Assembly (NCBI GenBank): GCA_035535615.1
Contig: DATLPP010000249.1
Location: forward strand, 1 to 29,236
Direction of reading: 5' to 3'
Origin: Candidatus Udaeobacter sp.
GTDB taxonomy: Bacteria > Chloroflexota > Limnocylindria > P2-11E
DNA: 29,236 nucleotides
Made by a program: the position numbers and the translations under genes. The notes under the pieces were generated by a model. It had not been told where the DNA came from. It saw only the letters and a list, made by a program, of their open reading frames with translations, and made no database searches. This document shows positions 1 to 29,236 of this stretch, piece after piece (the stretch's first letter is position 1; each line of letters starts with the position of its first letter).

Positions 1-297
1 GATCAGCCGCATCGTCGTCAGGAGCTTGTTTCCGCAGATCTCGGCGACCTCGTAACGGTTGACGGTCGGCACGCCCCAGGCGTCGAAGACCGAGAGCGCA
101 TACAGCGCGGTGCCATGCTGGATACAACGCTCGAGGATGACGTCGACGCCCAGCTCCGGCCGGTGCTCGACCGCGAGGACCAGCTCCCGATCGTCGATGA
201 TCTTCGTCTCGACCCCGCGCGACTCGAGCTCGGCGAGGAGGAGCTTTTCCTCGACGCGCACTCGCGAGAGCAGCACCCCGACGCGCGGACTATTCAC
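1..297 (-). CDS. lysX: LysX/ArgX-type ATP-grasp amino acid--LysW ligase (RimK family), 5' part only; runs off the window edge
   Basis: Not in the ORF track. My translation from GTG 297: MNSPRVGVLLSRVRVEEKLLLAELESRGVETKIIDDRELV...DVILERCIQHGTALYALSVFDAWGVPTVNRYEVAEICGNKLLTTMRLI, typical of the LysX N-terminus. The start overlaps the lysW stop (GTGAATAG). Confidence 0.85.
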   Translation of the reverse strand, partial: MNSPRVGVLLSRVRVEEKLLLAELESRGVETKIIDDRELVLAVEHRPELGVDVILERCIQHGTALYALSVFDAWGVPTVNRYEVAEICGNKLLTTMRLI

Positions 298-454
298 CCC
301 AGTCCTCTTCCGCCTCCGGGGCGAGGGCGAGCGCGACCGGGGCCGTTTCCTTCACTTCAAGCTCCGCGCCGCAATCGGGGCAGGACACGATCTCGCCTTT
401 GACTGCATCGGAGCCGATGGTGACCTCGGCATCGCACTCGGGGCACTTCGGCAC
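290..454 (-). CDS. lysW: LysW amino-group carrier protein (54 aa)
   Basis: Not in the ORF track. MPKCPECDAEVTIGSDAVKGEIVSCPDCGAELEVKETAPVALALAPEAEEDWGE: two CxxC pairs and the diagnostic C-terminal EDWGE. Strong RBS GGAGGAGG upstream of the GTG. Confidence 0.95.
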   Translation of the reverse strand: MPKCPECDAEVTIGSDAVKGEIVSCPDCGAELEVKETAPVALALAPEAEEDWGE

Positions 455-495
455 GGTTCCCTCCTCCCAAGACGTGAGAGGAGAAGCCTAACGAA

Positions 496-2508
496 TCAGT
501 CGGCGTCCGCGGCGGCGAGACGCATCGTTCGCGCCCCCGCTTTGTCCTCGTACATGCGCGCGTCCGCCGTGCTGATGAGCGCGTCGGCGTCGCGACCGTC
601 GATCGGGAACCACGCGATACCGAACGACGCGCGCGGGAGCTCGTTGGCGTGGCCGGCCCACATGTAGCGCTCCTCGCGCAGTCGTGCCGCGATCCGCCCG
701 ACGATCGCCTGCGCGGGGAGCGGACCGGTGCGGGGCAGAAGAAGCACGAACTCGTCTCCACCGAAGCGGGCGACCACGTCTTCCGAGCGCGTCGCCTGGC
801 GCATCGCGCGGGCGAGCGTCCGAAGGACCTCGTTGCCGACGAGATGGCCGGCCGAGTCGTTTACAGCCTTGAGGCCGTCCACATCGCAGAGGACGACGCC
901 GAACGTTTCGCCGTGCCGCGTCGCGTCCGCGATCTGGACCTCGAGACGCTCGAGGAGGCTCCGGCGGTTGAGCACGCCGGTCAGGTCGTCGTCGCGGGCG
1001 AGCCGCCGCGTCTCGGCGAGGAGAACCGCGTTCGCGATCGCGATCGCCGCCTGCGCCGCGTAGAGGCGGACGAGGCGCTGTGCCTCCTCGGAGAAGACGC
1101 GCGGTCGCGAGAGATAGGCCGTGAGCGTACCGACGATCTCGCCGTGCGCGATGAGCGGCGCTGCGATCGCGGACGCGATGACGCCGTGGAGCGCCGGGTT
1201 GCTGTCGGAGTGGTCGCGGTAGTCGTTCGCGGCGACGACGTCGCGCGTGCGCAGGCTCTCCAGGGCGATACCCCGGAGGTCCTCACCGACGGACGAGCGC
1301 AGGCCGAGCGCCGGCGCGTTGTGCACGGCGCGGACGACGAAACCCTCACCCTTTTCCGCGAGCGCGACCATCGCGCCATCGGTGCCCGTGAGGGCCGTCG
1401 CCTCACGCGCGATGAGACTCGCAAGCTCTTCGAGCGAGAGCTCGCCGGCGGTCGCGAGACCGACGTCGTAGAGGATGGCGAGCTCCTCGGCGCGGCGACG
1501 CTCGCGCTCGCCGAGCAGCCAGTTCGTGTAGAGGGCGAGCCCGGCGCGGGTCGCGAGCACCAGCACGGTCAGGGCGACCGCGCCGTCGATGAGGTCCGCG
1601 AACCGTCCGGGGACGCGCTGGACATCCGTGTATATGAGGAGGAACGAGCACGCCGCGGCGACGACCCCGGGCAGGACCATACGCGAGAGGTGAACGGCCG
1701 CACCGGAAAGCCGGCTGTTCCGACCGTCCTCGCGGTCCTCGACCCACTGCGCGCCCGCGATGCCGATGGCGCCGATCCCGACGAGCCACAGAGCGTCGAC
1801 CGGGGTCCCCGCCGTGAACGTGCCCTCGACGTTTGCGGGCAGATAGAGCACGAACGCGAGCGCGTTGAGGCCGAGGCCGACGAAGAGCGACGTCACCGCG
1901 CCGCGTGGCTCGAGCTGCGGCACTCCCCACACGGCGGAGAGGGCAGCCGCCGTCGCGGCCACGTAGAGCAGCGGGTACAGGAACGCGACCGCCGACGCCT
2001 GCGGGTCGCGGGCGACATCGGTGGCGAGCGTCGTCGCGAGGAAAAGCGTCACGGCCGCGCCCAGGGTCAGGACGACCGCGCCCACATCGAGCACGAGGGC
2101 GTAGAGCGTCAGCTTCTGACCGTGTCTGCGAAGGAGCACCACCAGGGCGATCGTCCACACCGGCGCGGCGGTCATGAAACCGAGATCGGCGAGGAGCGGC
2201 GATGGCATCTGGAGGCCGCCGACATCCACGAGGTCGCGCAGGAGTTGACCGACGAGCCAGGACACCGAGCCCGCGCAAAAGAGCAGCCACACCATGCGGT
2301 CGCTGCCTCTCGATGCGCGCACGGCACGACCGGTGCCCAAGATCGCACCGATCGCCGCCGCGGTCCACGCGAAGTCAGCGACGACGCAGCGCGCGAAATC
2401 GTCGGTGAGGAGCTGTTCGATCCCGTAGACGAACGCGGCCCCGATGACCGCGGCGGCGTACCGCGGCGTCGCGCCACGTGGATGTGCGGCGAGCAGTTTT
2501 CGTATCAC
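496..2508 (-). CDS. Multi-TM membrane sensor + GAF + GGDEF diguanylate cyclase
   Basis: About 8 hydrophobic segments, then a GAF-like region (IAAPLIAHGEIVGTL), then DxDGLKAVNDSAGHLVGN and an intact GGDEF with an RxxD I-site (RSED) 5 residues upstream. Start moved from 2616 to GTG 2508 because a TAGCGT -10 box lies 7 nt before it. Confidence 0.9.
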   Translation of the reverse strand: MIRKLLAAHPRGATPRYAAAVIGAAFVYGIEQLLTDDFARCVVADFAWTAAAIGAILGTGRAVRASRGSDRMVWLLFCAGSVSWLVGQLLRDLVDVGGLQMPSPLLADLGFMTAAPVWTIALVVLLRRHGQKLTLYALVLDVGAVVLTLGAAVTLFLATTLATDVARDPQASAVAFLYPLLYVAATAAALSAVWGVPQLEPRGAVTSLFVGLGLNALAFVLYLPANVEGTFTAGTPVDALWLVGIGAIGIAGAQWVEDREDGRNSRLSGAAVHLSRMVLPGVVAAACSFLLIYTDVQRVPGRFADLIDGAVALTVLVLATRAGLALYTNWLLGERERRRAEELAILYDVGLATAGELSLEELASLIAREATALTGTDGAMVALAEKGEGFVVRAVHNAPALGLRSSVGEDLRGIALESLRTRDVVAANDYRDHSDSNPALHGVIASAIAAPLIAHGEIVGTLTAYLSRPRVFSEEAQRLVRLYAAQAAIAIANAVLLAETRRLARDDDLTGVLNRRSLLERLEVQIADATRHGETFGVVLCDVDGLKAVNDSAGHLVGNEVLRTLARAMRQATRSEDVVARFGGDEFVLLLPRTGPLPAQAIVGRIAARLREERYMWAGHANELPRASFGIAWFPIDGRDADALISTADARMYEDKAGARTMRLAAADAD

Positions 2509-2654
2509 GCTGAAGACGCTAGGGACGCCAGGCGCATCCGGGAACGCCCAGAACGTACTGATCGCGGCCTCCGCGGGGGACGCGAATGGGGGAATTCGAG
2601 GGGTCACCTCCCCCATTGGTGTGAGTACTCCATCGGGTGGGCTAGCTTGATCTG

Positions 2655-3854
2655 GTGACTCCCCCGCTTGCGCTGACGATCTTCGATGCGGTCGTTTTCC
2701 TCGCTGTGGTCGTGCCGTTCGTGCTGCTCATCCGCCATCGCAACGCGATACCGAAGCTGCCCGCGCTTGGTGAGCCCCCGAGGCTGCCGCGGCTCTCCGT
2801 CGTCGTGCCCGCGCGCGACGAGGGCACGACGATCGCGCGTGCGCTCGGATCGCTCCTCGAGCAGGACTATCCCGACCTCGAGATCATCGTCATCGACGAT
2901 CGCTCGAGCGACGCGACGGGCGACGTCCTCCGCGAGCTCGCGGCGAAGGACGGCCGGCTTCTGGTGCTCCGCGTCGACGAGCTGCCGGCGGGCTGGCTCG
3001 GCAAGAATCACGCGCTCTGGCGCGGCGCCGACCGCGCGAGCGGAGAGTGGCTCCTCTTCACGGACGCGGACGTCGTGTTCGCTCAGGGTGCGCTCCGCCG
3101 GGCCGTCGCGTATGCCGCCACTGAGGAACTCGACCATCTCACGCTGGCGCCGCGTCTGGTCGCGAGGCGACTCGCGCTGCGCGCGTTCGTCGCGTTCTTT
3201 GGCTACGCGTTCGTCGCGCTCTGGGGCGCGTACCTGGCGAACGACCCGAAGAGCAAGCGCGGCGTGGGGATCGGGGCGTTCAATCTCGTCCGCAGATCCG
3301 CGTACGAGCGGATCGGTACGATTCGCGCACTCTCGCTCCGACCGGACGACGACATTCGCCTCGGCCGGCGTCTTCGCGGGTTCGGGTTCCGGCAACGAGT
3401 CTTGAACGGCAACGAGCTCTTGTCCGTCGAGTGGTACGCATCGCTCGGCGGCGCGATCTCGGGACTCGAAAAGAGCCTGTACTCGAGCCTGGGATATCGC
3501 CTCGTCGATGCGGTCGGGTTGGTGCTCTATCTGGTCGCCACGATGGTGTGGCCATTTGTGGGCGTGCTGCTTCTCGGCGGCATCGATCGGCTCCTGCTCG
3601 CGATCGTCGTCGCGTCCCTCATGGCCGCGCTTCTCGAGACCTACCGCCAGTCGATGTCGGCGACGCTCACGCCCGCCGCGCTCGTCGTCGCCCTGCTCCT
3701 ACCGTTCTCAGCCGCCTGCTTCGGGTGGGCCATCGTGCGGTCGGTCTACCTCGCGGAGACACGCGGCGTGCGTTGGCGAGGGACGACCTATCCGCTCTCG
3801 CTCCTCCGAGCTCAGTCCGGACTCGAAGGGATCGCGGCGAACCGCAGCAGGTAG
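2655..3854 (+). CDS. Membrane GT2 glycosyltransferase (CrtQ/HpnB-like lipid glycosyltransferase type)
   Basis: VVVPARDE, IDDRSSDAT, LPAGWLGKNHA, FTDAD, DD motifs; N- and C-terminal TM segments. Substrate cannot be determined from sequence. Confidence 0.85.
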   Translation: MTPPLALTIFDAVVFLAVVVPFVLLIRHRNAIPKLPALGEPPRLPRLSVVVPARDEGTTIARALGSLLEQDYPDLEIIVIDDRSSDATGDVLRELAAKDGRLLVLRVDELPAGWLGKNHALWRGADRASGEWLLFTDADVVFAQGALRRAVAYAATEELDHLTLAPRLVARRLALRAFVAFFGYAFVALWGAYLANDPKSKRGVGIGAFNLVRRSAYERIGTIRALSLRPDDDIRLGRRLRGFGFRQRVLNGNELLSVEWYASLGGAISGLEKSLYSSLGYRLVDAVGLVLYLVATMVWPFVGVLLLGGIDRLLLAIVVASLMAALLETYRQSMSATLTPAALVVALLLPFSAACFGWAIVRSVYLAETRGVRWRGTTYPLSLLRAQSGLEGIAANRSR

Positions 3855-4585
3855 CTCTCGAGGTCGGCGAGCTCGGCATCGGTGATGAGGTCGGCCCCGT
3901 ACGCGGGCATCCCGCGCTCGTCGCCCTTACGCACGATCTCCGTCTCGATGCGTCCGCGGATCGAGAGCTCGCCCGGAGCGTCGCCCTCCGGTCCGTGACA
4001 GAGGTGGCAGCCCAGCGCGAAGTAGATCGCCGCGCCTCGCGTCTGGCGGCTGACCGAGGGATCGGCCGCGGCGAGCTGCGCGAGGCTGGGCTCGGGGATC
4101 GCGAGTGCACTCGCCGTCCCTCGCTGCAGCGCACGGATGTACGCGACCATCGCCCAGATCTCGGCGTCCTTGTACTGACCGCCGAACGCAGGCATCGCGG
4201 TAAAGCCGAGGCCGTTCTTCACGATCCAAAAGAGCTGGGCGTCGGTCTTGCTCTTCGCGGCATCGCTCGTGAAGTCGGTCGCGTCGGGGTACGTCGTCCG
4301 GCCGAATGCGCCGCGCCCATCGCCCTTCGCGCCGTGGCAGACCGCGCACGAGCCGGTGTAGGCCGCGCGTCCCGTGCTCAACGCGCGCGGGTCGTTGGCG
4401 ACCGGATTCTGCGCGTCGCCTCCGAGCACCCGCGATACGACCGACACCGCCGCGTCTCCATAGACACGCTCGAGCGGCAGGTCCTGGCGGTGGGTCAGCG
4501 CGAACGGCAGGGCCAGTACGAGAACGAGGACGAGCGCCGTCACGGCACCGACCGCGGCGACGACGAGAGAACGGCGCTTGCTCAA
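3812..4585 (-). CDS. Membrane-anchored diheme c-type cytochrome
   Basis: N-terminal TM helix; two CxxCH motifs (CAVCH, CHLCH), each followed by a distal MP(A) methionine motif (TAMPAF, GMPAY). TTG start. Confidence 0.85.
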   Translation of the reverse strand: MSKRRSLVVAAVGAVTALVLVLVLALPFALTHRQDLPLERVYGDAAVSVVSRVLGGDAQNPVANDPRALSTGRAAYTGSCAVCHGAKGDGRGAFGRTTYPDATDFTSDAAKSKTDAQLFWIVKNGLGFTAMPAFGGQYKDAEIWAMVAYIRALQRGTASALAIPEPSLAQLAAADPSVSRQTRGAAIYFALGCHLCHGPEGDAPGELSIRGRIETEIVRKGDERGMPAYGADLITDAELADLESYLLRFAAIPSSPD

Positions 4586-4629
4586 CCTGCGAGAAAGTAC
4601 GCGCCCCGGGTCCCGATGGATGCGCGTGC

Positions 4630-5064
4630 CTAGCCGGCGCGCTCCAGAACGACGACCGGGATCTCCCGCGATGTCCCTTTCTCGTACTCCTTGAACGCCG
4701 GCATGCGCGAGGACTGCAGGTCGTAGAGCCGGCGGCGTTCGGTGCCTGTGGCCAGGCTCGCGTTCGCCTCGAACCGGTCCGGGCCGACCTCGACGGTGAC
4801 CCGGGGGTTCGCTCGCAGGTTGCGGTACCAGTCGGGGTTGGTCGGCGCGCCGCCCTTTGACGCGATGACGAAGATGCGGTCGCCGTCGCGGGTGTAGGCG
4901 AGCGGATTGGTCCGCTCGCGTCCCGTCTTTGCGCCGCGTGTCGTCAGCAACAGCAGCGAGCGGCCGGTGAATGGTCCCTTCGTGATCTCGCCGTGATGCG
5001 CACGGAAGTCCTCGATGACGCCGGTGTTGAATCCACCGGCCGGACGCGGTCGTTCAGCACTCAC
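4630..5064 (-). CDS. Deazaflavin (F420)-dependent nitroreductase family protein (DDN-like)
   Basis: FNTGVIEDFRAHHG, LLLLTTRGAKTGRERTNPL, VIASKGGAPTNPDWYRNLRANP, YEKGTSREIPVVVLE. Start set at GTG 5064 (the ORF track extends to 5115). Confidence 0.9.
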   Translation of the reverse strand: MSAERPRPAGGFNTGVIEDFRAHHGEITKGPFTGRSLLLLTTRGAKTGRERTNPLAYTRDGDRIFVIASKGGAPTNPDWYRNLRANPRVTVEVGPDRFEANASLATGTERRRLYDLQSSRMPAFKEYEKGTSREIPVVVLERAG

Positions 5065-5114
5065 GCGCGCCACAACGCGAGGGCCAGCGCGGCTATTCCG
5101 ATGACGCTCGCTCA

Positions 5115-5381
5115 ATGTGCCCGTTCCGTGTGAGCCAGCACGGATACCAGAAGCCTCTCGCCGACCTGACCGATGAAGAGCTCCGCGCTGGCTTGAGAGC
5201 GTTGTCCGCGCCCGGCACTATCGGGGCGAGCGTCAAAGATCACATGACCGAGCTGGACCGACGCGCCGCAGAGCGTCACGCGCGAGCCCTGCGGCGGCTC
5301 ACCGTTGCGCTGGTCGCCTCGACGATCGTGTACACACTTGCGACTCTCGCGCTCGTGGTGGTGACCTGGCTAAAGGCTTAG
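5115..5381 (+). CDS. Small hypothetical protein with C-terminal TM helix
   Basis: Helical N-terminal part (LTDEELR...ELDRR) plus a hydrophobic tail (LTVALVASTIVYTLATLALVVVTWL). Start uncertain (ATG 5115, GTG within the att repeat, or a later ATG); no clear RBS. Confidence 0.45.
   Translation: MCPFRVSQHGYQKPLADLTDEELRAGLRALSAPGTIGASVKDHMTELDRRAAERHARALRRLTVALVASTIVYTLATLALVVVTWLKA
5124..5147. repeat. att-like duplicate of the tRNA-Lys 3' end
   Basis: 5124 TTCCGTGTGAGCCAGCACGGATAC vs 7271 TTTCGTGTGAGCCAGCAGGGATTC: 21/24 identical with a 14-bp exact core CGTGTGAGCCAGCA (5127-5140 = 7274-7287). Confidence 0.65.
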
Positions 5382-5541
5382 CGGTCCTGCCACGGTCCGA
5401 GCGTGGCTCCGCACTCGCAATCGAGCACGTAGCTCCGACCCTTGTCATCGTCGACTGATCGCACCTTCCCGTGGTGGTGGAGGTGGCCGGCCTTCCGTTA
5501 AGGGGTAAAATCGCGTCTCGGCTAAAGCCGGGAGCCAATCC

Positions 5542-6492
5542 ATGAAAGCAATTCGTATGCATACGCAAGGCGGCCCTGAATTGCTGGCCTACGAAGACGC
5601 TCCAAAGCCGGCTCTCCAGCCCGGAGATGCGCTCGTCCGCGTCATCGCTACGTCGATAACGAAAACAGAACTAACCTGGGACGAAACCTATAGAGATTGC
5701 GATGGCCGGCCGCGGATTCCGACTATTCCGGGACACGAATTCGCGGGGCTTGTTGATGCGTTGGCCCCGGAGGCTGCGGGTGTGCGCGTAGGCGACGCTG
5801 TGTATGCACTTTCGTCGTTTTGTCGCGATGGCAGCGCTGCCGAATTCATCGCGATCCGCGCAGCGGATCTCGCGCCCAAGCCGCATTCGCTGAACTTCGA
5901 GCAGGCAGCCGCGGTTCCGCTCGCAGGCCTTACTGCGTGGCAAGCCCTTTTTGATCACGCGCAAATTGAAAAAGGACTGCGGGTCCTGATCCACGGCGCG
6001 GCGGGCGGCGTGGGGACGTACGCCGTCCAGCTTGCGAACTGGAAGGGGGCGGAGGTAATCGCTACGGCCTCAGCCAAGGACCACAATTTCCTCAGCGAGC
6101 TCGGCGCCTCGGAAGTAATCGATTACACCCGCGAGCATTTCGAGGAAAAAGTGAAGGATGTGGATGTGGTGCTCGACACCATCGGTGGGGAAACTCAGGA
6201 GCGGTCCTGGGGCGTGTTGCGCCGCGGCGGCATTCTTATCAGCATTGTGAGCCCGGTGGCGGACGAGAAAGCGGCTTCGCTCGGCGTTCGAGGAGCCTAC
6301 TTCATCGTTCAGGCGAACCGCGCGGAACTCATCCAGCTGGGTCAGCTGATCGACAAAGGTACAGTTCGCGTCGTCGTCGAAAATGTGCTTCTGCTTGCGA
6401 GTGCCCGCGAAGCTTTTGAGCAAGCATCAGCCGGCCACAAGCCCGGAAAAATTGTGTTGCAAGTGGCTGCCGCCGAATCCGCGAAAGCATAG
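5542..6492 (+). CDS. NADP-dependent oxidoreductase, MDR/zinc-binding alcohol dehydrogenase (quinone reductase-like) family
   Basis: IPGHEFAG, AAAVPLAGLTAWQAL, VLIHGAAGGVGTYAVQLA, DVVLDTIGG, GKIVL. More A/T-ending codons than neighbouring genes; RBS GGGAG. Confidence 0.9.
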   Translation: MKAIRMHTQGGPELLAYEDAPKPALQPGDALVRVIATSITKTELTWDETYRDCDGRPRIPTIPGHEFAGLVDALAPEAAGVRVGDAVYALSSFCRDGSAAEFIAIRAADLAPKPHSLNFEQAAAVPLAGLTAWQALFDHAQIEKGLRVLIHGAAGGVGTYAVQLANWKGAEVIATASAKDHNFLSELGASEVIDYTREHFEEKVKDVDVVLDTIGGETQERSWGVLRRGGILISIVSPVADEKAASLGVRGAYFIVQANRAELIQLGQLIDKGTVRVVVENVLLLASAREAFEQASAGHKPGKIVLQVAAAESAKA

Positions 6493-6742
6493 TCCGCTCG
6501 AACCCATTCCAAAACATAGAAGCGCAGATCAAAAACTCGGAATCGACGGAAGCCACGCCAAAGACCAAAGGCGCTCGTCGCTGCACCAATCCCGACTGCG
6601 AGTACGGCGGGCGATGGATCGTCCGCGGGATGACCCGCCTCAAGAACGGGAAGTTCCTTTGCTTGGGTCGCGGCGACGGCCCTGACCAGGCTCTAAGCAG
6701 CAGTCGCCCATCGAGGTGGCTCGAGAGGATCGCATCGGAGCC

Positions 6743-7185
6743 ATCCAACGGATGTCGAACGCGCTGTCGTTCGCGGAGCCGAAGACCGAGAGCTCGCGGA
6801 GAACGATTCCGCTCGGCCTTCGGCGATAGCCGCCCTTCGCCGCCATCGCGTAGTCCAGACCGCCGGGCGACTTCGGGCAGGCCCGATCTGGCAAGACCTC
6901 GATCTGGTCTTCGCGACCGAGATCGGAACGCCGGTGGACGCCGGGAACTTCCTGACGCGGACGCACTGTCCGCTACTCGATCGTGCGGGACTGCCGCGGC
7001 TCCGATTCCATGACCTTCGACACACGGCGGCGACCCTTCTCCTCGAGGCGGGCGCTCACCCGCGCGTCGTCGCCGAGCGACTCGGGCACGCGACCCCGTC
7101 CCTGGTCATGAACACCTACGGTCACGCGACCGAGCGCATGCAGAAGGACGCGACCGCGGCTCTGGAGAGCGTTCTAGGGGCTTGA
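6743..7185 (+). pseudogene. Tyrosine recombinase/integrase, 5'-truncated and frameshifted
   Basis: Frame A: IQRMSNALSFAEPKTESSRRTIPLG. After a 1-nt shift near 6817, frame B: PSAIAALRRHRVVQTAGRLRAGPIWQDLDLVFATEIGTPVD...RFHDLRHTAATLLL...LGHATPSLVMNTYGH. HxxR, H and Y catalytic residues are present; the N-terminal domains and first catalytic Arg are absent. Confidence 0.85.
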
Positions 7186-7196
7186 TCGCGCCGCGT

Positions 7197-7215
7197 TGCT
7201 ACAAACCCTGCTACA
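7197..7215. repeat. TGCTACA direct repeat x2 (possible integrase arm-type sites)
   Basis: TGCTACA at 7197-7203 and 7209-7215, between the integrase stop and the att core. Confidence 0.35.
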
Positions 7216-7217
7216 GG

Positions 7218-7252
7218 GAGAGGCCGGTCAGTGATGACCGGCCTCTCGTTTT
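7218..7252 (+). terminator. Rho-independent terminator-like hairpin after the integrase remnant
   Basis: Perfect 13-bp stem GAGAGGCCGGTCA / TGACCGGCCTCTC, GTGA (GNRA) loop, followed by GTTTT. Confidence 0.7.
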
Positions 7253-7277
7253 GTCCACATTCACTGGCGATTTCGTG

Positions 7278-7349
7278 TGAGCCAGCAGGGATTCGAACCC
7301 TGGACCAAGAGATTAAGAGTCTCCTGCTCTACCGCTGAGCTACTGGCCC
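7278..7349 (-). tRNA. tRNA-Lys(CTT)
   Basis: GGGCCAG-TA-GCTC-AGCGGTA-GAGC-A-GGAGA-CTCTTAA-TCTCT-TGGTC-CAGGG-TTCGAAT-CCCTG-CTGGCTC-A: full cloverleaf, anticodon CTT, CCA not encoded. Candidate -10 TACCAT at 7358-7363. Confidence 0.97.
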
Positions 7350-7405
7350 GCACCGAAATGGTACCGACGGGCGAGCAGCACCACCAACCGAGTTGTCCAC
7401 CGATG

Positions 7406-7846
7406 CTATCCGCTCGCGTGCGATCCTCGGCCGCTTCTGGACTGGCTGATCTCTTTCAACGTCTCGCCCACTTTGCGTTCGTTCCCGGCGCGCGCGATCT
7501 GCGCGGTCACGATCAACCCCACGAGCTTGCCACCTTCGACTACGGGGAGTCGCCTGATCTGGCGATCGGCCATTTTCTTTTCCGCATCCATGACGTCGTC
7601 ATCTGGACCGACGGTGACAGGATCCGACGACATCACCTTGCTGACGCGTTGCGTTTTCGGATCCACGCCCGCGGCGACGCCGCGAACGACGATGTCGCGA
7701 TCGGTGACGATGCCGACGAGTCGACCGCCCTCGACGACCGGGATCGAGCCGCAGTCCTCTTGCTTCATGAGTGTGGCAACTTCACCGAGCGTCGCGCCGG
7801 GTTCGACGGTCGTCGGCTGTTTTGTCATGAGCTCCCGAACCTTCAT
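7406..7846 (-). CDS. Tandem CBS-domain protein
   Basis: MKVRELMTKQPTTVEP...GSIPVVEGGRLVGIVTDRDIV...IRRLPVVEGGKLVGLI. RBS GGAGG before ATG 7846. Confidence 0.9.
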   Translation of the reverse strand: MKVRELMTKQPTTVEPGATLGEVATLMKQEDCGSIPVVEGGRLVGIVTDRDIVVRGVAAGVDPKTQRVSKVMSSDPVTVGPDDDVMDAEKKMADRQIRRLPVVEGGKLVGLIVTAQIARAGNERKVGETLKEISQSRSGRGSHASG

Positions 7847-7890
7847 ATGCGCACCTCCGCGCGAAAGTGCGGCACGACGCGTACCGCCCC

Positions 7891-8037
7891 TTAGGTCGAA
7901 GCGCCGATCTTGAAGATCTTGGTCCCACAAACCGGGCACGTCCCCTGAGTCGCGGGGCGCCCGTTCTTCATGGTGATCTGCGTCGCGTCCTTTATCTCAC
8001 GCGAGGCCTTGCACTTGACGCAATACCCGCTGGCCAA
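7891..8037 (-). CDS. DUF5679-like small basic zinc-ribbon protein (48 aa)
   Basis: MASGYCVKCKASREIKDATQITMKNGRPATQGTCPVCGTKIFKIGAST: two CxxC. TTG start with GGAGG RBS; TAGGGT/TACGCT -10-like boxes upstream. Confidence 0.8.
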   Translation of the reverse strand: MASGYCVKCKASREIKDATQITMKNGRPATQGTCPVCGTKIFKIGAST

Positions 8038-8109
8038 CGCAGCACCTCCAGATGGTCTGTCGTCGCAGCGTACCCTAGCCCTCTGGCTCGGCCGCGCGAC
8101 CCCATACGA

Positions 8110-8139
8110 CCACAAAACCCCGACCTTACGGCCGGGGTT
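8110..8139 (-). terminator. Rho-independent terminator
   Basis: Minus strand AACCCCGGCC-GTAA-GGTCGGGGTT-TTGTGG. GNRA loop, a G-U pair and the U-run all favour the minus strand. Confidence 0.75.
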
Positions 8140-8181
8140 CGTGGTGAGGAAGGGAAGGGTTGGGATTTCTTGTTGTCGAAT
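8110..8181 (-). ncRNA. Putative ~70-nt small RNA
   Basis: Lies between a sigma54-like promoter and the terminator; no ORF; central C/U-rich tract AUCCCAACCCUUCCCUUCCUCACC. Confidence 0.4.
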
Positions 8182-8190
8182 CCAACAGCC

Positions 8191-8207
8191 AGCAAGCCTC
8201 ATGCCAA
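8191..8207 (-). promoter_or_regulatory. sigma54 (RpoN)-type -24/-12 promoter
   Basis: TTGGCATGAGGCTTGCT vs consensus YTGGCACGNNNNTTGCW (one mismatch, exact GG-N10-GC spacing). Confidence 0.55.
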
Positions 8208-8246
8208 CCGAATCAGCGATAACGCGGCGCTGGAGCGATCCTCCTC

Positions 8247-9359
8247 GTGAAAGCCGAGCTTTTGTCGATCGGGACCGAGCTGCTGCTGGGTCAGATCGTC
8301 GACACAAACGCCAATTACCTCGCCGGCCGCCTCGCGCTTCTGGGCATCGATTGCCTCCATATGCAGACAGTCGGAGACAACCTGGGCCGCGCCAAGCAAG
8401 CGTTCGAGCGAGCGCTCTCCCGAAGCGACTTGGTGGTCGCAACCGGCGGTCTCGGGCCTACCGAGGACGATCTGACGCGCGAGGCGATCGCGGCCGCCCT
8501 CGGCGAGACACCTTCGGTCGACTCCGCCCTCGAGGCCGACCTGGTCGCGTGGTTCTCCGGGCGCGGGATCGTCATGCCGGATCGGAACCGCAAGCAAGCC
8601 TGGCTCATCGCTTCGGCGCGCGCGCTCCCGAATCCGAACGGCACCGCCCCCGGCTGGGACGTTCAGAAGGACGGCAAGCGGATCATCGCGATGCCCGGCG
8701 TCCCGCGCGAGATGACGCCGATGTGGGAATCGGTCGAGCCTTCGCTGGTGAGAGGCGGCGCGCTGCGTTGGCGAACGCTGAAGCTTCTGGGCATCGGCGA
8801 AAGCGCCGTCGAGGAGAAGCTCGCGGAGCTGGTGCGCTCGACGAGCCCGACGGTCGCCACATATGCCAAAAACGACGGCGTGCACGTTCGCGTCGCCGAC
8901 AAGGCGTCTACACCTGCGGAAGCCGACGGGCGCGTTGCTGAAATGGAGCAAACGATCCGCGCGCGGCTCGGCGAGTACGTGTGGGGCACGGACGACGAGA
9001 CACTGCCCGGAGTAATCGGGCGCGGCCTCGAGGCCCGGAACTGGCGCCTCGCCGTCGCCGAGTCGCTCTCCGCGGGCGATATCGCGCGGGCGCTGGCGGA
9101 GGCCCCGGGTGCCGAGCGCTGGTTCCTGGGTGCGATCGTGCGACCGTCGGCCGACTCCGAGACCCTTGAGAACGAGGGCCGGCGGCTCGGCGGAGATGTC
9201 CTGCTCGTGACGCCCCACGGCGCCGAGACGAGCCAGCTGCGCGCGATCACGCCCGGACGGACGAGACGCCTCGATATCCGCTTTCGTTCGACCGCCGACG
9301 GACGGAGGCGCGCCCTCCTAAGCGGGCTGGACCTGCTGCGCAGGGCGCTCGCGGATTAG
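8247..9359 (+). CDS. cinA: CinA-family protein (molybdopterin-binding-like N-domain + degenerate PncC-like C-domain)
   Basis: AELLSIGTELLLGQIVDTNA, VGDN, TGGLGPTEDDLTRE, NPNGTAPG, MPGVPREM, GIGES. C-terminal LAVAES start is present but the domain is short. Confidence 0.85.
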   Translation: MKAELLSIGTELLLGQIVDTNANYLAGRLALLGIDCLHMQTVGDNLGRAKQAFERALSRSDLVVATGGLGPTEDDLTREAIAAALGETPSVDSALEADLVAWFSGRGIVMPDRNRKQAWLIASARALPNPNGTAPGWDVQKDGKRIIAMPGVPREMTPMWESVEPSLVRGGALRWRTLKLLGIGESAVEEKLAELVRSTSPTVATYAKNDGVHVRVADKASTPAEADGRVAEMEQTIRARLGEYVWGTDDETLPGVIGRGLEARNWRLAVAESLSAGDIARALAEAPGAERWFLGAIVRPSADSETLENEGRRLGGDVLLVTPHGAETSQLRAITPGRTRRLDIRFRSTADGRRRALLSGLDLLRRALAD

Positions 9360-10511
9360 CGAACCGCGGCGGTAGGGCCAGAGCGACCACGCGATCGCCA
9401 CGAAGAAAGCGACGGGTACCGCGATGCTGAAGGTCTCGTCGTGGCGCCAGACCGCGAGCGCGTAGAAGCCCAGCGAGACGACGAGGAACGTGAGCGCGCC
9501 ACCAATCGCGAGGCGCTTGGCGGCTCGTTCGCGCCCCCCGGCCGCGAGGACGCCCGAGGCGATCACGAGCGGAACGAAGAGCAGCACGTGGTCGTACGAC
9601 CAGCTGTAGATCGCGCCCGCACCCGAGAGCGCGAGCCACACCGCGAGCCATGGGTCGCTCCCGGGTACGAAACGCGAGGCGAGCACGAGACCGGCGCCGA
9701 TGACCGCGATGGCGAGGACGCGGCCGGGCGTGCCCAGGAGCTGGCCGAATGCCGACAGAAGGACCGCCGACCGCCCGGTGCGGCGCGCCGGAATGTCGGA
9801 GATCCACGCCGGGAACCACTCGGGGAACGCGAGCCATGACGAGACCACGAGCGCGCCTGCGACCACGATCGCGAACGCAACGAAGCGGCGGTACCGCGAA
9901 TCGACGAGGGCGGGGATCGCGAGTCCCAGCGCGGTCCAGACGAAAAGCTGCGGCTTTGCGAGCAGGGCGAGCGCGGCGAACCCCGCGCGGCGCGCGTGAC
10001 CCGCGCGGACGGCGAGCACGATCGCAGCGACGGCTGACATGAGGAGGAGCGCCCACTGCCCGAGCACGATCGTGTGAAAGCCTGGCTGACCACCGAAGAG
10101 CGCGAGACCGAGCATCCCGTGGACGAGGGCGCGGCCGGGCATGAATTCGCGGAGGAGGGCGCGAAGCGCGACGGCCGCGCAGATCATCGAGAGAGCCATC
10201 CAGATCCACGCGGCGACGTCCAGCGGCAAGAGACCGAGCGGGAGGAGCGCGACCACGGTCCAGGGCATGTAGTTCAGGACCGACGCGTCGTCGCGCTGCG
10301 TGTCGAACGCGATCCGCGCCGCCGGATAGTTCGCGGGATCCCATGGGCTTACGCCCGCGAGGACGGCGCGAGGCCCGGCCCAGAAACCGGAGAAGTCGTT
10401 GATGTGGAGGATCTCGAGACGACGGTCGAGGGGTCCGAGGAGCACAACGAACAGGACGCCGATCAGGATCGCGACGAAGTACGCGAGGTCGGCTCGGATT
10501 CGGGGGGTCAC
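9318..10511 (-). CDS. GT87/DUF2029-like polytopic membrane glycosyltransferase (GT-C fold)
   Basis: NDFSGFW, LNYMPW, LGQ, LALLAKPQ, YSWSYD motifs among about 10 TM segments. Confidence 0.8.
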   Translation of the reverse strand: MTPRIRADLAYFVAILIGVLFVVLLGPLDRRLEILHINDFSGFWAGPRAVLAGVSPWDPANYPAARIAFDTQRDDASVLNYMPWTVVALLPLGLLPLDVAAWIWMALSMICAAVALRALLREFMPGRALVHGMLGLALFGGQPGFHTIVLGQWALLLMSAVAAIVLAVRAGHARRAGFAALALLAKPQLFVWTALGLAIPALVDSRYRRFVAFAIVVAGALVVSSWLAFPEWFPAWISDIPARRTGRSAVLLSAFGQLLGTPGRVLAIAVIGAGLVLASRFVPGSDPWLAVWLALSGAGAIYSWSYDHVLLFVPLVIASGVLAAGGRERAAKRLAIGGALTFLVVSLGFYALAVWRHDETFSIAVPVAFFVAIAWSLWPYRRGSLIRERPAQQVQPA

Positions 10512-10537
10512 GTGATCACGGCGATGCTAGAGGTTGG

Positions 10538-11620
10538 TTAGTCCTCTCGGTTGTTGGAATCGTCTCGTTTGTTGGGGGCCGGCGTCCGGTGGCTTCCTTC
10601 TTTCGCCTTCTTCGCGGCGGCCTTCGCCTCGTCTGCGGCCTTGCGCGCCGCGCCGGCCGCGCGCTCCTTCTTGGAAGCGCGCTCCGTCGGGGGGGTCTCG
10701 CTCCGGGCTGCCCCACCGCTGGTACTCGTGTCGCGCACCGTTGTCGGTGTCCGGTCGGTGGTGCCCGACGGCCGAGGGGTGCTCGGCTCGCTCGGGGGTG
10801 TCGCCTTGCGCTCCGCGACCGCGGCAGCTTCGTCCGCCGTGTCCGCGGCATCCTGTGCAATCGCGGCGGCCGGGCTGAGATCCGTCGATGGAGAGCCGCG
10901 GGACGCGATCACCGCGAGCGCCGCCGATGCATCGGACCGGTTGGGGTCCTCGGCGAGTCTGGCCAGGACCGCAACGGCCGTCGCGCGATGTTCGTCAATC
11001 CGCTGCTGTAGCTGGACGACCAGGGTGGCCGTCTCCGGTTGAAGCGACTCCACCTGGGCCAGCTCGGCCGCGGCGTTGGCCATGTGCTCCCCGTACTCGC
11101 TCGTCGCCACGATCGCGTTGTCCTCGTCGCCGAGAGTCGCGAGCGCGGTCGCCTCGGCGAGCCGATGCTCCGCGATCGACAGCTCGACCACGGCGCGATC
11201 CTCCGGCGACGTGGCGAGCGAGAGCCGCATCTGTTCGGAGGTGATCTTCACCGAGTAGAGAGCGTCGTCCGCGACGGTGCCCGCGCTCACGAGCGCCGTG
11301 CTCGCCCCGATGGCGACGACGACGAGACCGATGGCGAGGACGCGCATCGCGTATGGAGTTGGTCGGCCGAGCAGCTCGAAGGCGACGGCGATGCGGTCGA
11401 ACCAGGTGGCGTCTTGGGGGTGCAGCCCAAAAAGGACGCGCGACCGAATTCGGGAGCGCGTCCTGGCGTCGGGAGCGCTGTACGGATCCTTGTGCAATCG
11501 GAGCGCAAGCCGCACCGTTTCGCGCAGCTGGGGATCTTTGATGTCCTCGATGAGCCGGTCGCCGCGCGCGACCTCCTCGATCAGCTTTGCGGTGTCTTTC
11601 GCGCTGCGCCGTCCCACCAT
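10538..11620 (-). CDS. DUF5667-like single-pass membrane protein (anti-sigma-like architecture)
   Basis: Cytoplasmic N-part (APDARTRSRIRSRVL), one TM, DDALYSVKITSEQMRLSLA...ELSIAEHRLAEA, then a low-complexity P/T/S/A/K tail. Confidence 0.7.
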   Translation of the reverse strand: MVGRRSAKDTAKLIEEVARGDRLIEDIKDPQLRETVRLALRLHKDPYSAPDARTRSRIRSRVLFGLHPQDATWFDRIAVAFELLGRPTPYAMRVLAIGLVVVAIGASTALVSAGTVADDALYSVKITSEQMRLSLATSPEDRAVVELSIAEHRLAEATALATLGDEDNAIVATSEYGEHMANAAAELAQVESLQPETATLVVQLQQRIDEHRATAVAVLARLAEDPNRSDASAALAVIASRGSPSTDLSPAAAIAQDAADTADEAAAVAERKATPPSEPSTPRPSGTTDRTPTTVRDTSTSGGAARSETPPTERASKKERAAGAARKAADEAKAAAKKAKEGSHRTPAPNKRDDSNNRED

Positions 11621-11685
11621 GCGTCTAACGGCCTGCCTGCTAGCCCGTTATCCGGACCACTTTCAGGCCGGTCTCGGGCGGTCCG

Positions 11686-13503
11686 TCAGGGCTTCGGAGG
11701 GTCGGGCGCGACGAGCGGGCCGCCCCAGACGGGGGCGTAGTGGCTCGCGAAGAAGTCTTGGTGGAGCACCTTGCCGTTCTCGTACACCGTGCGCGTCTTG
11801 AACACGTCGCGGCCGGCGACGGTGACACCCTTCGGGAATGCCGGGTCGGCGGGTTGATCCGGCGCGGGTTGCACGAAGTTCTTCTGCGTCGCGGCGCTCA
11901 CCGCGACCGTGCGACCTGTTGGGATCCCCCAGACATCGATGGTGAGCGAAGTCCAGTCGCTCCATGACCAGATGAAGACGGGATTCGCCGTGTCGTTGCG
12001 CCACTTGAAGTCGACACCCGGGTCGAACACCGCGGCGTCGTAGCCGATCGGATAGCGATCGATGTAGTACCCGTGCGCGTGCCGCTCGACGATCTCGTAT
12101 CCCTGCGCGGCAACGGCGTTGAAGATCGTGGTCGACACCTGGCAGAGGCCGCCGCCGATGACGTTTTCATCAGAGCGGTTGTTGATGATCGCGCCGGCGT
12201 ACGCGTACCCGCGCTCGGTGGTCACAGGACCGAGTAGCTCCCAGAACGAGAAGGTTTGCCCGGGGAGGATGACCACACCGTCGAACTGCGACGCGCCGGT
12301 CGAGATGTTCGCGTGACGCGACGCGCTCGGCGGATAGGACGTGGTGAATGTCGAAGTCCGCACAAGGTTCGGCAACAGCGCCTTCGCCTGTTCGGTGGTG
12401 AATGCGGAGGCGTCGACAACGGCGGGCGCCGCCAGATCGCGCGTCGCGCCGGTGGCCGGGCGTACGAGCTCATCGAGCACCATCGCCCGAAGCTTTTCCT
12501 GGTCGACCTTGACTCCGCTCTCAGATGGAATGATCGAGGGCACGTGGTCAGCATTGAGGCTGAACTTCGCGCTCTTGCCTGGATGATCGAGAACGACGCC
12601 GAGCGCGATCGCCCAGCTCGCGACGCGCTCGTTCACGAGCGAGACCTGATAGCGGTACCTCACAGCGGGCGCGATCGCATCTTGCGGGATCGCGGGGAGC
12701 TCACCCGGCTTCGCGAGCACGCGGTCGATCGCGAGGAGGCTCGCGAGATACGTTGCGTTCTCCGTGAAAGTCCGGTCCTCCACGCGGACGGTGACCGGGA
12801 CGACCGCGGCGGCAGCGCGCGCATACGCCTCGTCGAATCCGGACGCGTCGACCGCCGGATACGACGTGCGAACGCGAAGGGCGACCTCGCGATCGCCGAG
12901 CGAGTCGGCGGACAGAAGTGCGGCGACCGTTCCGGCGCGATCGACCTCGCGACCGAGCGCCGGTTGAGTTACCTCGAGACCGGACGGGCCGACCCGAAGC
13001 TCGCCCGAGACCGATGCGCGATCGGTGTCGCGAGCCGCGGATGCGACCCATGCATCGAGTGCGTCGCCCTTCGCGTGCATCGCGAAGGGGACGTTCGCCT
13101 GGCCGCGCACCGCATCGATCCACGCCCCGAGCCGATCGAGGATGCCTCCGGACTTTCCATACGCAAGCGCGGCGGTCACGGCAGCATCGAGGTCAGGTGC
13201 GATGCCCAGTTCGGCATTTGTCGTCCGCCACGTTCGTGAGCCGTCGGTGAGCGCCACCGAGGACGAGGCCCACGGCGCAGCAAGCTGGGCGGCGAGACGG
13301 TCGCGGATCGAGCCCGCCTCGAGCGAGCCGATATCGACGCCACCGACGCTCATGCCCGGCAGCGCGCGGGACGCGTACACCGCGTCCGCAGCGAAGGCGG
13401 CGCCGGCCGCAAGCGCGATAGCCGCGATCGGGGCGAGAGCAAGTATCCAGACGCCACGACGTGACGTCCGGGTCTGCTCGCCGCTTCGTGCGAATACCGC
13501 CAT
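11686..13503 (-). CDS. VanW-family protein with N-terminal anchor and putative peptidoglycan-binding repeats
   Basis: LPGMSVGGVDIG; PGQTFSFWELLGP, ERGY, GGGLCQVSTTIFNA, IVERHAH, YPIGYDAAV, DFKWRNDT. RBS GGAGG. Confidence 0.9.
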   Translation of the reverse strand: MAVFARSGEQTRTSRRGVWILALAPIAAIALAAGAAFAADAVYASRALPGMSVGGVDIGSLEAGSIRDRLAAQLAAPWASSSVALTDGSRTWRTTNAELGIAPDLDAAVTAALAYGKSGGILDRLGAWIDAVRGQANVPFAMHAKGDALDAWVASAARDTDRASVSGELRVGPSGLEVTQPALGREVDRAGTVAALLSADSLGDREVALRVRTSYPAVDASGFDEAYARAAAAVVPVTVRVEDRTFTENATYLASLLAIDRVLAKPGELPAIPQDAIAPAVRYRYQVSLVNERVASWAIALGVVLDHPGKSAKFSLNADHVPSIIPSESGVKVDQEKLRAMVLDELVRPATGATRDLAAPAVVDASAFTTEQAKALLPNLVRTSTFTTSYPPSASRHANISTGASQFDGVVILPGQTFSFWELLGPVTTERGYAYAGAIINNRSDENVIGGGLCQVSTTIFNAVAAQGYEIVERHAHGYYIDRYPIGYDAAVFDPGVDFKWRNDTANPVFIWSWSDWTSLTIDVWGIPTGRTVAVSAATQKNFVQPAPDQPADPAFPKGVTVAGRDVFKTRTVYENGKVLHQDFFASHYAPVWGGPLVAPDPPKP

Positions 13504-13550
13504 GCCCTCGTACGCCTCCCCGAGCGCTCTAGCGCGCTCCCTTTAGCTCG

Positions 13551-13567
13551 AGCAACTTGCGTGCCTT
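13551..13567 (-). promoter_or_regulatory. sigma54-type -24/-12 promoter upstream of the VanW-family gene
   Basis: AAGGCACGCAAGTTGCT (GGCACG-N4-TTGCT). Predicted TSS about 13540, giving a ~37-nt leader containing the RBS. Confidence 0.5.
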
Positions 13568-13762
13568 ACAGCGGTCGGCTGCTCGCTCGTCGTGAATCGT
13601 CCACTTACCTAGACGAACGAAGTGTCATGCCCGTTCCGGTCACCAGGCGACTGATTTGAGACGTTAGCAACTACTACGTCTGTTTCCCAAACGACATCCG
13701 GAATAGCCGCCCTATTTCATTCCGATTAGTTAGTAATGAGTAAATGATCCCGAAGACGCCGT

Positions 13763-14194
13763 CGGGTCGTGCCCCACGTAGGAGTGTGCGGGTCCTGTCC
13801 CGGCTACGCGGGTCTCTCCCTCAGCGCACCCTCCCCGCCTTGCAGCTCACTGCGTTCGCTGCGGGCGGGTCCCCGGGGAACCCGCGCTTCGTAAGAGACC
13901 CGCTGCGCCGTGCCACCCGCACACCCGCCCTACTGACCCCCGACCCGCGCCGTCTTCGAGCAGAGAAAAGGATTCGGAGGCGCGACGGATCGCAGAGGAC
14001 GCGCGTGCGGGCGTGCGTGACCGCGCGAGGGCGTGCGGGTGGCACGGCGCAGCGGAAGCAGCGTCGGGGTCTTCTGAGCGAGCGGCCCCTGGACGGCCGT
14101 CCATCGCGATCCCACGAGGGGCCGAGCGAAGAAGACCCCGGCGCTGCTTACCGCCCGTCGCCGTGACAGGACCCGCAAGGTTCGGCACGACCCG
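13763..14194 (+). ncRNA. Unclassified large structured non-coding element (~430 nt)
   Basis: Nested long inverted repeats: 13763-73/14184-94 (11 bp), 13787-99/14165-77 (13 bp), 13808-17/13894-903 (10 bp), 13900-22/14033-55 (23 bp), 14056-75/14130-49 (20 bp, one G-U). Most imperfect pairs are G-U on the + strand, so strand assignment is tentative. Confidence 0.5.
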
Positions 14195-14225
14195 CGCAGT
14201 GCCACGCGCGCCCCGCGATCCAGGC

Positions 14226-14269
14226 AAGAAAAAGCCCGGGCACCCCAGGGGAGCAGGGAGTGCCCGGGC
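14226..14269 (-). terminator. Rho-independent terminator of nrdJ
   Basis: Stem GCCCGGGCAC (14260-69 / 14234-43) followed on the minus strand by TTTTTCTT. Confidence 0.8.
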
Positions 14270-14320
14270 AGTAGGCAGAACTGGCCAGCGGGCGGGCCGG
14301 CCAGGGCCTGACGGAGTGAA

Positions 14321-17122
14321 TCAGCTACACCCGGTGGTCTCTCCGCAGTTCTCGCACTTGTGGCAGGTGCCGCTTCGAACGGTCAGCCAGCCACAACGCG
14401 GACAGGGGGGCGCATCGGGTGTGGAATTGAGTCGTCGGTAAGCGGGAGCGTCGGCGGTCGGCGCCACCGTGTGGCCATTCCCACTCGCAGCCGGTGTTTC
14501 AGGCGTCGCGAGCTGCACCACGCGGTTCAGGAGCTCGAGCTGCGGCGTGGCGTCCGCGACCTCGGTCGTCCGAATGAGACCGAGCTCGGCCCGCTCGGGC
14601 TCCGAGAGGAAGCGATACCCCAACCAGCGGAAGACGTAATCGACGATCGACTTCGCGAAGCCGATCTCGGGATTGCCGGTCCATCCAGCCGGCTCGAAAC
14701 GCATGTGTCCGAACTTCTCGACAAGGTGCGAGAGCGGGACGCCGTACTGGAAGAGCAGAGAGACGCTCGTGGCGAACGCATCCATCATCCCGGAGAGGGT
14801 CGAGCCCTCCTTCGCCATGGTGACGAAGAGCTCGCCGGGGGTGTTGTCCTCGAAGAGCCCGACGGTGATGTAGCCCTCGTGCCCTTCGATCTTGAACTTG
14901 TGAGTGAGCGAAGCCCGCGTGTCGGCGAGGCGGCGGCGCTGCGGCCGCGTGACCTCGACGATCCGCTCCACGACCGTCTCGACCGTCTTGGTGTTGCTCT
15001 CCTTGTTGCTCGTGTTGACGGGCTGGACTTTCTTGCTGCCGTCGCGGTAGATCGCGATCGCCTTGAGGCCGTGCTTCCACGCCTCGACGTACGCCTCGCT
15101 AACGTCGTCGACGCTCGCGGTCTCCGGAAGGTTGACGGTCTTCGAGATCGCGCCGGAGATGAACGGCTGGACCGCGCCCATCATCTTGATGTGACCCATG
15201 TGGTGGATCGTGCGCACGCCGTTCTGCGGCTTGAATGCGCAATCGAAGACGGCGAGGTCTTCGTCCTTGATGCCGGGCGCGCCCTCGATGCCGCCGAACT
15301 GCTCGATGTAAGTGGTGATCGCGCCCGACTCGGTCTGGCTGTATCCGAGGCTCCGCAGGGCTGACGGTACGCTGCCGTTCACGAGCTTCAGCATCCCGCC
15401 GCCGACGAGCTTCTTGTACTTCACGAGCGCGATATCCGGCTCAACGCCGGTGGTGTCGCAATCCATCATGAAGCTGATCGTTCCGGTCGGGGCGAGGACG
15501 GATGCCTGCGCGTTGCGGTAGCCCGCCGGGCGTCCGAACGCGACCGCGTCGTCCCAGGCCTGACGCGCCGCCGAGAGGAGGCTCGCCGGAAGGAGCTCGT
15601 CGCGGATCCGGTACGCGTGCAGACGGTGCATCTGAATGACCCGGTCGTGCGCGTCCTTGTTCTTGGGGTACGCCTCGTACGGTCCCACCGCCTCCGCGAT
15701 CCGACCGGACTGCGAGTAGGCGGCGCCGGTCATGAGGGCGGTGATCGCGGCAGCGTACGCGCGGCCCTGATTGGAGTCGTACGGCAGACCCCGCTGCATG
15801 AGGAGCGCGCCGAGGTTGGCGTAGCCCAGGCCGAGCTGCCGGTGCGAGCGAGCGTTCTCCGCGATCTTGGCCGTCGGATAGTCGGAGTGTCCGACGAGGA
15901 TTTCCTGCGCGGTGAAGACGACCTCCACCGCCGCGCGGAACCGCTCCACGTCGAACTCGCCGTCGCTGTGCACGAAACGAAGCAAATTCAACGACGCGAG
16001 ATTGCAGGCCGAGTCGTCGATGCTCATGTACTCGCTGCATGGATTCGATCCGTTGATCCGGCCGCTGGCCGGCGTGGTGTGCCAGTCGTTGATCGTCGTG
16101 TCGAACTGCATGCCCGGGTCGCCGCACTGCCATGCGGCCTCAGAGATCTCGCTCAGCAGCGCACGCGCCTTGATCGTCTCGAGCACGGTGCCGCCGATTC
16201 GCGCGGTCAGGCTCCAGTCCTCTTCCGTCTGCGCCTTCTTCATGAACTCGTCCGTCACGCGGACGGAGTTGTTCGCGTTCTGGAACTGGATCGACTGCCA
16301 AGCCTCCCCGTTGAGGCTCATGTCATAGCCGGCCTCGCCGAGCGCCCAGGCCTTCTTCTCTTCCTTGGCCTTGCACCAGATGAACTCGTGCACATCGGGG
16401 TGATCGACGTCGAGGATCACCATCTTCGCGGCGCGCCGCGTGGTGCCACCGGACTTGATCGAACCCGCGACCGAGTCCGCGCCACGCATGAACGAAACGG
16501 GTCCGGAGGCAAAGCCGCCGCCCGAGAGGTTCTCCTTCTGAGATCGGATCCGTGAGACGTTCACGCCCGAGCCGGATCCGCCTTTGAAGATGATCCCTTC
16601 GTCGCGGAACCAGTCGAGGATCGAGTGCATATCGTCCTCGACAGAGAGGATGAAGCACGCGCTCGCCTGTTGGGGAACCCCTTCCACGCCGATGTTGAAC
16701 CACACCGGCGAGTTGAAGGACGCGTGCTGGTGGACCATGAGGTACTTGAGCTCGTCCGCGAACGCGTCCCGGTCAGATGCGGTCAGGAAGTAGCCGCCCT
16801 CGAAGCCGGCCCGAGCGATGGTGTCGACCACGCGGTCGACCATCTGCTTGACGCTGGACTCCCGCTCCGGCGCTCCGAGCTTGCCGCGGAAGTACTTCGA
16901 GGCCACGACGTTCGTCGCCGTCTGCGACCAGGACTTTGGGACCTCGACTCCCTTCTGCTCGAAGACGTTCCCGCTCTCTCCCGGGATGACAGAGTCGCGG
17001 AGCTCCCACTCGATCTCGTCATAGGGGTGGACGCCCTCGCGGCTGAAGCGACGTTGAATCCGGAGTCCCTTTTTCGGCTCCGCGCGGTAGACGGAAAGGT
17101 CTGCGATGTCGGCGATTGCCAT
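14321..17122 (-). CDS. nrdJ: Class II (adenosylcobalamin-dependent) ribonucleotide reductase with C-terminal TSCPD-like domain and Zn ribbon
   Basis: FNSPVWFN, QASACFILSV, NPCSEY, ACNLASLNL, IAPTGT-like APTGTISF, ISKTVN, IYRDGSK, terminal CPRCG...CHKCENCG. No intein-like insertion seen. Confidence 0.97.
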   Translation of the reverse strand: MAIADIADLSVYRAEPKKGLRIQRRFSREGVHPYDEIEWELRDSVIPGESGNVFEQKGVEVPKSWSQTATNVVASKYFRGKLGAPERESSVKQMVDRVVDTIARAGFEGGYFLTASDRDAFADELKYLMVHQHASFNSPVWFNIGVEGVPQQASACFILSVEDDMHSILDWFRDEGIIFKGGSGSGVNVSRIRSQKENLSGGGFASGPVSFMRGADSVAGSIKSGGTTRRAAKMVILDVDHPDVHEFIWCKAKEEKKAWALGEAGYDMSLNGEAWQSIQFQNANNSVRVTDEFMKKAQTEEDWSLTARIGGTVLETIKARALLSEISEAAWQCGDPGMQFDTTINDWHTTPASGRINGSNPCSEYMSIDDSACNLASLNLLRFVHSDGEFDVERFRAAVEVVFTAQEILVGHSDYPTAKIAENARSHRQLGLGYANLGALLMQRGLPYDSNQGRAYAAAITALMTGAAYSQSGRIAEAVGPYEAYPKNKDAHDRVIQMHRLHAYRIRDELLPASLLSAARQAWDDAVAFGRPAGYRNAQASVLAPTGTISFMMDCDTTGVEPDIALVKYKKLVGGGMLKLVNGSVPSALRSLGYSQTESGAITTYIEQFGGIEGAPGIKDEDLAVFDCAFKPQNGVRTIHHMGHIKMMGAVQPFISGAISKTVNLPETASVDDVSEAYVEAWKHGLKAIAIYRDGSKKVQPVNTSNKESNTKTVETVVERIVEVTRPQRRRLADTRASLTHKFKIEGHEGYITVGLFEDNTPGELFVTMAKEGSTLSGMMDAFATSVSLLFQYGVPLSHLVEKFGHMRFEPAGWTGNPEIGFAKSIVDYVFRWLGYRFLSEPERAELGLIRTTEVADATPQLELLNRVVQLATPETPAASGNGHTVAPTADAPAYRRLNSTPDAPPCPRCGWLTVRSGTCHKCENCGETTGCS

Positions 17123-17134
17123 GTGCGTGCCCCC

Positions 17135-17233
17135 CTAGAAAGCTGCGATGTTCGAGCCGCTCGAAAGAGCCTTAAGAAGAAGGAGAAGGAGCCTCTCGCC
17201 TATGGATGCGGAAGCGAACGGCCAACGGGTCAT
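17135..17233 (-). CDS. Putative 32-aa leader peptide (uORF) of nrdJ
   Basis: MTRWPFASASIGERLLLLLLKALSSGSNIAAF. RBS AGAAGGAGA 5 nt before the ATG; its stop TAG abuts the nrdJ SD (TAGGGGGG). Confidence 0.35.
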   Translation of the reverse strand: MTRWPFASASIGERLLLLLLKALSSGSNIAAF

Positions 17234-17269
17234 CTGACTCTCCTTCTACCTTCCCTGATGCTGTGACCA

Positions 17270-17310
17270 CTACATCTGGGCCCAGCCGCCCGGTCAGGCC
17301 CAACATCTAG
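17270..17310. promoter_or_regulatory. Tandem NrdR boxes 1 and 2
   Basis: Cores CTACATCTGG (17270) and CAACATCTAG (17301), 31 bp apart, match the CwAtATaTwG core. Confidence 0.8.
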
Positions 17311-17324
17311 CGGCGCAAGGGCCG

Positions 17325-17353
17325 ACCGTAGACCCGTGATCTAACGATGTCAA
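17325..17353 (-). promoter_or_regulatory. sigma70-type promoter of nrdJ
   Basis: TTGACA (17353-48) - 17 nt - TACGGT (17330-25). Confidence 0.7.
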
Positions 17354-17391
17354 GATCTAGGGGTCATCACTATTACCGGCACAAAATCTGG
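17351..17391. promoter_or_regulatory. Tandem NrdR boxes 3 and 4
   Basis: Cores CAAGATCTAG (17351, overlapping the -35) and CAAAATCTGG (17382), again 31 bp apart. Confidence 0.75.
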
Positions 17392-17443
17392 TAGCAGCCG
17401 CTTCGGACTCATCACGGGCGCGACCGAAAACGGCCGCGAAGAA

Positions 17444-18724
17444 TCAGGCGGGCGAAGCCACCTGTGCGGAACGCGCGGCTTCGACGAAGGTGCGCATGCC
17501 CCTGCGCAGGTCGGCCTCGCCCATGTTGAGCGCGGGGATGAAGCGCACGACTTGATCGTGGAATCCGCACGTGATGAGCAGCACGTCGTGCTCGAGCGCC
17601 GCCGCGATCGCGGCCTTCGCAATTGACTTGTCGTCGAATTCCGCGGCGACCATCGCGCCGAAGCGACGGATCTCGCGAAGACGCGGGTGCGATCGCAGAG
17701 GTGCGAGCTCCTCGACCATGATCTGGCCAATCGTCTCGGATCTCGCGACGAGGTTCTCATCGCGAATCACTTGAAGTGTGGCGAGGCCCGACGCGCACGA
17801 GACCGGGTTACCGCCGAACGTCGAGCCATGCGTGCCCGTGCGCCAATGCTCCATACGCTCGCGTGTCGAGATGACCGCACCGAGGGGCATGCCGCCGCCA
17901 AGCGCCTTCGCCGCCGTGATGATGTCGGGAGTCACGCCGAACTTCTGCGCCGCGAACCACGCGCCCGTGCGGCCCATTCCTGTTTGAACCTCGTCAAACA
18001 CGAGGAGCGCGCCGATCTTCGTCGCGAGCTCGCGCAGCGAACGTACGAACAAGGCGGGGGCCGCCACGTAGCCGCCCTCGCCGAGCACGGGTTCGATCAC
18101 GATCGCGGCGACATGCTCCGGCGGGACTTCGTGCTCGAGCATCATCTCGAGCTCGGCGAAGCAGTGCGTCGCGCAGGCCTCCGCGTCGTGAGCGTCTGGC
18201 AGCGCGCACGCCAGCGGGTATGGGAACGGGGCGACGTACACCTCCGGGAGGAGCGCACCGTAGCCGCGGCGGTACTGAGCCTTCGACGTCGTAAGGCTCG
18301 CGGCCCCGACCGTGCGTCCGTGAAATCCGCCGCGGAACACGATGATCGCCTCGCGGCCCGTCGTCTGGCGCGACAGCTTGATGGCCCCCTCGACCGCTTC
18401 GGCGCCGCTGTTGCCGAAGAACACCGTGTCGAGGCCCCGCGGCGTGATCGTGGCGAGCTGCTCGGCGAACGCGATGCTGGATTCGTACTTCGCCACACCC
18501 GTAGAGATGTGCATGAGTCGCTGAGCCTGGTCGACGACGGCCTTCACGACCCGCGGATGCGAGTGTCCGACCGCTGTCACCGCGATGCCACAGGTCATAT
18601 CGAGGACTCGTCGACCATCGGTCGTGACGAGCCAGCTTCCCTCACCGCGCTCGACCGAGAGCCACGTGTAGTGGCCGAGGACGGGCGGGAGGACCTTTCG
18701 CGCGCGGTCTTCGAAGTCGGTCAT
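17444..18724 (-). CDS. Class III PLP aminotransferase (4-aminobutyrate aminotransferase-like)
   Basis: DMTCGIAV, NSGAEAVEGAIK, GGFHGRT, IEPVLGEGGY, FDEVQTGMGRTG, AAKALGGG (PLP Lys), STFGGNP. Start set at ATG 18724, with TAGAGT -10 box 7 nt upstream. Confidence 0.9.
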   Translation of the reverse strand: MTDFEDRARKVLPPVLGHYTWLSVERGEGSWLVTTDGRRVLDMTCGIAVTAVGHSHPRVVKAVVDQAQRLMHISTGVAKYESSIAFAEQLATITPRGLDTVFFGNSGAEAVEGAIKLSRQTTGREAIIVFRGGFHGRTVGAASLTTSKAQYRRGYGALLPEVYVAPFPYPLACALPDAHDAEACATHCFAELEMMLEHEVPPEHVAAIVIEPVLGEGGYVAAPALFVRSLRELATKIGALLVFDEVQTGMGRTGAWFAAQKFGVTPDIITAAKALGGGMPLGAVISTRERMEHWRTGTHGSTFGGNPVSCASGLATLQVIRDENLVARSETIGQIMVEELAPLRSHPRLREIRRFGAMVAAEFDDKSIAKAAIAAALEHDVLLITCGFHDQVVRFIPALNMGEADLRRGMRTFVEAARSAQVASPA

Positions 18725-18765
18725 CGCGTCCACTCTATCGGCTGGGGAGACCCGTCCGCGCGCGC

Positions 18766-19350
18766 TCATCCGGGCCGACGCTCGTCTCCCTCGGATGTGA
18801 CCAGGATCTGCAACGTCGCGCGGTCCTCGCCGATCACTCGGACGCGGTACCCGGGGACGCCGGCCCGGAGCGCCGCGGCGAGGCGATCAGTGCCCTGATA
18901 GCTGACCCGCACCTTCAGAACGCCGTGGCGGTAATACTCGGTCCGAAGCTGCCCCACCCCACGCACCTTGCGGAGCGCGAGCTCGAATCGATGCCAGTCG
19001 TCCGGCGTCGGCAGCGGCGTGACGACGAGGTCGACCTCACCCGGTCCGGGCGCCGCGCGGGGCGATGGGATGGCTGGCTCCGGCTTCCGACTCTCTTCGA
19101 CGAGCGCCTTCTGGATGATCGCGCTCTGCGCGCGATCTTCCTTCGCCGGCACGAGACGTGGCTTCGGCGCGGACGGGATCGGTCCGTCAAGCCGCGTTGT
19201 CGGCGGTGAAGGAGGTTCCTGCGGCGCGGCCGGCGCGGGCGGCGTTGGTTCGGCCGGAGTTTGGCGCGCGCCGATGCGCGCCGCCAGATCGACGACCTCG
19301 TCCTGCCCGCCGCCGGTTCCTTTGTTTTTCTTCTTGTCGTCCTTCTCCAC
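18766..19350 (-). CDS. Hypothetical protein: Pro-rich disordered N-part + compact beta-alpha-beta C-terminal domain
   Basis: GTG 19350 lies 2 nt after the upstream gene's TAA. The C-domain aligns with the C-terminus of the 19888 protein. Confidence 0.75.
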   Translation of the reverse strand: MEKDDKKKNKGTGGGQDEVVDLAARIGARQTPAEPTPPAPAAPQEPPSPPTTRLDGPIPSAPKPRLVPAKEDRAQSAIIQKALVEESRKPEPAIPSPRAAPGPGEVDLVVTPLPTPDDWHRFELALRKVRGVGQLRTEYYRHGVLKVRVSYQGTDRLAAALRAGVPGYRVRVIGEDRATLQILVTSEGDERRPG

Positions 19351-19352
19351 TT

Positions 19353-19841
19353 TTATCCCCGCAGGCGCAGCAGATACCACGCGATCGCGATCGCTATGAG
19401 CACCAGCATCACGATCGCCAGGACGATCGCCGCAGGCCAGCGGCGCACACTCGGCGCGAGCGCTCGATCGATCGCGGCACGGATCTCGACGGCGGTCGCG
19501 TCCTTTCGGAGCCAGCCCCGACCGTGCGCGAATCGCTCGGCGAGGCGCCGGCCGTCACGTGAATTGCCGGAAAGCACGATCGTCCGCATCGGAAGCACCT
19601 CCGTCCGTCCGCCCGGCACGAGCACGCCGTCCACGAGTGCGAGATCGGCGACCCAGCCGTCCAGCGCTGACGCGACCTGTTCTAGCGATTGCGCGCGCCT
19701 CACCTCGTATCGATCCTCTATCCGCAGCAGCGCTTCGAGCGCCGCGCCGATGCTTGGGTGCCCCACGACGAGCAGGACCTTCGGCCGCGTGATGCGGGGA
19801 TGATGCCCTTCCTGGCCGCAGTCGTATACGCTTTCCGACAC
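19353..19841 (-). CDS. Atypical (pseudo-)receiver domain protein with C-terminal TM anchor
   Basis: KVLLVVGHP (canonical RVLIxDDH), LALVDG, IVLSG, WLRKD receiver pattern; ends WPAAIVLAIVMLVLIAIAIAWYLLRLRG. Start uncertain. Confidence 0.7.
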   Translation of the reverse strand: MSESVYDCGQEGHHPRITRPKVLLVVGHPSIGAALEALLRIEDRYEVRRAQSLEQVASALDGWVADLALVDGVLVPGGRTEVLPMRTIVLSGNSRDGRRLAERFAHGRGWLRKDATAVEIRAAIDRALAPSVRRWPAAIVLAIVMLVLIAIAIAWYLLRLRG

Positions 19842-19887
19842 ACGCGGGGAAGTGGGCAGAGAAGCGAGCAGTCCGGAGGGTGACCGC

Positions 19888-21717
19888 GTGTCCGATGAGC
19901 CCAAGGGTCTAGGCGCGTCCGGCGACATCATCGGAGCGCTTTCCGACCGCGTCAGCGAGCTAACCAAGCGAGTCGGCTCGCTCGAGTCCGAGCTTGACTC
20001 CGCGCGCAAGCGGGTCGCGGTCTACGAGGAATTTGACGCCACCGTTCGCGACGCCCTCTCAGGCGCGCTTCGGGCGGCGCACGAGATCCGCGCCCGAGCG
20101 GAGAACGCAGCGCAGCAGATCCTCGAGCAAGCCCGTGACGAGCGGAAGATCCTGATCAAGGAGATCGAGCGGCTGCGCGAGGAGCGCGATGGCCTCGTCG
20201 ACGAGATCGCCTCGAACCGGCGCAGCGGCTTCTCCGCGCTTCGCGGTCCACGTCGCGATGCCCAATCATCGACGGCGCCCGAGAAGACGGTCGAGGAGAC
20301 GACACCGGACTCGCGAGCCCTCGCGGCGGAGGCGCTCCGCGGGGTATTTACCGAGCTGCTCGAGGACATCCGCCGTCAAGCGGGGACCGTGGCCGACGCG
20401 GCCCGCGAGGCCAACGCCGCAGCTGAGCAAGCCAAGACCGCACAGGAGCAGGCGCGCGTCGCGCAGGATGAGGCCCGCTCGGCGCAGGAAGAGGCGCGCC
20501 GCGCGCTCGAGTCCCAGCGCGCCGCCGAAGCGGAGCGCGCATCGGAGGCGGTACGGGCCGCGGAGCTCGCGCAGCAGCGCGCCGATGCGGACCGCGCCGC
20601 CGAAAGCGAGCGGGCGGCCGAGGCCACCCGTGCGGCGCAGGAAGCGATGCGGGCGGCTCAGGAAGCCGCGCGCGGAGCCGAGGTCGACCGGGCCGCGGAA
20701 GCACAGCGCGCCGCCGACGCCGCGCGCGCGGCTGAGGAAGCAATGCGCGCGGCGCAGGAGGCGGCACGTGCGGCCGGAGCGGATCGGGCAGCCGACGCGG
20801 AGCGCGCCGCTGCTGAGGCCGAGCGTGCTGTTGCTGCAGCGCGCGCCGCCGAGGATGCACGTCGCGCCGCCGACGAGGCCCGCACCGCCGACGCCGCACG
20901 TCTTGAACAGCAGCGCCGCGATGACGAGGAGCGGCGCGCCGCGAAGTGGCGCGAGGAAGAGCAACGTCGCGCCGCCCAGTGGCGCGAGGAAGAGGAGCGG
21001 CGCGATCAGCAGCGTCGCAGCGAGGACGAGCGCCTCGCCGCGCTGCGTCAGGAAGAAGAGCAGCGTCGCGCGGCGGAGCGCCAGGTCGAAGACGAGCGCC
21101 GCGAGGTGGAGGCGAGACGCGCCGAGACCGCGCGCCTCGCCGCGGAGGAGGCGCGACGCGCCGCCGCAGCCGAAGCGCTCCGCATCGCGGAGGCCGCCCG
21201 CGCCGCGGAGGCTGCGGCGCGCGCCGCGCAGGAAGCGGCTCGTGCCGCTGAGGCCGCCCGCACGCCCCGGACGCAGCCGGTGGTCGAAGAGGAGGAGGTC
21301 TTCGAGAGACCGCCCCAAAATGCCGTCGAAACCCCTCCGGCGCCGCCGGAACTGACCGTCGTGGAGCGCGAACCGGCCCAAACGGTGGCGGAATCGGAGC
21401 AACTCACCCCCGAGAGGGAGGAGGCAGCCGCTCCGACAAGCAACATTGTCCTGATGCTTTCGCCCGTCCCGTCGTTTGCGCGCCTCGTCGATATCGAACG
21501 ACGCATTCAGTCGCTGGCGCAGGTCCGTACGCTCTACGTGCGTGACTTCAGGGGAGGCGTCGCGACGCTCGCGGTCGGACTCCGCGTACCCATGCTGGTG
21601 GACGAGCTCTGGTCCGCGATCGCGACGCTAGAACAGCCGCGCTTCGCCCTGCAGCGCAGCGGCGGCACTTCCCTGGAGCTCCGCATCGAGGGCGAGGCCG
21701 GCGCCGGCGTGGCGTAG
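19888..21717 (+). CDS. DivIVA-like coiled-coil scaffold with Ala/Glu/Arg repeat rod and C-terminal compact domain
   Basis: N-terminal VYEEFDATVRDALSGALRAAHEIRARAENAAQQILEQAR resembles the DivIVA coiled coil but lacks the LTPxDI membrane-binding start. RBS GGAGG before GTG 19888. Confidence 0.75.
   Translation: MSDEPKGLGASGDIIGALSDRVSELTKRVGSLESELDSARKRVAVYEEFDATVRDALSGALRAAHEIRARAENAAQQILEQARDERKILIKEIERLREERDGLVDEIASNRRSGFSALRGPRRDAQSSTAPEKTVEETTPDSRALAAEALRGVFTELLEDIRRQAGTVADAAREANAAAEQAKTAQEQARVAQDEARSAQEEARRALESQRAAEAERASEAVRAAELAQQRADADRAAESERAAEATRAAQEAMRAAQEAARGAEVDRAAEAQRAADAARAAEEAMRAAQEAARAAGADRAADAERAAAEAERAVAAARAAEDARRAADEARTADAARLEQQRRDDEERRAAKWREEEQRRAAQWREEEERRDQQRRSEDERLAALRQEEEQRRAAERQVEDERREVEARRAETARLAAEEARRAAAAEALRIAEAARAAEAAARAAQEAARAAEAARTPRTQPVVEEEEVFERPPQNAVETPPAPPELTVVEREPAQTVAESEQLTPEREEAAAPTSNIVLMLSPVPSFARLVDIERRIQSLAQVRTLYVRDFRGGVATLAVGLRVPMLVDELWSAIATLEQPRFALQRSGGTSLELRIEGEAGAGVA
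20590..20817 (+). repeat. 96-bp (32-aa) in-frame tandem repeat, about 2.4 copies
   Basis: DRAAESERAAEATRAAQEAMRAAQEAARGAEV / DRAAEAQRAADAARAAEEAMRAAQEAARAAGA / DRAADAERAAAE, starting at 20590, 20686, 20782. Confidence 0.85.
20926..21123 (+). repeat. 33-bp (11-aa, hendecad) E/R-rich repeats x6
   Basis: EERRAAKWREE / EQRRAAQWREE / EERRDQQRRSE / DERLAALRQEE / EQRRAAERQVE / DERREVEARRA. Confidence 0.75.
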
Positions 21718-21726
21718 GGCCTCACG

Positions 21727-23880
21727 TTGACGCTCCGACTCGACGCTGACTTCTGGAACGCGCGCATGGCGTACCTCGCGAAGGTCGCACGCGCCGACGC
21801 GATCGCCGTGATCCTGAATCTGAAAGGCGAGGGCTACGCGACGTACGTCGCCCATAACCTTCCGAACGAGACCAAATGGACCGAGGGCTTGCCGGCCGCG
21901 ATGCTCACGAAGGCGTTGGCCGACCGTGCCTCCGACCAGGCGACGAGCGGTGTGAGGCTCATGCTCTCGGACGGCCGCGCCGCTGACACGCTGGGCGTCG
22001 CTCCGGTGGTGTGGAAAGACCAGGTCGTCGGGGGTCTGGCCGCGATGCTCGTCGGTCGTGCCTTCACGCCGGAGGATCTGACCGCGCTGACTCGGGTCGG
22101 GGACCTCATCGGCCTCGAGCTCGCGGAGGCGAACGCGCTCTGGCGCGCGCAACGGCAAGGGCAGGACGCCGAGGCGAAGCTCAAAGCGTCGCGTGACCTC
22201 CAGGCGATCATCCGCAAGGAGCGCGACCCCGAACAGCTCCTCGAGCGCGCCACGGCGCAGCTCGCAGACGTGTTCGGTGCCGATGGCGTGTCGATCATGC
22301 TCGCGGACGCGCAGGGCGAGCTGTCGGTGCGGACGTCGCGCGGCCTCTCGGATGCCGCGAAGCTGGATCGCAAACGCATCGGTGAAGGCATCTCCGGCAC
22401 GGTCGCGCAGACCGGGCGGTCGATGCTCCTCTCGGGCCACGTGCAGGGTGGCTCAGACCCGACCGCGAGCGAATCGATGATCGCGCCGCTCCGGTCCAAC
22501 GGCCGCACGCTGGGCGTCGTCAACGTGAAGCATCGCGCGTCGCAGGAGCGCTACGGCCAGACCCAGGTGGACTCGCTCACGCAGGCGGCGTCTGAGATCG
22601 CGGCGGCGTACCTCACCGCCGGTGAATTCCAACGCGCCGAGGAGGATCGGCGCCAGGCACTCGTGCTGTACGAGCTCTCTCGTTTCGCGACGCTCGGAAA
22701 CGACCCGCACAACGACCTCGAGAGCGCGGTTGCCATGCTCGCCGACAACCTGCGTCACGACGCCGTCGGCGTGTGGGCCGCGGAGGAGCATCACCTGCAC
22801 CTTCGTGCCGCGACCGGCTACGGCGACGTCATTCCCTCCGACATCTCGACATCGGGCACCGACACGGTGCTGGCGCAGGTGCTCCGCGAACGACGCACCG
22901 CGACGGCGCAGTACGGCATGGCCGAGGATCGCCCGGACTGGGCCGCGCCGTCGTCGACGCATTTCCTGCTCGCACCGATCGGGGGCGCGCAGGCCGGGGC
23001 CGTGCTCGGCGTCCTCGTCCTCGGGCGTGCGACGACGCCGTACACCGCGGCGGAGGCCGACTTCGTCGCGACGCTCGGCGAGTACCTCTCCGGAATGCTG
23101 CAGAAATCCGCATCGACCGACCTCGTGCAGCGCGCCGCGTCGAACGAGCGGCGCCGCATCTCGCAGGAGCTACACGACGGCGTCGCGCAGGAGCTGACCG
23201 GCGTCGTGCTCGCGCTCGAAGGCTGCCAGCGGGCGCTCGACCGCGACCCGAGCGCGCTCGGGCCGCAGCTCGCGAAGGCGGCCCGCGATGCGCGCGCGAC
23301 CCTCTCGGACGTCCGCCAGTACATGGCGGCGCTGCGGCAGACTGAAGAGACCGGGGGGCTCAACCTGCCGGTGACCGTCGCGCGCCTTGCGGACGACCTG
23401 CGCCGGCAGAGCGGGCTGGCCGTCGACTTCGAGGAGACAGGCTCGGAGCGGCCTCTCGAGCCATTCGTCGAGCGCGCGGTCATCCGGATCATCGGCGAAG
23501 GCTTGCGGAACGTGGGACAGCATTCGGGCGCGTCGAACGCGAAAGTCATCCTTCGCTATGACGCCGAGCAGGTCGTCGCGACGATCGAGGACGACGGCAA
23601 GGGCTTCGAGTCGAACGAGCTGCAGACCGCCGAGGAGCGCGGGCACTACGGCATCGTCGGAATGCGCGAACGCGCCGAGGGCGTGGGCGGGCAGCTCGTG
23701 GTGCGCAGCGAGCCCGGCCGCGGGACCATCGTCCGCGCGACAATTCCCTACCGCGTCACGGTCGACGGAGCACCGCCCGGCTGGACCGACACGGTCGAGG
23801 ACACCGATCAGCACGGGGCGATCGAGGATCTCGAACGAACCGAAAAGGCGAGCTTCCTCGGTAGGCTCTTCGGCCGATGA
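21727..23880 (+). CDS. Soluble triple-GAF histidine kinase (HisKA_3/HATPase, NarX/DesK class) with C-terminal amphipathic tail
   Basis: Three GAF-like segments, H-box ERRRISQELHDGVAQ, N-box EGLRNVGQH, G1 EDDGKGF, G2 GIVGMRER. No TM helix. Ends EKASFLGRLFGR. Confidence 0.93.
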   Translation: MTLRLDADFWNARMAYLAKVARADAIAVILNLKGEGYATYVAHNLPNETKWTEGLPAAMLTKALADRASDQATSGVRLMLSDGRAADTLGVAPVVWKDQVVGGLAAMLVGRAFTPEDLTALTRVGDLIGLELAEANALWRAQRQGQDAEAKLKASRDLQAIIRKERDPEQLLERATAQLADVFGADGVSIMLADAQGELSVRTSRGLSDAAKLDRKRIGEGISGTVAQTGRSMLLSGHVQGGSDPTASESMIAPLRSNGRTLGVVNVKHRASQERYGQTQVDSLTQAASEIAAAYLTAGEFQRAEEDRRQALVLYELSRFATLGNDPHNDLESAVAMLADNLRHDAVGVWAAEEHHLHLRAATGYGDVIPSDISTSGTDTVLAQVLRERRTATAQYGMAEDRPDWAAPSSTHFLLAPIGGAQAGAVLGVLVLGRATTPYTAAEADFVATLGEYLSGMLQKSASTDLVQRAASNERRRISQELHDGVAQELTGVVLALEGCQRALDRDPSALGPQLAKAARDARATLSDVRQYMAALRQTEETGGLNLPVTVARLADDLRRQSGLAVDFEETGSERPLEPFVERAVIRIIGEGLRNVGQHSGASNAKVILRYDAEQVVATIEDDGKGFESNELQTAEERGHYGIVGMRERAEGVGGQLVVRSEPGRGTIVRATIPYRVTVDGAPPGWTDTVEDTDQHGAIEDLERTEKASFLGRLFGR

Positions 23881-24560
23881 CGGAGGCTCGGAGGATCCGC
23901 GTCCTGATCGCCGACGACCACGCGCTCGTCCGGAGCGGCCTGCGGTCAATCCTCGACACCGAGCCGGAGATCGAGGTCGTCGGCGAGGCCGGCGACGGGC
24001 ACGAGGCGCTCGCGATGGCCCAAGAGCTTCTTCCCGACGTGATCCTGATGGACATCAAGATGGGCGACTGGGACGGAGTGACCGCGACGCGGCGCGTCCG
24101 CAATTCCGTTCCATCGTCGCGGGTGATCGTTCTCACGAACTACGACGAGGACGAGCTGGTGTTCAGCTCGATCCGCGCCGGCGCGTCGGGATACCTATTG
24201 AAAGAAGTCACCGGCAGCCAGCTCACGAACGCGATTCGTACCGTTGCCGACGGCTTTTCGCTCATCTACCCATCCGTGGCGAAACGTGTGCTCGACGAGT
24301 TCGGACGGCTGCGCGGCGGCGATCGCGCGGCCGGGGACGACGAGGGCTACAGCGATCTTACGGCTCGCGAACGCGAGGTACTGAAGCTCGTCGCGAGCGG
24401 CCGCGCGAACAAGGAGATCGCCGCGACGCTCGGGATCAGCGAGCGCACGGTGAAGACCCACATCTCGAACATCTTCAGCAAGCTCGAGCTCACCGACCGC
24501 ACGCAGGCCGCGCTCTACGTCCACAACCGTGGCCTCGTGGAGAAGGACCCAATCCGCTAG
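23877..24560 (+). CDS. NarL/LuxR-family response regulator
   Basis: VLIADDH, LMDIKM, LTNY, YLLKE, HTH LTAREREVLKLVASGRANKEIAATLGISERTVKTH. ATGA overlap with the kinase stop. Confidence 0.95.
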   Translation: MTEARRIRVLIADDHALVRSGLRSILDTEPEIEVVGEAGDGHEALAMAQELLPDVILMDIKMGDWDGVTATRRVRNSVPSSRVIVLTNYDEDELVFSSIRAGASGYLLKEVTGSQLTNAIRTVADGFSLIYPSVAKRVLDEFGRLRGGDRAAGDDEGYSDLTAREREVLKLVASGRANKEIAATLGISERTVKTHISNIFSKLELTDRTQAALYVHNRGLVEKDPIR

Positions 24561-24593
24561 CGTCCGTGCGCGATCCGCGTCTAGAGTGCCGTC

Positions 24594-25310
24594 GTGGCCG
24601 AGCTTGGTACCGTCGCGATGATCTTCCCCCTCTTCAACGAGCGGCATGCCATCGCCGCGCTCGTCCAACGAGTGCCGGCTGCGATCGCGGAAACGATCGT
24701 GGTTGACGACGGATCCGACGACGGCGGGCCCGACCTCGCGCGGCAGGCCGGCGCGCGCGTCATCACCCAGGAACGACGCCGGGGGGTCGGCGCCGCCATC
24801 AGGACAGGTATCGAGGCAGCCCGCGCGAACGGTCACGGCGCGGTCGTTGTGCTCGCGGCGAACGGGAAGGACGATCCTGCTGAGGCGCCGCGGCTTATCG
24901 CGAAGCTCAGCGCCGGATACGACTACGTCCAGGGGTCTCGATTCCTGGCCGAGGGCGGCTCGAGCGTCCATCTGCCACGCGGTCGCGGTCTGATGATCCG
25001 CGGATACACGATCTTGTTCCGCCTGCTCTCCGGTTTTGCGGGCACCGACGTGACGAACGGATACCGCGCATACCGGCTGTCGCTGCTCGACGATCCGCGG
25101 ATCCGCATCGACCAGTCGTGGCTAGACCGGTACGAGCTCGAGTACTACGTCCACTGGAAAGCGATCAAGCTCGGGTATCGCGTCATCGAGGTCGGCGTCT
25201 CGAAGACCTACCCGGAGGGTGGCGGCAACTACTCCAAGATCCGGCGGGTCCGCGACTGGTGGAGCATCGTCAAGCCGACGCTTCTGCTTTGGCTCGGCGT
25301 GCGGGATTGA
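24594..25310 (+). CDS. GT2 polyprenol-phosphate glycosyltransferase (DPM1-like)
   Basis: PLFNE, VVDDGSDDG, GVGAAIRTG, DYVQGSRF, TDVTNGYRAYR, SKI. TAGAGT -10 box 6 nt before the GTG. Confidence 0.9.
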   Translation: MAELGTVAMIFPLFNERHAIAALVQRVPAAIAETIVVDDGSDDGGPDLARQAGARVITQERRRGVGAAIRTGIEAARANGHGAVVVLAANGKDDPAEAPRLIAKLSAGYDYVQGSRFLAEGGSSVHLPRGRGLMIRGYTILFRLLSGFAGTDVTNGYRAYRLSLLDDPRIRIDQSWLDRYELEYYVHWKAIKLGYRVIEVGVSKTYPEGGGNYSKIRRVRDWWSIVKPTLLLWLGVRD

Positions 25311-28300
25311 GCGCGGAGAGATCGATGCGCGCGACGGCGATGCCGGACAGCGCGAGGACCGCACAGAAGATCGTGAGCGAGATCATCCGATCCTGGCTCA
25401 TCGCCGACACGGTGTACTGAAGGTATTCCGCCTCGCTCGTGCCCACCGGCCAGAGGAACCGAACGGCCAACAGATGCAGCACAGTCAGCGCCGCGACACG
25501 CCAGGGCGACCGCCAGAGCGACAAGGGCGCCAGGTGGAAGACGAAGATCGCGAGCGCCGGCACCAGGACGTACAGGTAGCGATCGTCGTCGCGCCCGCCG
25601 ACGAGAGCGACGACGAACGACATGACGACGTAGTACGCCCAGTGAAGCTCGCTGCGCAGAAAATCGAAGAGGCGCCGCGGCCACGCGAATGGGAGCGCGA
25701 AGAACATCCCTAGTGTCAGAGGCGCGGCGAGCACGTACCGCCACGCGTGGGCGTCGATGTTCTCGAAGACAAAGCGCAAGTTGACGTCGATCTGGTAGCG
25801 CTCGGCCCAGTTCGTGAAGTCCGGCGGCGGCGGCACGACCGGGAACAGGCGCACCGCGAGGTAGACGAGCACGGCCGGCGCGCCAACGGCGAGGCTCCGG
25901 AGGGTCACGCCGACGGGATCGCGTCGAACGTGCACCAGCCAGAGGAAGGGACCGAGGGCGATGAGGTTCTCGCGAGTGAGCGCCGCGACGATCAGCACAC
26001 CGCCGAATATGAGGAAGCGGCCCTCGAACGCGGACACCATGAGCGCGAGGAGGAGGAGGAAGCCGAGCGTGTCGGGAAGCACCGGGTAGTACAGCGCCCA
26101 TCGCAAGCCGAGCGGGAGGACGGCCCACCACCCCACCGCGAGGAGCGCGAGAGCGGGCGCTATCGCGTAATGCCGCAGCAGCCGATAGAGGAGCCACGCG
26201 CTTCCAAGCGCGGACCCAAGGTCGAGCAGAAGGAATCCGAGCTTCACCTCGAGACCGGTCGCGGCGACGATCGCGCTCGGAGCGAGGCGGAACGACCACG
26301 GCGGTACGACCGTCACGCTGGGATCCCCGCGCAACGCCTGCGTCAGCCACGAGTACACGCGGCCGTCGAATCCGAGCCCGTCATTGAACGCGATGCGCGG
26401 GGTGAACGGCGCGAGCACGAGGAAGGCGACGGCCGCGATGGCGACCGCGAGGCCTGGCCCGGCGAGGGGCTCGTTGGCCATGACGAGATCGCGGAAGCGC
26501 CGAAGACGAAGGATCGGCTCACGGAAACGCGGGACCCCTACGCGCCACGTGCGCGGGTCTCGCAAGCGGAAACGGAAGCGGGATCCGATCGCGCCGAGCG
26601 CGACCGCCGCGCCGAGAAAGAACAGCGGATCCTTGAGTGGGGCCGATCGGTATTCGGCGGTGATGAAGTGCTGGCCGGCCGGAAGGGCGAACCCGACGTA
26701 GCTCGGAGAGACCATGAATGTCGGCACCTCATGGCCGTCGACCGTGACATGCCAGTTCGGGTGGTAGGTCACCTTGAGCACCATCGCCGAGTCCTCGGTG
26801 CAGCTCGCGAGCACGTCGAAGCGGCTCGACTGTGCGCGCGCGTACGAGATGCCCGGGCGCGGGCAGTCGGCGATCGGAACGGCAACGCCGAACGAAGCGG
26901 CCTGTCGGTAGACATACCGCGCGAACTGCCAGCTGGTCGCGCCACTTCCACGGAGCCAGGCCCGGGCGCGCTCGAACAGGTCGAGCTGGCTCGACGCGGT
27001 CTCGCTGGGGGCGATCGCGGCGTATTCCGCATACCCGCCGCCCGGCGCGCGATAGAGGACGTACTTCGGCGTGGAGACGATCGGCACCACGCCGGGGGCA
27101 AGTGTCGCGGACGGCGGCGCGATGACGTACGCGACGTCGAAAAGGCGGTACTCGGCCGCATCGCGATCGTTGAAGTCGAAGAGGAGGTCCGAGTTGAGCG
27201 AGGCGCCGCGGTAGGGAGGCGCGACCGCATCGAAGCGCTCGAACGCGAGCAGGTTGTAGAGATGGACCGAGCGGAAGGGGATCCCGAAGTCGAGCGCCTC
27301 GCCCCAGTTGTTTCGCAGCCCCGCGTACACGCGACCCGGCGGCTGCGCCGCGAGCGCGGCGAGCACCGTCTTCGCATCCGTGTCGGCGTCTAGCGCGGCC
27401 TGCGTGACGCGCATCCAGGTGGCGTTGTCGGCGTAGTACGACCAGCGCTCGGCGAGCACGGGCAGGAACAGGATCGCGGTCGCGGTCGCGACGGCGGCGA
27501 GCCGCCTTGGCGTCACCTCGGCGCGGGCGAGCTCCCATAGGTACGCGCCGCCTGCGCCGATGAGCAGGATCGCGAAGAGATCCACCCCGCCGATGAAGCG
27601 GTGCAGCAGCAGACCGTCGTGCAACGGGAGGAGGTCGGCGATCGGCCCGAGCGTCGGTCGGCCGAAATATAGGACGAGCCAGAGCGCGAACAGGCCGAGC
27701 GTGAGGACGAGGAGTCGCGTTCGCGTGACGATCGTGGCGACGATCCCACAGGCTAGGAGCGCGGTGAGGACAGGTAGGCGACCGTGATCGAGAAGATCGC
27801 CGGTCACGAGCCAACCGAGGATCGTCGGCGCCCCGAAGGAGTCGTACTTCGCGCGCTCGAGGTACGGGCTCGCGTTCAGGTAACCGGCCTGTGCGAAGAA
27901 CGGGACCCACATGTACGCGCCGATGACACCGGCAAGAGCACCGACCGCGCCGAAGCGCAGGACACGGCCGGCCGCGTTCGCGCGCGTCAGCCCGAAGAGG
28001 AGGAGCACGACGGCGGTGATCGCGGTCATGTACGCATAGATGAGGTGCGAGAGCGCGAGCGCCGCGCAGACCAGGCCGGCTGTGATGATCCCGCTGCCGC
28101 GGGTGGCAACGCGATGGAGCGCCGCGAGCGCGATGAATGAGAGGTGCATGCCGAAGATCTGCGTGTACACGCCGAGGCCACGCCAGACGTAGCTGTCGTA
28201 CTCGAAGCCGTAGCGGTGGCTGCCTGATATAAGGCACCCCGCGGCCGCGCCGATCGCGGCCGCGACAGCGGAGAAACCGAGCCGGCGCATCGACCAGAAC

Positions 28301-28740
28301 ACGGTCAGCGGGAAACCGACCAGGAGCAGGTACCGCACGAGATCGAAGAGCGTCCGGAGCGGGACGAGACCGAACGTCACTTTGCCGAGCGCGGCGACGA
28401 GCAGATGCGGAAGGTTCTGGTAGTAGAGGAACTGCGGAAAGCCAAGCTCGAGCTGCGGCACCCAGAAGTCAAGCGGATCCTGGCCACTCGCCCACGCGTC
28501 GGATGCTTGCTGGATGAAAAGCAAATGCTCGGCGTCGTCGTTCACGTTCGGCAGCGCGTATGCGACCTCGGGCAGGAGCGCGATCGCGTTGAACACCATC
28601 GGCAGCGCGACGATGAGGACGAGGGCGGTCCGGCGGAGGCGCGGGAGGTCTAGCTGGGACGCGACGTGATCACCTCGTCGGTGTGGGGCTCGCCTGTCGG
28701 TTCGGGCTCGCGCTGGGGCTCGGCGCAACGAGCTTCGCAT
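25270..28740 (-). CDS. Fusion of a YfhO-like GT-C membrane protein and a second GT-C-like polytopic module
   Basis: N-half: NDDAEH, FWVPQLELGFPQFLYYQ, many TMs, YHPNWHVTVDG...LPAGQHFI (YfhO-like end). C-half from MANEPL (26481): NDGLGFDG, YYPVLPDT, LTREN, about 10 TMs. True start uncertain (28740, a non-canonical start near 28665, or ATG 28599). Confidence 0.8.
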   Translation of the reverse strand: MRSSLRRAPARARTDRRAPHRRGDHVASQLDLPRLRRTALVLIVALPMVFNAIALLPEVAYALPNVNDDAEHLLFIQQASDAWASGQDPLDFWVPQLELGFPQFLYYQNLPHLLVAALGKVTFGLVPLRTLFDLVRYLLLVGFPLTVFWSMRRLGFSAVAAAIGAAAGCLISGSHRYGFEYDSYVWRGLGVYTQIFGMHLSFIALAALHRVATRGSGIITAGLVCAALALSHLIYAYMTAITAVVLLLFGLTRANAAGRVLRFGAVGALAGVIGAYMWVPFFAQAGYLNASPYLERAKYDSFGAPTILGWLVTGDLLDHGRLPVLTALLACGIVATIVTRTRLLVLTLGLFALWLVLYFGRPTLGPIADLLPLHDGLLLHRFIGGVDLFAILLIGAGGAYLWELARAEVTPRRLAAVATATAILFLPVLAERWSYYADNATWMRVTQAALDADTDAKTVLAALAAQPPGRVYAGLRNNWGEALDFGIPFRSVHLYNLLAFERFDAVAPPYRGASLNSDLLFDFNDRDAAEYRLFDVAYVIAPPSATLAPGVVPIVSTPKYVLYRAPGGGYAEYAAIAPSETASSQLDLFERARAWLRGSGATSWQFARYVYRQAASFGVAVPIADCPRPGISYARAQSSRFDVLASCTEDSAMVLKVTYHPNWHVTVDGHEVPTFMVSPSYVGFALPAGQHFITAEYRSAPLKDPLFFLGAAVALGAIGSRFRFRLRDPRTWRVGVPRFREPILRLRRFRDLVMANEPLAGPGLAVAIAAVAFLVLAPFTPRIAFNDGLGFDGRVYSWLTQALRGDPSVTVVPPWSFRLAPSAIVAATGLEVKLGFLLLDLGSALGSAWLLYRLLRHYAIAPALALLAVGWWAVLPLGLRWALYYPVLPDTLGFLLLLALMVSAFEGRFLIFGGVLIVAALTRENLIALGPFLWLVHVRRDPVGVTLRSLAVGAPAVLVYLAVRLFPVVPPPPDFTNWAERYQIDVNLRFVFENIDAHAWRYVLAAPLTLGMFFALPFAWPRRLFDFLRSELHWAYYVVMSFVVALVGGRDDDRYLYVLVPALAIFVFHLAPLSLWRSPWRVAALTVLHLLAVRFLWPVGTSEAEYLQYTVSAMSQDRMISLTIFCAVLALSGIAVARIDLSALNPARRAKAEASA

Positions 28741-29230
28741 CGAGCTTCTGTGCGGCCGCGAACTCGGTCTGCGCCTCCGCGGTCTGCCCGAGCTGCCGGT
28801 AGAGAAGTCCCAGGTTGAAATGCGCGGCGGCGTTGTTCGCGTTCACCGCGATCACCTGCTTGTAAAGGGACACGGCGTCGCCGGTAATACCGAGGTTCGT
28901 GCGCACGATCGCGAGGTTGAAGAGCGCGCTCTCCATCTTGGGGTCCAGGTCGAGGGCCAGCCGGTAGAAACCGTCCGCGGTGACGAGGCGATTCTGGCGC
29001 TGCGCGATCTCACCCAGGTTGTAGTACGCGTACTGGTTTTTCGGGTCTTTCGAGAGCGTCGTGAAGTACGCGGCGACGGCGTCGTCGAGCTTCCCAGCCG
29101 CATGGGCCGCAAGGCCGCGGTTCAGCGCGTCCGCCGCGGTCTCGTTGCCGCCGCCGGCCGAGCTGGGACCGCCGCACGCGGCAAGCGCGAGGCCGCACCA
29201 GAGAACGCCGGCGAGCAAACGACCCTTCAC
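28670..29230 (-). CDS. TPR-repeat lipoprotein
   Basis: Signal peptide with lipobox LAAC; 3-4 TPRs (AYYNLG, ALFNLA, AHFNLGLLY); P/S-rich tail. Confidence 0.85.
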   Translation of the reverse strand: MKGRLLAGVLWCGLALAACGGPSSAGGGNETAADALNRGLAAHAAGKLDDAVAAYFTTLSKDPKNQYAYYNLGEIAQRQNRLVTADGFYRLALDLDPKMESALFNLAIVRTNLGITGDAVSLYKQVIAVNANNAAAHFNLGLLYRQLGQTAEAQTEFAAAQKLDAKLVAPSPSASPNRQASPTPTR

Positions 29231-29236
29231 TCCGCG

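Follow-up and report, generated by a model that had tools for sequence, protein, structure and literature searches.

The window is the whole stretch of DNA analysed, 29,236 nt long, and corresponds to contig C249 of G000, a 1.93-Mb MAG of 285 contigs with a completeness of 60% and a GC content of 67%. G000 is the window's own genome, and the other G numbers denote comparison genomes. In this window, a non-coding interval (13504–14320) lies between a VanW-like gene and nrdJ. The genes and features that border the interval are as follows.

11686–13503, − strand: VanW-like gene (Pfam)
~13548–13746, − strand: vanW upstream block, including an AT-rich tract at ~13700–13745; outside the repeats
14229–14270, − strand: intrinsic terminator of nrdJ, a hairpin (14234–14269) followed by a T-run (terminator scan and inverted-repeat finder)
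14321–17122, − strand: nrdJ, class II ribonucleotide reductase (Pfam)

The interval between the VanW-like gene and nrdJ

The nrdJ terminator was kept at 85–99% across all species of the genus, including those in which the site is empty. The block at 13548–13746 aligned at 75–85% in at least 10 species of the genus, regardless of the adjoining repeat. The AT-rich tract had been proposed in a preliminary description as a + strand promoter for a large RNA. The tract sits in the conserved block upstream of vanW on the − strand, and the proposed promoter is more likely this vanW upstream region, read on the − strand. The promoter scan called no sigma-70-like site in the block. RNA-library contigs identical to the window reached from the vanW start as far as 13602 and 13639. 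The ORFs that cross the region (140, 126, 142, and 91 aa) had no Pfam match and were treated as high-GC artefacts.

The preliminary description had treated 13763–14194 as one nested element, and the repeat finder recovered every stem that it named.

13763–13773 / 14184–14194: perfect outer stem of 11 bp
13787–13808 / 14156–14177: 22-nt stem (91%) with a perfect 13-bp core
13784–13793 / 13915–13924: 10-bp stem
13900–13926 / 14029–14055: the "23-bp" stem, 27 nt at 96%
14056–14075 / 14130–14149: 20-bp stem (95%), with the inner pair CGGCCCCT / AGGGGCCG inside it

The + strand of 13750–14210 folded at −288.3 kcal/mol, compared with −227 ± 6.6 kcal/mol in 100 shuffles (z −9.3), and the − strand folded at −293.8 kcal/mol (z −7.9). 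The fold was thus not found to favour the + strand as had been suggested, since the − strand is slightly more stable and the two elements in the region, A and B, are oppositely oriented.

Two dispersed repeats with common termini

A BLAST search of the region against its own genome matched only 13787–13921 (A) and 14031–14177 (B), each at nine or more other places. Clustering of short repeats in the 60%-complete G000 gave A with n = 12 and B with n = 10. The alignment of A and B showed that their middles differ and that they have common termini, 5′-GCGGGTCCTGTC...GTGCCACCCGC-3′. The parts of the region are as follows.

13751–13787, + strand: left outer arm of element A, locus-specific; pairs imperfectly with 13921–13958
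13788–13920, + strand: element A, a 133-nt hairpin made of the frame and the "A" core; L terminus 13788–13801, R terminus 13910–13920
13921–13958, + strand: right outer arm of element A, complementary to 13751–13787
13959–14034, no strand: A–B spacer, with the arm GGATCGCAGAGGACGCG (13987–14003), which pairs with 14205–14221
14035–14176, − strand: element B, the same frame inverted around the "B" core; R terminus 14035–14045, L terminus 14165–14176
14056–14149, no strand: B core, a hairpin module of ~92 nt that also occurs frame-free
14177–14212, no strand: G000-specific stretch with the degenerate terminus-like motifs GGCACGACCCGC (14184–14195) and GCAGTGCCACGCGCG

Copies of A at other loci and in other species were 96–98% identical, and the similarity stopped exactly at 13788 and 13920. 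The pairing of the outer arms of A at 13751–13761 / 13948–13958 covers 11 nt at 91%, with GTGT/ACAC adjoining the termini, and the left outer arm (13751–13787) was not repeated elsewhere in G000. Frame-free copies of the B core lie on C80, C90, and C220. Many 92-nt matches to the B core had 93–98% identity, and full copies of B had 85–91%. The covariance model of the frame (R1) scored A at 75 bits and B, on the − strand, at 52 bits, and found 13 copies in G000. The GGATCGCAGAGGACGCG arm precedes the elements at the orthologous locus in G012, G019, G002, G015, G020, G011, and G016. The GGATCGCAGAGGA motif was considered as a component of the repeat and rejected; genome-wide it is not in the repeat, and it is locus-specific. 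The region is therefore composite: it consists of two elements with exact boundaries and counted copies, plus locus-specific arms, and is not one unit.

The stems were assigned to these parts. The L termini of A and B pair with each other as the 13-bp outer stem, and their R termini pair as the 23-bp stem. The 10-bp and 20-bp stems are the elements' own hairpins. Because A(+) and B(−) are inverted and have a common frame, their frames pair and give the apparent outer and 23-bp stems, so the multibranch fold of 430 nt is a by-product. The outermost 11-bp stem occurs in G000 only; its 3′ half is supplied by 14177–14212, a stretch found in none of the aligned orthologues (G005, G012, and G019).

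The vanW–nrdJ site was then compared among relatives. All 21 species of the genus carried A, and 15 of them carried B (20/20 and 14/20 without the unpublished G010); neither was found in 19 genomes from other genera of the class. The nrdJ gene was present in 21/21 other species. The vanW–nrdJ synteny was kept in all 18 fetched orthologous loci that retain both genes, with a spacer of 338–913 nt. Every such locus has conserved flanks, corresponding to about 13548–13746 and 14213–14320, and the content between them differs. The site is empty, with the flanks only, in G017, G006, G009, G008, and G013. The window's arrangement of A and B recurs in G005, G012, and G019, an A-type element lies in reverse in G020, G011, G014, and G004, and B is alone in G015 (one copy) and G002 (two copies). 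Another core was found in G007 and G016, a stump in G021, and three tandem copies of an unrelated repeat in G018. At several loci, the same outer arms (GGATCGCAGAGGA...GGTGT / frame / ACACC...GCGATCC) surround different cores. Common outer arms with different cores suggest that cores may be exchanged at a resident frame, and that not every difference reflects a fresh insertion.

These comparisons bear on the proposal that the whole of 13763–14194 is one large multi-domain ncRNA on the + strand. The proposal is already contradicted, and we give it almost no credence. In its favour, the fold is very stable (z −9.3), and G005, G012, and G019 have retained the A(+)/B(−) layout together with its long-range pairs; however, long-range pairs follow automatically from the common termini of two inverted repeats. 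The nested fold is kept in the four A+B species (G000, G005, G012, and G019) solely because both inverted frames are kept, and compensatory change was seen in just 5 of 139 pairs among them. The supposed single RNA of ~430 nt splits into two repeats with separate distributions, which lie apart at ~20 other loci. Its arrangement is missing from most species of the genus, where sites are empty or differently filled, and G000 alone has its outermost stem. Neither an RNA contig that spans the region nor an Rfam family that matches it was found, and the "promoter" tract is part of the vanW upstream block.

Filled and empty sites were compared from BLAST coordinates at three other loci, which carry copies on C19, C98, and C67. 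G000 has 191, 177–184, and 217 nt between the convergent stop codons at these loci, and the orthologous sites in G020, G021, G017 or G004 have 1, 3, 7 or 32 nt. The inserted DNA at the filled sites exceeds the conserved element by 40–80 nt and varies from copy to copy. This surplus consists of copy-specific, partly complementary outer arms, and the mobile unit is accordingly not cleanly bounded. On grounds of parsimony, insertion would be preferred to deletion in the empty species. Empty sites were found at four loci in total; together with the many copies at unrelated loci, they are the general mark of a dispersed non-autonomous repeat. Most of the genomes compared are MAGs, in which repeats are under-assembled.

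The preliminary description had offered a non-autonomous palindromic mobile or repeat element as its second reading, and this reading is borne out by the many dispersed copies and the empty sites. The region is a cluster of REP/MITE-like non-autonomous hairpin elements. The site downstream of nrdJ and upstream of vanW is very probably an insertion hot spot that holds two non-autonomous, hairpin-forming dispersed repeats.

The junctions of 134 copies were examined. A direct repeat was absent in 105 of them, and no target duplication was seen in the three filled-versus-empty comparisons. The flanks prolonged the hairpin by 3.6 bp on average, compared with 0.82 ± 0.10 bp when flanks were shuffled among copies. 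The four bases beside the termini were diverse, with CGCC in 9, CGTT in 5, and CGTC in 5 of the 134 copies. These data weigh on whether the elements are classical MITEs, that is, deletion derivatives of a DDE-type IS moved via terminal inverted repeats with target-site duplications. The elements resemble MITEs in being small, ORF-less, multicopy, and intergenic, in having empty sites, and in having ends alike in inverted orientation (GCGGGT...ACCCGC). However, most copies lack a target duplication and have complementary flanks instead, and the ends match over only 6 + 3 bp, with a conserved asymmetry of 5 versus 2 nt between them. This asymmetry argues against a DDE transposase acting on two equal inverted repeats and would favour recognition of a folded frame. 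G005, whose assembly is the best in the genus (92% complete, 20 contigs), has 31 exact L and 38 exact R termini; all exact pairs in it are 115–150 nt apart, and no long L...R pair that could be an autonomous element was found. G000 itself has no IS-sized multicopy repeat, although MAG assemblies may lose IS copies. An origin as classical MITEs is thus improbable.

Fifty-eight copies had callable neighbours, of which 27 lay between convergent, 29 between tandem, and 2 between divergent gene pairs. This placement indicates that the elements lie at gene 3′ ends and avoid promoter regions. REP-type repeats are likewise found at gene 3′ ends, away from promoters (PMC3733652). The genes bracketed by two elements were checked for a transposase and are ordinary: a DUF4440/SnoaL-like protein, PheS, L20, ParA, ketopantoate reductase, and, in a 1-kb stretch of extra DNA in G005, a zinc alcohol dehydrogenase.

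The terminal frame beyond the genus and its possible movement

The frame is built from three pieces: a 6-bp helix (GCGGGU/ACCCGC), the internal loop CCUGU/CC, which is asymmetric, and a further helix opening with C-N-C/G-N-G. One genome per prokaryotic species was scanned for both termini at a distance of 100–130 nt, and at least 115 stretches matched. Besides the Limnocylindria genus, the matches listed include Solirubrobacterales, Dormibacteraeota, Rokuibacteriota, Omnitrophota, Planctomycetales, and Clostridia; further labels among them are Saccharibacteria, Bifidobacteriaceae, Myxococcales, Gemmatimonadota, and Acidoferrum. On a complete Solirubrobacterales chromosome, 23 L termini were counted. 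A Planctomycete MAG with 43% GC has 11, mostly in a minimal form of 91 nt. Four host loci at 43–48% GC carry their own housekeeping genes (carB–purF, ftsK–miaB-like, rplT–pheS). Contamination was rejected as the source of the cross-phylum matches because of these loci and of the multi-copy chromosome and MAG. The R1 model gave no match in 150 other Chloroflexota genomes from 97 genera, with 23 candidates scored per genome, and within Chloroflexota the frame was found in one genus only. The distribution of the frame appears patchy, in the manner of a horizontally moving element. The scan of viral contigs gave a single match and hence no phage link.

In 27 aligned elements, the invariant part covered the basal 6-bp helix, the CCTGT/CC loop, and the opening pairs of the helix that follows, partly by construction of the search. 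The next five stem positions, which were free in the search, covaried. Both sides were changed in 46 cells, compared with 17.9 ± 2.9 in shuffles, and none of 500 shuffles was as high. The covariation score of the stem was 0.279, compared with at most 0.083 when the partners were slid. Among the Planctomycete copies within one genome, the loop motifs were kept and the stems covaried.

The preliminary description had assigned the region to no known RNA class, and this agrees with the Rfam scans. No family reached the gathering threshold in the region; the scans covered the window and 15 loci from other phyla. The only matches at gathering level were a tRNA at 7278–7349 of the window and a tRNA in locus L071. 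E-value scans of 13500–14330 and of two Planctomycete copies gave only chance matches below threshold, such as miRNA precursors with 17–23 bits against gathering thresholds of 70–124. Metatranscriptome contigs from three studies contain other A copies in unrelated flanks, with similarity breaking at 13787/13788 and 13920. None of these contigs spans the composite of A and B; they show neither strand nor ends, and DNA carry-over is possible.

Each element could instead be mainly a functional structured RNA (a 3′-UTR hairpin, a terminator or stabiliser, or a small-RNA family under selection), with its dispersal secondary. We consider this rather unlikely as the main account, and it can coexist with the reading as dispersed repeats. 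The clustering of copies at gene 3′ ends fits such an RNA, and 20 of the tandem copies lie in the gene's orientation; however, the other nine run opposite to the flanking genes, the elements have no U-tract behind them, and the same sites are element-free in related species. The strand that reads GCGGGUGGCAC...GACAGGACCCGC folds better by ~9 kcal/mol in 109 of 116 elements, but the G-U pairs are equal between the strands (291 versus 297), so nothing in the helices points to selection on one particular RNA strand. Copies inside longer RNA-library contigs from three studies also speak for an RNA, with the reservation already given on carry-over, strand, and ends. The covariation of the stem across phyla, the loop motifs retained beside covarying stems in one Planctomycete genome, and the identity of A copies between species (96–97%, compared with ~80% for orthologous intergenic DNA) count in favour as well. 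Cross-species identity and loop retention with covarying stems point to selection more than to selfish spread, and would be compatible with a selected function of either the RNA or the DNA. High identity, conserved loop motifs, and placement at gene 3′ ends leave room for a function beyond selfish spread, and a role of the elements as 3′ hairpins is possible.

A partner enzyme was sought for the dispersed repeats. They might be REPs or REPINs moved by a RAYT (Y1 HUH), or hairpin repeats with an Ssn-type GIY-YIG nuclease as their partner. The elements are hairpin repeats located after genes, often in head-to-head pairs as in the window and at locus L171, and they lack target duplications as REPs do; REP-type repeats without a dedicated transposase are already known (PMC3733652). 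However, PF01797 (Y1/RAYT) had no match in G000, G005, G020, G017, G013, G041, and G042, and no frame termini lie near the Y1 genes of G043–G045 (Clostridia, Planctomycete, and Omnitrophota genomes). The sole match to GIY-YIG PF01541 in each of G000, G005, and G020 was an ORF of 622–658 aa, the size of UvrC (622 aa in G005), and no small GIY-YIG gene was found in the Limnocylindria genomes searched. In G041, the sole match was a 464-aa ORF. The elements are also 73–150 nt long instead of 20–40 nt and have no conserved GTAG or CGTC tag. Such a partnership is therefore highly improbable. Of the other candidates, TnpB (PF07282) had no match in G005, G041, G042, and G044 and one match in G020. IS110 (PF01548) had no match in G005, G020, and G042. 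DUF559/Vsr-like genes were absent from G005, and none of the partner genes sought was linked to the elements. In the genomes searched, these results speak against IS200/IS605 PATEs, TnpB-associated RNAs, and IS110-linked elements.

The dispersed repeats can be described as modular rods, each with an invariant terminal frame, a variable covarying stem, and an exchangeable core. By analogy with REP, attC, and IS200/IS605 ends, we suggest that the elements spread as DNA and are moved in trans by an enzyme for which the folded frame, probably in single-stranded DNA, would be the recognition signal. They would have moved between phyla, and their cores may have been exchanged among copies by recombination or conversion at the frames. 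After insertion behind a gene, an element would be co-transcribed and may stabilise the mRNA or end transcription as a 3′ hairpin. As a tentative proposal, which we hold to be possible and not the likelier outcome, the frame could be the recognition module of a hitherto undescribed type of mobile hairpin that makes no target duplication, inserts just after genes, swaps inner cargo hairpins, and crosses distant phyla. Its trans-acting enzyme, or a universal host function in that role, would read single-stranded nucleic acid in folded form, and the element would be neither REP/RAYT, a DDE-type MITE, an IS200/605 derivative nor Ssn-linked. Should the frame prove to be read by a dedicated enzyme or host factor, this would be a new mechanism among the few known for extragenic palindromes and could yield a structure-specific tool for single-stranded nucleic acid.

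The analysis removes a candidate "large novel ncRNA" and shows that a pair of inverted repeat copies can pass for a multi-domain RNA fold. Identical ends occur in Chloroflexota, Actinomycetota, Planctomycetota, Omnitrophota, and Clostridia, and stems and cores are free to change. For the annotation of high-GC soil MAGs, the elements create spurious long ORFs and probably contig breaks.

Comparison with known palindromic repeats

The elements are of a known kind, the extragenic palindromic repeats. Within this kind, they form a family apart from those described, with a frame-plus-core build, invariant ends that span phyla, no target duplication, complementary variable flanks, and no known partner enzyme found. 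A literature search with the terminal sequences returned unrelated eukaryotic papers only, and a search by keyword returned REP/MITE reviews with no description of this repeat family.

CGTC-tagged REPs without a dedicated transposase have been described in Proteobacteria (Di Nocera et al. 2013, PMC3733652). Like REP, BIME, and REPIN sequences, the elements are dispersed extragenic palindromes that lie mostly between convergent or tandem genes, often form head-to-head pairs that fold into larger structures, lack target duplications, and are plausibly co-transcribed. They differ in length (73–150 versus 20–40 nt), in their modular frame and exchangeable core, and in having neither a GTAG/CGTC tag nor a RAYT gene that could be found. 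REP sequences are specific to a species or clade, but the ends of these elements stay the same in several phyla.

BOX of Streptococcus pneumoniae, ERIC/IRU of enterobacteria, and the mosaic repeats of Deinococcus radiodurans are imperfect palindromes of ~100–200 nt in transcribed intergenic DNA. They are mosaic or modular, with conserved ends and variable middles, and to our knowledge they have no transposase. Compared from descriptions, they resemble the elements in size and modular build. Their sequences are unrelated, and they are confined to one genus or family, whereas the frame is patchy across phyla.

In the attC site of integrons, a short conserved helix at the base is followed by an asymmetric unpaired spacer, then by another helix and a terminal structure that varies; the site is recognised as folded single-stranded DNA. 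The elements have the same architecture of helix, asymmetric spacer, helix, and variable end. In contrast to attC, they lack the R″/R′ core (RYYYAAC / GTTRRRY) and have the termini GCGGGT...ACCCGC in 27 of 27 aligned elements, and they follow housekeeping genes singly or in pairs and do not form cassette arrays.

The NTS/SRM hairpin repeats are associated with SsnA single-strand nucleases (Chenal et al. 2025, PMC11893778). Their motif (CGTCATTCCC..., ~30 nt) is different from the frame, and a small GIY-YIG gene of the cd10448 type was not found in the Limnocylindria genomes searched. The two families are alike in being multicopy hairpins with oriented, non-palindromic features in several phyla, and the NTS/SRM–SsnA system provides a model of a small enzyme that recognises a folded single strand.

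Repeat families and nested pieces in the repeat elements

A third repeat family was found in the window's own genome (G000) beside the dispersed hairpin repeats A and B. It comprised 13 copies with the core CCGAAACCCTCTTTACGCGG...CGCGGGGGCCCTCGG. The flanks of its copies were complementary, perfectly so over 7–13 nt, and yet differed in sequence from copy to copy, indicating that the conserved part is the tip of a variable stem. Five copies are listed below, and eight more are present in G000.

Copies of the third repeat family in G000 (contig:positions)
C30:11206-11292
C56:4415-4516
C121:218-305
C148:677-772
C216:12178-12281

Some elements of the common terminal frame carried additional pieces. 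An extra mini-hairpin of approximately 28–30 nt (GGGGCAGGGGCCCC...GGCGTAGCC) occurred at the identical position, directly after the L terminus, in two independent copies of A, namely the G005 copy at the vanW-nrdJ locus (L029) and G000 C60:4886-5051. The mini-hairpin appears to be an insertion nested within the element. In many elements from several phyla the full copy was preceded, 22–50 nt upstream, by a second, partial L terminus (L-L-R), as at loci L055, L074, L083, L084 and L164:1894-2043, and at G000 C142:3733-3887. This recurrent arrangement represents a partial duplication or a nested insertion.

Genome bin and database labels

Several contig pairs of G000 were alike over 2–5 kb at 86–94% identity: window 1-4975 with C58:9081-14057, and C16/C281, C80/C200, C129/C226 and C146/C181. 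This sequence similarity suggests that the bin is a mix of two related strains or species. The public record 'Candidatus Bathyarchaeia archaeon SMAG_U11552' for the DASPWX01 contigs (L056, L057, L075, L114) has the contig numbers and coordinates of G002, which belongs to the Chloroflexota genus of the window, and the name as deposited looks wrong.

The vanW-nrdJ locus

The vanW-nrdJ hot spot takes unrelated repeat families, because the spacer of G018, another species of the genus, holds a unit of approximately 100 nt, GAGCGGTTCATCCGCGAGGAGC...CAGCCTGAGC..., three times in tandem (L045). A six-copy dispersed family of G000 is similar to this unit, and five of its members are listed below.

Members of the six-copy family in G000 (contig:positions)
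C23:723-799
C53:2904-2990
C120:4409-4492
C134:15-99
C274:7714-7870

The block upstream of vanW (window 13548-13746) is kept across the genus and contains a small hairpin (AGACGT...ACGTCT, at approximately 13659-13681) and an AT-rich tract. An Rfam scan of this block gave no match, and a search for a sigma-70-like site in it found none. A long 5′ leader that contains a regulatory element is one possible reading of the block.

The open frame of nrdJ (window 14321-17122) and its orthologues was 936–978 aa in most species and 1333–1342 aa in G005, G012, G017, G018, G019 and G021. The longer frames would be consistent with an insertion of approximately 400 aa, which may be an intein.
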